Under the pieces are notes generated by a model. It made no database searches, was not told the DNA's origin, and worked only from the letters and a program-made list of their open reading frames with translations. This document shows, in pieces, positions 1 to 64,000 of a stretch of DNA of 64,000 nucleotides. Numbering within the stretch: the stretch's first letter is position 1; each line of letters opens with the position of its first letter. The DNA is from a bacterium (GTDB taxonomy: Bacteria; RBG-13-61-14; DATKZS01), in contig CAXXFL010000007.1 of NCBI GenBank assembly GCA_963674965.2, forward strand, positions 576,001 through 640,000, given 5' to 3'. The translations under genes and the position numbers were made by a program.

Positions 1-296
1 ACGTTCTCGAACACCGAGTAGGAATCGAACAAGGTGGGCAACTGGAACACCATGCCGCATTTGCGCCGGATGGACTGGAAGTCCTCCTCCTCCCGGCCGG
101 CGAGCTCCTCGCCGTCCATGCGGATCGAGCCCCCGTCCGGACGGATGAGACCCACCAGCATTCGGATCATAACCGTCTTGCCCGCGCCGGTCTTGCCCAG
201 GACGAAAAAGGTCTCGCCCTCCTTCACGGCCAGGTCCACGCCGTCCAGCACCGTCTGGCCGCCGAAGGACTTCATGACTCCCTTATACTCTATCAT
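1..296 (-). CDS. ABC transporter ATP-binding protein, MlaF/Ttg2A-like (3' end outside window)
   Basis: Manual translation from ATG at 296: MIEYKGVMKSFGGQTVLDGVDL...LGKTGAGKT (Walker A)...GMVFQLPTLFDSYSVFEN. Not listed in the ORF track. Confidence 0.85.
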   Translation of the reverse strand, partial: MIEYKGVMKSFGGQTVLDGVDLAVKEGETFFVLGKTGAGKTVMIRMLVGLIRPDGGSIRMDGEELAGREEEDFQSIRRKCGMVFQLPTLFDSYSVFEN

Positions 297-362
297 GTCC
301 TCGAGGAGCGCGTGACGCCGGAAGCTCGCCGGGCCAACTCGCTTTCCCGCGAAAGTTCGGGG

Positions 363-1103
363 TTATGCCATTTCCAGAAATTGCCTTAACTCCTTTCTAT
401 CGCTTTTCTCGATGTCGCGGGGAGGCCCCAGCTCGATCAGCCTGCCCTTGTAAAGAAGCGCCGCCTCCTGGGCCACCTTCATCACCAGGGGAAGGTGGTT
501 GGACACCACCACCGCCGACCTGTCCTTTTCCTTGACCTTCTCCGCGATGAGGTCGGCTATAACGTCGGAGGTGATAGGGTCCAGGCCCGCCGTGGGATCG
601 TCCAGAAAAACCAGGCTGGGTCCGTGGGCGATGGCCCGGGCTATCCCCACCCGTTTCTTCATGCCGCCCGAAAGCTCGCGCGGGTACTTGCCGCCGATGG
701 GTCCCAGGTTCAACCGCTCGAGCAGGTCGTCAACCTTCTCCTTGATCCGGGCCGGGGGAAGCGACAAGACCTCTTTGAGGGCGAAGCCAACGTTCTCCTC
801 CACGGTCATGGAGTCGAAAAGAGCGTTCTGCTGGAAAAGCATGCCCACCCGCCTTCTCAACTCCCGCAGCCGAGAGGAGGAAGCCGAAAGGATATCCTCG
901 CCGAACAGCCTTACCGAGCCATCGTCCGGCTTTAAAAGACCCACGGCCGTCCGCAGCAAGGTGCTCTTGCCGCTGCCCGAGGCGCCCAGAAGGGCAATGG
1001 TATTGCCCGAGGCCAACTCGAGGCTGACGTCCCTTAAAACGTCCCTCCCCCCGAGCGTGATCCTGAGACCTCCAAGGGCCATGGCCGGCGCGGTTTTCGA
1101 CAT
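363..1103 (-). CDS. ABC transporter ATP-binding protein, MlaF/Ttg2A-like
   Basis: Walker A GASGSGKS, signature LSGGMKKRVGIARA, Walker B region FLDDPTAGLDP, MlaF-type FQQNALFDSMTVEENV. Confidence 0.88.
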   Translation of the reverse strand: MSKTAPAMALGGLRITLGGRDVLRDVSLELASGNTIALLGASGSGKSTLLRTAVGLLKPDDGSVRLFGEDILSASSSRLRELRRRVGMLFQQNALFDSMTVEENVGFALKEVLSLPPARIKEKVDDLLERLNLGPIGGKYPRELSGGMKKRVGIARAIAHGPSLVFLDDPTAGLDPITSDVIADLIAEKVKEKDRSAVVVSNHLPLVMKVAQEAALLYKGRLIELGPPRDIEKSDRKELRQFLEMA

Positions 1104-1150
1104 AGGGTAAAATCGTACAACCTGGAGACGCGCCGGTCAATACCCGTCGG

Positions 1151-1876
1151 TCAATAAAGGGTCTTTCTTTCAACCACCTTTCCGATGAGCTGGACCTTTT
1201 CCGGGTCCGTGAAGACCATGTCCGAGTAGCGGGGGTTCAGGGGACGAAGGATGACGATCCTCGAGCCGTCCCGACCCTCGTGGACAACCAGCTTCTTAAA
1301 GGTCGCCTCATTGTCATCCACCAGCTTGGCGATGACGTAGTCGCCGGGAGAGGGCGACAAGTTGGGGTTGACGATCAGCACGTCGCCCTCCTTGAACTCG
1401 GGCTCCATCGAGTCGTTGGTCACGCGGACGCCGAAGAGGTTCCTTCCCTTTCTGTCGGTGTAGACCATCCGGTCCGCCACGCCGGGAGGGTATTCGCCGT
1501 CCTCGGCCAGGGCGAACTCTCCCGCCCTGACCAAGCCCACCACGGGAACGGCCCGGCCGTGGCCAAGATCGGCCGGCTCGAGGTTGTCCAGGTTATCGGC
1601 GTCCTTTATGAAATCGCCCCGGCGCGCGTTTTTTTTGAATATATCCTTGACCTCGCCGGGCGCCTTCTCGTAATGGGCCGCCAGGATAAGGGCCTCCAGG
1701 TCGAGATCGAGGGCCTGGGCGAGTTTGACCACTATTTCGTCGGACGGGACCACCTTGCCCTGGGCTATCTTGGACACGTAGACGCCGCTTACGCCCACCC
1801 GCCGCGCCAGGTCCTCATAGGTAAGGCCCAACTCCAATATTCTTTTCGCGAGTTTCCCGCCGAAAAAGTCCCTCAT
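1151..1876 (-). CDS. CI/LexA-like repressor: XRE HTH plus peptidase S24 domain
   Basis: N-terminal HTH (LTYEDLARRVGVSGVYVSKIAQG), Ala-Gly site VRAG, catalytic Ser in NDSMEP and Lys in TFKK; GGAGG before ATG at 1876. Confidence 0.88.
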   Translation of the reverse strand: MRDFFGGKLAKRILELGLTYEDLARRVGVSGVYVSKIAQGKVVPSDEIVVKLAQALDLDLEALILAAHYEKAPGEVKDIFKKNARRGDFIKDADNLDNLEPADLGHGRAVPVVGLVRAGEFALAEDGEYPPGVADRMVYTDRKGRNLFGVRVTNDSMEPEFKEGDVLIVNPNLSPSPGDYVIAKLVDDNEATFKKLVVHEGRDGSRIVILRPLNPRYSDMVFTDPEKVQLIGKVVERKTLY

Positions 1877-1998
1877 AACGTCCTCCAATCCTTTTCAGAA
1901 TAAGCGCTTGCCTGGATATCCAGGCCGCGCGGCGCCTGTCCGCCGATCATGAGTATAGCATAGCTTGACACAAAAGCATATATCCTGTAATTTTCCTC

Positions 1999-2045
1999 TT
2001 GACATTAACTAACATTTAGTTTAGCATCGTTTGCACGGTTGTCAA
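1999..2045. promoter_or_regulatory. Overlapping opposed sigma70-like promoters with a palindromic operator
   Basis: + strand TTGACA(1999-2004)-17-TAGCAT(2022-2027); - strand TTGACA(2045-2040)-16-TAAACT(2023-2018); palindrome AACTAA-CAT-TTAGTT at 2007-2021. Confidence 0.65.
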
Positions 2046-2129
2046 GGCCAAGGCCGAAATTATTTTTTTTCCTGACCGACAAAGGCAAGGGGGCAAAAGG
2101 AAAAACCAAAAAGAAAATGGAGGTGTACG

Positions 2130-2513
2130 GTGAAAAGTTTAGATAGGCACAAACTGCGTAATCTTCGGTTATTAAAAGGCTATAGTCTTTCAGTTATGGC
2201 CAGGCTCATCTCTTCCAGGTATGGTTTCAACTTGAGCAAATCGGCTATATCCAACTGGGAAACGGGTCGGACCAAGCCCAGCCTGGACTCTCTGATTATC
2301 GCAAGCGACCTTTTTCAGGTCCCGCTCGACTATTTTCTATCCGACGAATCTAACTGTTTGTTTGATGAAAATATCGGCTTTGACGAGTCGAAATCAACCG
2401 ACGATGACGACGTACATCCAAGTCTCACCAGAATATCGGGGAACCCTGAAAACTTCGCGGCGACCTTGATCTTGGAATCGGCCGCCTCTTCCCCCGGGCA
2501 TATCGAGGGATAG
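2130..2513 (+). CDS. XRE-family HTH regulator (Cro-like)
   Basis: LRNLRLLKGYSL...LSKSAISNWETGRTKPSLDSL HTH; GGAGG before GTG; divergent from the S24 repressor. Confidence 0.8.
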   Translation: MKSLDRHKLRNLRLLKGYSLSVMARLISSRYGFNLSKSAISNWETGRTKPSLDSLIIASDLFQVPLDYFLSDESNCLFDENIGFDESKSTDDDDVHPSLTRISGNPENFAATLILESAASSPGHIEG

Positions 2514-2515
2514 GC

Positions 2516-2962
2516 ATGCTCTGCCTTGATTGTCCCAATAGGTCATCCTGCAAATACCCATGCCGGAAACTGAGGGAACACCTAAGGTCCCTCGAGGCCG
2601 GCCAGAGGGAAAGGCCCATGAAAAACATCGAGTTGGAAGCGATCCTGGGAAGCGACGGCCCCACCCTTTCCGATATGGCGCCCGATTATCTTCCCGCCAG
2701 GAAAATATTGGACGGAAGCGTTTCCCGACTTCCTCCCAAGCTTTTCGCCCCTCTGGCGCTTCATTACCTGGAGGGACACAGCGTGAGCGAGACCGCCAGG
2801 ACGCTGGGCCTCAACAAGGCCACCGTTAAAAGAAGGAACAAGGCCGCCATCCGCCTCTTAAGGGCCCGCGGACGCTTGGCCCTCCCCGCGGCGGGTCCTC
2901 CCGCGGCGGATGAAAAAACTGGAGGGCTTTGGCCGCGTCGTGGTACAATGTTTGAAGGTTGA
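2516..2962 (+). CDS. Sigma70 region-4-like HTH protein with N-terminal Cys cluster
   Basis: CLDCPNRSSCKYPC at the N-terminus; LHYLEGHSVSETARTLGLNKATVKRR resembles sigma region 4. Confidence 0.65.
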   Translation: MLCLDCPNRSSCKYPCRKLREHLRSLEAGQRERPMKNIELEAILGSDGPTLSDMAPDYLPARKILDGSVSRLPPKLFAPLALHYLEGHSVSETARTLGLNKATVKRRNKAAIRLLRARGRLALPAAGPPAADEKTGGLWPRRGTMFEG

Positions 2963-3101
2963 GAAATGTATTTTCATCGCCTGGCGCTAGAGTGATCTCC
3001 CATTTCTCGCCGATTGGCCGGGACCGGATGGGAGCGGGGGTCATCCAGAGTGGACGCCCTTTGCCCAGGGTCCTTCATCCCGATATCGCCTGGAGGAAGT
3101 C

Positions 3102-3785
3102 ATGGCTTCGATATTGATAGTCGAGGACGAGCGACACCTGGCCGACGGTCTTAAATTCAACCTCGAGGCCGAGGGCTACAAGGTCGACGCGCTCGAGACG
3201 GCCGAGCTGGCCCTCGAGATTTACTCCCGATACGACGTGTTGATCCTGGACGTCATGCTGCCGGGCATGAACGGCATCGAGCTTCTCGGCGAGATCAGGC
3301 GGCGGGACCACAAGTTCCCCGTCCTTATCCTCTCGGCCCGCTCCTCGGAGGGCGACCTGGTGCAGGGCCTCGAGGCGGGGGCCGACGACTACATCACCAA
3401 GCCCTTTTCCCTGCCCGAGCTTATCCTGCGGGTAAGGAGGATGCTCGAGAGGCAAAAGTGGTATGACGAGTCCACGGAGCGCCAGTCCCGGTTCTCCTTT
3501 GGAAAGTACTGGATCGACTTCGACGGCTTCGAGGCCAACTCCAACTCGGGCAAGACGGTCCTTACCCAGTACGAGTGCTACGTGATGAAGTACCTCATCG
3601 AGAACCGGGACAGGCCCGTGTCCCGCGAGGAACTGCTCGAAAAGGTGTGGGGATACTCGGTGACGCCCGAGACCAGGACGGTGGACGCCTTTATCGCTCG
3701 GCTGAGAAAGCTCTTCGAGGAGGACAGGAAGGACCCGCGCCATATCAAAAGCGTCAGGGGAGTGGGATACCGTTTCTTCCCCTGA
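3102..3785 (+). CDS. OmpR/PhoB-family response regulator
   Basis: REC domain (ILIVEDE, LDVMLP, YITKPF) plus winged helix (TRTVDAFIARLRK, VRGVGYRF); GGAGG RBS. Confidence 0.93.
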   Translation: MASILIVEDERHLADGLKFNLEAEGYKVDALETAELALEIYSRYDVLILDVMLPGMNGIELLGEIRRRDHKFPVLILSARSSEGDLVQGLEAGADDYITKPFSLPELILRVRRMLERQKWYDESTERQSRFSFGKYWIDFDGFEANSNSGKTVLTQYECYVMKYLIENRDRPVSREELLEKVWGYSVTPETRTVDAFIARLRKLFEEDRKDPRHIKSVRGVGYRFFP

Positions 3786-3803
3786 CGCCTCCCGGATTCG
3801 GTT

Positions 3804-4490
3804 TTATTTTCTGAGCATGTCGATGAAGGCGGCGAGGGCGTCTTTTTGAGTATCGTCCAGGGAAAGGAACTGCACGCCGATCAGGAAAAGGGAGCGGTCG
3901 TTGTCGCGCTCGACCCTCATGACCTTTCCCTTCATTGATATCTTGCCGTTGTCGGGCAAGATGGGCAGCTCGAGCAGGAGTTCAGCCCCCTCTCCCGCCT
4001 GTTCCGAGCTCTCCACTAAAAGGCCCCCCCTCGAGATGTTCCTGGACACGCCCGCAAAGGCCAACGCGGCGGCCGAGCCGGCCACCTTCATCTTCACCGG
4101 GAAACGGTAATGGATTCTTTGAGGAATATTCAGGATATTGGCGGCCTTGGAGAGTATCTCGCCCGCCTCGATGGGCTTGGTCACGTACTCGTCGGCCCCC
4201 GCGGCGAAGCACTTCTCGATGTCCTTTTTGTCCGAGGAGGTGGAGACGACGATAACGGGAATGCCCGCGGTGGCGTCGTCGGACTTGAGGCGCATGAGGA
4301 CCTCGTCGCCCATCATGTCCGGCATTATAAAATCGAGCAAGATGACGTCGGGAACTTCCCTTTTGGCCAGGTCGAGGGCCTGCCCCCCCGACTCGGCCGT
4401 GAATATCTTGCATCCCGTCCTCTTAAAAAAGGTTTCCTCCAGCTTGAGAAAAAGACGAACGTCGTCGACTAAAAGGACCTTCTTCCTCAT
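3804..4490 (-). CDS. Response regulator with C-terminal PilZ domain
   Basis: REC (VLLVDD, LLDFIMP, YVTKP) followed by QRIHYR and NISRGG PilZ motifs; ATG at 4490 after GGAGG. Confidence 0.85.
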   Translation of the reverse strand: MRKKVLLVDDVRLFLKLEETFFKRTGCKIFTAESGGQALDLAKREVPDVILLDFIMPDMMGDEVLMRLKSDDATAGIPVIVVSTSSDKKDIEKCFAAGADEYVTKPIEAGEILSKAANILNIPQRIHYRFPVKMKVAGSAAALAFAGVSRNISRGGLLVESSEQAGEGAELLLELPILPDNGKISMKGKVMRVERDNDRSLFLIGVQFLSLDDTQKDALAAFIDMLRK

Positions 4491-4889
4491 TCCTGCCTCC
4501 ATTTCCAAAGGGGGACCGACGTTGCCCGAAAACCGCATCCTGCCTTGGCCGCGGCGTCATGTCCAAAGGGACCCACAAAGCCCTTGGACGTCCGTCCCGT
4601 CGTTTGGGGGCCAAAGCCCCGCGCTCACAGTCCTTGTCCTGCCGGAATCGCGTTTCCACTCCTTCCCGAGCGAAGGCGAGCCTCCGCGGCCGAGTTTATC
4701 GGAAACGCCGGATCTTTGCCAAGTTCGATTTCGATTATAGTCAACTTGAATTGCAATGGCAACAGCTATTTATACCCAATTATTCACGGGACGAACGCGG
4801 CCGGGTAACGCGCCGCCCTTGGCCTTTTGCCATGCCCTTTTCGATACCCCTCTTGGCCCCGGGCTTTCCCTCCCCTCTAAATGACTCCA

Positions 4890-6044
4890 TTAAAAAGCCG
4901 GGCCCACCGTGTAGATGGCCAGGCAGTCCTGCTTGTTGATTTCGGCTTTTGGCCGCTCGCCGCTAGCCACGCGCTTTACAAGCTCGATCAACTCTTCTCC
5001 CGCCTCCGCCATGGACGCGCCCTCGAGCAGGCGCCCGGCGTTGACGTCCATGTCGTCCTCCATCTTTTGGAAAAGCTCGGAGTTGGAGGCGACCTTGATC
5101 ACCGGGGCGATCGGAAAGCCCGCGGGGCTGCCCCTCCCGGTGGTGAAGATCATGATCTGCGCCCCGCCCGCGGCCATGCCCGTAAGCGAGAATATGTCCG
5201 AGCCGGGAGTATCCATCAGCGCCAGCCCGCGCGCGACCGGGGCCTGGCCGTACTCGAGGACTTCCATGACCGGCGTGGTTCCGCCCTTGATGATGCAACC
5301 GAGGGACTTCTCGGTAATGTTCGTGAGTCCTCCCTCGACGTTGCCGGGGGAGATGACGAGATTGGCCAGAGGTCCCAGGATGTCCTCGGTCTGCTTCCTT
5401 TGCTTCCTGATGAGCTCGACTATCTTCTTTCCCATCTCCTCGTTCTTGGCCCTTCTCGAGAGCACCTTCTCCGTGCCGATCATCTCGGTGGTCTCGGAAA
5501 GGATGGCCCTTCCGCCCTCCCCCACCAGCCAGTCGGCGGCCACCCCCACTAAAGGGTTGGCCGTGACGCCGGACAGGGCGTCCGAGCCTCCGCACTCGAG
5601 CCCGACGGTCAATTCGTCCCACCCGATCTCGGTCCTCTCCTGGGCGGCGGCCTCCCCGAGCAGGGCCCGGGCCATCTCGACGCCTTGGGCGGTCGCCTTC
5701 CTCGTGCCGCCTACCTCCTGTATTACCAGGCTCGAGACCTTGGCCCCGCCGGCCCCGGCCGCGGCCGCCACGTCGGGGGCCTTGATGAACTCGCAGCCAA
5801 GGCCCACCACGACGATCCCGAAAACGTTGGGGTTCATGGCCAGTCCCACCAGGGTCCGCTTGGATATGCCGATGTCGACAAGGCCCCTGCCGCAGCCCTC
5901 GGTGTGAGTGATGGCCTTGACCTCGGGAAGCTCCCGGCCGATGGCGTTAACCACGCCGTTGGCGCAGGAAACCGAGCTCATAACCGCCACGTGGTTCCTG
6001 ACTCCCGCGGCCCCCCTCGGCCTTTTATATCCCATGAACCCCAC
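4890..6044 (-). CDS. UxaA/GarD-family dehydratase, large subunit
   Basis: GVRNHVAV, GLGCE, GLECGGSD, GNVEGGLTNITEKSLG and FTTGRG motifs. Confidence 0.88.
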   Translation of the reverse strand: MGFMGYKRPRGAAGVRNHVAVMSSVSCANGVVNAIGRELPEVKAITHTEGCGRGLVDIGISKRTLVGLAMNPNVFGIVVVGLGCEFIKAPDVAAAAGAGGAKVSSLVIQEVGGTRKATAQGVEMARALLGEAAAQERTEIGWDELTVGLECGGSDALSGVTANPLVGVAADWLVGEGGRAILSETTEMIGTEKVLSRRAKNEEMGKKIVELIRKQRKQTEDILGPLANLVISPGNVEGGLTNITEKSLGCIIKGGTTPVMEVLEYGQAPVARGLALMDTPGSDIFSLTGMAAGGAQIMIFTTGRGSPAGFPIAPVIKVASNSELFQKMEDDMDVNAGRLLEGASMAEAGEELIELVKRVASGERPKAEINKQDCLAIYTVGPAF

Positions 6045-6045
6045 T

Positions 6046-6312
6046 TTACCCCTCCTCCGACTTCACGTTGTGCGTATGCACCCAGCGCCCCGGCTCGAGG
6101 TCCTCCCCCGCCACGCCGATGGGCTCACCGTATTTTATGACCCGTTCTCCCGCGGATATCTTTCTCAGCGACACCTTATGGTTGCGGGGCACGTCCTCCA
6201 GGGCGGCGGCCTTCCCGACCCCGGCCCCCACTATCGCCTCCCCCGCCTTGATCTCACGTATGGCCACGGCCACGTTGTCCCCCGGATTGACCAGCACCAC
6301 GTTTACTTCCAT
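6046..6312 (-). CDS. UxaA-family small subunit (SAF domain)
   Basis: DNVAVA...HKVSL...VIKYGEPIG...WVHTHNV; adjacent to the large subunit. Confidence 0.88.
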   Translation of the reverse strand: MEVNVVLVNPGDNVAVAIREIKAGEAIVGAGVGKAAALEDVPRNHKVSLRKISAGERVIKYGEPIGVAGEDLEPGRWVHTHNVKSEEG

Positions 6313-6341
6313 GTCCCTTCCCCTTCCCGAAAAACCATAAC

Positions 6342-7601
6342 TCACGCGGCGAAGCAGTAGAACCTGCCGCCCGAGTTACCCACCCAGATGACCCCGTCCA
6401 CCACGCAGGGCGTCGAGAGCACTCGCTCGGTGGTCTTGTATTCCCAGATTTTCCCGCCGTCCGCCGCGTCCAGCATGTAAAGGTTGGCGTCGTAGCTGCC
6501 GAATAAAACCTTGCCGTCCACCACCGCGGGGGAGCTCCAGATCGAGGCCTGGGCCTTGAAGTCCCATACGGGCTTGCCGGTGGCGGCCTCGAGACAATAA
6601 AGCCTCGAGTCCTGTCCCCCGATATAAATCCTGTCGCCCACCGCGGCCGGCGTGGACCAGAAGCCCATCTTGTTGTTAAACTCCCAGATTTGTTTCCCGT
6701 CCTCCGCGTCAAAGCAGTAAAGGCGCGGGCTTTCCTCCTCCGCCGCAGCGTAGACGCGTCCGCCCGACACCACCGGACTGGCGTCGGTGTCCCCGTTGGT
6801 CCGGGCCTTCCAGATCACCTTGCCCGTAAGGGCGTCGAGGCAAAAGAGGTCTCCCGAGAAATTGGCCGCGTAGAGCCTGCCGTCGGCCAGGGCCGGGCTG
6901 GACTCGACCCCGTTCGAGCCGGGCGGACCCTCGAGACCACCTAAAAAAGTCTTCCAGATCAGCTTGCCCGTCTCCGGGTCCAGGCATCTTACGTGTCCGT
7001 TCTCGCCGCCCACGTAGAGCTTGCCGCCGCACACGCAGGGAGAGCTGTCCAGGTCGTTGGGCGTCGAGTGACGCCATACGCTTTTTCCGTCCAGGGCGTT
7101 TATGCAATGGAGGTTGTTGTCCACGTTGCCCACGTAGAGCCTTCCCTTGTAAAAGCAAAGGGAACTCTTGAACATGCGGCCGCCCGGATACTTCCACTCG
7201 ACCTTGCCCGTCTCGGCGTCCATGGCGTAGACGTTGTAGTTCTGAGATCCCACGTATACGCGGGGGCCCCACTTGACCGGCTGTCCGGTCCAGCCCGTGC
7301 CGGCCCAGACCTTGGCCGGCCTGGCTTCCCCGTAGTCCACCAGTTTGCCCGGCATGTCCACGGTCCATTTCACGCGGGGCTTCTCCGGGACCGGCCCGGT
7401 CCCGTAAAAGGTCTTGGATGGGTTGCCCCGGAACATGAGCATGGTCCGGTCGCTGGCCGAGTCCTCGCCCAGATCCCAGGTCGGGACCCTCGAGGCGTCC
7501 GGCCCGCCGGACTCGGCCGGGCCGGCCAGGGGCCAGGCCGCCGCCGCCGCGGCCATGCCTCCGATTTTCATCAAATCTCTTCTGTCCATTTTATGGGCCA
7601 T
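6342..7601 (-). CDS. Tat-exported PQQ-like (BamB-type) beta-propeller protein
   Basis: Twin-arginine signal MDRRDLMK; repeated SSP.V..G.VY.G...LYCLDA.TGK..W blades. Confidence 0.85.
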   Translation of the reverse strand: MAHKMDRRDLMKIGGMAAAAAAWPLAGPAESGGPDASRVPTWDLGEDSASDRTMLMFRGNPSKTFYGTGPVPEKPRVKWTVDMPGKLVDYGEARPAKVWAGTGWTGQPVKWGPRVYVGSQNYNVYAMDAETGKVEWKYPGGRMFKSSLCFYKGRLYVGNVDNNLHCINALDGKSVWRHSTPNDLDSSPCVCGGKLYVGGENGHVRCLDPETGKLIWKTFLGGLEGPPGSNGVESSPALADGRLYAANFSGDLFCLDALTGKVIWKARTNGDTDASPVVSGGRVYAAAEEESPRLYCFDAEDGKQIWEFNNKMGFWSTPAAVGDRIYIGGQDSRLYCLEAATGKPVWDFKAQASIWSSPAVVDGKVLFGSYDANLYMLDAADGGKIWEYKTTERVLSTPCVVDGVIWVGNSGGRFYCFAA

Positions 7602-7907
7602 GAAATCCTCCCCCTCGATCAAGATAAAACCGAAATGATTATAGAACGGAGTTCTTGCCTTGAAAAGTGGGCCTCAAAGATAATTTCCGCCACAACGACG
7701 AGAAGAACGCAAATAATATTACAATTTAGCTTCTTGTTCATCGCGCCTTGGCGTCTCATTTATCAGGCCGCCACATTTTCGCCACAAATTTCCGTTATTT
7801 TGCCTTTTTATGGCGACATTGCCACAACTTATCCGGCCTATAATGTTCGCGTTCAAAGATATCGGCCTCATTGAAGAGGCGCGATATATCGCTTATACTG
7901 GAGGACA

Positions 7908-10739
7908 ATGGCAATTAAGGTAAAAAAGCCGGAGAAGGGAAAAAAGAAGCCGAGAAGGCTTTTTATGAAGCTCTTCAAGTGGATGGTCTACCTCGGCTTC
8001 GCGGGCGTGATCATCGGGTTTACCGGACTTTACGGGGCATACCTCTACCTCGCCCGGGACCTTCCTCCCATCAATTCCCTGCATAGCTACCGCCCCGCTA
8101 TTCCCTCCCAGGTCTACGCTGACGACGGGACCCTGATAGCGGAATTCGCCACCGAGCGCCGGCGTATGGTACCCATCGAGGACATACCCGAGGAGGTGAA
8201 AAAGGTGTTCATCGCGGCGGAGGACCACAGGTTCCTCGAGCACGAGGGGGTGGACTTCTGGGGCCTGGGCGCCATTTTCGTTCATTACCTTCGCACGGGA
8301 GAGGTCAGGGGCGCCTCGACCCTTACCATGCAGCTCTCGAGGACCTTTTTCCTCTCCCGGGAGAGGACCTTCGAGAGGAAATTCAAGGAGTGGATTCTGG
8401 CCCTTCGCGTCGAGCGCGACTTTACCAAGGACGAGATACTCTACCTTTACCTCAGCCAGGTTGACTTCGGCCGCAACCTTTACGGCATCGGCGCGGCCTC
8501 GGAGTATTATTTCGGCAAGACCCCCAAGGAACTCAACCAGGCTGAAGCCGCCATGCTGGCGGGCATACTTCCCGCGCCCAGCGCCTTCAACCCGGTGTCC
8601 AATTTCGAACAGGCGAAGAAAAGGCAGCATATCGTCCTTTACCTCCGCATGAAGAACGAGATGGGCCTGATCGACCAGGCCCAGGCCGACGCCTTGTACG
8701 CCCTCCCCATCAAGGTGACGGGCAAGTGGGGCCCCGATGAGGACCGCTCCCGCCACTTCGTGCTCCAAGCTAAAAGGACCCTTCTCGACAGGTACGGCGA
8801 GGACATGGTCTATATGGGCGGCCTTCAGGTATTCGCCACCGTTAACTTAAGGGCCGACGAGATCGCGGCCAAGGCGGTCGAGGACGGGATCATCGGCAAG
8901 AACGGGGTGGACAAGCAAAGGGGATTCGAACTGCCCGCGGCAAGGCTCTCGGGCGACACCCTCCAGTCATATCTGGACAAGCAGGAAGCGGGACTTATCA
9001 ACGACTGGATAGAAAACAGGTGGAGTGAAACCCTGGCCGAGGGCAAGGCGGACGCGATCAAGAAAAAAGATATCAAGGCCCAGGCCCCCTCCCCCTCCGA
9101 GTTGGAGGAAGGAAAGATTTATTGGGGCGTGGTCAGCTCGGTTTCCGACGAGAGCCGGACGGTCCGGGTGCTGATCGGGCACAACATCGGACGGATCGAT
9201 AAGAAGGACATGTCCTGGGTCAAGCAGTACTACGCCGGCGAGGACCCCAACAAGCGTAAAAGCTACTCGCGTCCGTCACAGATACTGGCGGCCGGCGACA
9301 AGATCAAGGTCAAGATGACGGGCATACTGGAGGAGCCGGACAACGGCGCCCGCTACGCTCTCGCCCTCGAGCAGGACACGAAAATCCAGGCGGGTCTTTT
9401 CAGCATGGAAACCAGGACGGGGCGGGTCAAGGCCCTTTACGGCGGCATCGAGACGTCATATATAAGGCCCATCCAGGCCAAGCGGCAACCAGGTTCGTCT
9501 TTCAAGCCTTTCGTGTATTCAGCCGCCATCGACGACCCCATGAATCGCTTTACGCCGGCCACCTTGATTATCGACGCCCCGATCATTTTTAAAAAGGACG
9601 ACCAAAAATGTGGAATCACAATATATAAAGATTACCAGCCCAAAAACTACAGCGGCAGTTTCCAAGGGCCGCTTACTCTGCGCGACGCTCTCAAGAAGTC
9701 GGTCAACACCATCGCGGTCCGGGTTGGATGCAAGCTGGGCTGTCAGAACGTGGCGGACTACGCCCACATGATGGGGATAAAGACCAAACTCGATCTGTTG
9801 CCTTGCCTTCCCCTGGGCTGCTCCGAGGTGAGCCTCCAGGAAATGTGCGCCGGTTATAACGTATTCCCCAATAACGGCTATTACGTCGAGCCCGTCTTCA
9901 TCTCACGTATTTACGACCGGGACGGGAACCTCCTCGAGTACGAGCCCACCCTGACCGGTGAGGACTTGAAGAGGGCCAAGGAAAGAAGGGCCGCCATCGC
10001 CATCCCCGGTTACGAGGAGGGGGACACCATCGAGCCGCCGGGCCCGGACGTGATCGAGGAGGACACGGTCTTTTCCGAGAAACCCTCGAGCTTTACCCGC
10101 GACTACGTCCATCATTACCTCAGCCGTCCCACTCCCCCCAGCCAGCTTCAGGAGCCATCTCTCGAGCAATACATGGCCATGATCGCGGGGGACACGTCCG
10201 GCAGGATTACCTCGTCCGACGCCCCCGAGTTCGGAAGGCAAATCATCAGCGCCCAGACCGCCTACGTCATGAACAGCATGCTGAGGTCGGTGGTCCGCTC
10301 GGGCACGGCCACCAGGGCCAACAAGCTGAAAAGGTCCGTGGCGGGCAAGACGGGCACGACCAACAACTACCGTGACGCCTGGTTTATCGGCTATTCTCCC
10401 GAGATACTGGCCGGCGTCTGGGTCGGGGCCGACGACTATAGATATTCGCTTGGACACGGCATGAGCGGCGGAAAAGCGGCGCTGCCCATTTGGGTCGATT
10501 ACATGGAAGAGGCGCTCAAAGACCAGCCCAAAAAGGAGTTCTTCGTTCCCCGGGGACTGTCCTGGGTCAAGATCGACAAGAACACCGGCCTCCGCGCCCA
10601 GGAATGCACCCCCAAGGAGAACATCAGGACCGAGGTCTTCATCAAGGGAACGGCCCCCGACGAGGTATCTCCCTGCCCCGTCATAGAGGGAGCAAACGCC
10701 GGCCACGACCGCGACCCCCTAAGCGAGCTGTATAGATAA
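7908..10739 (+). CDS. mrcA: Penicillin-binding protein 1A
   Basis: TM anchor, transglycosylase motifs (AAEDHRF, GASTLTMQL), transpeptidase motifs SSFK, SVN, KTGT. Confidence 0.92.
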   Translation: MAIKVKKPEKGKKKPRRLFMKLFKWMVYLGFAGVIIGFTGLYGAYLYLARDLPPINSLHSYRPAIPSQVYADDGTLIAEFATERRRMVPIEDIPEEVKKVFIAAEDHRFLEHEGVDFWGLGAIFVHYLRTGEVRGASTLTMQLSRTFFLSRERTFERKFKEWILALRVERDFTKDEILYLYLSQVDFGRNLYGIGAASEYYFGKTPKELNQAEAAMLAGILPAPSAFNPVSNFEQAKKRQHIVLYLRMKNEMGLIDQAQADALYALPIKVTGKWGPDEDRSRHFVLQAKRTLLDRYGEDMVYMGGLQVFATVNLRADEIAAKAVEDGIIGKNGVDKQRGFELPAARLSGDTLQSYLDKQEAGLINDWIENRWSETLAEGKADAIKKKDIKAQAPSPSELEEGKIYWGVVSSVSDESRTVRVLIGHNIGRIDKKDMSWVKQYYAGEDPNKRKSYSRPSQILAAGDKIKVKMTGILEEPDNGARYALALEQDTKIQAGLFSMETRTGRVKALYGGIETSYIRPIQAKRQPGSSFKPFVYSAAIDDPMNRFTPATLIIDAPIIFKKDDQKCGITIYKDYQPKNYSGSFQGPLTLRDALKKSVNTIAVRVGCKLGCQNVADYAHMMGIKTKLDLLPCLPLGCSEVSLQEMCAGYNVFPNNGYYVEPVFISRIYDRDGNLLEYEPTLTGEDLKRAKERRAAIAIPGYEEGDTIEPPGPDVIEEDTVFSEKPSSFTRDYVHHYLSRPTPPSQLQEPSLEQYMAMIAGDTSGRITSSDAPEFGRQIISAQTAYVMNSMLRSVVRSGTATRANKLKRSVAGKTGTTNNYRDAWFIGYSPEILAGVWVGADDYRYSLGHGMSGGKAALPIWVDYMEEALKDQPKKEFFVPRGLSWVKIDKNTGLRAQECTPKENIRTEVFIKGTAPDEVSPCPVIEGANAGHDRDPLSELYR

Positions 10740-10810
10740 TCGATTTTTACAAAATAGAGTCGCCAACCACCTATATCAAGATGATAACTGATTGGAAAAA
10801 GAAATAGACC

Positions 10811-10996
10811 GAGCCTCTTGCAAAAGTCCCGCTTTGGAGTGCGGCGGCTCGACGCCGCTTTTATTCCGAGCGGCTTGACGCGAGGCAAGCCGGTGTATTA
10901 ATAGGCCTTGTCAAGCCAAGGCCCTCGAAAGCGGTCTCAAGCGACCGCACTCCAAAGCGGCTATGCCGCAAAGAAAAGGACTTTTGCAAGAAGCTC
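10811..10996 (+). mobile_element. 186-bp non-autonomous element (MITE/REPIN-like), copy 1
   Basis: Terminal IRs GAGCCTCTTGCAAAAGTCC / GGACTTTTGCAAGAAGCTC; internal perfect 16-bp IR at 10829-10844 and 10945-10960; near-identical copy at 45364-45549. Confidence 0.85.
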
Positions 10997-11083
10997 AATA
11001 CTTGAAAATATAACAACGGACAGCAAAGTGCAAGATGACCTGTCCCGCGAAGCGGGACGCCCGCGGTTTTTGAAAGACCGCAG

Positions 11084-11155
11084 ATGTTGCTTGAAGATGG
11101 GGCGCCCTCCATGGAAGCCGAGTTTATTGGGACCCAGACGGTAATGGTCTCCTGA
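11084..11155 (+). pseudogene. C-terminal remnant of a HicB-like antitoxin
   Basis: MLLEDGAPSMEAEFIGTQTVMVS* resembles the C-terminus of short HicB proteins; ends 2 nt before hicA; no N-terminal part upstream. Confidence 0.6.
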
Positions 11156-11157
11156 GC

Positions 11158-11379
11158 ATGGTAGATTACCCGGGTTTAAAGCCCCGGAAAGTCGTGGCGA
11201 TCCTGGAGAATTTGGGTTTCCAACAAGTACGCCAAATAGGCCCTCATAAGCAATTTCGACGCCCGGACGGCAGATGCGTCACCGCGCCATTTCACGCCGA
11301 CGAGGACATTTCTCCAATCCAAAAAAGAATCTCCAAGGAAATTGGACTTTCCATAGATAAACTTATTCAAAACGAGTGA
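11158..11379 (+). CDS. hicA: HicA-family toxin (possibly degenerate)
   Basis: LKPRKVVAILENLGFQQVRQIGPHKQFRRPDGRCVTAPFH matches the HicA pattern. Confidence 0.8.
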   Translation: MVDYPGLKPRKVVAILENLGFQQVRQIGPHKQFRRPDGRCVTAPFHADEDISPIQKRISKEIGLSIDKLIQNE

Positions 11380-11459
11380 CGTATGACCCTTCATGTAAGC
11401 CCGTCCGCTCCGCTCACCCACCCACCTGTCCCGAAAGAGATGGGCAGGTCCCAAGAGAA

Positions 11460-11789
11460 TCAGTCCAGCGCGTAGTCCTCGCGGATGGGGCTCCAGCAGT
11501 CGTAAGCCACGGCCGGGCCCTGGGTGACCTTGACCCCGTGCTCGGCACCGGAGGGGATGAGGACCACCTCGCCGGGACCGACCTCGCGGTCCTCCCCTTC
11601 CACGGTGAAGATCATGCGGCCCGAGACGATCACGCTGATCTGCTCGTGGGGATGGGAATGAAGGGGCACCACCGACTCGTGGGCCAGGTCCACGAAGGTG
11701 ACCATCACGTTCTTCAAATAGGCCGACCGCATGACCACGCCGGGCGCCAGTTCCTTGGACCGCTTGTCCTTGATTATCGAGTGCAGCAT
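11460..11789 (-). CDS. Cupin domain protein
   Basis: PLHSHPHEQ...GEVVLIPSGAEHG cupin motifs. Confidence 0.88.
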   Translation of the reverse strand: MLHSIIKDKRSKELAPGVVMRSAYLKNVMVTFVDLAHESVVPLHSHPHEQISVIVSGRMIFTVEGEDREVGPGEVVLIPSGAEHGVKVTQGPAVAYDCWSPIREDYALD

Positions 11790-11821
11790 TTATTCCTCCC
11801 TTTTCGCCGGGGAGTAAGTCG

Positions 11822-12625
11822 TCAGCCCGACTCCTTCCCGCTCTTCTTTCCTTTTATATAGCGCGTTTTGATTCTTTCCCATTCCTTCTCGACTCTCTCC
11901 GCCAGCCGGTCCGCGTGGGGCTCGAGGGCGGCCCGGGCGGCCAGGGACGGGTCTTCACCCGCGTGATAGGGTATCTCGAACACGGGCGGAGCAAGGTGGC
12001 GGCGGATGACCTCGGCGTTGGTGGCGGCTGAAAGGTCCGGTTCTGGATCGACCGAGTTCAGGGCTATGCCTATCACCTCGAGGCCCCTCCTGGCCAGGGC
12101 CTCGACGGTCAGGATGGTATGGTTGATGGCGCCCAGCCGGTTGGCCGCCACCACCATGACCGGCAGTTCCATGCCCAGGAGCAAGTCGATGAACTTGAAG
12201 CGGGAGTTAATGGGGACCATGATCCCGCCCGCCGTCTCGACCACGGGCGCCGCGTTCCTTTCCATCCACCGGTTCATGGCCTGGTAGACGCGGTCCACGG
12301 AAATCTCGATCCCCTCGAGTCGGGCCGCCTCCTCCGGGGCCAGGGGCGCCTTGAGCCGCCAGGGGACCAGGTCGGCCATCTCGATTACCCCGTCGCTCCA
12401 GCCTCCTTCCTCCACGCTAAAGCCCTTCACGCGCAATCGGGCCGCCTCGGCCAGGGCCATGCCGTCAAGGGGAACAAGAGCGTCGCCCTCGCACCCCGTC
12501 TCGACCGGCTTCAAGGCCCCGATTATAAGTCCCCTTTCCGAAAGCAGCCGGATCATGGCCCGGGCCGCGGCCGTCTTGCCCACGCCCGTGTCCGTGCCGG
12601 TTATGGCCAGTCCCCGATAGATCAC
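11822..12625 (-). CDS. bioD: Dethiobiotin synthase
   Basis: ITGTDTGVGKT, LKPVETG, VETAGG, LGAINHTILT; probable GTG start at 12625 (start uncertain). Confidence 0.9.
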   Translation of the reverse strand: MIYRGLAITGTDTGVGKTAAARAMIRLLSERGLIIGALKPVETGCEGDALVPLDGMALAEAARLRVKGFSVEEGGWSDGVIEMADLVPWRLKAPLAPEEAARLEGIEISVDRVYQAMNRWMERNAAPVVETAGGIMVPINSRFKFIDLLLGMELPVMVVAANRLGAINHTILTVEALARRGLEVIGIALNSVDPEPDLSAATNAEVIRRHLAPPVFEIPYHAGEDPSLAARAALEPHADRLAERVEKEWERIKTRYIKGKKSGKESG

Positions 12626-12744
12626 GGTGAGACAGTTTAACTTGAAAAGGGCCAGCGAAAAAGTTATAGCGTCCGCTCCGTCCATCGCCTATACTCGATC
12701 TGGACCCGATTTCCGACGCGCCGTTTCGAGAAGAGGAGGGACTC

Positions 12745-13143
12745 ATGAGACTGGCGGTGGTGGACGCCGACCTTTGCGTCGGCTGTCAAAGCTGCATGTT
12801 CGCCTGTTCCAGGAGACAGGGTTTCGCGGGCCTGGGCAAGAGCCGCGTTCTGGTTTCCTCGGCCGGAGGCATGTCCAGGGGCTTCAGGGTGATTGTCTGC
12901 CGCGCCTGCCCCGATCCGCCCTGCGCGGACGCCTGCCCCTCGGGGGCCATGAAGGTGAGGAGCAAGGGAGGGGTCAAGGTGGACCGGGACAAGTGCACGG
13001 CCTGCGGCCAGTGCGCCGAGGCCTGTCCCCTGGGGGCCATCACCTTGGAGGAGGGATCGGGCATGCCCCAGGTCTGCGTCTATTGTGGCTATTGCGCCCG
13101 CTATTGTCCCCACGGCGTCCTGGCCTGGGAAAAGGAGAATTAG
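12745..13143 (+). CDS. 4Fe-4S dicluster protein (AOR-associated electron-transfer subunit)
   Basis: Four Cys clusters (CVGCQSCMFAC, CRACPDPPCADACP, CTACGQCAEACP, CVYCGYCARYCP); GGAGG RBS. Confidence 0.9.
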   Translation: MRLAVVDADLCVGCQSCMFACSRRQGFAGLGKSRVLVSSAGGMSRGFRVIVCRACPDPPCADACPSGAMKVRSKGGVKVDRDKCTACGQCAEACPLGAITLEEGSGMPQVCVYCGYCARYCPHGVLAWEKEN

Positions 13144-13146
13144 GCC

Positions 13147-14901
13147 ATGGCGCCGGACAAGTGGATCACGCGCGTCCTTTACGTGGACCTCTCGGGCAAA
13201 TCGTCTCGCGTCGAGGAAAGGCTGGACCTTTTCTCCCGCGGCGTGGGGGGCGCGGGAGTTGCTTCCGAGCTGCTGCTCGAGGAGTGCCCCGAGGGTATCG
13301 ATCCTCTCGACCCTCGAAACCCCGTCATCCTGGCGGTGGGACCTCTCACCGGAATGTTTCCCCTCGCCTCGAAAACGGTGGCCGCCTTCAAGTCGCCGCT
13401 TACCGGCAACCTGGGCGAGAGCCACTGCGGGGGCAGGACCGCCTCGGCCATCCGCTCGGCCGGCTACGGCGCCATCGTTATTAAGGGCGCGGCCGCAAAG
13501 CCGGTCTGGCTTTCCATCCACGGGGACAAGGTATCGTTCAAGGACGCCCGCGCCGCCTGGGGCATGCGCAGCGGGGCCACCTCCGCCCGGGTGATAAGGA
13601 TGAACGAGCCGGGCGCGGGGATGAGGACCATACTAAGGATTGGGCGGGCGGGCGAGAGGCTGGTGTCCTATTCGTGCGTCACGGCCGAGACCTATCGGCA
13701 CTTCGGCCGGTTGGGACTGGGCGCCGTGTTCGGCTCGAAGAAGCTCAAGGCCGTCGTCGTCTCGGGTTCCCTTTCCATGCCAATGGAGAACGGCAAGGAG
13801 TTCCGTGAGGTCTACGACGAGATTTATGAGGCGGCGGTCAAGTCCGAGGCCATGAAGAAGTACCACGACCTGGGCACGGCCGGAAACGTGCTGGCCCTGA
13901 ACGAGCTGAAGGGCTTTCCCACCCGGAACCTGGCCGCCGCGAGCTTCGACATGGCCGCCGGGCTCTCGGGCGAGAGGCTGGCCGAGAACTTCCTGGGCCG
14001 CCGCCTGGCCTGCTCTCATTGCCCGGTTGGATGCGTGCACGTGGCGGCCCTCCGCGAGCCTTACCGGAACGAGCCTTATTTCTACAAGACCTCCATGATC
14101 TCCTACGACTACGAGATGATCTACTCCCTGGGATCGATGCTGGGAATTGGGGAGGGGGCCGAGTTTTTAAGGCTCCTGGATAAGGTCGAGACCCTGGGAC
14201 TGGACGTCATGAGCGCGGGAGTATGCCTGGCCTGGGCCACCGAGGCCCTCGAGCGGGGCATAGTCGGGGAGAGGGAAACCGTCGTGCCCCTTAAATGGGG
14301 CGACCGCGAGGCCTACGCCAAAGCCGCCCAGATGATCGTCGAGCAGCCAAACGACTTCTACGCCCGCCTGGCCAGGGGAGTGGAAAAGTGCGCCGCGGCC
14401 TACGGCGGCTCGGAGTTCGCCCTTGCCTTCGGCGGCAACGAGATGCCCGGCTATCACACGGGCCCGGCCTCCCACTTGAACTATCTTATCGGCGCCAGGC
14501 ACAGCCACCTTGACTCGGGCGGCTACGGCGTGGACCAGAAGGCCATGGGCAAGGAGTATCCGTCCCCCGAGCGCCTGGCCGAGTCGCTCATCGAGGAAGA
14601 AAGATGGAGGCAGGTGCTCTCGAGCCTGGTCATCTGCTTTTTCGCGCGGGGAATATACAAGGAAGACCTGGTCCTGAAAGCCCTGAGAATAGCGGGATAC
14701 GAGTTGTCCTCATCAGACCTGGCACGGATAGGAGAGAGGATTCACAAACTGAAATACAGGTTTAAAAACAGGGAAGGATTCAGCTTAAATAATATCAAGG
14801 CGCCGGAGAGGATTTTCGAGACGCCCAGCCCTCTGGGTACGGTCGATCGCGATTACATGCAAAAGGCCATAGCCCGGGCCAGGGAAATACTCGAGACATG
14901 A
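13147..14901 (+). CDS. Aldehyde ferredoxin oxidoreductase family protein (W/Mo-pterin)
   Basis: KSPLTGNLGESHCGG, IGRAGE, GRLGLGAVFGSKKLKAV, CSHCPVGC motifs. Confidence 0.9.
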   Translation: MAPDKWITRVLYVDLSGKSSRVEERLDLFSRGVGGAGVASELLLEECPEGIDPLDPRNPVILAVGPLTGMFPLASKTVAAFKSPLTGNLGESHCGGRTASAIRSAGYGAIVIKGAAAKPVWLSIHGDKVSFKDARAAWGMRSGATSARVIRMNEPGAGMRTILRIGRAGERLVSYSCVTAETYRHFGRLGLGAVFGSKKLKAVVVSGSLSMPMENGKEFREVYDEIYEAAVKSEAMKKYHDLGTAGNVLALNELKGFPTRNLAAASFDMAAGLSGERLAENFLGRRLACSHCPVGCVHVAALREPYRNEPYFYKTSMISYDYEMIYSLGSMLGIGEGAEFLRLLDKVETLGLDVMSAGVCLAWATEALERGIVGERETVVPLKWGDREAYAKAAQMIVEQPNDFYARLARGVEKCAAAYGGSEFALAFGGNEMPGYHTGPASHLNYLIGARHSHLDSGGYGVDQKAMGKEYPSPERLAESLIEEERWRQVLSSLVICFFARGIYKEDLVLKALRIAGYELSSSDLARIGERIHKLKYRFKNREGFSLNNIKAPERIFETPSPLGTVDRDYMQKAIARAREILET

Positions 14902-15032
14902 AGCTCGGCTTTACCGATCTTTTTCCCGCTTCTTGGAAAATTATTTCTCATTGATCGTCAAACCATCTCGCCCCCATATTATCCGCCGAATTATATCTTT
15001 ATTTATCAGGTTCTTGGTCATTAATATACAGC

Positions 15033-15048
15033 GGGCACGCTAATTGCT
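15033..15048 (+). promoter_or_regulatory. Candidate sigma54 (-24/-12) promoter
   Basis: GGGCACGCTAATTGCT versus consensus TGGCACG-N4-TTGCW, about 40 nt upstream of the surface protein start. Confidence 0.55.
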
Positions 15049-15086
15049 CAATTACATAAAAACGCTTTACCTCGAGGTGGGAACTC

Positions 15087-17567
15087 ATGACAAAACGCTT
15101 ACTTTGGATTTTCGTCGGCCTGGCCTCCCTGGCCGCGGCCGGCTGTCTCCAATTAACGGGCGTGATCCAGCCCTCATCGGTTACGCAAAACGAGAGCTTT
15201 CAGGTGACTTTGAGCGTCAAGACCAGTAGCGACGCCTACGCCCTGGCCTCCGCCAGGTTCGGGGCGATCAAGCTTCCCGTTGGTTTCGAGGTCACCGAGG
15301 CCGTCCTCGACGGTCACACTCTTTTCGTGGATTACGGCCTGGCCCGGGAGGTCGATCTCGAGTATCCCGCCGGCCCGGGATACTACTGGTGGGTGGCGCA
15401 AAACCACGACGACGAGACGACCTTTACCACGTATCAGGTCATCCTCGAGGTCGAGGCGGGACAGACCGTTGGAAGTTACGCCATCGATTACCGGGTGGGC
15501 TATAAAACCATTTACCGCGAGTTGACCTTCGACGATTCCGTGCTCGGAGTTTCCCTCGAGGTCGTCCCCGACCTGGACAACGACGACGACGGGATGCCCA
15601 ACGAGTGGGAGGCCTCCCACGCCTGCCTGATGGCCAACACCGCCGATTCCGTCCTCGATCGGGACGGCGACGGGCTTTCGGCCCTGGAAGAGTTGGGCTT
15701 TTCCTCGGACCCCTGCGCGCCGGACACCGACCTTGACGGGCTCATCGACGGGATCGAGGCCGACGGCCTGGGCTCCGATCCCTTGAAGGCGGACACCGAC
15801 GGCGACGGACTGAGCGACGCTTTCGAGGCCGGCGTAGTGGTGGGCGCCGGTCCCAACCAGGCACTGGACTCCGGCGCGAATGGAGACGACCCGCTAAGAT
15901 ACCTGGCCCTGTGGCTGGGTCCCAACCTCGAGCCCGAATCTCAGGCCGCGGGAGACGACCTCCAGGTCATCGCACTGGAGGCGGACTACCCGCGGCTATT
16001 TATCACCGACCCAACCGACGACGACTCGGACGGCGACGGCGTGGACGACAAGACCGAGACCGAGTCCGGCGCCGACCCTCTCGACGCGGACGTAACTCCA
16101 TCGTCCCCCTCCATCGTGGGGGACGCGGCCAAGCTGAATTACGGTCCCGACCGCTCCGAGCGGCCGTCCCTGGTCTGGACCGGCTCGGAGTACGGGCTGG
16201 CCTGGGACGATAGCCGGGAGGGAGAGTACGGGATTTACTTCAACCGCCTGGCGGCGAACGGCGACACCCTTGGCCCGGACCTTCGCGTGTCCGATTCCTC
16301 GGGCGCGGCCCAGTCGCCCGAGCTTGTCTGGACCGGCTCGGAGTACGGTCTGGCCTGGGAGGACGGCCGCGGCTCGGACTTGGAAATCTACTTTGCCCGC
16401 TTGTCCGCCTCGGGCGCGAAACTGGGAGACGACCTCAGGGTATCCTCGGGCGCGTTTCCCAGCATAGCGCCGAGCCTGGCCTGGACCGGCTCGGAGTACG
16501 CGGCGGCCTGGCGGGACTTCAGGGACCTCAACTGGGAGATATACTTCGCCAGGGTCTCGGCCGACGGCGTGCCCGCGGGCGGTGAAAGGAGAATCACGAA
16601 CAAGCCCGCCCACGCCCAGGACCCGTCTCTTGTCTGGACCGGCTCCGAGTTCGGCCTGTTCTGGGACGACCGGACGGCGGACGTTCCCGCCGTCTTTTTT
16701 AGGAGACTGGCGGCCGACGGCGCGGCCCTGGCCGGCGAGACCGTTATCAGCTCGGCCTCGGCCCACGCCGAGTTCCCCCGCGCCGCCTGGACCGGCTCGG
16801 AGTACGGCGTGGCGTGGGAGGACTACCGGGACGGGGCCTGGGAGCTTTACTTCCGAGGCGTCACCGGCGCCGGCCTGGCGGCGGGAGAGGAATCGAGGCT
16901 GACCTACTCGAGCGGCTTCAGCGGCGGGGTGGACCTTGTCTGGTCGGGCGACGGATACGCCCTGGCCTGGGAGGAGGAGTCCTTGTCCCGCTCGGCCGAC
17001 GTCCAGTTCGCCCAGATGGCCGCGGACGGGACCCTGGTCGGCTCGATGACTCGACTGACCGAGAGCAAGGACTGGGAGGAAACGCCCACCCTGGTCTGGA
17101 CCGGATCCGAGTTCGGGCTGGCCTGGAACGTCAATTCATATCGAAGCGCCAATATATACTTCGCCCGCGTCCGGGGTTCCCAGGACACGGATGGGGACGG
17201 CCTGTCCGACTCGCTCGAGACGACTTCCGCCACGGACTGGAGAAACCATGACACCGACGACGACGGCCTGTCGGACGGGGAGGAGGACGCCGACGGGGAC
17301 GGCCAAGTCGGCGCGGACGAGACCGATCCCACCAACCCCGACACCGATGGGGACGGCATGAGCGATTACGATGAAATCCAGGCCGGGCGGGACCCGCTGG
17401 CGCCGGACGGCGACGAGGGCGGCGAAGGTCCCGGCGGCGGCGTTTCGGGCGGGTGCATGATCGGAAATCCCCCCATGACCGCCGGCGGCGTGGCGGTTAC
17501 CCTGGCGCTTCTCATCTCTCCCCTCATCATCTCCCGGCTGCTTACGAGGAAAAGACGAAGAGAATAG
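15087..17567 (+). CDS. Large surface protein: Ca-binding DxDxDG repeats, seven WTGSEY repeats, C-terminal sorting signal
   Basis: Lipoprotein-like signal (AAAGC); DxDGDG repeats; seven ~51-aa repeats; tail GGCMIG-TM-RKRRRE. Confidence 0.8.
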   Translation: MTKRLLWIFVGLASLAAAGCLQLTGVIQPSSVTQNESFQVTLSVKTSSDAYALASARFGAIKLPVGFEVTEAVLDGHTLFVDYGLAREVDLEYPAGPGYYWWVAQNHDDETTFTTYQVILEVEAGQTVGSYAIDYRVGYKTIYRELTFDDSVLGVSLEVVPDLDNDDDGMPNEWEASHACLMANTADSVLDRDGDGLSALEELGFSSDPCAPDTDLDGLIDGIEADGLGSDPLKADTDGDGLSDAFEAGVVVGAGPNQALDSGANGDDPLRYLALWLGPNLEPESQAAGDDLQVIALEADYPRLFITDPTDDDSDGDGVDDKTETESGADPLDADVTPSSPSIVGDAAKLNYGPDRSERPSLVWTGSEYGLAWDDSREGEYGIYFNRLAANGDTLGPDLRVSDSSGAAQSPELVWTGSEYGLAWEDGRGSDLEIYFARLSASGAKLGDDLRVSSGAFPSIAPSLAWTGSEYAAAWRDFRDLNWEIYFARVSADGVPAGGERRITNKPAHAQDPSLVWTGSEFGLFWDDRTADVPAVFFRRLAADGAALAGETVISSASAHAEFPRAAWTGSEYGVAWEDYRDGAWELYFRGVTGAGLAAGEESRLTYSSGFSGGVDLVWSGDGYALAWEEESLSRSADVQFAQMAADGTLVGSMTRLTESKDWEETPTLVWTGSEFGLAWNVNSYRSANIYFARVRGSQDTDGDGLSDSLETTSATDWRNHDTDDDGLSDGEEDADGDGQVGADETDPTNPDTDGDGMSDYDEIQAGRDPLAPDGDEGGEGPGGGVSGGCMIGNPPMTAGGVAVTLALLISPLIISRLLTRKRRRE

Positions 17568-17581
17568 AAAGGTCGAGACGA

Positions 17582-17616
17582 TAAAAAGCCTCCCGGCCAA
17601 AGGGGCGGGAGGCCTT
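17582..17616. terminator. Putative intrinsic terminator between convergent genes
   Basis: GCCTCCCG...CGGGAGGC-type hairpin with an adjacent A run. Confidence 0.45.
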
Positions 17617-17631
17617 CGCGTTATCGTCCGC

Positions 17632-18789
17632 TCAGCGGGAGGTCACCCGTTTGGCCTGCCCCATCCAGGAGAGGCTCTGGACCGTGTTCCAGACGAAAAC
17701 GGCCTTGGCCGAGTACTCGGGCTTCATCGGCTCGGCCTCCCTGACCGCCCGAATCCAGGCGTCGGGGTCGTCGCTCTCGACGATGCCCTGGAAGTCGTAA
17801 ATCCCGAAGTGCATCACGCCGGCGTACTTGCAAACGGCCGCGTCCTTGCCCAGGTCCGCCGGGTCGGTCCAGACCGCCCCGTGCCCCTCGCCCGGGATGG
17901 TCTGTCCCAGGCTCATGGCGGCCCGGTTGCCGTACTTGTTCGCCACCACCCGGCAGATCAGATAGGAAAGGTACCTGGTGTCCTTGATGGTCCACTTCAT
18001 GCCGATGCCCTTGAGAAGGTCCTGGAGGAAGGCCGTGTTCTGCGACCCGAAGTGCATGAAGGTAACGTAGTCCCAGTCGATCATGAGGGACGGTCCGCCC
18101 GAGATGTCCTGGAAAACGGGGCGCTTGATTTTTATATCCGCGGCCGCGTAGTCCATGGCCGTGCTTATGGCCACGGTGTCATGCTCGTGAAGCTTGTCCA
18201 GCACCGCCTGGAACTTCGGGATCGAGGCGTCGAAGGACTTTTTATCCAGCATGCCCAGGATGGTCCCCAGCCCGACGGACTCCTCCCCGGCCTTTTCGTC
18301 CGGCGCCCTGTCCGAGCCGGTCTGGCAGTTGGGAGGCTCGATGTCCACGATCAGCGCCTCGATGCGAACGTCGTGGGAGTCGGCCCAGGCGTACATGTTG
18401 TCCAGATGCTCGAGGTACTCGTCGGCGTACTCGTCGTTAAGATAGAGGCAGTGCTCGCGGGGAAGCAGGGGCCAGGCCACGATTTTAATGCCCGCCTTAT
18501 CGTAGGCCTTGAAGACATCGGCCAGCTCGTCTCCCAGGTAGTTGGCCCTGATGTTGGGGGCCACCATGATATTGTTCCGCTTGGCTATGTCCATGGTCCT
18601 GGGATCGAGGAGTTCCTCGAAGGTCATGTACTCGGCCGTGACCAGTATCTGCGGCTCGTTGGGGTCAACGCCCAGGGAGAGGAAATCGGGCTTGAACTCG
18701 CCGGCCAGGAGGGGCCAACCGAAGAACAGGGCCAGGGAAAGGGCCATCAGACCAAAAGACGAAAGCGCGATCTTGCGAGCGTTATTCAT
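17632..18789 (-). CDS. Secreted or membrane-anchored hypothetical protein (possibly glycoside hydrolase-like barrel)
   Basis: AGGAGG RBS, hydrophobic N-terminus, LIVDIEP motif; family not securely recognised. Confidence 0.6.
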   Translation of the reverse strand: MNNARKIALSSFGLMALSLALFFGWPLLAGEFKPDFLSLGVDPNEPQILVTAEYMTFEELLDPRTMDIAKRNNIMVAPNIRANYLGDELADVFKAYDKAGIKIVAWPLLPREHCLYLNDEYADEYLEHLDNMYAWADSHDVRIEALIVDIEPPNCQTGSDRAPDEKAGEESVGLGTILGMLDKKSFDASIPKFQAVLDKLHEHDTVAISTAMDYAAADIKIKRPVFQDISGGPSLMIDWDYVTFMHFGSQNTAFLQDLLKGIGMKWTIKDTRYLSYLICRVVANKYGNRAAMSLGQTIPGEGHGAVWTDPADLGKDAAVCKYAGVMHFGIYDFQGIVESDDPDAWIRAVREAEPMKPEYSAKAVFVWNTVQSLSWMGQAKRVTSR

Positions 18790-18845
18790 ATATCAATCCT
18801 CCTTACGACTCGGATTCATCTTCACGCGTAGCCATACATCATATT

Positions 18846-19943
18846 CTATGGGACCTGGCTTGACAACGCGGGCGCTAATACCTCGAGGGCGAAGCGGCGG
18901 GAAAGCTCGAGGGCCCCCTCCGGGCCGAGATGGACGGAATAATCGAAAAACGCCTCGTCCTCCGGCGCCCAGTCGGGTCCGTTCATGTCGACCAGCAGGA
19001 CTCCCTCCTCGCGGCAGGCCAGGGCGTAGTAGGCGGAAGACTTGGCCTCTCCAAGCCCTTCCACCTCGCGCCGGAACGAGGCCGACTCGGGGGTAAGCGC
19101 GACGATGGGCAGGGCGCCGGAGTCCTTTATAGCCCTGAGCGTCCGCCTGAAGATCGAGTCGGTAAAGTCCGAGGTCTCGAACTCCCTCATCATCTCCCGG
19201 TACCTTTGCACTTCCCTTTTATAGGCCTTTCGCCGGCCTCCTTCCTCGCGATAGGTCTGGGCCATCCGGTTGATCGCCTGGGCCCTGGGGGTTACGGGAT
19301 TAAGGTACGCGCTCGAGTCGGTGAACTCCGAGATGGAAGCGGGCCTCGATCGACGGTCAAGGTCCAGGAGTTGGAATAGCGTCTCGAGGCCGCGGGTGAG
19401 GCCCTGGGCCGCCCCTAGTTTCTGGTCCCAGTCGGGGCAATAAAGGGCGCCCCAGGCCATGGTCGCGGGCGAGGCGTACAGGCGGAGGTCGCGGGCGAAC
19501 CTCGGGTTATGGGCGTTGATCGTGAAGGGGGCCGTGCCGACCACGACGACCTTTGGCCGCCTGGAAAGACCCGCCAGCCTGACCGCTATCTCGTGGACGC
19601 CGATCGACTGGGCGGCGTCGAGCCCGAGGTTGACGACCCTGGGTGAACCAAGACCGGCCAGTTCCTCCTCCATTACGGTCGAGACGAAGTCGTGGCGGGC
19701 CCTCGAGTCGCCGAGGATGACCACGTCGCCCGCGTCGTCCAGCTCGAGAACGCGGCAGAGTTTCAGGTTCTGTTTGGCGAGAGGGCCTATCCAGGGCTGG
19801 AAAAACCAATAGGGCGTCCGGGACAAGGCGAGGTTGAAGACCAGCATGACCGCGAGGGCGGAGCCGAGGATGATCGCTCCCATCTTAAGGGGAGAAGCCG
19901 ATCGGGGCGCTCCTTTCTTTTCCTTGTTTGCCGACGCGTTCAT
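18846..19943 (-). CDS. SGNH/DltD-like membrane-anchored protein
   Basis: N-terminal TM, ILGDSR block, VVNLG, C-terminal FFDYSVHL. Confidence 0.6.
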   Translation of the reverse strand: MNASANKEKKGAPRSASPLKMGAIILGSALAVMLVFNLALSRTPYWFFQPWIGPLAKQNLKLCRVLELDDAGDVVILGDSRARHDFVSTVMEEELAGLGSPRVVNLGLDAAQSIGVHEIAVRLAGLSRRPKVVVVGTAPFTINAHNPRFARDLRLYASPATMAWGALYCPDWDQKLGAAQGLTRGLETLFQLLDLDRRSRPASISEFTDSSAYLNPVTPRAQAINRMAQTYREEGGRRKAYKREVQRYREMMREFETSDFTDSIFRRTLRAIKDSGALPIVALTPESASFRREVEGLGEAKSSAYYALACREEGVLLVDMNGPDWAPEDEAFFDYSVHLGPEGALELSRRFALEVLAPALSSQVP

Positions 19944-20045
19944 CTTGAGTGGACATTATAGCGTCATGAGACCCCGGCGGCCACCCGCGCCGGCCGTCAG
20001 GCTTGCCCGGAGCCGCCGACTCGAATAGAATTTTGAAAGTCGCCG

Positions 20046-21890
20046 ATGGAAGAGATTACTCGCAAGCCGATGGCGCCGCGCCTGGGACTGGTGTTGGTTA
20101 TTTTATTGAGCCTGGCCGTCCGCGTCCTGGTGACGATGGACAACCGGTCAGGTCCGCTATTCGACTCCTACCGGCTGGACGAGACGCTTTACCTCGAATG
20201 GGCCAGGCAAGCCTCGGAGGGGGACCCGTTTCTGGATTACGTGCCCATACACGGTCCCGGCTACCCCTGGGCGCTGGGGTTATTGTACGCCGCAGGTGGA
20301 GACGAATACCTTACTCCCCGGGTCCTCAACTCCGCCCTGGGGATAGGATCGATTATCCTCGTTTACTGTCTCGCCGCCTCGCTGGCCGGTCCGTGGGCCG
20401 GAGTTTTCGCGGCCCTTCTTATCGGCCTTTACTGGCCCATGATTACCCTCGAGCAGCGGGTAATGGGAACGGCCCTGTTCGTTTTCCTGAACCTCCTTTC
20501 TCTTAAGCTGGCCACGTGGGCGGCCAGGCGGGACGCCGTCCGGAGGTGGGCCTTGTGCGGCCTGGCCATCGGAGCGGCGGCCGTTACGCGGCCCAATTCC
20601 CTCGTCTGGCTCGCCGTCCTGGCCGCCTGGCTCGCGGTCGCGGCGGCGAGGTCCAAATCGGGACGCCGGGCGGCGTCGGTCCTGGCCCTGGCCGGGGCGG
20701 CCCTTTTGCCCATGGCGCCGGTCGCGATCCACAACCATGGGGTCTCCGGCGACTGGATACCGGTGCAGGCCGACGGAGGGCTCAACTTCTATCTCGGCAA
20801 CAACCCCGAGTCGAACGGAACGCCCTACGCCAGGCCCGGCGGCAAATGGGACGCCATCGAGGCACGGCCCTTCCTCGAGGCCGGCGCGGTCTCACTGGCG
20901 GAGCAGGACGGGTTCTATACGCGAGAGGTCCTCCGGTTCCTTGCCGAGCGTCCTTTGGCCTTCCTTTTCAAGCTGGCGCGAAAATGCCTGCTCATCTTGA
21001 ATAACCGGGAAATGAGGGCGACCTTCGATCCCGCTTTTTTAAGGGGGCTGTCGAAAACGCTCAGCGCGCCCTTTCCGGGCTTCTGGCTCATCTTCGCCCT
21101 GGCCGCGGCGGGAATATTCTCCCTGCGGCCGTGGAGGACGCCGAGCCGGCTGGTCCTCTTGTTCGTGGGCTCACACGCGGCGGCCGTTGTCGCGACCGTC
21201 GTCTCCTGCCGCTACCGCTTGGCCGTGACGGCGGGCCTGGCCATACTGGCGGGGGCCGGGGCGGCCAGGACCTTGCGCGCGGTAAAGTCGGTCCTTAATA
21301 AGGAGGACGACACGGGGCGCTTGAAACGCGAGTTGGCCTTCACGCTTGCCCTGGCCGCGGCTGGAGCGGCCCTTTCCTTTCTGCCGGTCGCGCCGCGCCA
21401 TGGCGAGGCGGAGTCTCTCACCTATCTGGGCGACGCCTGGCTGCAAAAAAAGGATATGGACCGGGCCCGGGAATACTATAGCCGCGCGCTTGCTTCCGAG
21501 CCCGATTACGCCCCGGCCATGTCTCGCCTCTCGAGGCTGGAGGAGAATCGGGGCGACCTCGAGGCGGCACTGACCTGGCTCGAGACGTCGGTCGCGGCCG
21601 ATCCGGACGGAGGCTCGGGACATTACGAGCTGTCCAGGCTATACTGGCGACTGGGCCGGCGGGAACAAGCCCTTCTCGAGGCCCGGCTGGCGGCGGATAA
21701 AAAACCCTTGTGGGCCGACGGACTCATGAACCTGGCCGTGATGGAGCTAAACGTGGGAAGGCTTACCAACGCGCTCGCGGCGGCCGACCGCCTTCTGGAA
21801 ATCCGGCCCGACCTCGAGGACGCGAAGAGATTGAGGATGGACGCCATGCGATCGCTGGAAGCCGAAAAGAAAAAGGAGGACGAAAAGTGA
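20046..21890 (+). CDS. GT-C fold glycosyltransferase (ArnT/PMT-like) with C-terminal TPRs
   Basis: LDE...Y luminal motif, PGYP, many TM helices, GGLNFYLGNNP, YR motif, TPR tail. Confidence 0.78.
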   Translation: MEEITRKPMAPRLGLVLVILLSLAVRVLVTMDNRSGPLFDSYRLDETLYLEWARQASEGDPFLDYVPIHGPGYPWALGLLYAAGGDEYLTPRVLNSALGIGSIILVYCLAASLAGPWAGVFAALLIGLYWPMITLEQRVMGTALFVFLNLLSLKLATWAARRDAVRRWALCGLAIGAAAVTRPNSLVWLAVLAAWLAVAAARSKSGRRAASVLALAGAALLPMAPVAIHNHGVSGDWIPVQADGGLNFYLGNNPESNGTPYARPGGKWDAIEARPFLEAGAVSLAEQDGFYTREVLRFLAERPLAFLFKLARKCLLILNNREMRATFDPAFLRGLSKTLSAPFPGFWLIFALAAAGIFSLRPWRTPSRLVLLFVGSHAAAVVATVVSCRYRLAVTAGLAILAGAGAARTLRAVKSVLNKEDDTGRLKRELAFTLALAAAGAALSFLPVAPRHGEAESLTYLGDAWLQKKDMDRAREYYSRALASEPDYAPAMSRLSRLEENRGDLEAALTWLETSVAADPDGGSGHYELSRLYWRLGRREQALLEARLAADKKPLWADGLMNLAVMELNVGRLTNALAAADRLLEIRPDLEDAKRLRMDAMRSLEAEKKKEDEK

Positions 21891-23461
21891 GCGGCCGGAA
21901 ATACGCCGGAGCGGCCGCCGCCGTCTTCGCCCTGGCTTTCCTCGTCCACGTCCACGCCCTGGGCATGGGCTACACCTTTGACGAGCGGATACTGATCTCG
22001 GGCAATCCAGCGGTGATGGAGCTCGACCTAGGTACCATCCTGGGTTCCAAGTTCTGGCCCGGACCCACGCGGGGCGTGTACTACAGGCCCACGGTCATCC
22101 TCTCCTACGCCGCGGCCTACGCCCTGGCGGGAGACGCGCCCTGGGCCCAGCACCTTGTAAATCTCCTGGCCCACGCGGCCGCCTCCTCCCTGGCCTTCCT
22201 TCTCCTGATGAGGCTGGGCCAAAAGGCGGGGCCGGCCTTTTTAGTCACGGCCGTTTTCGCGGTCCATCCGGTCCACGCGGAGAACGTCTTCTGGGTCCCG
22301 GGCAGGACCGACGTTCTGGCGACGGCTTTTTTGCTCGCCTCCTGGCTTTCCTTTTTAAAGGCGCGGGAGGGCGAGCGGGCCGGAGAGTCGGCGCCCTGGT
22401 ACGGGCTGGCGGGTTTCCTTTTTCTGCTGGCCCTGGGGGCAAAGGAAATAGCGGCGGTCCTTCCCTTGCTTATCCTGGCGAGGGACCTTCTCGGGGAGGC
22501 CCGGATGAAAAAACGGGCGAAGATCGAGCACGTCGCCTCCTTCGCGCTGTTATTTCTTTTCCTCGCCTGGAGGTGGTGGGTCCTGCTCGGGCCGGGGGAC
22601 GAGCCCTCTCCCGACCCGCTCTCTTCTCTTTCATATCTTACGTCTTCGCTGACCACCGCTTATATCTTTGCCAAGGCGGCCTTGACCATCGTCTTTCCCG
22701 GTTCCTGGAAGATCGATTACGCCTATGAGGAGGCCATGCTCGGGGCCCCGGGCTGGGCGCTGGGGCTTTCGCTTTTATTCTTCCTCGCCATGGCCGCCGC
22801 CGTGCCGGCGCTGCGCGAGAAAAGGCCGGAGGCTTCTTTCGCGGCGGCCGGGTTCCTTATCGGCATGGCGCCGGTCTCGCATCTTGTTCCCTTTCCCACT
22901 CTTTTCGCCGAGCGCTTTCTATATCTTCCCAGTCTTTTCCTGGTCCTTTTCGTCGTCGAGCTGGCTTATTCATGGCTTGAGCATGGGGAAGAGAAGGAGG
23001 AGAGGACGAGGGTCCGAAAGAGGCCCCTATTGGCGGCCATGGCTATCTTGATCGCGGCGCTTTCCCTGGCCGAGGTCTCGAGGGGGCGGCATTTCAAGGA
23101 CGACCTGTCCTTCTGGAGCGAGGCGGTCCGTCAGGTCCCGCGCCTGGCCCTGGCCCGCAACTGGCTTGGCATAGCCCACATGGAAAGGGCCGACTACGCC
23201 GCGGCCGAGCGGCTGTTCAAGGACGCCGTTTCCCTGGACCGGGATTTTTACGTGGCCCGGATGAACCTGGCGGGCGTGATGCTGAAGACGGGAAGGACCG
23301 GCGAGGCGGTCGAGCTGATGGAAACGCTCGTCCAGGAGCACCCGGGCAAATGCGACCTTCTCATGAACCTCTCGGTGGCTTACTCGATGAACGGGCGGAT
23401 CGCGGAGGCGGTGGTGGCGGAGGAGGCCGCCCGCCGGGCCTGCGGAGGAGCCGCCGAGTAG
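21887..23461 (+). CDS. TMTC-like membrane glycosyltransferase with TPRs
   Basis: YYRP, FAVHPVHAENVFWVPGR, AKE and AERFLYLPS motifs; GTG start overlaps the upstream stop (GTGA). Confidence 0.8.
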   Translation: MSGRKYAGAAAAVFALAFLVHVHALGMGYTFDERILISGNPAVMELDLGTILGSKFWPGPTRGVYYRPTVILSYAAAYALAGDAPWAQHLVNLLAHAAASSLAFLLLMRLGQKAGPAFLVTAVFAVHPVHAENVFWVPGRTDVLATAFLLASWLSFLKAREGERAGESAPWYGLAGFLFLLALGAKEIAAVLPLLILARDLLGEARMKKRAKIEHVASFALLFLFLAWRWWVLLGPGDEPSPDPLSSLSYLTSSLTTAYIFAKAALTIVFPGSWKIDYAYEEAMLGAPGWALGLSLLFFLAMAAAVPALREKRPEASFAAAGFLIGMAPVSHLVPFPTLFAERFLYLPSLFLVLFVVELAYSWLEHGEEKEERTRVRKRPLLAAMAILIAALSLAEVSRGRHFKDDLSFWSEAVRQVPRLALARNWLGIAHMERADYAAAERLFKDAVSLDRDFYVARMNLAGVMLKTGRTGEAVELMETLVQEHPGKCDLLMNLSVAYSMNGRIAEAVVAEEAARRACGGAAE

Positions 23462-23475
23462 CCGGGCCCGCGCGG

Positions 23476-24204
23476 CTATTTCCTTCTTCCCAGGTACTCG
23501 GCGGCGACCAGGGCCGCCAGTTCGGACGCGGCCTTTATTATTACCCGGACGCTTCCCCCGGTGTTTAGTCCGCCCCTCCGCGGAAGATGGGTAACGGCGA
23601 CCTCGGCGGGAACCACCCCCGCTTTCTTGGCGGCCAGAAGTATCTCCGCGTTGATAAGGGCCCCGCCGGCGCTAAGACCGGCCCCGGCCACGATGTCCCT
23701 TTTAAAAAGCTTGAAGGCGCAGTTCATGTCCCTTACGCGGAGACCGAAAAGGGTCCTTGTCACCAGCGTGAAGAGACGGCCGTAAAGTCTTCTTTCAAAC
23801 GGGTCCCGCCTGTCTTTCCTGTATCCGGCCACCAGGCGCTCCTCCCCGGCCAGGGCGATCAGTTTCTCCATCTCGTCCGGCACGAACTGCCCGTCCGAGT
23901 CCATGAAGAATATCCAGTCCAGCGTGGCCGCCTCGAAGCCGGAGCGGAGCGCGGCTCCGTAGCCCCGGTTGACCTCATGAGCGATTAACTTTACTCTCCC
24001 GTCCGCGCGCGCCGCGGCCCTTGCTATCTCGCCCGTGCGGTCGCCGCTTCCGTCGTCCACCACGATGACCTCGAACTTTTTGGCGTTCGCCTCGAGGGCC
24101 AGGATGAGATCACGCAGCGTTTTTTCCAGATTGTCGGCCTCGTTGTACGCCGGCAGCACGGCCGAGACCTCGATCCAGGCGTCTTTTTTCCCTTGGTCCA
24201 TGAT
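23476..24204 (-). CDS. GT2 glycosyltransferase (polyprenol-phosphate sugar synthase-like)
   Basis: VLPAYNEA, VVDDGSGD, NRGYGAA, MDSDGQF, DMNCAFK; start uncertain. Confidence 0.88.
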   Translation of the reverse strand: MMDQGKKDAWIEVSAVLPAYNEADNLEKTLRDLILALEANAKKFEVIVVDDGSGDRTGEIARAAARADGRVKLIAHEVNRGYGAALRSGFEAATLDWIFFMDSDGQFVPDEMEKLIALAGEERLVAGYRKDRRDPFERRLYGRLFTLVTRTLFGLRVRDMNCAFKLFKRDIVAGAGLSAGGALINAEILLAAKKAGVVPAEVAVTHLPRRGGLNTGGSVRVIIKAASELAALVAAEYLGRRK

Positions 24205-24286
24205 GGGCAAGGTTTAACACGGCCCGGCCTTTCGATCAACAGGAGCCGGGCTTGCGCGTTGGGGGCGGGGCTTTTATAATCGCGCC

Positions 24287-26362
24287 ATGGAAGTTTCGGG
24301 CAAGAAACGCAAGGCCATAACGCGCTCGTATCCGGGCCGGTCGATAGACGAGATCGCCCGTGAGCAAGGCCTTTCGCCCCGGGTGGTCAAGAAGGTGCTG
24401 CGGGAGGCGGGCAAGCTGGAGCCGTTCCCCGCGGGAAAAATCGCGGCCGCCGTTTTCATGGCCGCCACTGTCGCCGCCCTGGCCGCGGCCGGTTATCATC
24501 TGGCCACGCGTCCTTATTATTCCCGGCTGGCCTCTCGAAAAGCGGACATGAACGCGCTGCTCGTCACCATCGACACCTGCCGGGCCGACCACCTCGGGGC
24601 CTACGGTTACAAAAAGGGAGCCACGCCCAACCTGGACCGTCTGGCCCAAGAGGGAGTCGTGTTCGAGAACGCCTTCGCCCTTCAGCCCATTACCCTGCCC
24701 TCGCACTCGACCATCATGACGGGCATGCACCCGGCGGCGCACGGCGTTTTGGACAACGGGCTTTTCAAGCTGCCGCCCGGGGCCAGGACCATCGCCGAGA
24801 TCGAGCGGGACAAGGGCCGCCAAACGGGGGCCGTGGTCGCCAGCTTCGTGCTCAATTCCCGCTTCGGCCTGGACCGGGGATTCGATACCTATGACGACGA
24901 CCTCGTGGAAAAAATCAACTCGTCCTCCTCGAGCTTCGACGAGATACTGGCCTCGGCCGTCAGCGACCGGGCCCTCGAGTGGATCGGCGGGCGTAAAAGC
25001 TCGCGCTGGTTCCTCTGGCTGCACTACTTCGATCCCCACGCTCCTTACAATCCTCCCGCCCGGCACGAGCGGCCGGGGATGAGTTCATACGACGGCGAGA
25101 TAGCCTTCGTGGACGCGGAGCTTGGCAGGGTCTTGTCCTTTCTCGAGGAGTCCGGTCTGCGGGACAACACGCTGGTGATGGTGGTGGGAGACCACGGCGA
25201 GGGCCTGGGCGAGCACGGCGAGGAAACTCACGGCTATTTTCTTTACGACTCGACCACGCGCGTGCCCATGATTCTTTCCATGCCCGGCTCGATCCCGGCG
25301 GGTCTTCGGATTAAGGAGCGGGTGACCTTGATGGACGCGGCCCCCACCATCGCGGACGCGACGGGAACGGGCGAGGGCGAGAGCTTCCAGGGAAGGTCGC
25401 TTCTTCCCCTTGTCTTCGGCCGGGAAGACGGGCCCGAGCGCGGCTCGATAATCTCGATGACCCATTTGCCCTGGTACCAGCACGGCTGGAGTCCCTCCTA
25501 CTCGATCAGGAAGGACGACGTGAAGTACATCATGAGTCCCCGTCCCGAGCTTTACGATCAGGGCAAGGACCCCGCCGAGACGAACGATCTGATTGAGGGG
25601 GAAAAGGGCCTGGCCGAGGCGATGAAGAGGGAGTTGAAAAAGGAACTTATCGAGCTGGGCGAAGAAAAGCTCGGGGACGGACGGCTGGCCCTGGACGAGG
25701 AGGCGCGGGAGAAGCTGGCGGCTTTGGGTTATATTTCCACCGCGGGAGTAAAAAGGGACGACGAGACGGAGGACGCTCCGGACGTAAAGGACATGATCAA
25801 GGTACTGTCCCTTATGAAGGACGCCTGGACCTATAAGTCCAAAGGAGACTTCGTCTCGGCGACTCGGGCCATGGAGCGCGTGGTGGCCATGGACCCCGGC
25901 AACCGCCGGGCCCTCCTCGAGATGGGACGGTGGAAGACCGACCTCAAGGATTACGGCGGCGCCGAGAAGGCCTTGCGCGACCTCATCGCGCTGGACCCGG
26001 AATACTCGGACGCCTACTACGAGCTTGGCCGGGCCCTGGCCAACGCGGGCGGGCTGGAGGAGGCCGAAAGCATAATAAAGGCCCAACTCGATCAGGACCC
26101 TCTTTTTGCCAAGTCCCAGAACCTGATGGGCTTCATCCTTTTTCAGCAAAAAAGATATGGCGAGTCGGTCCCCTATTTCGAGGAGGCGATAAGACTGTAT
26201 CCGACCTTTAACGAGGCCATGGCCAACCTGGCCGCGTCCCACGCCTCGATGGGAAATTACAAAGCGGCGCTGAAGTATTATGACATGGCGCTAAAGATCA
26301 GGCCCGACAGCGAAAGATATAAATCTCTTCGGGACATGGCGGCCAAAGACGCGGCCAGATAG
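24287..26362 (+). CDS. Sulfatase-like hydrolase/transferase with TPRs
   Basis: TIDTCRADH, TLPSHSTIMTG, HYFDPH, GDHGE motifs plus a TPR tail. Confidence 0.85.
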   Translation: MEVSGKKRKAITRSYPGRSIDEIAREQGLSPRVVKKVLREAGKLEPFPAGKIAAAVFMAATVAALAAAGYHLATRPYYSRLASRKADMNALLVTIDTCRADHLGAYGYKKGATPNLDRLAQEGVVFENAFALQPITLPSHSTIMTGMHPAAHGVLDNGLFKLPPGARTIAEIERDKGRQTGAVVASFVLNSRFGLDRGFDTYDDDLVEKINSSSSSFDEILASAVSDRALEWIGGRKSSRWFLWLHYFDPHAPYNPPARHERPGMSSYDGEIAFVDAELGRVLSFLEESGLRDNTLVMVVGDHGEGLGEHGEETHGYFLYDSTTRVPMILSMPGSIPAGLRIKERVTLMDAAPTIADATGTGEGESFQGRSLLPLVFGREDGPERGSIISMTHLPWYQHGWSPSYSIRKDDVKYIMSPRPELYDQGKDPAETNDLIEGEKGLAEAMKRELKKELIELGEEKLGDGRLALDEEAREKLAALGYISTAGVKRDDETEDAPDVKDMIKVLSLMKDAWTYKSKGDFVSATRAMERVVAMDPGNRRALLEMGRWKTDLKDYGGAEKALRDLIALDPEYSDAYYELGRALANAGGLEEAESIIKAQLDQDPLFAKSQNLMGFILFQQKRYGESVPYFEEAIRLYPTFNEAMANLAASHASMGNYKAALKYYDMALKIRPDSERYKSLRDMAAKDAAR

Positions 26363-26574
26363 TTTTAATGGTCCGGCGGTAAAAATTTGCCGTTTTTACA
26401 TATTGTCATCCCGGCCTTGCCATGGTATTATTCATATTGTCTTTCCGTTGCAGTTTGACGATAAAAAGACAAGGCTCTTTAGCTATTTAGTCATTTCGAG
26501 GAGCATTTTGCGGTTTTGATAACGCTTGTGATCATTAAATTTTTCCGCTTACCCGCCGAAAGGGAAATAGAATC

Positions 26575-27600
26575 GTGAACCTGGAAAGCGACAAACCGGA
26601 ACCGAAAAAGAGCGTTGACGACAAATCGTCCGCTAAGAAAGTCTCCAAGCCCAAGGCGGACAAGCCCTCGGTGAAAAAGGAGAAGAAGCCGGTGGACCCG
26701 GCGGTGCTCGAGGCCAAGGCCATGGAGGCCCAGAACAAAATTCTATTGGACTCCGCGGTGAGAGTGGCCGACCGTATCGGCGCCCGTCTTCTTTTCGTCA
26801 TCATCGAGGAACCCGGCGCCTGCAAGGTCCCGGAGAAGGTCCTAAAAAGAAAGGGCCTGGTCATGGTGGTGGGCGAGAGGTTCATCGACGAGGACTTTAA
26901 AAAGCAGTATAAAAACATCCTGGCCCTTCCGCCCCTGGAATTGAGCCGGATGGGCAAGATCAAGATGGCGGTCATGCGCGGTCTTTCGGCGCGGCTGATC
27001 GAGCAGGGCGACAAGATCGTCTGTCTTACCGGCTCGCGCGGCCTTCCCACTCTCGATTCGGTCCTGGTGCTTGACATCGGCAGGGAGCATGAGCTTCTGA
27101 GCTCGGGTGAGGTGACCAACATCAGCACCCAGGTCCGGGCGGACGTCTTCGAGGAGCTGGTGTCGATCTCGGCGGAGTTGGCCACCGAGGGCCGGGAGGG
27201 CAAGAGCATCGGCACCATCTTCGTTCTCGGCGACACGGACAAGGTCATGCAACTCAGCCGGCAGTTGATATTCAATCCTTTCCACGGCTACCCCGAGGAG
27301 GAGAGGAACATCCTCGATCCGAGACTCCGGGAGACGATCAAGGAGTTCTCCCATTTGGACGGGGCGTTTATCATCCGCGACGACGGGGTCATCGTCTCGG
27401 CCGGCCGCCATCTCAGCGCGGCCCTCGAGGAGGAGTCCCTGCCTCAGGGCCTGGGCGCTCGGCACGTGGCCTCGGCTGGAATTACGGCCGTCACCTCGGC
27501 CACGGCCATAGTCATCTCGGAAAGCACGGGCACGGTCAGGATATTTCGGAACGGCAAGATATTCATGGAGATCGAAAAAGCCGCTCCCTCCAGGAAATAG
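26575..27600 (+). CDS. Diadenylate cyclase (DisA_N domain, DacZ-like architecture)
   Basis: EGREGKSIGT, DGA, GLGARH and ISESTG motifs after an N-terminal alpha/beta domain. Confidence 0.85.
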   Translation: MNLESDKPEPKKSVDDKSSAKKVSKPKADKPSVKKEKKPVDPAVLEAKAMEAQNKILLDSAVRVADRIGARLLFVIIEEPGACKVPEKVLKRKGLVMVVGERFIDEDFKKQYKNILALPPLELSRMGKIKMAVMRGLSARLIEQGDKIVCLTGSRGLPTLDSVLVLDIGREHELLSSGEVTNISTQVRADVFEELVSISAELATEGREGKSIGTIFVLGDTDKVMQLSRQLIFNPFHGYPEEERNILDPRLRETIKEFSHLDGAFIIRDDGVIVSAGRHLSAALEEESLPQGLGARHVASAGITAVTSATAIVISESTGTVRIFRNGKIFMEIEKAAPSRK

Positions 27601-27642
27601 CCCGCCGGGCGGCGAGGCTCGCCCGAGGACGGAGGTCCAAAA

Positions 27643-28188
27643 ATGCAGACTCCAATCGAGCCTTCATCCGCCGGCGTCAAGACGAGGCTGATCGCGGGCC
27701 TGGCCATCATGGCCCTTACCGGCGTCTACGTCGCGATCACCTATTCCTCGCTTCCCCAAACCATGCCCATTCATTTCAACGCCGCGGGAAACCCCGACGG
27801 GTGGGCGGGCAGGCAATACGCCGCTTTTTTCGGGCTGGGATGCCAGCTTTTCATGCTGGCGGTTTTCGGCGGGGTTTACTGGGCCATGTCCGATCCCGCG
27901 AGGATGGGCGGGAAATACTCGTCCTTTCGCGATTTCACTCCCGAGCAGATTCTGGCTTTCAGGCCCAAGCTTATGATCTTCATCGACGGATTATATTATC
28001 CTCTAATGATTATGTTCGCTTACCTCCAGTACGTCACCAATGAGGTCGGCTTAATGCATCGCGAGACCATCGGCATAGGGGTATGGTTCTTCCTGGGCTT
28101 CATCATTATCTGGTCGATTATTCTATCCGTAGTGGTAATCATCGAGTCCCAGAAGGTTAAAAACGCGAACAAGAACGAGTCGGAATAG
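27643..28188 (+). CDS. DUF1648 membrane protein
   Basis: LPQTMPIHFNAAGNPDGW motif and four TM helices. Confidence 0.8.
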   Translation: MQTPIEPSSAGVKTRLIAGLAIMALTGVYVAITYSSLPQTMPIHFNAAGNPDGWAGRQYAAFFGLGCQLFMLAVFGGVYWAMSDPARMGGKYSSFRDFTPEQILAFRPKLMIFIDGLYYPLMIMFAYLQYVTNEVGLMHRETIGIGVWFFLGFIIIWSIILSVVVIIESQKVKNANKNESE

Positions 28189-28195
28189 GTACTCC

Positions 28196-30421
28196 CTATT
28201 CGGCCTTCATCGACTCGAGCGCCCTGCCGGCCAGGGGAAAAAGGGCGCGGGCGGCCGCGGGGTCCGAGCGAAGGGCAAAGAAGTAATCGGCGGGCCGCTC
28301 GGAGCAACCCGGCTCGAGCGTTTCAGCCCCCGCCTTTTCCACCTTATAAACCACCGAGAAGTCGTCGGCGTATACCTTTTTGAAGGCGGCGGGAGCTTCG
28401 TCTGCCCATGCTTTCTCCACGGGGTATCCGCTCGAGTCATGTTCGGAGTTGACAAGGACGTTGCGGGGCAGCTTCATCACCACCAGGTAATCGAACTCCT
28501 CTTTTTGGAGCGCCATGGCCCAATCCTGCGGACAGTGGACAAGGCGGGAGACGATGGGCTCCGGCGTCAAGAATGAACCCTTCCCAAGCTCGAGCCTCGC
28601 GGATATCTCATGGTCCAGCGGATTTATCTCGCCCGAGGTTGAAACGTAGGCGACTTCATTGTTAAGGCCCGGACCGCGCAAAGGATAAGGAACGTTGGCG
28701 CCGGCATAGGCGACCTTCAGGCCGCCGCCCATTGATGAGATATATGACCAGGCCCCGCCGTACTCCCAACTCTTTAAAGTTTTTTCGCGGGCGTCCTCGT
28801 AGGAAAGAAGCGCGATGGGCAGACAACATACAACCAGGAGGGAATAGGAAACCACGAAATATTTTGCCGCGCTCTTTTGCCGGGACCGATCATGGGCCAT
28901 TATCGGCCCGGCTATCGCGTAATAAAAAATGAAAAAGACGACTGGAGCTCCGCCCATAATCCAAAGCGAAATAAAAAGGTCGCCGGCGCCCCCCCCCGGC
29001 CGGATAAAAAACCACGCCGCGATCGATCCGGTGACGATAAAATTCTTCAAGGCCCCGCGCCCGGCCAGCCGAGCGGCCGCGGCCGCCATCGGCGGTATTG
29101 CCGCCAGCCAGAACCTGTCCACCTGGAAGGGAAGAACGTTCCAGATAAGTCGGTCGACGAGGAGGGGCAGGCTCGCCGCGTAAAGGACGGCCGCTGAAAA
29201 AAGAGAGAACTTCTTGCGGGCGTCATGGACCATCATCGCCAATGCGGCGATCCAGAAAATCACCAGGAGGGGGGAGGCGTTGTTCGAGACGGCCTCGGCC
29301 CATTTGGCCAGGCCCGCCTGGTGATATACCCAGGCCTTCATTTGGTCGCGTCCGTAAAGACCGGGGAAGATATCGGCCCCGAAAAAGGAGACGCCGATAG
29401 GGAAGACGGGGTTTCCGGCAAGGGCCCAGTTCCGTATGTACCAGATACCTCCGCCCGCCGCTCCGGCCAGGGCCCCGGCCGCCCATCCCATCCAGCCCCG
29501 GCCGGGCAATGACTTCACCATGGCCATGGCCGCCAGAGGCAAAAGGAGGAGCAGAAGCCCCAGGGCCGTATACTTGCATCCGCCCATCAAGCCGGCCGCG
29601 AGCAGGGCGAAAAAGGCGTCCTTGCCCGACCCCCTCGCGATGGCACGCAAAAAGAAAAAAATGGAGGCGGCAAAAAAGGCGGCAATGGACAAATCGCTCA
29701 GGGCCGTCCTCCCCTCGAACAGGAACAACGGGCAAAGGATGGCGAGGAGGGGCGCCATGGTAGGGTTCGATTTTTCGGCGCCCATATCTTCGGCTATCCC
29801 CGCCGCGGCGGCCAGGGCCAGGAGCAGGAAGGGCCATTGCCCCGACTGGGCGAGAAAGTCCGATCCGAAAGGGGCGAGAAGCCAGACGAAAAAGGTGGAA
29901 GTAAATTGGGGGCCATAGGCGTGAGAGGGGTCTCCGAAGGGAGTGGGAATGATGGAAATCTTGCCGGCCCGATAATACTCGGCCGCGAAATGGAGCTGGT
30001 AGGTCAAAGAGTCGTGCTGATAGCGCGGGCTAAACAGTCCCTCCCAGAGGAGCGCGAGAGTAAGGAGAAAGACCGCCAGGGCCGCCGCGTAATAAAGGGA
30101 GTTTTCTTTTTGGCGCTCTTGAGCCCGCGCCGAATCTTTCGGGAATTCATTTTTATTCGGCTTTAAAAATAACGCTGCCAGGCCGAAGGCCCAGGACCAG
30201 GCAAGGAGCCAGGAAAGAGACCCCAGGGGAACGAGGCCGCCGACCCAAACGGCCGACCCGGCGAGAAAGAAATACACGACCATGGCCCCAACCGCCCCGG
30301 AGACCTTGTCGTCAACGGTTATTTTGCAAGACAGGCGCCACGAGAAAAAACACAAGGGCCCGTGAAGAGCGAGCAAAAGGGCCGTCCCCAAAAAGGCGTC
30401 TCCCGGCGATGGATTCGACAT
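28196..30421 (-). CDS. Polytopic membrane protein, probable GT-C glycosyltransferase
   Basis: HDSLTYQL, WYIRNWALAGNPVFP, many TM helices. Confidence 0.65.
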   Translation of the reverse strand: MSNPSPGDAFLGTALLLALHGPLCFFSWRLSCKITVDDKVSGAVGAMVVYFFLAGSAVWVGGLVPLGSLSWLLAWSWAFGLAALFLKPNKNEFPKDSARAQERQKENSLYYAAALAVFLLTLALLWEGLFSPRYQHDSLTYQLHFAAEYYRAGKISIIPTPFGDPSHAYGPQFTSTFFVWLLAPFGSDFLAQSGQWPFLLLALAAAAGIAEDMGAEKSNPTMAPLLAILCPLFLFEGRTALSDLSIAAFFAASIFFFLRAIARGSGKDAFFALLAAGLMGGCKYTALGLLLLLLPLAAMAMVKSLPGRGWMGWAAGALAGAAGGGIWYIRNWALAGNPVFPIGVSFFGADIFPGLYGRDQMKAWVYHQAGLAKWAEAVSNNASPLLVIFWIAALAMMVHDARKKFSLFSAAVLYAASLPLLVDRLIWNVLPFQVDRFWLAAIPPMAAAAARLAGRGALKNFIVTGSIAAWFFIRPGGGAGDLFISLWIMGGAPVVFFIFYYAIAGPIMAHDRSRQKSAAKYFVVSYSLLVVCCLPIALLSYEDAREKTLKSWEYGGAWSYISSMGGGLKVAYAGANVPYPLRGPGLNNEVAYVSTSGEINPLDHEISARLELGKGSFLTPEPIVSRLVHCPQDWAMALQKEEFDYLVVMKLPRNVLVNSEHDSSGYPVEKAWADEAPAAFKKVYADDFSVVYKVEKAGAETLEPGCSERPADYFFALRSDPAAARALFPLAGRALESMKAE

Positions 30422-30480
30422 GGTGGAATTATAAAAACTATTGGAGCGCCCTACAAGAAGGCGGCGCCTGGGCGTTCAAA

Positions 30481-32745
30481 TTATTGCCCGCCCGTTCTGG
30501 CCTCGGGGTATGAATAGTAATAGGCCATGTAGAAACCGAGGATACGCTTGACGTATTCCCTGGTTTCCTTGATGGGTATTTCCTCGACGAAGGCCGGCGC
30601 GTCCAGGCCCAGTTCGTCGGCCCTCTCGGCCCAGCGCTTCATCCTTTGGGGCCCGGCGTTGTACGACCCCAGCGCCCTGGTAATGGTTTTGAGCCTCGCG
30701 TCCGCCGTCGTGGCCTCGTTCACGCCGAACTGTTCGAGCCGGTTAGCCAGGTAATAGCACCCGTAGCGGATATTGGTTTCCGGGTCGTTAAGCTTGCTCG
30801 AGGAGTATCCCTTTTCCCCGAGTCCCTTGGCGATCTGCTTGCCCGTGTCGGGCATGATCTGCATAAGGCCGATGGCGCCGGCCGAGGACTTGATGGTGGG
30901 ACGGTAGGTGCTTTCGGCCCTCATCAGCGACCATACCAGGAAGGGGTCCAGTCCGCGTTCCTTGGCGTACTTGGCCGTCAGCTCCGGATAAGCCTTGGGA
31001 TAGGCGGCGCGCCAGGCGTCGGCCTCCCCGGGAGGCGGAGTATTTAAACGAGAGCCGAAATTGCGCTGAGCCACCCGCTGGGACATGTAATAGTCGCCTA
31101 GCTCGTAATGCATGCGGGAAATCTTCCAGGCCAGCCACTCGGGCATTCGTCCCTGCCTCTCGAGGGCCTTTAGCTGCCCCTCGCTCTCGTCGGAGATGCC
31201 CAGCAGGGAAAGCTCGTGAGCTATCCGGTACTCGAGGGGAGGATTGGGCTGCTCGGGCGGGATGACCGATTTGGTGGCCGGGTGAGGCCACTTGGCCCCG
31301 ACCTGGGTGGAAACGTAATAGGCGTAAGGGGTCTTCCAGTATTTGCTTAGGATGTTGGCCTCGAGGGGAACGGCCTGGTCGGGCTGGCCCAGCTTCCGGT
31401 GCAAAACGGCCTTCCAATATTGGCTCCTGGCGTTGAATTCCTTGTCCTTGGAGGAGCGCGGGACCTTGCTGATGTAGGCCATGGACTTGGCGTATTCCTT
31501 TTTCAGGTACTTGATCCAGGCGATCTGGAAAAGGGACTCCGAGCGCAGGGTGCTGTGAGGATAATCGCTCGCCAGCTTCCGGTACCTGGACTCGGCCCCC
31601 TCCCAGTCGTTGTTGATCTTCTTGAGCCTGGCCCCGTAGAAAAGTCCGCGCGTGGCGTACTCGGAGCTCGGATGCCTGGTCCAGATCGCGTCGTACACGG
31701 CCACTGCCTCGTCGTGCTTGCCCGATCGCCGATAGGCGCTGGCGATAAGGTACATGATCTCGACGTCCTCGGCCGAGGTGAGGGCCTGGGCCTTGGTGAG
31801 TATTTCGATCGACTTGGTAAACTCGCGCTTGGCCTGATGGGCCTTGGCCTGGAGCTTGTAAAGGTCAGCCACCCGCTTGGGAGGCGAGCCCTTTTCCGCC
31901 TTTTCCACTATGGGAGCAAGCTCGGACAGGGCCCTGGTGGCGTAGGACTTATCTATCAGGTTTTCGATCCTCTTTATCCGGTCGCCCTCCGAGAAGGGAG
32001 TGGTCTCTCCGGGCAGAAGGTAACTATCCTTGTGCTTTTCGAGAAGTTCCTCGGCCTGGTCCGCCCAGAAGTTGGTGGGATGGTCCCGCCAGAGCTTGAC
32101 CAGTTCCTTCCTCGCCTCGGCCACCGAGCCCGTCATGGTCTTGGCCCAGGCCGAGGTGTAGTCTATCTCACGGTCCCACAGGCCGTCCTTTTCCGTGGAT
32201 TTGAGCGCCGCCAGCCTTTGCAGGACCTTCACCGCCTCCTCGGGCGCTTCGCCCCGCCTGCGGCAGCGCAATAGCTCCATCATGGCCCTGCCTTTCAGGT
32301 CGCCCGGCGGGTCACTGGATATAAGTTTCTCCCAAAGGGGAACGGCCTCGGAGTAGTTCTCCGCGTCCTGGTAGGTGAGGGCGCCGTAAAAGAGACCGTG
32401 ATAGGAAAGCTCGGGATGGAGTTTCGAGGCCTGGTAAAAACGGGACCTGGCCGAGTCGTATTTCTTTTGTTTATACTCGCAGTATCCCGCCAGGAACTGG
32501 GCTTTGCCCCAAAGAGTTTTGTCCTGCCCGGACGCCCGCGCCCGATCGCAAAGCTCGACGGACTTATCGTATTCCCCGGCCTTGAGCCTGGCCGCGGCCA
32601 GAGACAATAGCGCCTCGGGAGAGGCGTCGGGGTCGTCCGCGAAGACGGCGGGCGAAAGCATAATAATAATTATAAGGACGAAGACGCGAAGAGCGCTCGA
32701 AAACCAAAAACGACGGAAAGGGGTTATCATGGCGACCTTACCCAT
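30481..32745 (-). CDS. Soluble lytic transglycosylase (Slt-like) with TPRs
   Basis: MRAES, GAIGLMQIMPDT, YNAGP, ETREYVKR; TPR N-terminal region; start uncertain. Confidence 0.9.
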   Translation of the reverse strand: MGKVAMITPFRRFWFSSALRVFVLIIIIMLSPAVFADDPDASPEALLSLAAARLKAGEYDKSVELCDRARASGQDKTLWGKAQFLAGYCEYKQKKYDSARSRFYQASKLHPELSYHGLFYGALTYQDAENYSEAVPLWEKLISSDPPGDLKGRAMMELLRCRRRGEAPEEAVKVLQRLAALKSTEKDGLWDREIDYTSAWAKTMTGSVAEARKELVKLWRDHPTNFWADQAEELLEKHKDSYLLPGETTPFSEGDRIKRIENLIDKSYATRALSELAPIVEKAEKGSPPKRVADLYKLQAKAHQAKREFTKSIEILTKAQALTSAEDVEIMYLIASAYRRSGKHDEAVAVYDAIWTRHPSSEYATRGLFYGARLKKINNDWEGAESRYRKLASDYPHSTLRSESLFQIAWIKYLKKEYAKSMAYISKVPRSSKDKEFNARSQYWKAVLHRKLGQPDQAVPLEANILSKYWKTPYAYYVSTQVGAKWPHPATKSVIPPEQPNPPLEYRIAHELSLLGISDESEGQLKALERQGRMPEWLAWKISRMHYELGDYYMSQRVAQRNFGSRLNTPPPGEADAWRAAYPKAYPELTAKYAKERGLDPFLVWSLMRAESTYRPTIKSSAGAIGLMQIMPDTGKQIAKGLGEKGYSSSKLNDPETNIRYGCYYLANRLEQFGVNEATTADARLKTITRALGSYNAGPQRMKRWAERADELGLDAPAFVEEIPIKETREYVKRILGFYMAYYYSYPEARTGGQ

Positions 32746-32859
32746 GGCGCGCGGGGCCGGGTTCCCCGCTGGAAATATTTAAGGGGCCTTCTCATGGCGG
32801 AGCAGCTTAGTATTTATTTCGACTTCAAAAGAAGCGGACCCGTTCCCGCCGGGACCGCG

Positions 32860-32993
32860 AAAAAAAGTCGGATTCACTCGTCAGGGCCCACTAACCGCGT
32901 CGCCCCCCTCAGGCATCCACTTCAGCGCAGCTTCCACATTCCGCATTAGAGCACCGCATCCGCTCAACTTGGACCCTGACGTGTAAATCCGAC
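32860..32993 (-). ncRNA. Candidate structured RNA or extended terminator: 24-bp closing stem, ~79-nt interior, U7 tail
   Basis: Arms 32867-32890 and 32970-32993 match at 21/24; two of the three mismatches are G-U wobbles on the minus strand; T7 follows. Confidence 0.5.
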
Positions 32994-33200
32994 CTAAATA
33001 CCCATTATGTCAACCGTTTCTTTGAGTTCTTCTTTCCTATTATCGTAGTAGCCCTCGAAATATTCACGCTCGATCCCCATCTCCTCGAGGGCCGCCGCCA
33101 GCATGGCGCCGAATTCATCGCGGCCTTTGCCCGATAGTTCCCGGCGGGCCTTCATGACGGCCAGAAGATACAGAGAATCAAGCTCGACTTTGTTAAGAAT
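32994..33200 (-). CDS. Small hypothetical protein (53 aa from ATG 33155, or 68 aa from ATT 33200)
   Basis: ILNKVELDSLYLLAV-MKARRELSGKGRDEFGAMLAAALEEMGIEREYFEGYYDNRKEELKETVDIMGI*; host-like codons; upstream promoter. Confidence 0.55.
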   Translation of the reverse strand: MLNKVELDSLYLLAVMKARRELSGKGRDEFGAMLAAALEEMGIEREYFEGYYDNRKEELKETVDIMGI

Positions 33201-33272
33201 CTTCTTTCCCCTTTTCCTCTAAGCTATGAATTGATATTAAGTTAATAGTTAATTAAGCAAAATTATACGTAT

Positions 33273-33301
33273 CTTATACCGATATTTTAGTAATTTGTCA
33301 A
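33273..33301 (-). promoter_or_regulatory. Sigma70-like promoter for the small ORF
   Basis: TTGACA(33301-33296)-17-TATAAG(33278-33273) within a very AT-rich tract. Confidence 0.55.
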
Positions 33302-33468
33302 GTAAAAAATGTAAATTTATGAAAATTAATTAAAAAAATTATTAAAATAATATGACGGCGCGCCGTCCCGGCCGCTGCCCGAGCGGCCGGGCGCGTTTTA
33401 ACCGGTTATGATTTTTTACAATAAGCGGACTTTTGCCCGGAAGGAAAGTAAATGATATCCTCTTATAC

Positions 33469-34329
33469 ATGAACATGAAAAAGAAAACTCTGAACCTGGC
33501 CCCACCGGTCCTGGCGGGGATCATATTCGCGCTGGCCCTGGGGGGATGCCCCAAGCGTCCGGACGTAACCGCCGTCGTTCCCTCCCGCGTGGCCGACGCA
33601 GACTCGCTTATCGCCAAGATAAGGCGCGACGGAAGCGGTCTCCAGAGGATGGACGCCTCGGTCAAGATAAAGCTCTCGGGCACTCCCATGCCCTTTCGTG
33701 GCAACTTTTACGGGAGCCTTAGGGTGGACAAGGAAATGGAACAGTTGGCCCTTTGGTTCCAGGTCTACAACATGCCCGGCGTTCCCATCATGGAGATCAT
33801 CACCAGGGGCGACAGGGTCGAGGTATTCTCGCCGCTCGAGAGAACGGTGTACGTGAATTTCTCGGAGTTCGCCGAGGCGGGAAAAGTGGAGGAGTTTCCC
33901 CTTTCGGCCTTTGGCGAGGTCTTCATTCCCCTGGACCACATCGTGAAGCAGATCGAGCTTTTATGGGGCCTCGGGATAGATGAAGCCTTCCGGTACGAGT
34001 TCGTGGCCTCGGACGACATTTACATCCTCAGCGAGTGGGACGGGACCGTGCTCCGCCGGGAAATGGAATACTCGAAAAAAGGCGCCTTGCTGACCCGGGT
34101 CAAAGTCTATCAAGGCGGGATACTAGCCGGCGGCATGGAATGCTCGGGCCACTCGGGCGGCGGCGCGGCCGGGTTCCTTCCCGGCGAGATAACTCTTTAC
34201 CAGGGCGACGTGCAGGTCAAGCTCAGCCTGTCCAAGCTAAGGTCCAACCTCGAGGTCACGGGGCAGCCCATAAGGTTCAGGCCGCCCGAGAACAACAGGG
34301 TGGTCCTTTTAACTCCGCCCGTAAGATAA
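33469..34329 (+). CDS. Hypothetical lipoprotein (LolA/LolB-like fold possible)
   Basis: Lipobox ALGGC after a basic/hydrophobic signal; beta-rich body. Confidence 0.65.
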   Translation: MNMKKKTLNLAPPVLAGIIFALALGGCPKRPDVTAVVPSRVADADSLIAKIRRDGSGLQRMDASVKIKLSGTPMPFRGNFYGSLRVDKEMEQLALWFQVYNMPGVPIMEIITRGDRVEVFSPLERTVYVNFSEFAEAGKVEEFPLSAFGEVFIPLDHIVKQIELLWGLGIDEAFRYEFVASDDIYILSEWDGTVLRREMEYSKKGALLTRVKVYQGGILAGGMECSGHSGGGAAGFLPGEITLYQGDVQVKLSLSKLRSNLEVTGQPIRFRPPENNRVVLLTPPVR

Positions 34330-34341
34330 AGGCCTACCCGC

Positions 34342-37300
34342 CTATTCGACTCCAATTATGGTAACGACGCCGGCGGCGTTTATAGCGTCCATGTACCTTC
34401 CCTTGCCGCCGCTTCCGCATTGCGGGGCGAGGGCGTCAATTATTATCGTGCCCGCCGCGTCCACCCGGACGACCACGCTCGAGCGTCCGCCCTCGGCGAT
34501 GGGGCCGGAGACGTCGTACCTTGCCTGGACTCCCGCGCTTCCCTCTCCTCCCAGCAGGGTGGCCGAGCCCGCGGACCCGACGCCGATGGAAAATATCACT
34601 CCTATGCCGGCGGTATAATTGGGATAATCGTTTTTAACCCCCACCGTGATTCTGGTGGTCGAGCCCACCTCGACCATGCGGAGACCGTCCCCGGAAAGCT
34701 CGAGCGTGACGGGAATGCTCGGGTTGGACAGGGTACCTTGAATGGCGATCATCTGTTTGAGCACGTTCGCGTCCAGCGGCGAGATGATCTCGTCCATGTC
34801 CAGTTCCTGGCTGTCTCCGTTGGGTGGGATCACGCCCGTGTATGAGGCTGGTTTCAGGTCTATCCTGGACTTGAGGGCGATAAGGTCGAGGGGAGAGATC
34901 ATGCCGTCGGCCGAGATGGTGTCTCCCGAGTCGGCCCAGCAAAGGCACCCCGTGCCTCCCGCGAGAGACTCGGTCCAAATACCGGTCCCATTATAGTACT
35001 CGTGTGAGTTGGGCGCGCCGTCGCCGTCGAAGTCGGCGCCCATGCCGTCGTCCGGATCGAGGGGATCTAGGTTTTGCGAGTGACCCGTCATGTTGGCAGC
35101 CTCGAAGGCGTCGGGCAGCGCGTCTCCGTCCGTGTCCCAGGAGGTGGGGTCCGTGCCGAGGGAGTTGTATTCCTCCCCGTCCGAGAGGCCGTCGGCGTCC
35201 GAGTCGGGATGATAGGGGTTGGACCCTATTCCCGTCTCGGTCTCGTCCGGGACCCCGTCGGCGTCGGAGTCGGCCGACAGGGAAACGCCCCATACCTCGA
35301 CGTCGTCTATGTTCCATCCGAAATAGTTGTCCGTCGCGTTGGTCGGTCCCATGGTCCATCTTAACCAGACCGTGGATTTCCGGTCGGCGTAATACGCTAT
35401 GTCGAGATCAGCCTGGGTCCAGGCCGTGTCTATCAGCACGTAATGGGGGTTGGTCCAACTCCAGGACCAGGAACTCATGTCGCTCGAGACCCGGACGTTG
35501 GCCCCGTCGTAGGCCCCGTTGTCGATTCCCATCCACCTTTGGAACCGTAAAAGCACGGAAGTGTAGTTGGAAAGGTCCATGGACCCGGTGGTCAGGTTGC
35601 ATACCGCGGCCATCGAGTTGGGGTAATCCCCGTCCAGGTTGTAGCCGTAGACGTTGTCGCCGGTGTAGCCGGAGGTCGGGTCACCGTTCCCTCCGGTCCC
35701 CTGCCCGGTGGGAACGCCGAACTCCCACTGGCCCTCGACGCTCCAGCCGGGGTCGGAATCGAAATAGAACCCGTAGGCCACTTGCCTGTCGGAGGGGATG
35801 GCAGCCCGCTGCGCCGTGTTCCCGTCCTCGTTCCCGAAGCGGTCCATGGCCCGGACCACGTAGAAATAGGCCTGGCCGTTGGTCAGGCTCGTATCGGTCA
35901 TCTCGAGCTGGCCCGATGCCGCGTGAGGGTCCCCAAAGTCCTGTCCGCCCCGGGTCTCGGCGCGATAAACGTTATAGGTAATGGGCGCGTTGACGTCGGA
36001 GGCCGCGCTCCATGCCAGGAAGGTCTTGTTCAGTCCCGGCAGGGCGGACTCGATGCCCCCGAAGGACGGGGGCTCGAGGTCGATAATCGCCCGGTCGTGC
36101 TTGGCCGCGTTGGTGTCCCCCGCGCCCGTGTCCGCGTCCACGTACATGGCCGTGATGGTGTCGCCGTTTGCGACCTGCAAGTCCTCTCCCACTATCAGGG
36201 AGCCGAGAAACTTGCCCGATCCCGCCGGATCCTCGGTCATGGACAAGGGGATGGGCGTCGGGTCCGAGGCGCTCCAGACGTCCACCGTCAGGGAGTCCGT
36301 GCAGATGAGGTCGTAGTCCTCGACGTAAAGCCCAGCCTCGCTCGCGTCCCCGTAATAGAAGTTGTCCCACTCGACGTACCCGTTGCGGTTCATGCCCGTG
36401 CAGACGTTTAGACGCTGGGTAAAGGGCGCCGAGTCGCCTGACGTATAATTGATGGTGACCGTGGACCCCGGCGGATAGGAAACCAGGTTTTCGGGCACTC
36501 CCGTCTCGGTCACGCCGAAGGTTTCCGCGTACGGGACCGTGCCCCCGAAATAGTAGCGCGCCCAGTGGTTGGCGGCGAAGCCTATATAGTAGCGCTTGCC
36601 CTTTTTCAGGGTCACCGATATGTCTCCCGAGTTGAACCAGGAGTGGTTGGGGAAATAGCCCTGGTAGGGCGCCTGGTTGCTATGGATAAGCTCGTACTCC
36701 CCGGTCACGGAGTCGTTCTCGTAGACGAAGAACCAAAGTGACCCGTTCTCCCGCAGGCGGATATCGACGCTCGTCAGCTCGACGGTCTGACTCACGGTGT
36801 AGACGTTTCCCCTCGCGACCGTGCCGTGCAGGTAACTATCGTAGTTTCCCACCGCGTCCAGGGTGCACTCGCGCCCGGCCAGGTGAGGGAGGGTGGAAAG
36901 CTCGACCGTGTTCCCCTCCTCCTGCCCGAAGCGGTCCTCAGCCCGGACCACGTAGTAATAGCGCGTGCAGAAGACGGCCGTATAGTCCACGAAGGCCGTG
37001 TCTCCCGCCGAGGCCAGGGGCTCGAGGAAGTTCTGGCCGCCCGAGGTCTCGGCGCGATACACGTTGTAGGTGATGGGCCCGTTGTCGTCCGCGGCGGGCG
37101 CCCAGTCTAAAAGTATCACCGTGTCCGAGGGAAGGGCCTGGGCAAGGCCCGAGAAGACGGGAGGCGCTCCGTCCACCAGGGCCTCGTCCGTCTTGGGCAA
37201 AAAGGTGTCGCCGTCACCCGTGTCCGCGTCCACGTATAGGGCCGTGATGGTGTCGCCGTCATCCACTAAAAGGTCCACGCCCAGGGCCGGGAGTCCCGAA

Positions 37301-39735
37301 AAGAATCCGCTGTCCGGCGGGTCTTCCCCCAGGTCGAAAGCCACCGGAGTGGGATAGCTCGAGCTCCATAGCTCGATGGTGACCGTGTCGCTTCCCTCGA
37401 GGTCCGCGTCGGCCAGGGAAAGCCCGGCGTTTTGAGTCCATCCGTAGACATCGTCGCTCCAGAATACGATCCCGTCCGAGGGAAGCGCCACCGCGGCCTG
37501 GCCCTCGTAGGGGTAGGCGTCGTGGGCGGTCACGGTCACGTTGACCGGGTCGGGCCTGATAATGGGGGAGAAGGTCACGGTCACGCTGTCCGCTTGAATA
37601 ATCCCCACGCCCAGCACCACTCCGTCCTGGACCGCGGCCGCCCTGGCGCCCTCGCGGTCGCCGTACACCTTGAGGGACTGGGAGCCGAAGTCCACGGTCG
37701 AGGCGTGGGACACGGTCATCGAGAAGGGCGTGGTGGTCCTCATATACATGAGAGGGTCGCCGAAGTAATGATAGATGCGGAAGGTGTAAAGGGCCTCGTC
37801 GTCCAGGCCCTCGTAGGTCCGAAGGTAGTACTTGGCGAAGTTCATGGCCTCGACGGGCCGAAAGCCTCCCGGGTAGGCGGTCTCCCCGTGGCTTAAGTCA
37901 TACTCCGGCCACATGGAGGTAAAAAGGCCGTGGGTCAGGAGGTCGTTATAGCCCGAGTAGCTGACCCTGTCCGCCGCGATCACGGCCACGGCCCCCCCGC
38001 CGGACTTCTGCAAAAGGGCCTCGGCCAGGCAGTTGGCGTAGTAGTCGAACATCCCCGTCTCGCAATTGATGGAGAAGACCACCGGCGTCATGTCGCCGTT
38101 GGTAAGGGACGAAGTGTTCGAGGTGCTAAGGCGCGGCTGGTCCCAGTAGCGCGCGGCCCCGTGTCCCCTGTGGAAGGCCAGTCCCACTCCGGCGTTGAAC
38201 TGTGTAATGACCTCGGCCGCCGAGGTCGAGTAAGAGGAGATAAGGCTCACGATCTCGGCGGGTATTTCGTCCGGATGGTCCGGCCGGTGGGGGTATCCCA
38301 GGTACAGGTAGGTGGCCGGGTCGCACGAAAGGCCGTCCACGTTGTGAGTGCTGGTAAAGGCGGGGTGGGTGGTCATGCCCGCCGTGTCGCCGTCCAGGAA
38401 ATCCTTGACGTGGGCCGCCGTCTCGAGGAACCACCGGTCGGCGCCGCAGTTAAGGTTTTCGTCCTCCATGTAGGTCGCGATAAGCGCGTCGTCATACCAG
38501 GAGCCCATGTCGGGCCGGCGGTCGTACTTGAGGATTTTATTGACCACGATCGAGCACTGGGCCGCGGTGAGGACGGGTATTCGGCCCGCGTTGATATCCG
38601 GGAAGTAGCCCGCGTCCATGCACGAGTAAGGCAGGTCCGAAATAAAGGACCCCGTGCCCGTGTAGCTGGGCGAGACGACCTGACTCGGGGTCTGGTTGTA
38701 GTCTCCCACCAGAAGAAGATAGGAAGGCGCCGGCGTCCAGGTCTCGTAGGCGTCCCGGATATAGTCCTCCACCTCGTCGGCCGTCGTACCGATCTCGCTC
38801 ATGGCCGCCACCCTGGTCACGTAGCCCTTCAGGGTCGTCCATTCAGCCAGGGGCTCGACGCAGTCAAGGTAGGAATCATGGGCGATGATAAGGTAGTCCG
38901 CCCCGTTCTCCTCGCCCGGGCCGCCGCCGTCAAGACCCGAGAAGTCCAGGCCCGGATCGTCCGAGCCGCCGCTTATCTCGCCTTCCCCGTCCACCCGGAT
39001 AGAGGTGGCGCTTTTCCATCCCCGGGATAAATCCTTGACGTCCTTGTTGGCGTCTTGATAATTGGCGATCGTCCGCTCGCCCAACCGGTTGAAGCTCTCC
39101 GAGAAAAGGCGCGCCTTTTTTATTTCTCCCCCCGGGTCCACGTCGCCCTCGAGTTCGATGGTTATCTCCAGTTCCTCGGCCGCGAAAAGGCGCCCGGACG
39201 AGGGCACGTATCCGATCGGATAGACCTCGACCTCGATCACGCGCCTTCCGCGCATGAAGGAAGGAGAGGACACGGAAAAAGGCTGGGGACGAACAAGCTC
39301 GTCAAGCTCGTAGGCCCGCTCGTCGATGGTGAACTCCGGCCGCTCTCCCGGCTGGTCGATCATGGCCGGCTGGCGGGGAAGTACTTTGTAGCCGGGGCCC
39401 AGGTCGGTCCATTTCTCGGCCGTGACGCGTCCCCTGGGCGCGACGCCGTAGGGTATCTCGAGAAGGACGCTCTTGAAGGGCAGGTCCGGCCCTCCGATCT
39501 CACCGCTTTTTCCCAGGCCCGCAAGGCGGACGTCGTAATAGGACTCGCCGTTTATCTTGATTTCTTTCAAGCTGGGACTTGCCTGGCCCGTCCTTATTAT
39601 GATGGCCTTGTTCCCGTCCTGGCTGACCTGGAGGCCGAAGCCCCGCGCCAAGCCGGGTAAAGCCAGCGCCGCGGCGGACAAGGCCATAATCCAGGTCAGC
39701 CGCCTGGCCAGGCTTGTAACGCGTTCTTCCATCAT
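34342..39735 (-). CDS. Gingipain-like peptidase C25 with propeptide, FN3-like modules and Ca-binding/dockerin-like tail
   Basis: Signal peptide; GGPDLPF propeptide; YLLLVGD, GRIP, FHRGHG (His) and FSINCETG (Cys); two YNVYRA..YYVVRA modules; DSDADG repeats. Confidence 0.87.
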   Translation of the reverse strand: MMEERVTSLARRLTWIMALSAAALALPGLARGFGLQVSQDGNKAIIIRTGQASPSLKEIKINGESYYDVRLAGLGKSGEIGGPDLPFKSVLLEIPYGVAPRGRVTAEKWTDLGPGYKVLPRQPAMIDQPGERPEFTIDERAYELDELVRPQPFSVSSPSFMRGRRVIEVEVYPIGYVPSSGRLFAAEELEITIELEGDVDPGGEIKKARLFSESFNRLGERTIANYQDANKDVKDLSRGWKSATSIRVDGEGEISGGSDDPGLDFSGLDGGGPGEENGADYLIIAHDSYLDCVEPLAEWTTLKGYVTRVAAMSEIGTTADEVEDYIRDAYETWTPAPSYLLLVGDYNQTPSQVVSPSYTGTGSFISDLPYSCMDAGYFPDINAGRIPVLTAAQCSIVVNKILKYDRRPDMGSWYDDALIATYMEDENLNCGADRWFLETAAHVKDFLDGDTAGMTTHPAFTSTHNVDGLSCDPATYLYLGYPHRPDHPDEIPAEIVSLISSYSTSAAEVITQFNAGVGLAFHRGHGAARYWDQPRLSTSNTSSLTNGDMTPVVFSINCETGMFDYYANCLAEALLQKSGGGAVAVIAADRVSYSGYNDLLTHGLFTSMWPEYDLSHGETAYPGGFRPVEAMNFAKYYLRTYEGLDDEALYTFRIYHYFGDPLMYMRTTTPFSMTVSHASTVDFGSQSLKVYGDREGARAAAVQDGVVLGVGIIQADSVTVTFSPIIRPDPVNVTVTAHDAYPYEGQAAVALPSDGIVFWSDDVYGWTQNAGLSLADADLEGSDTVTIELWSSSYPTPVAFDLGEDPPDSGFFSGLPALGVDLLVDDGDTITALYVDADTGDGDTFLPKTDEALVDGAPPVFSGLAQALPSDTVILLDWAPAADDNGPITYNVYRAETSGGQNFLEPLASAGDTAFVDYTAVFCTRYYYVVRAEDRFGQEEGNTVELSTLPHLAGRECTLDAVGNYDSYLHGTVARGNVYTVSQTVELTSVDIRLRENGSLWFFVYENDSVTGEYELIHSNQAPYQGYFPNHSWFNSGDISVTLKKGKRYYIGFAANHWARYYFGGTVPYAETFGVTETGVPENLVSYPPGSTVTINYTSGDSAPFTQRLNVCTGMNRNGYVEWDNFYYGDASEAGLYVEDYDLICTDSLTVDVWSASDPTPIPLSMTEDPAGSGKFLGSLIVGEDLQVANGDTITAMYVDADTGAGDTNAAKHDRAIIDLEPPSFGGIESALPGLNKTFLAWSAASDVNAPITYNVYRAETRGGQDFGDPHAASGQLEMTDTSLTNGQAYFYVVRAMDRFGNEDGNTAQRAAIPSDRQVAYGFYFDSDPGWSVEGQWEFGVPTGQGTGGNGDPTSGYTGDNVYGYNLDGDYPNSMAAVCNLTTGSMDLSNYTSVLLRFQRWMGIDNGAYDGANVRVSSDMSSWSWSWTNPHYVLIDTAWTQADLDIAYYADRKSTVWLRWTMGPTNATDNYFGWNIDDVEVWGVSLSADSDADGVPDETETGIGSNPYHPDSDADGLSDGEEYNSLGTDPTSWDTDGDALPDAFEAANMTGHSQNLDPLDPDDGMGADFDGDGAPNSHEYYNGTGIWTESLAGGTGCLCWADSGDTISADGMISPLDLIALKSRIDLKPASYTGVIPPNGDSQELDMDEIISPLDANVLKQMIAIQGTLSNPSIPVTLELSGDGLRMVEVGSTTRITVGVKNDYPNYTAGIGVIFSIGVGSAGSATLLGGEGSAGVQARYDVSGPIAEGGRSSVVVRVDAAGTIIIDALAPQCGSGGKGRYMDAINAAGVVTIIGVE

Positions 39736-39984
39736 GGAGTCTCCGATGTTTCTGGGTCGTGAACTAAAGCGCGTATTCTAAAGAAGCGGCGCAAACGAGC
39801 GACTCCCCGCGGCCGCCCGACGCGCGAACCATGCCTTTAGATCAGTTTACCACCCGGGATTGGTTATCGCCAGGAAAATTTTGGGGCAAGGGAAGAGGGC
39901 CGGGCCATTGAAACGGCGTTGAAGAGCTCTGGTAATATTATATCTAAATCGATTGTTCCCCAGCGGAGGTTGCCCCGCCTTCGA

Positions 39985-40941
39985 TTATGTCTTCCTGAAA
40001 ACCACGTAAATTACGAATCGCCCATTTTCCTTTTTATGGTAGTAGAGGCGCTTTCCGTCGCGGCTGATACTGGGGGCCTCGACGAAGGTGTGGACGCCCT
40101 CGTCCATGACGGCTAAGACGGCGCGGGGCGCGGCGAAGGGTTGGCCGCCCGCGGAGCGGACGGCGCGCATGATTTTGAACTCCGGGCGGGAGGGCCGGGA
40201 GAGGTCGAGCCTGGTGAAGAACAGCTCGAGTCCGTCGGCGGAGATGGACGGCGCGTACTCGAGGTCCCTGGTGTTGATCGCGGCCATGAGCTCCTTTTCA
40301 TTGGGCGGAGTCACGAACCGGTCTCCCTCCCGGACGGCGACCCGCAGGTCCGACTCGCGGGGCGGTCCCTTGTAGAGGGGGAAGGCGGCGCTCGAGAGAT
40401 AAAGGGTTTGGCCGGCGGGGTCCACTTCCACGTCCATGGTAACCTTGCCCCACTTCCGGACGTAAAAATCTCCCCGGACCGGCGAGGCGTTTTTCACCTC
40501 TCCATTATCGAACTCGCCCGCGTATATGGTCTCGTAAGTTTTGCCGATGGGGTTATAGGAGCGGAGAGTGGTGAAGTAGAACCGATCGTTCTCATCGAGA
40601 CTGGCCACGGCGTCGAGTTTCTCCGAGTTGGCGCCGCCCACCTCTCCCATGAACTTAAAGGTTACGTGGTCGATCTTCTTCGCGTAATGAAGATTGGTAT
40701 TGACGCCGGGGTCGTTGGAGTCGTTGAAGAAGAGGAAGCGTTCGTCCCGGGAGATGAAGGGATCCATGGCGTCTCCCTGGTATCCCTCGATCCTGACCCG
40801 GGTGGGATTTTCAAACTCACGGTGGCGGGGATTGGCGGCCAAAGTCGAAATTTTCGCGAGCAAGAGGACCGTCAGGGCCAAGGCGCCCGTAAGGGCCGGC
40901 GTGATCTTTATCGACGCGACAATCTTGTCGGAACCGTTCAT
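39985..40941 (-). CDS. Secreted WD40-like (PD40/TolB-type) beta-propeller protein
   Basis: Repeated PFISRDERFLFF, APSISADGLELFFT, APSISRDGKRLYYH. Confidence 0.7.
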   Translation of the reverse strand: MNGSDKIVASIKITPALTGALALTVLLLAKISTLAANPRHREFENPTRVRIEGYQGDAMDPFISRDERFLFFNDSNDPGVNTNLHYAKKIDHVTFKFMGEVGGANSEKLDAVASLDENDRFYFTTLRSYNPIGKTYETIYAGEFDNGEVKNASPVRGDFYVRKWGKVTMDVEVDPAGQTLYLSSAAFPLYKGPPRESDLRVAVREGDRFVTPPNEKELMAAINTRDLEYAPSISADGLELFFTRLDLSRPSRPEFKIMRAVRSAGGQPFAAPRAVLAVMDEGVHTFVEAPSISRDGKRLYYHKKENGRFVIYVVFRKT

Positions 40942-40999
40942 TCGCGTACCCCGCCGGCTTGTTTAAACCACTTCCCTCCAGACGACTAGGCGCGTGACC

Positions 41000-41830
41000 C
41001 TAATCGATATCCACGTGGCCGCCTACGCGCTCGATCATGTCGCCGATGAAGGTCTCATTATCGATCCTGACCTGGATGGCCTTGTTCGGGCACCTCTCGA
41101 CGCAGCGTCCGCAGTGGCGGCACTTGTCGCTTATCCTGGCCCGCCCGTCCTCGATACTCATGGCCTCGAAGATGCAAAAGCCCTGGTCCACGCACTCTCC
41201 GCATCCGACGCAGTCGTCGGTGACCTCGACGGTCACGCCGGGCATGCCCATCAGCTTGTCCGCAATAAGGTCGGGCAGATAGGGCGTCATCCTGGTTATG
41301 CAGCAGCAGGGGCAGCAGTTGCACACGGTGAGGAGTTTCTCGCCCGGACCTATGTCCAGCCATACCGTGTCGGTCTTGCTCTTGCCGATCACGTGGACCA
41401 TGCCCGCCTCCCGGCACTTGCGAACGTGCTCCTTGGCCTCCTCGGCCGTGGCCGGGCGGCAAAGGTCCGGGTGGATGCCCCTGGCCGCCTCACCCATGAA
41501 CACGCATCCAAGGTCCCTGGGGTAATCCTTACACTCCATGGACTCGCGGCACATGCAAAAGTTCATGATCGCTATGTAGCCGGCCCGGTCGATAAAATGA
41601 TCGACCACCTGGGAGGGTAACACCACGTTGTCCTGCCCGGCGGCCGACTCCCCGATCCGGATCACCCCGTCCTTGGGAAGGCAGAACATGTTGTCGCCGT
41701 CAAAGAACCACTTGTCGATCTTCCTGGCCACGGCCGGGTACTTCTCGATGGGGTTCCCGTGGTACAGCTTCCTTGGAAAGGTTAGCTGAAAGAACTTGAC
41801 CCTGAGTTTTCTCAAATCCATCGTATTCAT
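41000..41830 (-). CDS. 4Fe-4S binding protein
   Basis: CMCR..C, CNCCPCCC, CVGCGEC and CRHCGRCVERCP. Confidence 0.85.
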   Translation of the reverse strand: MNTMDLRKLRVKFFQLTFPRKLYHGNPIEKYPAVARKIDKWFFDGDNMFCLPKDGVIRIGESAAGQDNVVLPSQVVDHFIDRAGYIAIMNFCMCRESMECKDYPRDLGCVFMGEAARGIHPDLCRPATAEEAKEHVRKCREAGMVHVIGKSKTDTVWLDIGPGEKLLTVCNCCPCCCITRMTPYLPDLIADKLMGMPGVTVEVTDDCVGCGECVDQGFCIFEAMSIEDGRARISDKCRHCGRCVERCPNKAIQVRIDNETFIGDMIERVGGHVDID

Positions 41831-41927
41831 CCCCTTCGATTTTCCCCGGATGGCGTCGCTTCACGGCTCCATTAAACGGTGATCATAGTCCGAACGGCCG
41901 CGAGGGGCAAGGCGCCTCCCGGCCAAT

Positions 41928-41954
41928 TAAAGTTTGGTCCATAAGGGCCGATAA
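41928..41954 (+). promoter_or_regulatory. Sigma28 (FliA) promoter
   Basis: TAAAGTTT-N11-GCCGATAA, matching the FliA consensus, upstream of flagellin. Confidence 0.88.
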
Positions 41955-42012
41955 GTAGTGTGTAGACAACGTGACGCCGGGATTCATAAGAACGGCGGAT
42001 TGGAGGAAGAAA

Positions 42013-42879
42013 ATGAGCATGGTAATCATGAACAACGTGGCCTCGATAAACGCCCAAAGGCGAGTCAACGACGCCCATCAGCAGGTTAACAAGACCCTTT
42101 CCAAGCTCAGCTCGGGCCTTCGGGTAGTGACCGCCGGAGACGACGCGGCGGGCCTGGCCATCAGCGAGGATATAAGGGCCGACGTGGCCAGCTCGGAGCA
42201 GTCCACCCGCAACGCCAAGGACGGAATAAGCATGCTCCAGATAGCGGAGGGCGCGCTCAACGAGGTGAACTCGAGACTCATCCGGCTGCGCGAGCTGACC
42301 ATGCAGTCCAATAACGATACCCTCGGGGACGAACAGCGCGACATGATCCAGAGCGAGGTGGACGCCCTGGTGAGCGAGATCGAGCGGATCGGCCAATCGA
42401 CCGATTTCAACGGGGTCCAGCTCATGGGGCACGCCGCGGGCACGATGGTGGACGTCGAGTTCCAGATCGGAAACGGGACCGAGGCCGCCGACAAGTTCCA
42501 GGTGACCATGAAGACGATCATGGACCTTATGGATATGGGGGTCTCCGCGCTGAACGTAGGCGGCTCGAGCGTTCAGGCGGACAGGGAAAACGCGCTCACC
42601 ACCATTGACCGGGCCATCGACTGGACCGTCGATTTCAGGGGAGATTTGGGAGCGGCCATGAACTCCCTCGAGACGGCCATCAGCAACATCGGGATTTCCA
42701 TCGAGAACAACATGGCCGCCGAGTCCCGCATACGGGACGCCGACGTGGCCCGCGAGTCATCGCGCATGATCAAGTACCAGATCATCGAGCAGGCGGGAAC
42801 AGCCACCCTCAGCCAGGCCAACGCCAACCCGCAAATGGCCCTCTCCCTCCTGCAGAGCGCGAGCAATCGGAACAGATAA
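42013..42879 (+). CDS. fliC: Flagellin
   Basis: [50 protein letters not shown] before ATG at 42013. Confidence 0.93.
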
Positions 42880-42904
42880 TTACCGGTCGCAAGATCGTTC
42901 GCAT

Positions 42905-42937
42905 AAAAGGGACCTCGCAAGGGGTTCCTTGTCGTTT
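42905..42937 (+). terminator. Flagellin terminator hairpin (group IIC intron target)
   Basis: AAGGGACCTC-GCAA-GGGGTTCCTT hairpin immediately before the intron 5' end. Confidence 0.7.
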
Positions 42938-44038
42938 GTGCGCCCGGCAGGGCGCACCCACTTGAAGGTGAAAGTCCTTTGCAGGCCCGACAGGGGGAAC
43001 TGCTAACCGGACGGCAAGGGCGTCCGTCGCGAGGCGGAGTCTGAAGGGAGCCGAAGGCAAAACACTGGCCCGACGGACAGAAATCGCATACGAGGCGGGC
43101 ATGTCGGATGAGGAGGCAAATATCTCTAAAGTCCGATACCTGTACGGAAGGCATGCTCGTATAGCCCGCAAGGTAGGCGACAAGCGGGTGCTCAGGCTTA
43201 TCCGTCGTTATCTCCAGGCGGGGATGATGGACACCGGCCTCGTGCATCCGCGCACCGAGGGCACACCGCAGGGCGGCCCCCTGTCTCCGCTCCTTTCCAA
43301 CGTCCTTCTGGACGACCTGGACAAGGAGTTGGAGCGGCGCGGTCACCGCTTCTGCCGTTACGCGGACGACTGCAACATTTATATTCGGACCGAGCGCGGC
43401 GGCGAGCGTGTGACGTCCTCGATCACGGCCTTCCTCGGCAAGCGTCTCATACTGAAGGTCAACGCGGATAAAAGCGCGGTTGGCCGGCCTTGGAACCGCA
43501 AGTTCCTCGGCTACAGCTTGACGAGCGAGAAAGAGCCGCGCCTGAAAGTTGCGCCTGAATCGGTGGAGCGTTTCAGAGGCAAGCTCAAGGTCTTGTTCAG
43601 GCAAGGTCGCGGGCGCAACCTTGGCCGCTTCATTCAAGAGTATCTCGCCCCGGTTCTCCGCGGCTGGATCAATTATTACCGGTTGGCAAGAGTGAAAATC
43701 GTCTTCGATGAACTGGACCAGTGGATCAGACATCGCCTCAGATGCATCCTCTGGCGTCAGTGGAAGCGGAACTGCACCCGCGCTAAGAACCTGATGCAAC
43801 TTGGGTTAAGTGAGGAACGCGCTTGGCGCTCGGCCACCAACGGACGCGGTCCCTGGTGGAACTCCGGAGCGTCACACATGAACCAAGCCTTGCCCAAGAG
43901 GTACTTTGACTCGCTTGGTCTCGTGTCGTTGCTTGGTCAATTCAAGCGATTTTGATGTATCATATGAACCGCCGTATACGGAACCGTACGTACGGTGGCG
44001 TGAGAGGACGGGGGAGGCGACTCCCCCTCCTACTCGAT
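42938..44038 (+). mobile_element. Group II intron, class IIC, internally deleted (1101 bp)
   Basis: 5' GTGCGCCCGGCA; domain V GAACCGCCGTATACGGAACCGTACGTACGGTGG with CGC triad; domain VI ending ...CTACTCGAT; inserted right after a terminator hairpin. Confidence 0.92.
43150..43955 (+). pseudogene. ltrA: 5'-truncated group II intron reverse transcriptase/maturase
   Basis: [23 protein letters not shown] and GWINYY present; N-terminal RT0-RT3 blocks absent. Confidence 0.85.
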
Positions 44039-44719
44039 TCTTTCTCGTAAGCCGGCGCGCGAGGATGGTGGGGACGCGGAGTCTCCGGCCTGGACGCCCG
44101 TGGGTTGGTCGTCATCGGGCGCGTCTTCCTCTTTCTCCGGGGGCTGGGCCTTGATGAGGTTGGTCAGGTAATCGACCACCGACTGGTCGCCCCAGTCGGC
44201 GGCGCCCATGATTTTATTGTCCACCGTGCCGTCGGGGGCGATGATAAAGGTGGTGGGAGTGGCGTAGACGCCGAAACGCATGGCGGCGGCCCCGTCGGGG
44301 TCCAGCAGGATATCGACGTTAATGTTGTGCCTCGCCGCGGCCTTCTCGACCGAGTCGCGCGGGTCGGGCGTAATGGCCAGAATCTGGAAGGGCTGGCCGG
44401 CCATCTTCCGGTTCAATTCCTCGAACGCGGGCATCTCCAGGATGCAGGGGAAGCATGAGGTGCTCCAGAAATTGATTACCACCGCCTTGCCCCGAAGGTC
44501 GGACATGCTGATTTTGCCGCCGTCAAGGGTCTGCAAGGTGAAATTAGGCGCCGGGGCCTTCGAGCCTGGCCCCGCGGCAGGACCGTCCGGGGCGTACATG
44601 TCCCCTCCCGCATCTGGAAGAGGAGGCGGAGGGGGCTCGGGATTGCCGGACACGGCAAGATATACCAGTGCTCCAAGGCATAAAACAATTACGCCCATTA
44701 AAAAGGCTTGTTTATTCAT
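44030..44719 (-). CDS. TlpA/ResA-family thiol-disulfide oxidoreductase
   Basis: N-terminal TM, APNFTL, NFWSTSCFPCILEMP (CxxC), TPTTFII. Confidence 0.9.
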   Translation of the reverse strand: MNKQAFLMGVIVLCLGALVYLAVSGNPEPPPPPLPDAGGDMYAPDGPAAGPGSKAPAPNFTLQTLDGGKISMSDLRGKAVVINFWSTSCFPCILEMPAFEELNRKMAGQPFQILAITPDPRDSVEKAAARHNINVDILLDPDGAAAMRFGVYATPTTFIIAPDGTVDNKIMGAADWGDQSVVDYLTNLIKAQPPEKEEDAPDDDQPTGVQAGDSASPPSSRAGLRERIE

Positions 44720-44740
44720 TCAACTCCTCTGGTCGGAAAA

Positions 44741-45262
44741 TCACTTATCATATTGTAGGATGGAAAAAACGGAATTTGGTTCCAATTTTTCTCTGCCCTT
44801 CAGGAAATCGAGCTCGATCAAAAAGGCCAGTTCCATTACCTCGGCCCCGCATTGCTTGACCAGGTCGATGGCCGCCTTGGCGGTCCCGCCCGTGGCCAGG
44901 AGGTCGTCCACTATCACGACAAGGTCGCCGGGATCGACCGCGTCGCGGTGCATCTGCACCTCGTCCGTGCCGTACTCTAGCTCGTAGGTGGAACTTACCG
45001 TCTTGTAGGGAAGCTTTCCTTTCTTGCGGATGGGCACGAGCCCTACTCCCAGCCGGTATGCAAGGGCCGCGCCGAAGATGAAGCCCCTCGCGTCGATCGC
45101 CACTATGCGAGACGGGTTCCGTCCCTCGTAGCGCTCCGCCAGGATATCGATGACCTTGGTGAAGGCCTCGGGATCGCCCAGAAGAGTGGTGATATCGTAG
45201 AAAAGAATTCCCTCTTTAGGGAAATTGGGGATCGAGCGAACGGTCTTTTTCAGGTCTTCCAT
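44741..45262 (-). CDS. apt: Adenine phosphoribosyltransferase
   Basis: PNFPKEGILFYDITTLL, ARGFIFG, RKKGKLP, VDDLLATGGT; GGAGG before ATG at 45262. Confidence 0.95.
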   Translation of the reverse strand: MEDLKKTVRSIPNFPKEGILFYDITTLLGDPEAFTKVIDILAERYEGRNPSRIVAIDARGFIFGAALAYRLGVGLVPIRKKGKLPYKTVSSTYELEYGTDEVQMHRDAVDPGDLVVIVDDLLATGGTAKAAIDLVKQCGAEVMELAFLIELDFLKGREKLEPNSVFSILQYDK

Positions 45263-45363
45263 GATTACCTCCATTGGCAGATTGATTACTGATTTCCGAG
45301 AGCCAATATCATACCCCATTTAACAAGCGTTACAAAACCCCGGCGGCCATTATTTTTATAAAT

Positions 45364-45549
45364 GAGCCTCTTGCAAAATTCCCGCTTTGGAGTGCGGCGG
45401 CTCGACGCCGCTTTTCTTCCGAGCGGCTTGACGCGAGGCAAGCCAGCGTATTAATAGGCCTTGTCAAGCCAAGGCCATCGAAAGCGGTCTCAAGCGACCG
45501 CACTCCAAAGCGGCTATGCCGCAAAGAAAAGGACTTTTGCAAGAGACTC
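45364..45549 (+). mobile_element. 186-bp MITE/REPIN-like element, copy 2
   Basis: Same length and near-identical sequence to 10811-10996, with the same nested IRs. Confidence 0.85.
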
Positions 45550-45610
45550 ACAAATATTACAAACGGCCCGGACTTGCAATAAGTTCGGGCCGCATCGCTG
45601 AAAGATCGAG

Positions 45611-46564
45611 TTACGGCAGATAAAGCTCGGGGTCCACCGGCTGTTCCCCGTACCTGACCTCGAAATGGAGGTGGGGCGTCGAGGCCTTGCCCGTCTGGCC
45701 CACCTTGGCTATCTTCCGTCCTCGTTTTACCAGTTCGTCCTGCTTGACCAGGTTGGCCTTGTTATGGGCGTAAACCGTGGCCAGGTTGCCCGCGTGCTTG
45801 ATGATGACCACGTTGCCGTAACCCCGAAGTTCTCCCACGTAGACCACCTTGCCGTCGTCGGCCGCCAGGATGGGCGTTCCCTCTTCGGCCAGAATATCCA
45901 CGCCCTCGTGCATCTTCCCGTTCCGGGGTCCGAAGCGTGAAGACATCTGGCCGCCAGGAATGGGATAAAGCAGGGTCCCCTTCGTCTTGGAAGGATCGAT
46001 GTTCGGTACGACCGTGGGGGTTGGAGAATAATCGCTTTTGCTCTGACTGGCCGTGGTGGCCTGCACCGCCATGACCTCGGCCGCTCCGGGTATCCAGATT
46101 CTTTGCCCGACCTCGATGGCGGTCGGATCGTCCAGGTCGTTGGCCCGGACCACCTTGGCCAGGTCCGCCCCGTAGGTCTGGCAGATGCGCCATAGGGTCT
46201 CGCCCTTCTTGACGGTGTGGTAAACGCCATCGCCCGACTTCTCCCGAACGGGCCGATAGGTCACCGCGTCCTCATCCTTGTCCCGCCGGGGGGAGCGCCT
46301 GGTCCTTGTCTCCGAGTCGCCTCCCCGGTCGGGGCGCTCTCGGTTCAGATAGTCCCTGGCCTTTTCCCCGCGCAGTTTCGAGCGACACAGAAGACCGCAA
46401 TCGTTTCCCGGGTCCTGGGTCGAGATATCGGATTCAGTGACTCTGGACGAGTCGGTCGCGGCTAAAGTCTGATTCCTTGGCGCCCGCTTGACGCACGCCA
46501 TAGGCATGAGGGCAAGGCAGATGACAAAGATAAAAGATTTCCGCTTATAACAACTTTCGAGCAT
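45611..46564 (-). CDS. nlpD: LysM plus M23 peptidase lipoprotein (NlpD-like)
   Basis: HTVKKGETLWRI LysM; HEGVD and HLHFEVR M23 motifs; surE-pcm context. Confidence 0.85.
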   Translation of the reverse strand: MLESCYKRKSFIFVICLALMPMACVKRAPRNQTLAATDSSRVTESDISTQDPGNDCGLLCRSKLRGEKARDYLNRERPDRGGDSETRTRRSPRRDKDEDAVTYRPVREKSGDGVYHTVKKGETLWRICQTYGADLAKVVRANDLDDPTAIEVGQRIWIPGAAEVMAVQATTASQSKSDYSPTPTVVPNIDPSKTKGTLLYPIPGGQMSSRFGPRNGKMHEGVDILAEEGTPILAADDGKVVYVGELRGYGNVVIIKHAGNLATVYAHNKANLVKQDELVKRGRKIAKVGQTGKASTPHLHFEVRYGEQPVDPELYLP

Positions 46565-46651
46565 GTCGCGTCTCCCATAAAGAACAAGCTTTCATCTTCA
46601 AAATATTATTTTACACCCTGAAAGACGAAATGTCCACGATAAAATCACGCC

Positions 46652-47128
46652 TTAGGTGTTTTTTCTCGAAATCAGTGAAAGGGCGGTCCTCACGGCCTCG
46701 GCCGGATTGGCCGCCGATATCACGTCGTCGCTTATCTGCCAGCTTCCAAGGGACACCACGGGCTTGCCTATTTTCAGGGCCAGGGCCACCTCGGAAAGGG
46801 TGCCGTATGCCCCGCCCACGGCTATGACCGCGTCGGCCGTTTTCACGATGACGGCGTTCCTGGCCTGGGACATGTCGGTGGCCACGGCGGCCACGATCCA
46901 GGGGTTGGCCGCGTTATGGTCGGGTCCGGGCAGGACGCCGATGGTCAGGCCGCCCGCCTCCTTTGCCCCCTTGGCCGCGGCTTCCATAACTCCTCCCAGC
47001 CCCCCGCAGATGAGGGCCGCCCCCGACTCGGCGATGGCCCGGCCCACGGCCTCGGCTTTCTTGGAAAGCGCCTCGTCGCAGGACCCGGCCCCGCACACGG
47101 CAACGGTCGTTCGTTTTAAGGAAGTCAT
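46652..47128 (-). CDS. TIGR00725-family (LOG/SLOG) protein
   Basis: CGGLGGVMEA, ARNAVIV, GAYGTLSE. Confidence 0.88.
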   Translation of the reverse strand: MTSLKRTTVAVCGAGSCDEALSKKAEAVGRAIAESGAALICGGLGGVMEAAAKGAKEAGGLTIGVLPGPDHNAANPWIVAAVATDMSQARNAVIVKTADAVIAVGGAYGTLSEVALALKIGKPVVSLGSWQISDDVISAANPAEAVRTALSLISRKNT

Positions 47129-47150
47129 GACTCCCCCTTTTCTCGTCTTT

Positions 47151-48401
47151 CTATTCCAGTTTCTTTTTCGTCTTTTGCTCGCCTATCTTGATAAGGGTTC
47201 CACCCACCATGCGGTAATGGTACTCGAAAACGTCCGCCGTAACCTCGCCCCCCTTGGCGCTGGGGTTGTGAGTTTCCTCGATCTTGACGATGATTTCCTT
47301 GATCCCGTCTCCCGTCCGGTCCTCGGTATCGATGGAAAGGGACGCGTTATCATAAGCGCCGGTTTTGTCCAGCCGGTACTGTTTGAAACCGAGTATATTG
47401 AGGAACTTCAACTTTCCGCCTTCGATAGCGTGGAAGAAGATGGTCCCGTCGGTCCCGATCTCCGGTTCGGGCACGTCGCCGTAAATGGAGGACGCTACTA
47501 CGGTTGTTTTATCGTCAAGGATTAAACCCCATACCTCCGCTTTCCCAAGTGACGGAGAAGCAAGAGGCTTTTCGGAAAGCGAGGCCGACGAGGTCGAGCC
47601 GTCAAGGGCGATTGAAATTCTATAGTCGAAGGCGTCTTTAACTTCTTCAGACTTGGCGGACATAAGGCGGACTTCCATTTTTCCTCCGCCTCCGGCCAGT
47701 TCGACTTCCTTTTTCACGTCAACCTGGTCGCCGGGCAGTACCAGCTTGACCACCAGAAAACCCAGAACGCCGAGGACGGCCATTAAAATCATGAACCATT
47801 CGATATATTTGTCCATGAACTCCCGGGTTGACATGTTAAGGTATTTTTTAGTGTACTTGTCCCCGTACTTGATCACAACGGCCTCGGCCATGAAGCGAAG
47901 GCCCCGGCTGAATATCGAGCCCGCCACGAACACTGGGAAGTTCACCGCCGCCACTCCCGCCGATATGGTGAAGACCTTGTAAGGAAGGGGCGTCATGCCG
48001 GCGACCATAATGATGGCGAAGTTGTATTCCTCGAACCATTGCCGGAAAATCACGTACTTGTCCATGAACCCGTAGAACTCGATGATGGGTATTCCTATCG
48101 AGTCGAACAGGGCCCAGCCGATGAGGTACCCGAGCATTCCTCCCAGCACGGAGGTAACGAAGGTGATGAACCCGAACCTGATGGCCCTGTCCGGCCGGGA
48201 CGCGCACATGGGTATGAGGAGCACGTCCGGGGGGATGGGAAAAAAGGACGACTCGGCGAAGGACAGGACGCCGAGCATGGGCGCGGCGTAGGGCGTGTCG
48301 GCCCAATGCATGACCCACTCGTAGAGCCGCCTGAACCACCGAACGAGAAAGAAGCCTTTTTTGTCTTGTGACGTTTCCGCGTTTTCAGTCTTGCCAGCCA
48401 T
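47151..48401 (-). CDS. YqaA/DedA-family membrane protein with a long C-terminal extension
   Basis: [16 protein letters not shown] and [10 protein letters not shown] motifs, then about 190 aa soluble tail. Confidence 0.82.
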
Positions 48402-49035
48402 GCGCGCCTTTCAATTCCACGAAGCGGTAGGGCCCGATGTTTTTGGTCTCGAGCTTTCCGCCTTTTTTGACTCCCACGATCATGTTTTGAGAGTTCTGGT
48501 CCCCGACGGGGATGACGATCCTGGCCCCTTCCTTGAGCTGGTCCACCAGGGGGCCGGGTATTGATGGTCCTCCCGCCGTTACTATGACGCCGTCAAAGGG
48601 AGAGTGTTCCCGCCACCCGAGGGTGCCGTCTCCCACCTTGATGGCCACGTTATGATACTTAAGCTCGTCAAGTATCCTCCTGGCCCCGGAGGCCAGGTCC
48701 CTTATCCGCTCGACCGAGTAGACCCACTCGCAAAGCTCGGCCAGGATCGCCGCCTGATAGCCCGAACCCGTGCCCACCTCGAGCACTATCTCGTGGCCCT
48801 CCAGGCCCAGGGCCTCGGTCATCCGGGCCACCGTGTAGGGCTGGCTGATGGTCTGGCCCTCCCCTATCGGCAGCGGCGTGTCGTCGTAAGCCTGGTGCCG
48901 AGCGTGCTCGGGCATGAACAGATGACGCGGGACCTTGCGGAAGGCCTCGAGCACGCGGGGGTCCTTGACTCCCCTCCGCTCGATCTGGGAGCGGACCATC
49001 TTTTCCCTCCGGCCCGACCGGCCGCCTACTTCCAT
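48385..49035 (-). CDS. pcm: Protein-L-isoaspartate O-methyltransferase
   Basis: [25 protein letters not shown]. Confidence 0.95.
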
Positions 49036-49802
49036 GGAGCGCCCTGGCCGTTGAAGTTAATCCTGTCCCGAAGCCAGTCCATGGCGCAGTCGTGGGTCTG
49101 GTCCAGGGTCATGGGGGTTACCGAGATGAACCCGCGCCCCACGGCCACGATATCGGACTCGGGTATGTTCTCGCCTCCCACCGCCGCTCCGGTAAAGACG
49201 TAGTAAACCTTGCCGTCCTCACCCACCGTCTCCGCGATGGAACCCTCGTAGTTGCGCTTGCCCATCGTGGTTACCTTGACCCCCTTTATACCGTCGGCGG
49301 GAAGATCGGGCAGGTTGACGTTGAGGAAAGAGCGGGGCGGCATGACGTGCCTTGAAAGGGCCTTGGCCAGATTGACGGCGAACCGGGCCGCCGGGCCGAA
49401 GTCGGGGGCGTCGCTGAAGGTCTCGAGAGATATGGCGAAGGCGGGAATATCTAAAAGCGCCGCCTCCCTGGCCGCTCCCGCCGTGCCCGAGTAATGCACG
49501 TCGCAGGCCAGGTTGGCCCCCTTGTTAATGCCCGAGACAATGAGGTCGGGAAGGCCGTCCTTGACCAGGTGCTTGATCGCCAAGTGGACCGTGTCCACCG
49601 GCGTTCCCGAGACAGCCCACCTCTTGTCGCCCCGAGGCTCGACGGTAAGGGCGCTTTTAAAGGAGATGGAATGACTCGAGCCGCTGCGCTCCGAGTCGGG
49701 GGCCGCCACCATTACCTCGGCGTCCGTCTCGGAAAAAGCGGCCTCCAAAGCCGCTATGCCGGGGGCGTCGATGCCGTCGTCGTTGGTAAGAAGTATTCTC
49801 AA
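49026..49802 (-). CDS. surE: 5'/3'-nucleotidase SurE
   Basis: [27 protein letters not shown]. Confidence 0.95.
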
Positions 49803-49994
49803 TTCTCTCTCTCTTCATCCATCGCAAAATATCTATATTATCGCCCCTGTCTCCGGCCAGTCAAGGAAGGCCGCCGCGGGCCGCGGCCTTTAAAACGGGG
49901 CCCGGCCGGTTTTTTAAATACCGCCGCCCTGGGGGACGGATTAATACGCCGCCCGGCGGGCCAACTCTTACGCTCTGAAAGAGAAAAAAATGAA

Positions 49995-50741
49995 ATCTGG
50001 GGACAGCATACTTAATTGTTGACATACATCTTCCTCTGTTGCAAAATTTTACCATGGTCAGGATGGCGAGAGCCGTTGTTCCTCACGCGCCCCACCAGGT
50101 TACCCAGCGGGGCAACAGGAGACAGCAAACGTTTTTCACGGGCGAAGACTACGAGGCGTACGTCTCCCTCATTTCCGAGTGGGCCCGAAAGCGCGGCGTC
50201 GAGGTTTGGGCCTATTGCCTGATGCCCAACCACGTCCACCTCATAGCCGTGCCCGAAACCGAGGACGGCCTGCGACTGGCCATCGGGGAGGCCCATCGGC
50301 GCTACACCCGCATGATTAACTTTCGCGAGGGATGGCGCGGACACCTCTGGCAGGGCCGTTTTGCCTCCTATGTCATGGATGAAATACACCTTATGGCCTG
50401 CGCCCGCTACGTCGAGATGAACCCCGTCCGAGCCGGTCTCGTCGATTCTCCCCAGGCCTGGCGCTTCTCGAGCGCCTCGGCCCATCTCATGGGCAAGGAC
50501 GACGAATTAGTCAAAGTATCCGGCTTGTTAGACAAGGTACCACATAAATGGGAGGACTTTTTGAATCTGCCCGTAATTGGCTCCGAGGTATCGCGAATAA
50601 AAACGCACGAGCGCACCGGGCGCCCCCTCGGGGAAAAGGACTTCGTCGCGGGACTCGAGACCGCCCTCGGCCGCCGCCTCTCCCCCCAAAAGCCGGGCCC
50701 AAAACCCGAAAAGAAGTGAGTTAAGTATGGTGTCCCCAGAT
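49995..50741 (+). mobile_element. RAYT/Y1 transposase element bounded by 21-bp inverted repeats
   Basis: ATCTGGGGACAGCATACTTAA (49995-50015) and TTAAGTATGGTGTCCCCAGAT (50721-50741) match at 20/21. Confidence 0.75.
50054..50719 (+). CDS. REP-associated tyrosine transposase (HUH, Y1_Tnp)
   Basis: HQVTQRGNRRQ, YCLMPNHVHL (HUH), HLWQGRF, RYVEMNPVRAG. Confidence 0.9.
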   Translation: MVRMARAVVPHAPHQVTQRGNRRQQTFFTGEDYEAYVSLISEWARKRGVEVWAYCLMPNHVHLIAVPETEDGLRLAIGEAHRRYTRMINFREGWRGHLWQGRFASYVMDEIHLMACARYVEMNPVRAGLVDSPQAWRFSSASAHLMGKDDELVKVSGLLDKVPHKWEDFLNLPVIGSEVSRIKTHERTGRPLGEKDFVAGLETALGRRLSPQKPGPKPEKK

Positions 50742-50842
50742 CTCCCCAGATCTCAAATATGGGGGCGGTAGAAACTCGTGGGAAAATATTCTAACAGACA
50801 CCATTTTCCCGAAAAATTAATTATCGTAATAGGAGGAAAATA

Positions 50843-51961
50843 ATGTTTATCAAAAATATATTAATATATTTTATTCTATTGGTCATTTCATTTATATTTC
50901 CATATTATGCGCACGCCGCCACTTATTACGTTCTCCTTGGAAGAGATAGTCCTTATCCGCATAATGTCCACGCTGACGGAAGCGCGACAGCCATATATAA
51001 AATAGACTCAAATTTCGACGTAGATCTCATTAGTATTAATGATTACTCTAATTATTATATAGACTTGATAGATTTTGACAAACAGGATTATATTATTAAT
51101 AATATTGGTAATAAATTTGTAAATTGCCGTTCATATATAATAAATGATGCCGATAAAAATTACATTGAAAACTTCATTAAATCAGCTGATAATATTTTTA
51201 AAAATAATTCCGGCCTAAAATATGCAAATAACGACGATGATTTCTGGTGGGATATAAAAACCATAATTAAAGTTGACAATAATAAAGTGATGGCTTTTGA
51301 GTATTGGAAAGCACGTTATTCCATCGAGGCAAACATTAAACTGAATAAGGAAGATGTTCAAATGCTGGAATCTATAAATGAAGCGATTTTCCAGCTACGT
51401 GAGAATATTTACTTTTCCGATACATCCAAGAGCAAATTGGGAGATCCCGAAGATCAAGTGATAACTGAATTAACGACGTTGTTTAGAAATGTCATCGATA
51501 TGTATGAAGATGAATATATTATTGATAGGCAATTTACGGACGTCGCGTGCTTTTATGCAATGTTGATGCTAACTCAGCAAAAAATATTGCCTGATGTATT
51601 CCTTAATCCATCATTGAGAAACTGCCTAGGGAATATTGTAAGTTATTCATTTTCAAGAGACAGAGAATATATTCTATATTTTTATTTTGATGATAAACCC
51701 GGCATGTATTTACAGGCCGTAGGAAAAGCCGGCTATGGATTTATAAATTCATGCGGGCATGATATGAATGATGCATGTAGAGATCATCTACGGTCCATTA
51801 AACTTATGTACCTTTATGGAACCCATGATAAAATTATTGAATTAGATAGACTTATATCTCCTGATATCTATTATAATGATACTGGGGAACTTGCCGCTGA
51901 GCTCAACTCATTTAAAAAGAAGATCAATAAAGAGAAATATGGAATAACGTTTGATGAATAG
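50843..51961 (+). CDS. AT-rich secreted hypothetical protein
   Basis: AGGAGG RBS, signal peptide ending AHA, 372-aa open frame in low-GC DNA. Confidence 0.7.
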   Translation: MFIKNILIYFILLVISFIFPYYAHAATYYVLLGRDSPYPHNVHADGSATAIYKIDSNFDVDLISINDYSNYYIDLIDFDKQDYIINNIGNKFVNCRSYIINDADKNYIENFIKSADNIFKNNSGLKYANNDDDFWWDIKTIIKVDNNKVMAFEYWKARYSIEANIKLNKEDVQMLESINEAIFQLRENIYFSDTSKSKLGDPEDQVITELTTLFRNVIDMYEDEYIIDRQFTDVACFYAMLMLTQQKILPDVFLNPSLRNCLGNIVSYSFSRDREYILYFYFDDKPGMYLQAVGKAGYGFINSCGHDMNDACRDHLRSIKLMYLYGTHDKIIELDRLISPDIYYNDTGELAAELNSFKKKINKEKYGITFDE

Positions 51962-52350
51962 TAGGACTTCTAATTATTTTCTTAAAAGCCCTTTTATTAA
52001 CGGCAACCACATACACCTTATCAACTCCAGCATTGAGACACTTCTCGATGTTCTGATGGATTTGTTTCTTCGAGTTCTTGCCTGTCTCGATTTCAAAGGC
52101 GATCTTCTTACCGTTAAGATAGGCAACCAGGTCAATGGATTTGTCCTTTGTTTTCATTCTAAACAGCCACCTCCTCTTTTACTTTGGCTCCCTGCTTAAT
52201 CAAGTCCTTCTTGATCTTATCCTTCCAGTATTCGTGCTCGGCTCCTGCGTTTATCTTACGTTCAGGAACATTCCATCCTTTTTCTCGAAGATAACTCCTT
52301 CCTTTTTCAGTTAAAGAGAGAATCTTCTTTCTAACGATCCCTTCTGAAAT
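51924..52350 (-). pseudogene. Frameshifted fragment of a PD-(D/E)XK-like domain
   Basis: LTEKG...HEYWK...EEVAV | MKTKDKSIDLVAYLNGKKIAFEIETGK; removing one T near 52160 joins the two ORFs. Confidence 0.55.
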
Positions 52351-52556
52351 TTGATCTTCTGAAATTGTATTTCCATTTTGAACGTAGTCGTCAGACCAGT
52401 AGGGGCATATATCGGCGAAGACTTTATCTTGGACAATGATAATAATTACTCTTGTTTTCATCATATCATTCTCCTTCCCGCGCCTTCGGCGCCCAGATTG
52501 CGAAGCTATCCGGCCCATCCCCCACCCCAGTCAGGCGCTCGCCATGCGAGCGAATT

Positions 52557-53636
52557 TTATTTATCCGGTCCGCCGGTTTTGGTCCATTCCTGGGTCAAGT
52601 CCCTGAAGTTTTTCATGGAGAGGGGGAGGTATTTCACGCTGACCTCATCGGACACGGTCTGGGCGAACTTTTCGACCGCGCCGGATAAAAAGCTCATGGA
52701 GCTCGGGATGAAGGCCGCCACGTTGACCCGGCTCTTGAGCGTGTAATCCACCACCAGGTAAGGGTAGTCCTCCTGGATGTTCCAGTTCGCGTCCGTCTGC
52801 TTCACCGGGCACTCCTCGGCCATGTTGGCCACCACCTCGTTGTAGATCTTCAGGATATCCTCGTCCGAGACCTCGTAATTGCCCTTGGAGTCCTTGGTCT
52901 GGAAATAAGGATGCAGCCGGCAGGCGTCGATGAACTTCTCGTCCGACTTGTCCCGGCCCTCCTTGACGGGCTTGAGGCGGGCCAGGGCGTCCTGCATCTC
53001 CTTTTCAGTGGGCATGCGGCAGGTAAAGGTCCGCTTGGCGTCGTCCTTCCAGAACACCAGGGGAACGTTAACCGCCTGGGTGATGCCGAAAAAGGAGCCC
53101 TCCGTCTGCAGCACCGTGTACATCTTCTCGTCGCCCTCGTTATATAGTCCGATCGAGTAGTTGTAGGTGTGGAAGAGGTTCTCGATGCCGTTGGCGTCGG
53201 TCAGCCAATCCCAGTACTTGGCCTGGGGCGAGAGGAAAAGGACCTTGAGCTGCACCCCGTCGGTCTGGTATTCCTTGTAGATAACGTAACTGCCCTGGTT
53301 GACCTCGTCGATCATCTTGTCCAGCATGGCCTCGTCGGAAATACCGAAGAACGATTTCGAGTACTCCTTGAGCCTCGCCCGGTCGGCGTCGGTCACCTTG
53401 AAGTCGTATTTTCCCTTCTCCTTGTCGAAGATGACGGAAAGGTAGTCGCCCTTATCGTCCAGTTTCTTCTCCGACTTGTTCTTGATCTCGTCCCGGAACT
53501 TACGCCTCTGCTCGATGAACTCGGACGCGCTGACCGTGGCCGCTATAAAGGCGGCGAAGAAGAACGCTACGGCCAACCGCGTGAGCGCGCTTTTTATTTT
53601 TTGGTTATTACCCTTGTCCATATTTTTAAACTTCAT
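52557..53636 (-). CDS. Secreted hypothetical protein
   Basis: GGAGGT RBS, signal peptide, host-like codon use. Confidence 0.7.
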   Translation of the reverse strand: MKFKNMDKGNNQKIKSALTRLAVAFFFAAFIAATVSASEFIEQRRKFRDEIKNKSEKKLDDKGDYLSVIFDKEKGKYDFKVTDADRARLKEYSKSFFGISDEAMLDKMIDEVNQGSYVIYKEYQTDGVQLKVLFLSPQAKYWDWLTDANGIENLFHTYNYSIGLYNEGDEKMYTVLQTEGSFFGITQAVNVPLVFWKDDAKRTFTCRMPTEKEMQDALARLKPVKEGRDKSDEKFIDACRLHPYFQTKDSKGNYEVSDEDILKIYNEVVANMAEECPVKQTDANWNIQEDYPYLVVDYTLKSRVNVAAFIPSSMSFLSGAVEKFAQTVSDEVSVKYLPLSMKNFRDLTQEWTKTGGPDK

Positions 53637-53756
53637 TTTACACCTCCACTTTTTTTCCCAAGCCTCCGGGACGGGCCTTCCCTCTCGGGGCCGGAGTTTT
53701 CAAAATACAACACTTTATCGCCAATTGAAACACAAGCGTATCGTAAATTTTTCCTT

Positions 53757-55667
53757 TTACCGGCCTCCGCGGCCGTCCGTCTCCTGGAGGGGAGGAAGGC
53801 TTACCTCCACCCTCGTTCCCTCCCCCGGTTTGCTCGAGACCTTCAGCTCTCCCCCGTGGGACTTGACTATGCCGTAGGCGATGGACATGCCCAGGCCCGT
53901 GCCCTTACCCACCTCCTTGGTGGTGAAGAAGGGCTCGAAGGCCCGGGCCATCTCCTCCTCGCTCATGCCCCGGCCCGTGTCCGAGATGGACACGACCACC
54001 CCGCCGTCCTGCACCCCAGTGGCCACGGCCAACTCGCCCGAGTCGCCCATCGCCTGGATCGCGTTGACGAACAGGTTCATGAAAACCTGGGCCAGCTCGC
54101 CCGAGTTGGCCATGACCCGAGGCGTTTCCGAGTACTCCCTTTTCAACTCGATGCCCTTTTTCAGCTCGTGACCCAAAAGCATGAGGGCCGTCTCGATGGG
54201 CTCGCGCACCTCGATGGGCTTTCCCGGTCCCTTGTCCTTCCTCGAGAAAGCCGACAGGCCCATGACGATGTCCTTGGTCCTTTTCGCGCCTTCCCGGGTG
54301 CTCGCGACCAGCTTGTCCATGTTGGAGAGGGCCCTGGCAAAGGACTCCTCATCCCCCTCCCGGTGGGCCTTTTGCAGGACCGCCAGGTATTTCTCGAAGT
54401 GGTCCGTGTTGGCGTAGATGTAGCCCACGGGGTTGTTGATCTCGTGGGCCACGCCCGCCACCAACTGTCCGAGTCCGGCCATCTTCTCGGACTGGATCAG
54501 CTTGGCCCGGGCCTCGTCCTTCTCGATGAGGGCTTCCTTCAACTCGCGGGTCCTCTCCTCGACCTTCCGCTCGAGCCCGCGGGAGAACTCCTGGATGGAC
54601 TCCTCCTTTTCCCTGAGCGCCCGAGCCATCGAGTTGAAGCCCTCCGTGACCAGCCCGAACTCGTCGTTGGCCCGGACCGGAATCTGGACGGAGAGGTTTC
54701 CGCTCCTGACCTTTTCCATGCCGCCTTTCACGCGGCCGAGGGGACCGGACACGCTCCTGGCCACGTACATGGCCAGGAGGCCGGCCAACCCCACGCCGGT
54801 GGCGACCAGGAAGAGGTTGAACAAAAGCAGGTTCCCCAGCACCTCCTCGGGCGGCTTGAAGGCCAGCTCCGCCGCCCGCTGATAACTTAGCACCCCGATG
54901 AGGATTAAAGGGACCGTTCCCACCAGTCCGAAGATGACGATCAGCCGGTACTTGACCGGCACTATCATCGAGTCGTCCACCGCGGTGATCTTGCCGGTGG
55001 GAAAAAAGCCCGGAAGCTCGCGCTCCCAAACCTGCTCGACGGCGAAAAAGATCGCGGCCGATATCATGCCGCCTAATAGCGCCGCCAGTCCCACGCCCTT
55101 GGCCGACTGGACGATGAAGGTCCAGTACATCTTCATGCTCGAGCCTTTATTAAGTATTTGTTCGGCCAGGATATCTCCCGACCCGGGGGAGGACATGTAG
55201 GAGGTGGCGTTTATCGTGGCCTGGGCGTGAAGCGCGTTCCACACGCCATAGGCGATGGCCACGCCCAATATGGCCCAGCCGAAAAGGGAGCCGCCCGCGC
55301 ATACCATGGGAAACCTGAGCGCCTTCCTCCTCAGGTGGATTATCCTGCCGCCGCCCACGCTTTCCTCGAGGGGAGACATGCCCGGCCTCTTGACCACCCG
55401 GAGGTATTCCATGATGGACCTCGAGTACAGGTGGGCGATCAGGACGCCGGCCGCCGCGGGAATAAAGGAGATGGCCAGGGTCTCCCAGCTCTTGACGAAA
55501 CGCATCCTGGAAAGGGAAGACACGTCTATGACGGTGAGGAAAAGATACATCAGAAGCCCGCCCGCCAGGTTGACGGCGAACACGAGCAAATGCACGCGCC
55601 AGGCGATGAGCCGCCCGGTAAGGGATACCTCGCGGCCGCCGGGGGAACGGGGGACGGGGGCCGCCAT
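53757..55667 (-). CDS. Membrane sensor histidine kinase with HAMP domain
   Basis: Multiple TMs, HAMP, H-box VAHEINNP, N-box QVFMNLFVNA, G-boxes DTGRG and GTGLG. Confidence 0.92.
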   Translation of the reverse strand: MAAPVPRSPGGREVSLTGRLIAWRVHLLVFAVNLAGGLLMYLFLTVIDVSSLSRMRFVKSWETLAISFIPAAAGVLIAHLYSRSIMEYLRVVKRPGMSPLEESVGGGRIIHLRRKALRFPMVCAGGSLFGWAILGVAIAYGVWNALHAQATINATSYMSSPGSGDILAEQILNKGSSMKMYWTFIVQSAKGVGLAALLGGMISAAIFFAVEQVWERELPGFFPTGKITAVDDSMIVPVKYRLIVIFGLVGTVPLILIGVLSYQRAAELAFKPPEEVLGNLLLFNLFLVATGVGLAGLLAMYVARSVSGPLGRVKGGMEKVRSGNLSVQIPVRANDEFGLVTEGFNSMARALREKEESIQEFSRGLERKVEERTRELKEALIEKDEARAKLIQSEKMAGLGQLVAGVAHEINNPVGYIYANTDHFEKYLAVLQKAHREGDEESFARALSNMDKLVASTREGAKRTKDIVMGLSAFSRKDKGPGKPIEVREPIETALMLLGHELKKGIELKREYSETPRVMANSGELAQVFMNLFVNAIQAMGDSGELAVATGVQDGGVVVSISDTGRGMSEEEMARAFEPFFTTKEVGKGTGLGMSIAYGIVKSHGGELKVSSKPGEGTRVEVSLPPLQETDGRGGR

Positions 55668-56446
55668 TATTTCACTCCTCGCGCCCTCTCGGCCTCCTTG
55701 ATCCTGGCCTCCTCGGCCTTGGCAAAGGAATTCTTCGAATCCAGGGCGAGGGCGCGGTCGATATATTTTCTTGCTTCCTTGACGTCCCCTTCATTCCTGT
55801 AGCTGGCGGCCATCCAGATGAGGGGCGTCGGGTCCTCGGGCATAAGCTGGGAGGCCCTTTTCAAATGGCCCCTTGCCCGGTCCGTGTCCCCTCCCAGGAA
55901 GCGGGGTATGAACATGTAGTAGACGCCCAGACCCAGCTCGGCGTCACCGCTGGTCGAGTCTATCTCGAGCGCCCGCCTGTACTCAGCGGCCACCGGCGAG
56001 TCGCGCAGCACGGCCTTGCTGAGCTCGGGGAGGGGAAAACGCGAAAGACGCACCTGGTAAACCCGCCCCAGCAGTACGTGCTCCTCCGCGCTTTGCGGCC
56101 CGCGGGTTATGGCGGACCTGGCGTAGGCCTCCGCCTGGTCCAGGGCCCGGGTGGCCTTGGCCTCGTCACGACCCGCCCAGTAGCTGTACTGGGCCAGGTA
56201 GAGCCGGGCCAGCTCGTAATCGCACTCGAGGCGAGGAGCGTTGATCGAGCAGTAGTTGACTAAAAGCTCCTCCGCCTGCTCGAGTTTCCTTACGTCGAGG
56301 TTTTTCTCGCCCTCGTCGATGAGGGCCACGGCCTTCTCGAAGTTGCTGGTCCCGGCCCGGGCGTGGACGGGCATCAAACCCGCCGCCGCGGCCAGAATTA
56401 GCATGTAGGCCAGAAGATTTCGAGCAATGTTTTTCGTTACACTCAT
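55667..56446 (-). CDS. Secreted TPR protein
   Basis: Signal peptide and TPR-like helices; TAATG coupling to the kinase. Confidence 0.75.
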   Translation of the reverse strand: MSVTKNIARNLLAYMLILAAAAGLMPVHARAGTSNFEKAVALIDEGEKNLDVRKLEQAEELLVNYCSINAPRLECDYELARLYLAQYSYWAGRDEAKATRALDQAEAYARSAITRGPQSAEEHVLLGRVYQVRLSRFPLPELSKAVLRDSPVAAEYRRALEIDSTSGDAELGLGVYYMFIPRFLGGDTDRARGHLKRASQLMPEDPTPLIWMAASYRNEGDVKEARKYIDRALALDSKNSFAKAEEARIKEAERARGVK

Positions 56447-56677
56447 TTTTCGCCGATTCCCGGAAATTATATGAGCAAAGGCCGTTCCAACCGGACAAAA
56501 AGTTTCGTCTTTGCGTTAAAAGTGTTTAAGTGACTGATAAATAAAGTATATATAATTGCCTTTGCCATGATTCCGAGGCGGTTACGGCTTGGATCGAGAA
56601 AAAGGAGCAACTCTCCATGGCGCCAAGATATAATATTTTCTTGCGTTTTTCCAGGGCCTTCGGATAAGGCCGTCCGG

Positions 56678-57295
56678 TCAGTTGGCCTTATGCCCCATGC
56701 CCACCTCGAGGAAGTGCTTGAGTATCTTCGCCGTTGCCCCCCACACCGTGTACCCCTTGATCCTGTAAAAATAAACCGGATAATCGTCGCTTCCCTTTTT
56801 CCAGTTCTGTACGGTCAGGTTTTCCGGCTTCATGAACTCGCTGAGGGGAAGGATGAGTATCTCCGCTATCTCCTCCTCCTGGGGTGTGAACTCGATGGGG
56901 TAAGGAATGACGCCCACGTAGGGCCGGATGCGAAACCCGGTGATGGTGATTTTATCGTCGAGCCTGCCCAGCACCCTGACCTTGCCCGCGGGCACGCCTA
57001 TCTCCTCCTCCGTCTCGCGCAAGGCCGTGTACTCGAGGTCCGGGTCGTCCTCCTCGTAGTGGCCGCCGGGAAAGGATATCTCGCCCTTGTGGTGCTCGAC
57101 CTTGTCCGTGCGCCTGGTCAGAACCACGTGCCACTTGCCGTCCTTCTTGAGGATGGGAATGAGCACCCCCGCTATCTTCATGCCCTCAGGGTCGATCCGC
57201 CTCGGTTCCCAGGCCGCCAGGGCCGACTTGATCTCCGACTCCTCCGGCTCCCGAGAGTTTCCTCCCCCATCCGTCCTGTTTATAGATTCATCCAT
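56678..57295 (-). CDS. Nudix hydrolase (CoA pyrophosphatase, NudL-like)
   Basis: LTRR...HKGEISFPGG, ALRETEEEIG, VWGATA; probable start at 57295. Confidence 0.9.
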   Translation of the reverse strand: MDESINRTDGGGNSREPEESEIKSALAAWEPRRIDPEGMKIAGVLIPILKKDGKWHVVLTRRTDKVEHHKGEISFPGGHYEEDDPDLEYTALRETEEEIGVPAGKVRVLGRLDDKITITGFRIRPYVGVIPYPIEFTPQEEEIAEILILPLSEFMKPENLTVQNWKKGSDDYPVYFYRIKGYTVWGATAKILKHFLEVGMGHKAN

Positions 57296-58151
57296 CTCAT
57301 CACCATGTTCTTCCGATGGCGGCGCATAGGGTTTACCAAAACCGCTTGCGTCCCGCCCCGCGGTACGGGTACCTCCAGGCGCCGCTAGGCCGCAGGGTAA
57401 CCCGTCCGGTTTCAAAGAAACCGCGCGGATCCCGCAAAGCGGGATGGGTACTCCGGCCTCGCCCTCCCAACCCGCTTCCTTGTCAAATGATACCACCTTA
57501 CGCTCGATTAACGCCAATCGTGGGGAAGAGACGGTGAGGGGCCGTGGAGGGGGATGAGAAATGATCATGATTATACGGACTATTGGAGTTGTTTTTTTAC
57601 ATTTGATTCAGAAGCTCATTAAACTTTTCTTTAGCATTATTGAACCGTTCATAAGAACCGCCAAAAAGGCCCGCTTTTAGTGGGGGCCATTCATCTTTTA
57701 ACTCATCGGCCTCTGTTGCGATTTGTACTCTAAACCATGATTCAGTCAATTGCTTTCCTCTTATGAAACTTCCTATTGGAAAATATTTTGGCTCTTGCGC
57801 TTGAATTCTTGAATCTGCATGAATAAGCGCGTAAAGATATTCAAATCTGTCAAAGATATTTTGGAATTCCAATTCAGACGCAAAGAGTTCTCTGAACTCA
57901 CCGAGAAGAAGATTGTAGAGGTGATCATTCAGTGGAGTTACTGCGTTGTTTGATTCTGGAATTAGCTTGCCTTTCATCACGCTCCATGTGTATATGAGCC
58001 TTGCGATTGGAATAATATGGCCATGCTTTTTTTCGCCTGCTTTAACAGTCAATGCGTGTAAAGTTTTATACTTATTCTTCGCTATTGCCCCCATGCCCCC
58101 TGAGTACAGTAGAAGCAATGCAGGGTATTTTGTAAGGTTTATTAAATCTTC

Positions 58152-59585
58152 CTGAACTTTAGAACTTTTTAGCCATGTTCCACCATGTAAAAATAGCGTT
58201 CACCAGTTTTTCCCGTATAATGAGAGGTGTGATCGGCCCTCATAACGCGGGAGTGAACGCTGATGAACGCTCAAGCTCTTATGTTGCCGCTGATGCTTGT
58301 ATTTGTCAACTGCTTCTCCAAGCCCGGGTTCGAGCACTTCCAGACCTTCATTATCGCCCACGCGGCGCTGTTCGGTCTCCAGCACTGCGTGACCGAGGTC
58401 ATGCGCCTCACCCAAGTCCACCGGGTCATGCACTGGACCACGCCCTACGCTTTCATGCGCAAGGGCCGGTGGTCCTGCCAAAAGGTGAGTCAATGCCTGC
58501 TCGACCTGGTGGCCCAACGACTCAAGATCATGGACGAGATCGTCGTCGCCGTCGACGACACCCTGGTCAAGAAATGGGGCAAGAAGTTCTTCGGTCTGGG
58601 CTATTACCCGGACCCGACGGACAAAAACCCCGGCCATCAAAAGCGCCGGGTGCTCGGCCACTGCTGGGTGGTGATGGCGCTTCTATGGGAGCGCGGGGGC
58701 AAGTGGTTCGCCTTCCCCCTCTCGGCGCTGCTCTTCGTCCAGGAAAAGTTTTGCCCCAAGGGATGGGAGTTCAAAACCAAGATCGAGTTGGCCGCCATGA
58801 TGATAAAAAGGTTCTCCTGGCCCGCTCGGAGACTGGTCCTGGTGGTGGACAACCTCTACGCCAAGGCCAAGTTGGCCGGTCTCGAGTTCGACGGCAAAGA
58901 GGTGGTCCTGATCAGCCGCCTCCGCTCGAACGCGGCGCTCTACGAACTCCCCAAAAGGAAGAATGGTCCGGGAAGGCCGCCCAAGCGCGGCAAGAAGTTC
59001 AGCCCCCAACAACTGTGGTTGAAAAGATCGAAGCGCGAAAAAATCAAGGCCAGGATTTACGGCAAGACCGTTACCATCGAGGCCTTCGTCGGGGTGATGG
59101 TCCCCAGCGCCACCCTCGGCGACAAGCCGATACTCGTCATCATTTTCCCCCGGCGCTCCGGCAAAAAAATGAACGTGTTTTTCACCACCGACGTCGAGAT
59201 GAAGCCGGAGCGGGCGCTGGAAACGTATTCGGGCCGCTGGAAGATCGAGGAGTTGTTCCGGGAGGTGAAGACGGCGGGCGGTTTCGGCGACTATCGCCAG
59301 AGGTCGTTCACGGCCATCAAGCGCCACGCCAACCTCTGCCTGGTCGCCTACGGCCTTTTGGGCCTGCTTGCCCTTTGCGTCCCGGAGGCGGAAAAGATCG
59401 AGGCCGAACCGTGGTGGGACCCGAGCGGCCCCCCAAGCGTCGGTCGGCTCCGACGCGCTTTCTACAAGGCTTTGCGAATTTCTCCCGCTTTCCATTCCGA
59501 CCCCAAACCAGAGGAAATTACGCCCCTCAAGGAGGCTGCTTAATGTCGATACGTGCAAACCAGACTAAAAAGTTCTAAAGTTCAG
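58152..59585 (+). mobile_element. Insertion sequence, IS701/IS4-like (1434 bp)
   Basis: Perfect 21-bp TIR CTGAACTTTAGAACTTTTTAG; 9-bp target duplication TAAATCTTC at 58143-58151 and 59586-59594. Confidence 0.92.
58263..59543 (+). CDS. DDE transposase
   Basis: VAVDDT, VVDNLY and YSGRWKIEELFREVK (YREK-like) motifs. Confidence 0.9.
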   Translation: MNAQALMLPLMLVFVNCFSKPGFEHFQTFIIAHAALFGLQHCVTEVMRLTQVHRVMHWTTPYAFMRKGRWSCQKVSQCLLDLVAQRLKIMDEIVVAVDDTLVKKWGKKFFGLGYYPDPTDKNPGHQKRRVLGHCWVVMALLWERGGKWFAFPLSALLFVQEKFCPKGWEFKTKIELAAMMIKRFSWPARRLVLVVDNLYAKAKLAGLEFDGKEVVLISRLRSNAALYELPKRKNGPGRPPKRGKKFSPQQLWLKRSKREKIKARIYGKTVTIEAFVGVMVPSATLGDKPILVIIFPRRSGKKMNVFFTTDVEMKPERALETYSGRWKIEELFREVKTAGGFGDYRQRSFTAIKRHANLCLVAYGLLGLLALCVPEAEKIEAEPWWDPSGPPSVGRLRRAFYKALRISPAFHSDPKPEEITPLKEAA

Positions 59586-59888
59586 TAAATCTTCATGTGC
59601 ATATATGTATTCGGGGGTATATGCTATTGCCTCCAAGGCTTTGACCCAAAGATCATCATGCTCGTCTTTGCCCCAATAACATCCATATAAAAACAATGAT
59701 CGAAGAGTTTCCGTGATGGCTTCATAGCGCTCTACTCTCTCTAAAAATTGAGAATCGGAGTAATCTTCATTAATTGGGAAATGTTCCACCGATATCTGTT
59801 GTCTGACTTTTTTTACCTCCCCTCTGTGCCAACGTAGATGAGACACTTCCCCTATGTTAAATTACTGTAGGGCGGGGGAGGTATTAGG

Positions 59889-60428
59889 ATGTATAGAGAG
59901 ATGGATGAAGACAGGAAGAAGGCAGGGATTGTTGGGGAGACGGAGGGAGCCCGTAGGGCGACCGGAGTCTCCCCAACCGGGACGGCCGAGCCGGAGGACA
60001 CTCCTGCCAAGCGGCCCGAGCGGGTGGGGGCGCCGATCATTCTTCCCGAGCCGGAGGTCCCGGAAAAGCCCGCCCGGCGGCGCTTCACCGCGGCTTACAA
60101 GCTCGCAATCCTCGGGAAGGCCGACGCCTGCTCGGGGCATGGCGAGGTCGGCGCCCTGCTGCGCCGGGAGGGCCTTTATTCGTCGCACCTGACGGCCTGG
60201 CGCAAGCAGCGGGACGAGGGGGCCTTGAAAGCGCTTTCGCCCGTAAAGCGGGGCCGCAAGCCCAAGGCCAAAAACCCGCTGGCCGATGAAGTGGCCCGCC
60301 TCGAGCGCGAGAACGGGAAGCTCCAAAAGCGGCTCGAACAGGCCGAGATGATAATCGACTTCCAAAAAAAAGTTGCCGATCTGCTGGGGATACCCCTGGC
60401 CAAGCCGCCCGGCGAAGAGAGCGAATGA
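59889..60428 (+). CDS. IS3-family OrfA
   Basis: RRRFTAAYKLAIL, LLRREGLYSSHLTAWRKQ HTH, C-terminal coiled coil. Confidence 0.88.
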   Translation: MYREMDEDRKKAGIVGETEGARRATGVSPTGTAEPEDTPAKRPERVGAPIILPEPEVPEKPARRRFTAAYKLAILGKADACSGHGEVGALLRREGLYSSHLTAWRKQRDEGALKALSPVKRGRKPKAKNPLADEVARLERENGKLQKRLEQAEMIIDFQKKVADLLGIPLAKPPGEESE

Positions 60429-61441
60429 TGGAATCGGCAAGCACGGCCGCTCCCCGGGTCGGCGCCAAGGCCGCCTGCGAGGCCCTGGGCCTGTCGCGAG
60501 CAACGTTTAATCGTCGCGCTAAAATTCCCTTCGGGCCTCCGCCGCCGAGGCGCGCGGCCAAGCCGGCAAGGTCGTTGAGCGAGGACGAGCGGCGCCGGGT
60601 GCTGGACGAACTCCACTCCGAGCGCTTTGCCGACAAGGCCCCCCGCGAGGTCTGGGCAACGCTCCTGGACGAGGGGACATGGCTGTGCTCGGTCCGCACC
60701 ATGTACCGCGTCCTCGACTCGGAAAAGGAAGTCCGGGAGCGGCGCAACCAACTCCGGCGTCCCCGATACAAAAAACCCGAGTTGCTGGCCGAGGCCCCCA
60801 ACCAGGTCTGGTCCTGGGACGTCACCAAACTCAAGGGACCGGCCAAATGGACCTGCTACCAACTCTACGTGATCATGGACATCTTCAGCCGCTGCGTGGT
60901 GGGATGGATGATCGCCGGACGCGAAAGCGCGGAGCTGGCCCGCCGCCTGATCGGGGACAGCATCCGAAAACAGGGGATCGAGCCGGGACAACTCACCATC
61001 CACGCCGACCGGGGGAGTTCGATGAAATCAAAGCCGGTGGCCTTCTTGATGGCCGACCTGGGCGTGACCAAGAGCCACTCGCGGCCCCACGTGTCCGACG
61101 ACAACCCCTACTCGGAAAGCCAGTTCAAGACCATGAAGTACCGGCCCGAGTTCCCGAGCCGGTTCGGCTCCATCGAGGACGCCAGGGCCTTTTGCGTGAA
61201 GTTTTTCGATTGGTACAACCGCGAGCATCGGCACACCGGGATCGGCCTGATGACGCCCGAGATGGTCCATTACGGAATGGCGAGCGAGATCGTGGCCGCC
61301 AGGCAAAAAACGCTCGACCACGCCTATGAAAAAAAACCGGAGCGCTTCGTGAAAAGACCGCCGACGGCGCCGGAGTTGCCCGGCAAAGCGTGGATCAACC
61401 CACCGGCGAAACCGGAGGAAATAAACAGTTTGCCACACTAA
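60425..61441 (+). CDS. IS3-family OrfB (rve DDE)
   Basis: WSWDVT, HADRGSSM, DNPYSESQFKTMK; -1 frame relative to OrfA. Confidence 0.92.
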   Translation: MMESASTAAPRVGAKAACEALGLSRATFNRRAKIPFGPPPPRRAAKPARSLSEDERRRVLDELHSERFADKAPREVWATLLDEGTWLCSVRTMYRVLDSEKEVRERRNQLRRPRYKKPELLAEAPNQVWSWDVTKLKGPAKWTCYQLYVIMDIFSRCVVGWMIAGRESAELARRLIGDSIRKQGIEPGQLTIHADRGSSMKSKPVAFLMADLGVTKSHSRPHVSDDNPYSESQFKTMKYRPEFPSRFGSIEDARAFCVKFFDWYNREHRHTGIGLMTPEMVHYGMASEIVAARQKTLDHAYEKKPERFVKRPPTAPELPGKAWINPPAKPEEINSLPH

Positions 61442-62596
61442 ATTCAGGAAAGGCGTGTCTCATTTTGCTTGACACATTCCGCTCTTCCATAACCAAATCA
61501 TGGAGGCTGATGGAATGCTTTTCATCGGCCAGATATTTTTTAAGGCTTGCGACGGCAACTTTTTTGGACAGCGGGTGGGGCTTATCGATTTGATCAAGCG
61601 CCGAGACCTTTTCATATAGCTCGTGGAAGAATTCATCCGCGCCTTTGATTTTTATCGACTCCGCTCTCCGAAGTTTGATTAAATCTTCGGATTTTGCGTT
61701 AGGATTGCCCCTGATTGTCCAGAAGGTAGTATATCGATGGCTTTTACATCTGCTCATTGCGTCCCTTAGCGCGTAATCCCACTCGGCCGACCACCCACAG
61801 ACAATGAGGCCAAATTCATCGAAGATTCTATCCAGCAGCTCGTCAAGCTCCCGGTCGTACTCCTTTAGCTCATCAGGAGTGTTTTTGATACGTGAATCCA
61901 GGTAATCTCCGTGAACCTTTACAATGGTGCAATCCGAATGCATCAAGGGAGTAGCGCCCTTGATGGCGTCTATTGTCGATATCACGTCGGGTCTGATTCC
62001 CTCTTCTTGTAAAGCATCCTCCATCAGGCGGTCAAAGTTGGTTGTAACGATAACCTTGACAAAACCACCCGCGACCAATTTTGCCATGGCCACATGCGCG
62101 GGAGTGGGCATTTTCAAGCCCTGTTCCTTCTCTTCATCATTTGGCTCGAAATATTGTCTCAACAATTTCTGCCTTTCAATTTGAGATTTTGCAACGTCTC
62201 CAAGTAACTTTGAATAATCTGGCCCCTCTCCGAAAGTTCTTGTATACCAGGCCTCAGCGTCCGGTTCGGAGTCTTCTCCCTTCAAACGCGCCAGCTTTCT
62301 GGTTAGATCGAGCGTAATTTCCCAACCCGTTGATATGCGGGCGGACCTTGACACGCCCGAGCCTAAAAGCAAAGCGTAGACGCCCTTGTTCGAGTGCATC
62401 GAGAAGGCCAGTGATAAAACAGGGTCTATCATTCTATCCTCCAAAATCCATTGATACCAATAGAGATATTCCCATGGGTGCTTTTCATTTTCAAGTCGGC
62501 AAAGTCCCATCCCGCCTCATCGCCGACCCGCTCGCGAAGCTCGCCCACATAGCGAGCTACGTGGGATACTTATTACGTAAATTCAATTTAACTCGA

Positions 62597-63985
62597 TCAT
62601 TCAGGATTCACGCTCAAATCGGTTGGTTTAAACATCGGGTGGGCCTCGGTGTTGAAGACCACTTTGTCGAAGTCGAATTCCCCGGGGGGCGCGAAGAGGA
62701 GGTAGAAGTATTTCATGGTCTCGGCCAGGAAAAAACTCTCCATTTCGTCGAGTTGGTTTTTGGACCTTACGTCGGCCAGGGCCGCGTAGCCGGCTTCCGT
62801 CTTGCAGTGTCTTACGAGCCCGTTGAAGAACACCGAGCCCATGCGGCGGTACTCCTCGTCTCCGGTGTAGTGATAAAGGTAATAGGCCGACTCGATTATT
62901 TCCGGCCTGAGATGATAGGGTCCGTAAACCACCTTCATGCTTTTGTAGTTCATAATCTCGGGCTCGATCCCGTGGAGGACCCACATCCGGTAACAGGATT
63001 TTTCGAGGGCCGCGGCCCGGCCCAGGTCGCCGCCCAGGGCCAGAAGGCCGGGCAGGAAAGCCTCGAGGGCGCCGAAGGTGGTCAGGGTCCGCCGGCCCGA
63101 CTTCATGCCCCCTCGGCCGTACCAGAGCCCCTCCCCCGTCTCGTCGGCCAGGTGGGCGTTGACGCCGCCGATGCTCCGCTCCCACATGTCCATGAATTTA
63201 TCGTCCTCAAAGAGGATCGCGCTCTTGAGAAGGTATTCGTAATAGCTGTCGGTCCCGCCGCCGATCGAGGCGTCCCTCCCGATCCAGAGGCCGGTCTCGA
63301 CGTCGATCATCGATCCCACCAGCCCGATATCCGAGCTCCTCTTATATAGCTCGATCGCCGCCCGCTCGGCCTTCTCGTGGTAGATCGGATTTCCCGTCAG
63401 CCTGGACAGGGTACCGTATTCGAGAAGGTAGGTACCGATCTCCGCGGGGTTGCTGAAACGGCCCGAGGTCTTCCCCGTCTTGAGGTTGACGATCCGATAG
63501 GGCATGCCGGTGGGCGAGTCGAAGACCGGCAGCATACGGTCGGCCAAGTCCCGGGCCAGGGCCAGGAAGCGCTCGTCGCCGTCCATCTGATATGCCGAGA
63601 TCAGGCCGCCCAGGACCCTGATGGACACCTCGAAGTGCTGGACCTCCATGTCATGGTCAAAAGAGAGTGAGTCGAAAATCAGCGCCTTGGCCTCCGCCGC
63701 CTCCCGGTCAAGGCCCATGATGAGCATGGTGTCGTAAGCGTCCACCGGCGTCATCAGGAGAGGCGCCTTGTACCAGTCCCGATGGCCCCTGGAAAGCGGC
63801 CTAAGAGCGTCGTGGCCCCAGGCGTATCGCTTATAGCCGTTCCAGGCGTGGAGGAATTCCGCCCTGACCATCTCCTTGGTAACGGGGGTCTCATCGATGA
63901 ACAAGGCGGCTTCCGTGGAAGTATTATTTATTGACAGCAGGGAACAACCCGCGGCGAGTATTCCGGCCGCCAGCATGGCGGCCAT
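62597..63985 (-). CDS. GH47 alpha-1,2-mannosidase family lipoprotein (start may lie outside window)
   Basis: HAWNGYKRYAWGHD, FEVSIRVLGGL, DSYYEYLLK, LRPEIIES, ESFFLAETMKY, FNTEAHP. Confidence 0.92.
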   Translation of the reverse strand: MAAMLAAGILAAGCSLLSINNTSTEAALFIDETPVTKEMVRAEFLHAWNGYKRYAWGHDALRPLSRGHRDWYKAPLLMTPVDAYDTMLIMGLDREAAEAKALIFDSLSFDHDMEVQHFEVSIRVLGGLISAYQMDGDERFLALARDLADRMLPVFDSPTGMPYRIVNLKTGKTSGRFSNPAEIGTYLLEYGTLSRLTGNPIYHEKAERAAIELYKRSSDIGLVGSMIDVETGLWIGRDASIGGGTDSYYEYLLKSAILFEDDKFMDMWERSIGGVNAHLADETGEGLWYGRGGMKSGRRTLTTFGALEAFLPGLLALGGDLGRAAALEKSCYRMWVLHGIEPEIMNYKSMKVVYGPYHLRPEIIESAYYLYHYTGDEEYRRMGSVFFNGLVRHCKTEAGYAALADVRSKNQLDEMESFFLAETMKYFYLLFAPPGEFDFDKVVFNTEAHPMFKPTDLSVNPE

Positions 63986-64000
63986 TGCCGGTCCGACCGC

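Follow-up and report, generated by a model that had tools for sequence, protein, structure and literature searches.

A candidate SIR2-domain defence gene of the PDC-S65 family, split by two insertion sequences and with a helical C-terminal module of unmatched fold

Several defence systems with SIR2 domains offer themselves for comparison with the gene described here. In the short-Argonaute system SPARSA, the GsSir2-APAZ protein carries its Sir2 domain at positions 1-309 and an APAZ domain at 331-587, and replacement of N142 or H186 of the Sir2 domain by alanine abolishes NADase activity, as stated in PMC10781750. In DSR2 and DSR1, a single chain begins with a SIR2 NADase and continues into a helical C-terminal region, which is described as sensing a phage protein. 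Another comparison concerns genomic position only: the anticodon nuclease PrrC of the prr locus is encoded between hsdS and hsdR (hsdM-hsdS-X-hsdR). According to Payne et al. (bioRxiv 10.1101/2024.01.29.577857), PrrC is almost exclusively embedded in type I restriction-modification (R-M) systems, and embedding in R-M operons is common to many unrelated defence genes. The same source presents PDC-S65, a single-gene candidate in PADLOC-DB v2, as one of 145 untested phage defence candidates that were found embedded in other defence systems. A literature search found no publication that names or experimentally tests PDC-S65 or any member of the family.

The window, i.e., the whole stretch of 64,000 nucleotides that was analysed, contains three minus-strand pieces that are one 575-codon gene broken by two insertion sequences (IS). 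Piece 1 (61482-62432) covers residues 1-317, from the start codon through the entire SIR2 domain into the first helices of the C-terminal module, piece 2 (59586-59816) contributes 77 codons within this module (residues 318-394), and piece 3 (57597-58142) provides 181 codons and the stop codon with the remainder of the helical module (residues 395-575). The 317 codons of piece 1 are counted from the ATG at 62432 in the minus-strand reading and the list of open reading frames; homologues begin at the same residue in BLASTP alignments, and a Shine-Dalgarno-like GGAGG read from the sequence (62438-62442, minus strand) lies five bases 5' of this ATG. The gene is interrupted after codon 317, at the first helices of this module, by an IS3-family element of 1662 bp on the plus strand (59820-61481) with overlapping orfA (59889-60428) and orfB (60425-61441). 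It is flanked by the 3-bp target duplication CTC (59817-59819 and 61482-61484, the latter copy inside piece 1) and has terminal inverted repeats at 59825-59846 and 61455-61476. Its transposase scores 181.6 bits against NCBIfam NF033516 (cutoff 160), and the Pfam domains HTH_Tnp_1, rve and rve_3 are present. The genome has 23 full copies of the element, of which 21 show a duplication of 3 bp; with 59817-61481 as query, the match to most other copies starts at base 4, which fixes the left end. The second interruption, after codon 394 and inside the C-terminal module, is an IS701-family element of 1434 bp on the plus strand (58152-59585; transposase 58263-59543) with inverted repeats at 58149-58179 and 59558-59588 and the 9-bp target duplication TAAATCTTC (58143-58151 and 59586-59594, the latter copy inside piece 2). 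Here the transposase reaches 262.3 bits against NCBIfam NF049999 (cutoff 170) and contains a DDE_5 domain; the ends are set by eight other full-length copies in the genome, which match bases 1-1434 and of which seven are at least 99.86% identical.

Together with one repeat copy, the IS701-family and IS3-family elements amount to 1443 and 1665 bases, respectively, both multiples of three. The protein rejoined by script from the coordinates of the three pieces has 575 residues (317 + 77 + 181) and neither an internal stop nor a frameshift, just as the original prediction of a stand-alone SIR2 gene, restorable in frame and with no other lesion, had it. Against an intact homologue of 577 aa it aligns as one BLASTP segment (residues 1-574 to 1-576), it matches all 120 stored homologues, and both IS junctions are free of gaps in the alignment with the homologues. 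Intact homologues aligning end to end with it have 575-590 aa, and piece 1 shares 60-69% identity with 120 proteins that are 562-612 aa long. The gene is dead in this genome. Both elements have many counterparts in the genome with 99.6-100% identity, their target duplications are intact, and 148 of the 156 columns with at least 90% conservation among 63 homologues are retained in the rejoined product; because of this, and since no stop or frameshift has accumulated, both insertions are recent, which bears out the earlier suggestion of a recent inactivation. The gene was acquired horizontally, and with 41-48% its pieces are lower in G+C than the surroundings and the genome (~60%).

Searched against the PADLOC model PDLC05061 (PDC-S65 is represented by the profile HMMs PDLC05061 and PDLC05060), the three pieces are colinear and cover positions 12-588 of 592: piece 1 matches positions 12-331 (E 1e-164), piece 2 positions 332-398 (E 7.8e-11) and piece 3 positions 410-588 (E 6.2e-28), and the intact homologue P0041 matches the PDC-S65 profile with E 2e-219. 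On these profile matches, the split gene belongs to the candidate family PDC-S65. The notion of an uncatalogued system thus has to be given up, as the protein is, in a weak sense, part of an already named one. That gene structure and family membership are assigned correctly is virtually certain. The family is large and patchily spread over bacteria, archaea and plasmids; homologues occur in two of 13 genomes of the same phylum, in none of four genomes of the same family, and on 46 plasmids. PDC-S65 is described as a single-gene cassette, at least part of whose members sit inside BREX, DISARM or type I R-M systems; likewise, the gene of the window is a single gene, and homologues of it are found embedded in type I R-M operons. 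Unlike it, the window copy is broken by IS elements and stands outside any defence system: none of the 17 ORFs within ~12 kb on either side matches a PADLOC model at E≤1e-5, which agrees with the earlier statement that HerA, pAgo and ThsB partners are missing nearby. The gene was also said to lie in an island; instead, it stands alone as an AT-rich insert that has NUDIX and GH47 genes of housekeeping type on its two sides. Taken as a whole, the original prediction holds for the IS-split stand-alone SIR2 gene and its unmatched C-terminus, and is not supported for the uncatalogued status and the island setting.

Piece 1 contains a Pfam SIR2_2 domain (PF13289, residues 127-260) with 47.1 bits against a gathering threshold of 24.5. 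By profile comparison, the closest solved relative is the Sir2 of SPARSA (8jkz, 8jl0 and 8in8, E 7e-16), and the best Foldseek match to the SIR2 part is SPARSA chain 8y80_E (E 3.4e-11). The window protein has both a TTNFD and an HGD motif, which in the profile alignment line up with TTNFD and HGD of 8jkz_A and correspond to N142 and H186 of SPARSA Sir2. As these are the residues discussed above, and as every one of the nearest relatives, by sequence as well as by structure, is a defence NADase (SPARSA, ThsA, DSR2, KomC), the domain can be assumed to be of the NAD+-hydrolysing defence type and may well act as NADase. The likeness to SIR2-APAZ proteins (GsSir2/Ago; 8jkz, 8jl0, 8in8, 8y80) also includes the order of a SIR2 domain followed by a second domain of ~270 aa and a near-equal length (584-587 aa), and by analogy the protein probably works like SIR2-APAZ as a latent NADase. 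However, no APAZ domain could be made out behind the SIR2 domain, since hmmsearch and Foldseek alignments with SPARSA chains stop at about residue 290-320, those from Foldseek covering the SIR2 part only (293-320 columns); a very remote relationship to APAZ is conceivable. Furthermore, no Argonaute gene, as is adjacent in SPARSA, was found beside the window gene, or as a conserved neighbour in 79 homologous loci (from the best 80 of at least 551). With Thoeris ThsA the protein shares the SIR2 NADase domain (PADLOC ThsA E 3e-7 over ~55 residues; Foldseek matches of the SIR2 part to 8wc0, 6lhx and 7uxt), but it has no SLOG-type signal-binding domain. Membership in Thoeris, which calls for a ThsA with a SLOG or Macro sensor domain and a ThsB (TIR) gene, was rejected, as the ThsA models match only those ~55 SIR2 residues and there is no ThsB/TIR partner among the flanking ORFs, and SIR2-HerA was rejected as none of these ORFs encodes HerA. 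The best functional analogy is DSR2/DSR1 with its single-chain layout. Nevertheless, DSR2 has ~1000 aa and the Dsr1 model ~1263 positions compared with 575 aa here, and the score with the NCBIfam Dsr1 model is 13.6 bits (cutoff 1400), for which reasons membership in DSR1/DSR2 was rejected as well. DSR2 chains align convincingly over the SIR2 part only, longer Foldseek alignments having an rmsd of 16-20 Å, and no DSR2 chain appears in the top 50 Foldseek rows when the C-terminal module is searched by itself.

The C-terminal ~280 residues are confidently predicted as an all-helical fold (pLDDT 97). The module matches no Pfam or NCBIfam family and, taken alone, no PDB structure in Foldseek at E≤1e-3, consistent with the earlier remark that this region shows no recognisable SLOG, TPR or APAZ pattern. 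A search with piece 3 found 1247 representative proteins at E≤1e-3 among 1.84 billion. In each of the 1953 pairs compared, conservation is higher in the SIR2 part than in the C-terminal part (64.6% vs. 45.3%). Conserved motifs of the module are YPALLLLY.GG, FDRFEY and WPPLKAGLFGGS; one Glu is invariant and one Asp near-invariant, whereas the conserved positions are mostly aromatic, Gly or Pro, so that the pattern looks structural. Among 115 relatives scanned, the N-terminus preceding the module is SIR2_2 in 31, TIR_2/SEFIR in four, PilZ in three, caspase in two, and Mrr_cat, protein kinase and zinc ribbon in one each; HNH_2 and sub-threshold CAP12-type TIR N-termini also precede it, TIR_2 is found in P0168, PilZ in P0297, P0311 and P0338, and a zinc ribbon in P0138, P0143, P0145 and P0198. 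In a structure search of the ESM Atlas, the module matched C-termini from TIR_2 clusters and from TIR/SEFIR clusters with TM 0.87-0.91, and clusters of ~274 aa consist of the module without other domain. Many short forms of the module from metagenomes are contig-end fragments. The module thus leads an independent modular life across effectors, including the TIR, caspase and nuclease fusions that the original prediction had brought up. The tree of the module is poorly resolved (four of 40 branches well supported), and repeated effector swaps can therefore not be proven from it.

Considering all this, we assign a probability of about 0.65 to the reading that the gene encoded a single-chain NADase of the PDC-S65 family, acting in abortive infection and equipped with a new sensor module, and was recently inactivated in this genome. 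Its mechanistic part, namely NADase activity, abortive infection and sensing by the C-terminal module, is rather likely; both the sensing role and the way in which the module activates the enzyme are what we infer. The helical module would keep the SIR2 domain inactive, would respond to a trigger upon infection and would then free or assemble the SIR2 domain, which, once released, would drain NAD+ and so abort the infection. Against this mechanism counts that the strongly conserved motifs of the module are unusual for a surface tracking variable phage proteins. Moreover, the PilZ, zinc-ribbon and apparently stand-alone forms have no obvious killing domain and hence fit poorly with a pure picture of a constant sensor with swappable effectors.

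The gene neighbourhoods of the homologues were compared in the same set of 79 loci (from the best 80 of at least 551), which are not independent of each other, using a crude home-made ORF caller. The homologues are associated with R-M and other defence genes, which answers the earlier question about an enrichment in defence islands: nearest neighbours match PADLOC models in 39 of 150 cases compared with 10 of 106 ORFs at least 7 kb away in the same loci (odds ratio 3.4, p 0.001, with the non-independence and the ORF caller in mind). On the other hand, 46 of these 79 best loci showed no type I R-M genes and had no nearest neighbour of defence type, which together with the absent defence neighbours of the window copy counts against the favoured explanation. 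Of the 79 loci, 19 have type I R-M genes at a distance of up to 10 kb, and in nine of these the homologue is placed between hsdM/S and hsdR in the same orientation, a genomic niche shared with PrrC, which is an unrelated protein family with a different effector chemistry. This position would suit a guard in the style of PrrC that keeps watch on the type I R-M complex, or on a phage anti-restriction protein blocking it, and whose NADase fires only if restriction is disabled, solitary copies being relics or paired with unlinked R-M; a conserved cellular partner would also go well with the conserved C-terminal motifs. Such a guard is nonetheless improbable, as 60 of the 79 best loci are, unlike those of PrrC, without a type I R-M gene within 10 kb, as the only HsdR-like match in the genome of the window is weak (25% identity) and on another contig, and as R-M embedding is, according to the source cited above, common among unrelated defence genes.

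Alternatively, the protein could be one half of a two-component system with an unlinked or variable partner, in which the module replaces the APAZ domain of SIR2-APAZ or TIR-APAZ and docks onto a nucleic-acid-guided or other partner. Both effectors fused to the module are closest in PADLOC to Argonaute-associated types, the SIR2 part to Aga_SIR2-PNTD (E 1.4e-31) and the TIR to Aga_TIR-PNTD (E 3.3e-14), and the layout of ~290 SIR2 residues followed by ~280 mirrors GsSir2-APAZ in the positions given by PMC10781750. However, all-against-all clustering of ORFs found no neighbour family in more than 15 of the 79 best loci (19 if the three type I R-M gene families are pooled); the SPARSA alignments end with the SIR2 part, the module finds no counterpart in the PDB at E≤1e-3, and PADLOC detects no pAgo near the window gene, all of which makes this reading highly unlikely. 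The same low standing is given to the idea that the helical module is itself active or scaffolding, e.g., oligomeric or directed to membranes or nucleic acids, with the variable N-termini as accessory inputs or add-ons. The non-catalytic zinc-ribbon and PilZ N-termini, the ~274-aa clusters and the invariant Glu and near-invariant Asp point in this direction, but the conserved positions look structural, the domains most often joined to the module (SIR2, TIR, caspase, Mrr, HNH) are classic killing domains, and many of the short forms are the fragments mentioned above. Least probable of all is an ordinary regulatory sirtuin (protein deacylase or ADP-ribosyltransferase) outside phage defence, encoded by a dispensable gene whose disruption by IS elements would amount to neutral decay: the loci without visible defence neighbours and weak NCBIfam CobB-type deacetylase matches (E 2e-4, far under cutoff) would agree with it, but the latter span only ~35 residues round the NAD-binding motif, and the defence NADases as nearest relatives, the swapping with TIR, caspase and nucleases, the patchy distribution and the plasmid carriage argue against it.

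Returning to the favoured single-chain NADase, a far-reaching version of it, which we regard as speculative and unlikely, would make the module a previously undescribed NTPase-free immune sensor. It would define a large superfamily in which single-chain abortive-infection proteins exchange their killing domains (SIR2, TIR/SEFIR, caspase, Mrr, HNH and kinase). Because of the unusually conserved motifs of the module and the PrrC-like place in type I R-M operons, the cue sensed across this superfamily might then be a conserved one, for instance restriction that has been disabled or a protein directed against restriction, and not a variable structural protein of the phage.

The SIR2-domain gene lies on the minus strand of the window in three open pieces, at 61482-62432 (piece 1), 59586-59816 (piece 2) and 57597-58142 (piece 3), with an insertion sequence at each break. 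The break between pieces 1 and 2 is made by an IS3-family element (59820-61481, 1662 bp) with overlapping orfA and orfB, the orfB product scoring 181.6 against a cutoff of 160, which is flanked by CTC on both sides. The second element (58152-59585, 1434 bp) belongs to the IS701 family, as its transposase scores 262 bits against the NCBIfam cutoff of 170; it has terminal inverted repeats of 31 nt and a 9-bp direct repeat, TAAATCTTC, on both sides. For both elements the length of the IS together with a single repeat copy is divisible by 3. When the three pieces were joined by their coordinates with a script, a product of 575 residues with no internal stop was obtained, which aligns to an intact homologue of 577 aa in one segment reaching residues 1-576 and with no gap at either junction. 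The joined product matched all 120 stored homologues. Of the 156 alignment columns with 90% conservation or more in a set of 63 homologues it retains 148; its start methionine is common to the homologues and is preceded in the window by GGAGG. The IS3 element interrupts the gene after codon 317, near the start of the C-terminal part of about 280 aa, which is predicted to be all-helical (hereafter the module), and the IS701 element interrupts it inside this module. The presence of one gene with two IS insertions is therefore confirmed, and the coordinates, junctions and arithmetic with which the original prediction had reassembled it are correct. That the inactivation had been called recent is fair, because each IS is almost identical to its sibling copies, both target duplications are still exact repeats, and nothing else in the coding sequence is damaged. 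A pre-insertion (empty) site could not be demonstrated, as the GH47 homologues in two genomes of the same family are not located beside homologues of the NUDIX, TPR or kinase genes, and a scan of 57400-62700 for promoters and terminators gave sites no commoner than in shuffled sequences.

The ends of both elements are well defined, since both are present in multiple copies in the same genome. Eight further full-length copies of the IS701-type element match bases 1-1434, seven of them with at least 99.86% identity, and the IS3-type element has 23 full copies including that of the window, with a 3-bp duplication in 21 of the 23. The duplication of the IS701-family element has 9 bp in the window (58143-58151 and 59586-59594); judged by eye, it has 8 bp in five of the eight other full copies and is lacking in three. 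Full-length copies of the two elements number 32, of which 31 have flanks with a G+C fraction of 0.35-0.52 in this genome of about 0.6; both elements seem to gather where the DNA is AT-rich and probably foreign. Therefore the AT-rich, foreign gene of the window, with 41-48% G+C in its three pieces compared with about 60% in the rest of the window, was a likely target, irrespective of whether its loss was selected.

Pfam detected SIR2_2 as the sole domain, in piece 1 only, and NCBIfam has no model for the window protein. In PADLOC, all three pieces are colinear on the model of the candidate defence family PDC-S65, at positions 12-331, 332-398 and 410-588 of 592 (E values of 1e-164, 8e-11 and 6e-28, respectively). 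Payne and colleagues list 145 PDC systems as "phage defence candidates", derived from genes located inside BREX, DISARM or type I restriction-modification (R-M) systems, and call them untested (bioRxiv 10.1101/2024.01.29.577857). The name PDC-S65 was not found in the literature searched, nor was any experiment, structure or further name for the family; the eight candidates tested in a cold-seep study do not include PDC-S65. The window gene thus adds a broken member to a candidate family that had been catalogued but not characterised. A search with piece 1, restricted to proteins 556-2000 aa long, scored 8000 candidates, of which 4883 reached E<=1e-3, a number that counts SIR2-bearing proteins of that length and not PDC-S65 members alone. 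The best 120 matches have 562-612 aa and 60-69% identity over the SIR2 part. At least 551 loci in contigs of one genome per species encode a relative (551 of the 585 pattern matches listed), and among the matches listed the hosts comprise many bacterial phyla, Methanothrix, Methanosarcina and a Heimdallarchaeote. Relatives are also carried by 46 plasmids, among them plasmids of Halobacterium, Streptomyces and Bacillus. The family is essentially absent from the phage collection, where the single, partial match covers the SIR2 part only: a stretch of Haloferax virus Halfgib1 (MW344766.1, 13305-14039) is 27% identical to residues 70-303 of P0041, the intact 577-aa homologue of Neomoorella thermoacetica, and belongs to a protein annotated as "tetratricopeptide repeat protein". 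The distribution is patchy, with carriers in two of 13 genomes of the window's phylum and in none of four genomes of the same family; the window genome has one copy.

The closest solved relative of the SIR2 domain is the Sir2 subunit of the short Argonaute system SPARSA (E 7e-16, residues 22-292), which is also first in Foldseek (E 3.4e-11), followed by ThsA, KomC and DSR2. The TTNFD and HGD motifs of the family line up with N142 and H186 of SPARSA Sir2, and the window protein retains both. Exchange of N142 or H186 for alanine abolished the NADase activity of SPARSA Sir2 (PMC10781750).

The module begins near a conserved helix at about residue 296, and has no sequence match in Pfam, NCBIfam or PDB. 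A profile search against PDB sequences matched in the SIR2 columns alone. Within the SIR2 family the SIR2 half is better conserved than the module in all 1953 of 1953 pairs (64.6% vs 45.3%). Nevertheless the module contains the motifs YPALLLLY.GG, TP.SD, FDRFEY and WPPLKAGLFGGS, with invariant Glu and Gly. The full-length model reached pLDDT 88 and pTM 0.54, and the alignments to SPARSA chains end after 293-320 columns. Modelled alone with an alignment of 100 sequences, the module is predicted to be all-helical with one small hairpin (pLDDT 97.1, pTM 0.94). The best Foldseek match of this model in PDB had E 0.045 and TM <0.3 (designed armadillo repeats), and VIA-align gave generic helical matches among 48,161 chains, all below Z 8, the best reaching 7.2 over 77 residues. 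The BFVD viral library contained no match at E<=1e-3, and a named-feature search of the ESM Atlas gave nothing usable. Prediction of a homodimer of two module copies scored 0.00, which is uninformative in either direction. Such poor matches of a predicted structure do not prove a new fold for the putative helical domain; they do rule out an easy assignment of the modelled part to APAZ, SLOG or TPR.

In evolution the module behaves as an independent unit. In a region-restricted search it was found to follow TIR_2 in P0168, a protein of 443 aa, and a short zinc ribbon in P0138, P0143 and P0145. The TIR domain of P0168 is nearest to Argonaute-associated TIR, as the SIR2 domain of the family is to Argonaute-associated SIR2. 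An exhaustive search with piece 3 gave 1247 representative proteins or clusters (E<=1e-3). Of the 150 best, 115 were scanned with Pfam, 32 short ones (likely fragments) being left out and three having been scanned already; the N-terminus was SIR2_2 in 31, TIR_2 in four (one also with SEFIR), PilZ in three, caspase (Peptidase_C14) in two, and Mrr_cat, protein kinase and zinc ribbon in one each, with no family assigned in 72. A lenient scan also found HNH_2 and a sub-threshold CAP12-type TIR in this position, and a structure search of the ESM Atlas returned TIR_2, TIR/SEFIR and stand-alone clusters with TM 0.79-0.91. The zinc ribbon of about 25 aa alone precedes the module in the three proteins named and in P0198, and a PilZ domain of the c-di-GMP-binding type precedes it in P0297, P0311 and P0338; neither form has a recognisable killing domain. 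Counting independent effector swaps with module trees was given up, since four well-supported branches out of 40 are too few: TIR-fused rows stand at three places, but may still go back to a single origin.

The window copy is solitary and has as neighbours the genes of a NUDIX hydrolase, a GH47 glycosidase and a TPR protein, together with a large ORF that, judged by eye from its translation, looks like a sensor histidine kinase. The 17 ORFs within about 12 kb on each side gave no PADLOC match at E<=1e-5, and no type I R-M locus was found near the gene in this genome. The longest ORF of the NUDIX gene (56678-57568, minus strand) has the same orientation as the SIR2 gene and begins 29 bases past the stop codon of the latter. 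The pairing with an enzyme that would produce ADP-ribose looks coincidental, because the NUDIX gene has a host-like G+C content and NUDIX neighbours do not recur among 79 homologous loci. Further away, a 372-aa ORF with a hydrophobic N-terminus (50843-51961, plus strand) lies in a patch of 29-33% G+C, has no PADLOC match and adjoins a REP-associated tyrosine transposase (50039-50719).

For the neighbour analysis 80 homologous loci were subjected to crude ORF calling and clustering, and 79 were kept, one being without a callable homologue ORF. The only three recurrent neighbour families are, according to Pfam, HsdS, HsdM and HsdR, which occur in 19 of the 79 loci; the order hsdM/hsdS, SIR2 gene, hsdR on one strand is found in nine. 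ORF clustering revealed no other conserved partner in the 79 loci. Among the nearest neighbours, 27 of 138 scanned match PADLOC models at E<=1e-10, although four of these look generic. The matches include HmaC, type IIG R-M, HEC-01A, Old/AriA, ShosT, HamB-like and SAVED-HNH as well as PDC-S01, S02, S11, S19, S31, S37 and S41, and a further 12 nearest neighbours are type I R-M genes, set aside before the scan. The control, made up of the remotest ORFs in these loci (at a distance of 7 kb or more), gave nine matches in 105, plus one R-M gene. With R-M genes counted, this amounts to 39/150 vs 10/106 (odds ratio 3.4, p 0.001), in a comparison whose loci are not independent and were the top 80 by similarity from at least 551, with a control that lies inside possible islands. 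Of the 79 loci, 33 have type I R-M genes or a nearest neighbour of a specific defence type, and 46 have neither. In three R-M-embedded loci a small gene of the octameric membrane protein family 8xMP (PF24838) separates the SIR2 gene from hsdR (L034:15917-16429, L037:12174-12677, L060:8130-8636). Three loci have a separate TIR_2-domain gene near the PDC-S65 gene (L039:8940-10004, L060:3886-4668, L076:8697-9233); in L039 its end coincides with the start of the SIR2 gene.

The best-supported reading is that the PDC-S65 protein would be a single-chain abortive-infection protein, in which a latent SIR2 NADase is controlled by the C-terminal module as sensor or regulator; enzymatic activity, phenotype, trigger and mode of activation are all inferred. 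The logic would be the same as that of DSR2, although the sensing part is different and much smaller. A simple sensor of variable phage proteins is hard to square with the conserved motifs of the module and with its PilZ, zinc-ribbon and stand-alone forms, and because of them three alternatives are still to be considered: the protein might be a PrrC-like guard of type I restriction, the module might be an adaptor that replaces APAZ for an unlinked partner, or the module itself might be the active part. For the window genome the question is moot; the IS3 element interrupts the module near its beginning, and the IS701 element lies further inside.

The window gene itself is ordinary, a defence gene of foreign origin, probably a burden to its host, that two active insertion sequences have destroyed, and the interest lies in the unexplored C-terminal module of the family rather than in this pseudogene. 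PDC-S65 is a very large family, present in many bacterial phyla, archaea and plasmids, that is known by a catalogue number only. New here is that its C-terminal half is predicted to be an autonomous, confidently folded domain, that this domain lacks a convincing match among solved structures, that it is joined to at least seven N-terminal domain types besides SIR2, and that its SIR2 and TIR versions are nearest to Argonaute-associated NADases. PDC-S65 is therefore a compact, well-defined target in the search for a new trigger-sensing principle in prokaryotic immunity.
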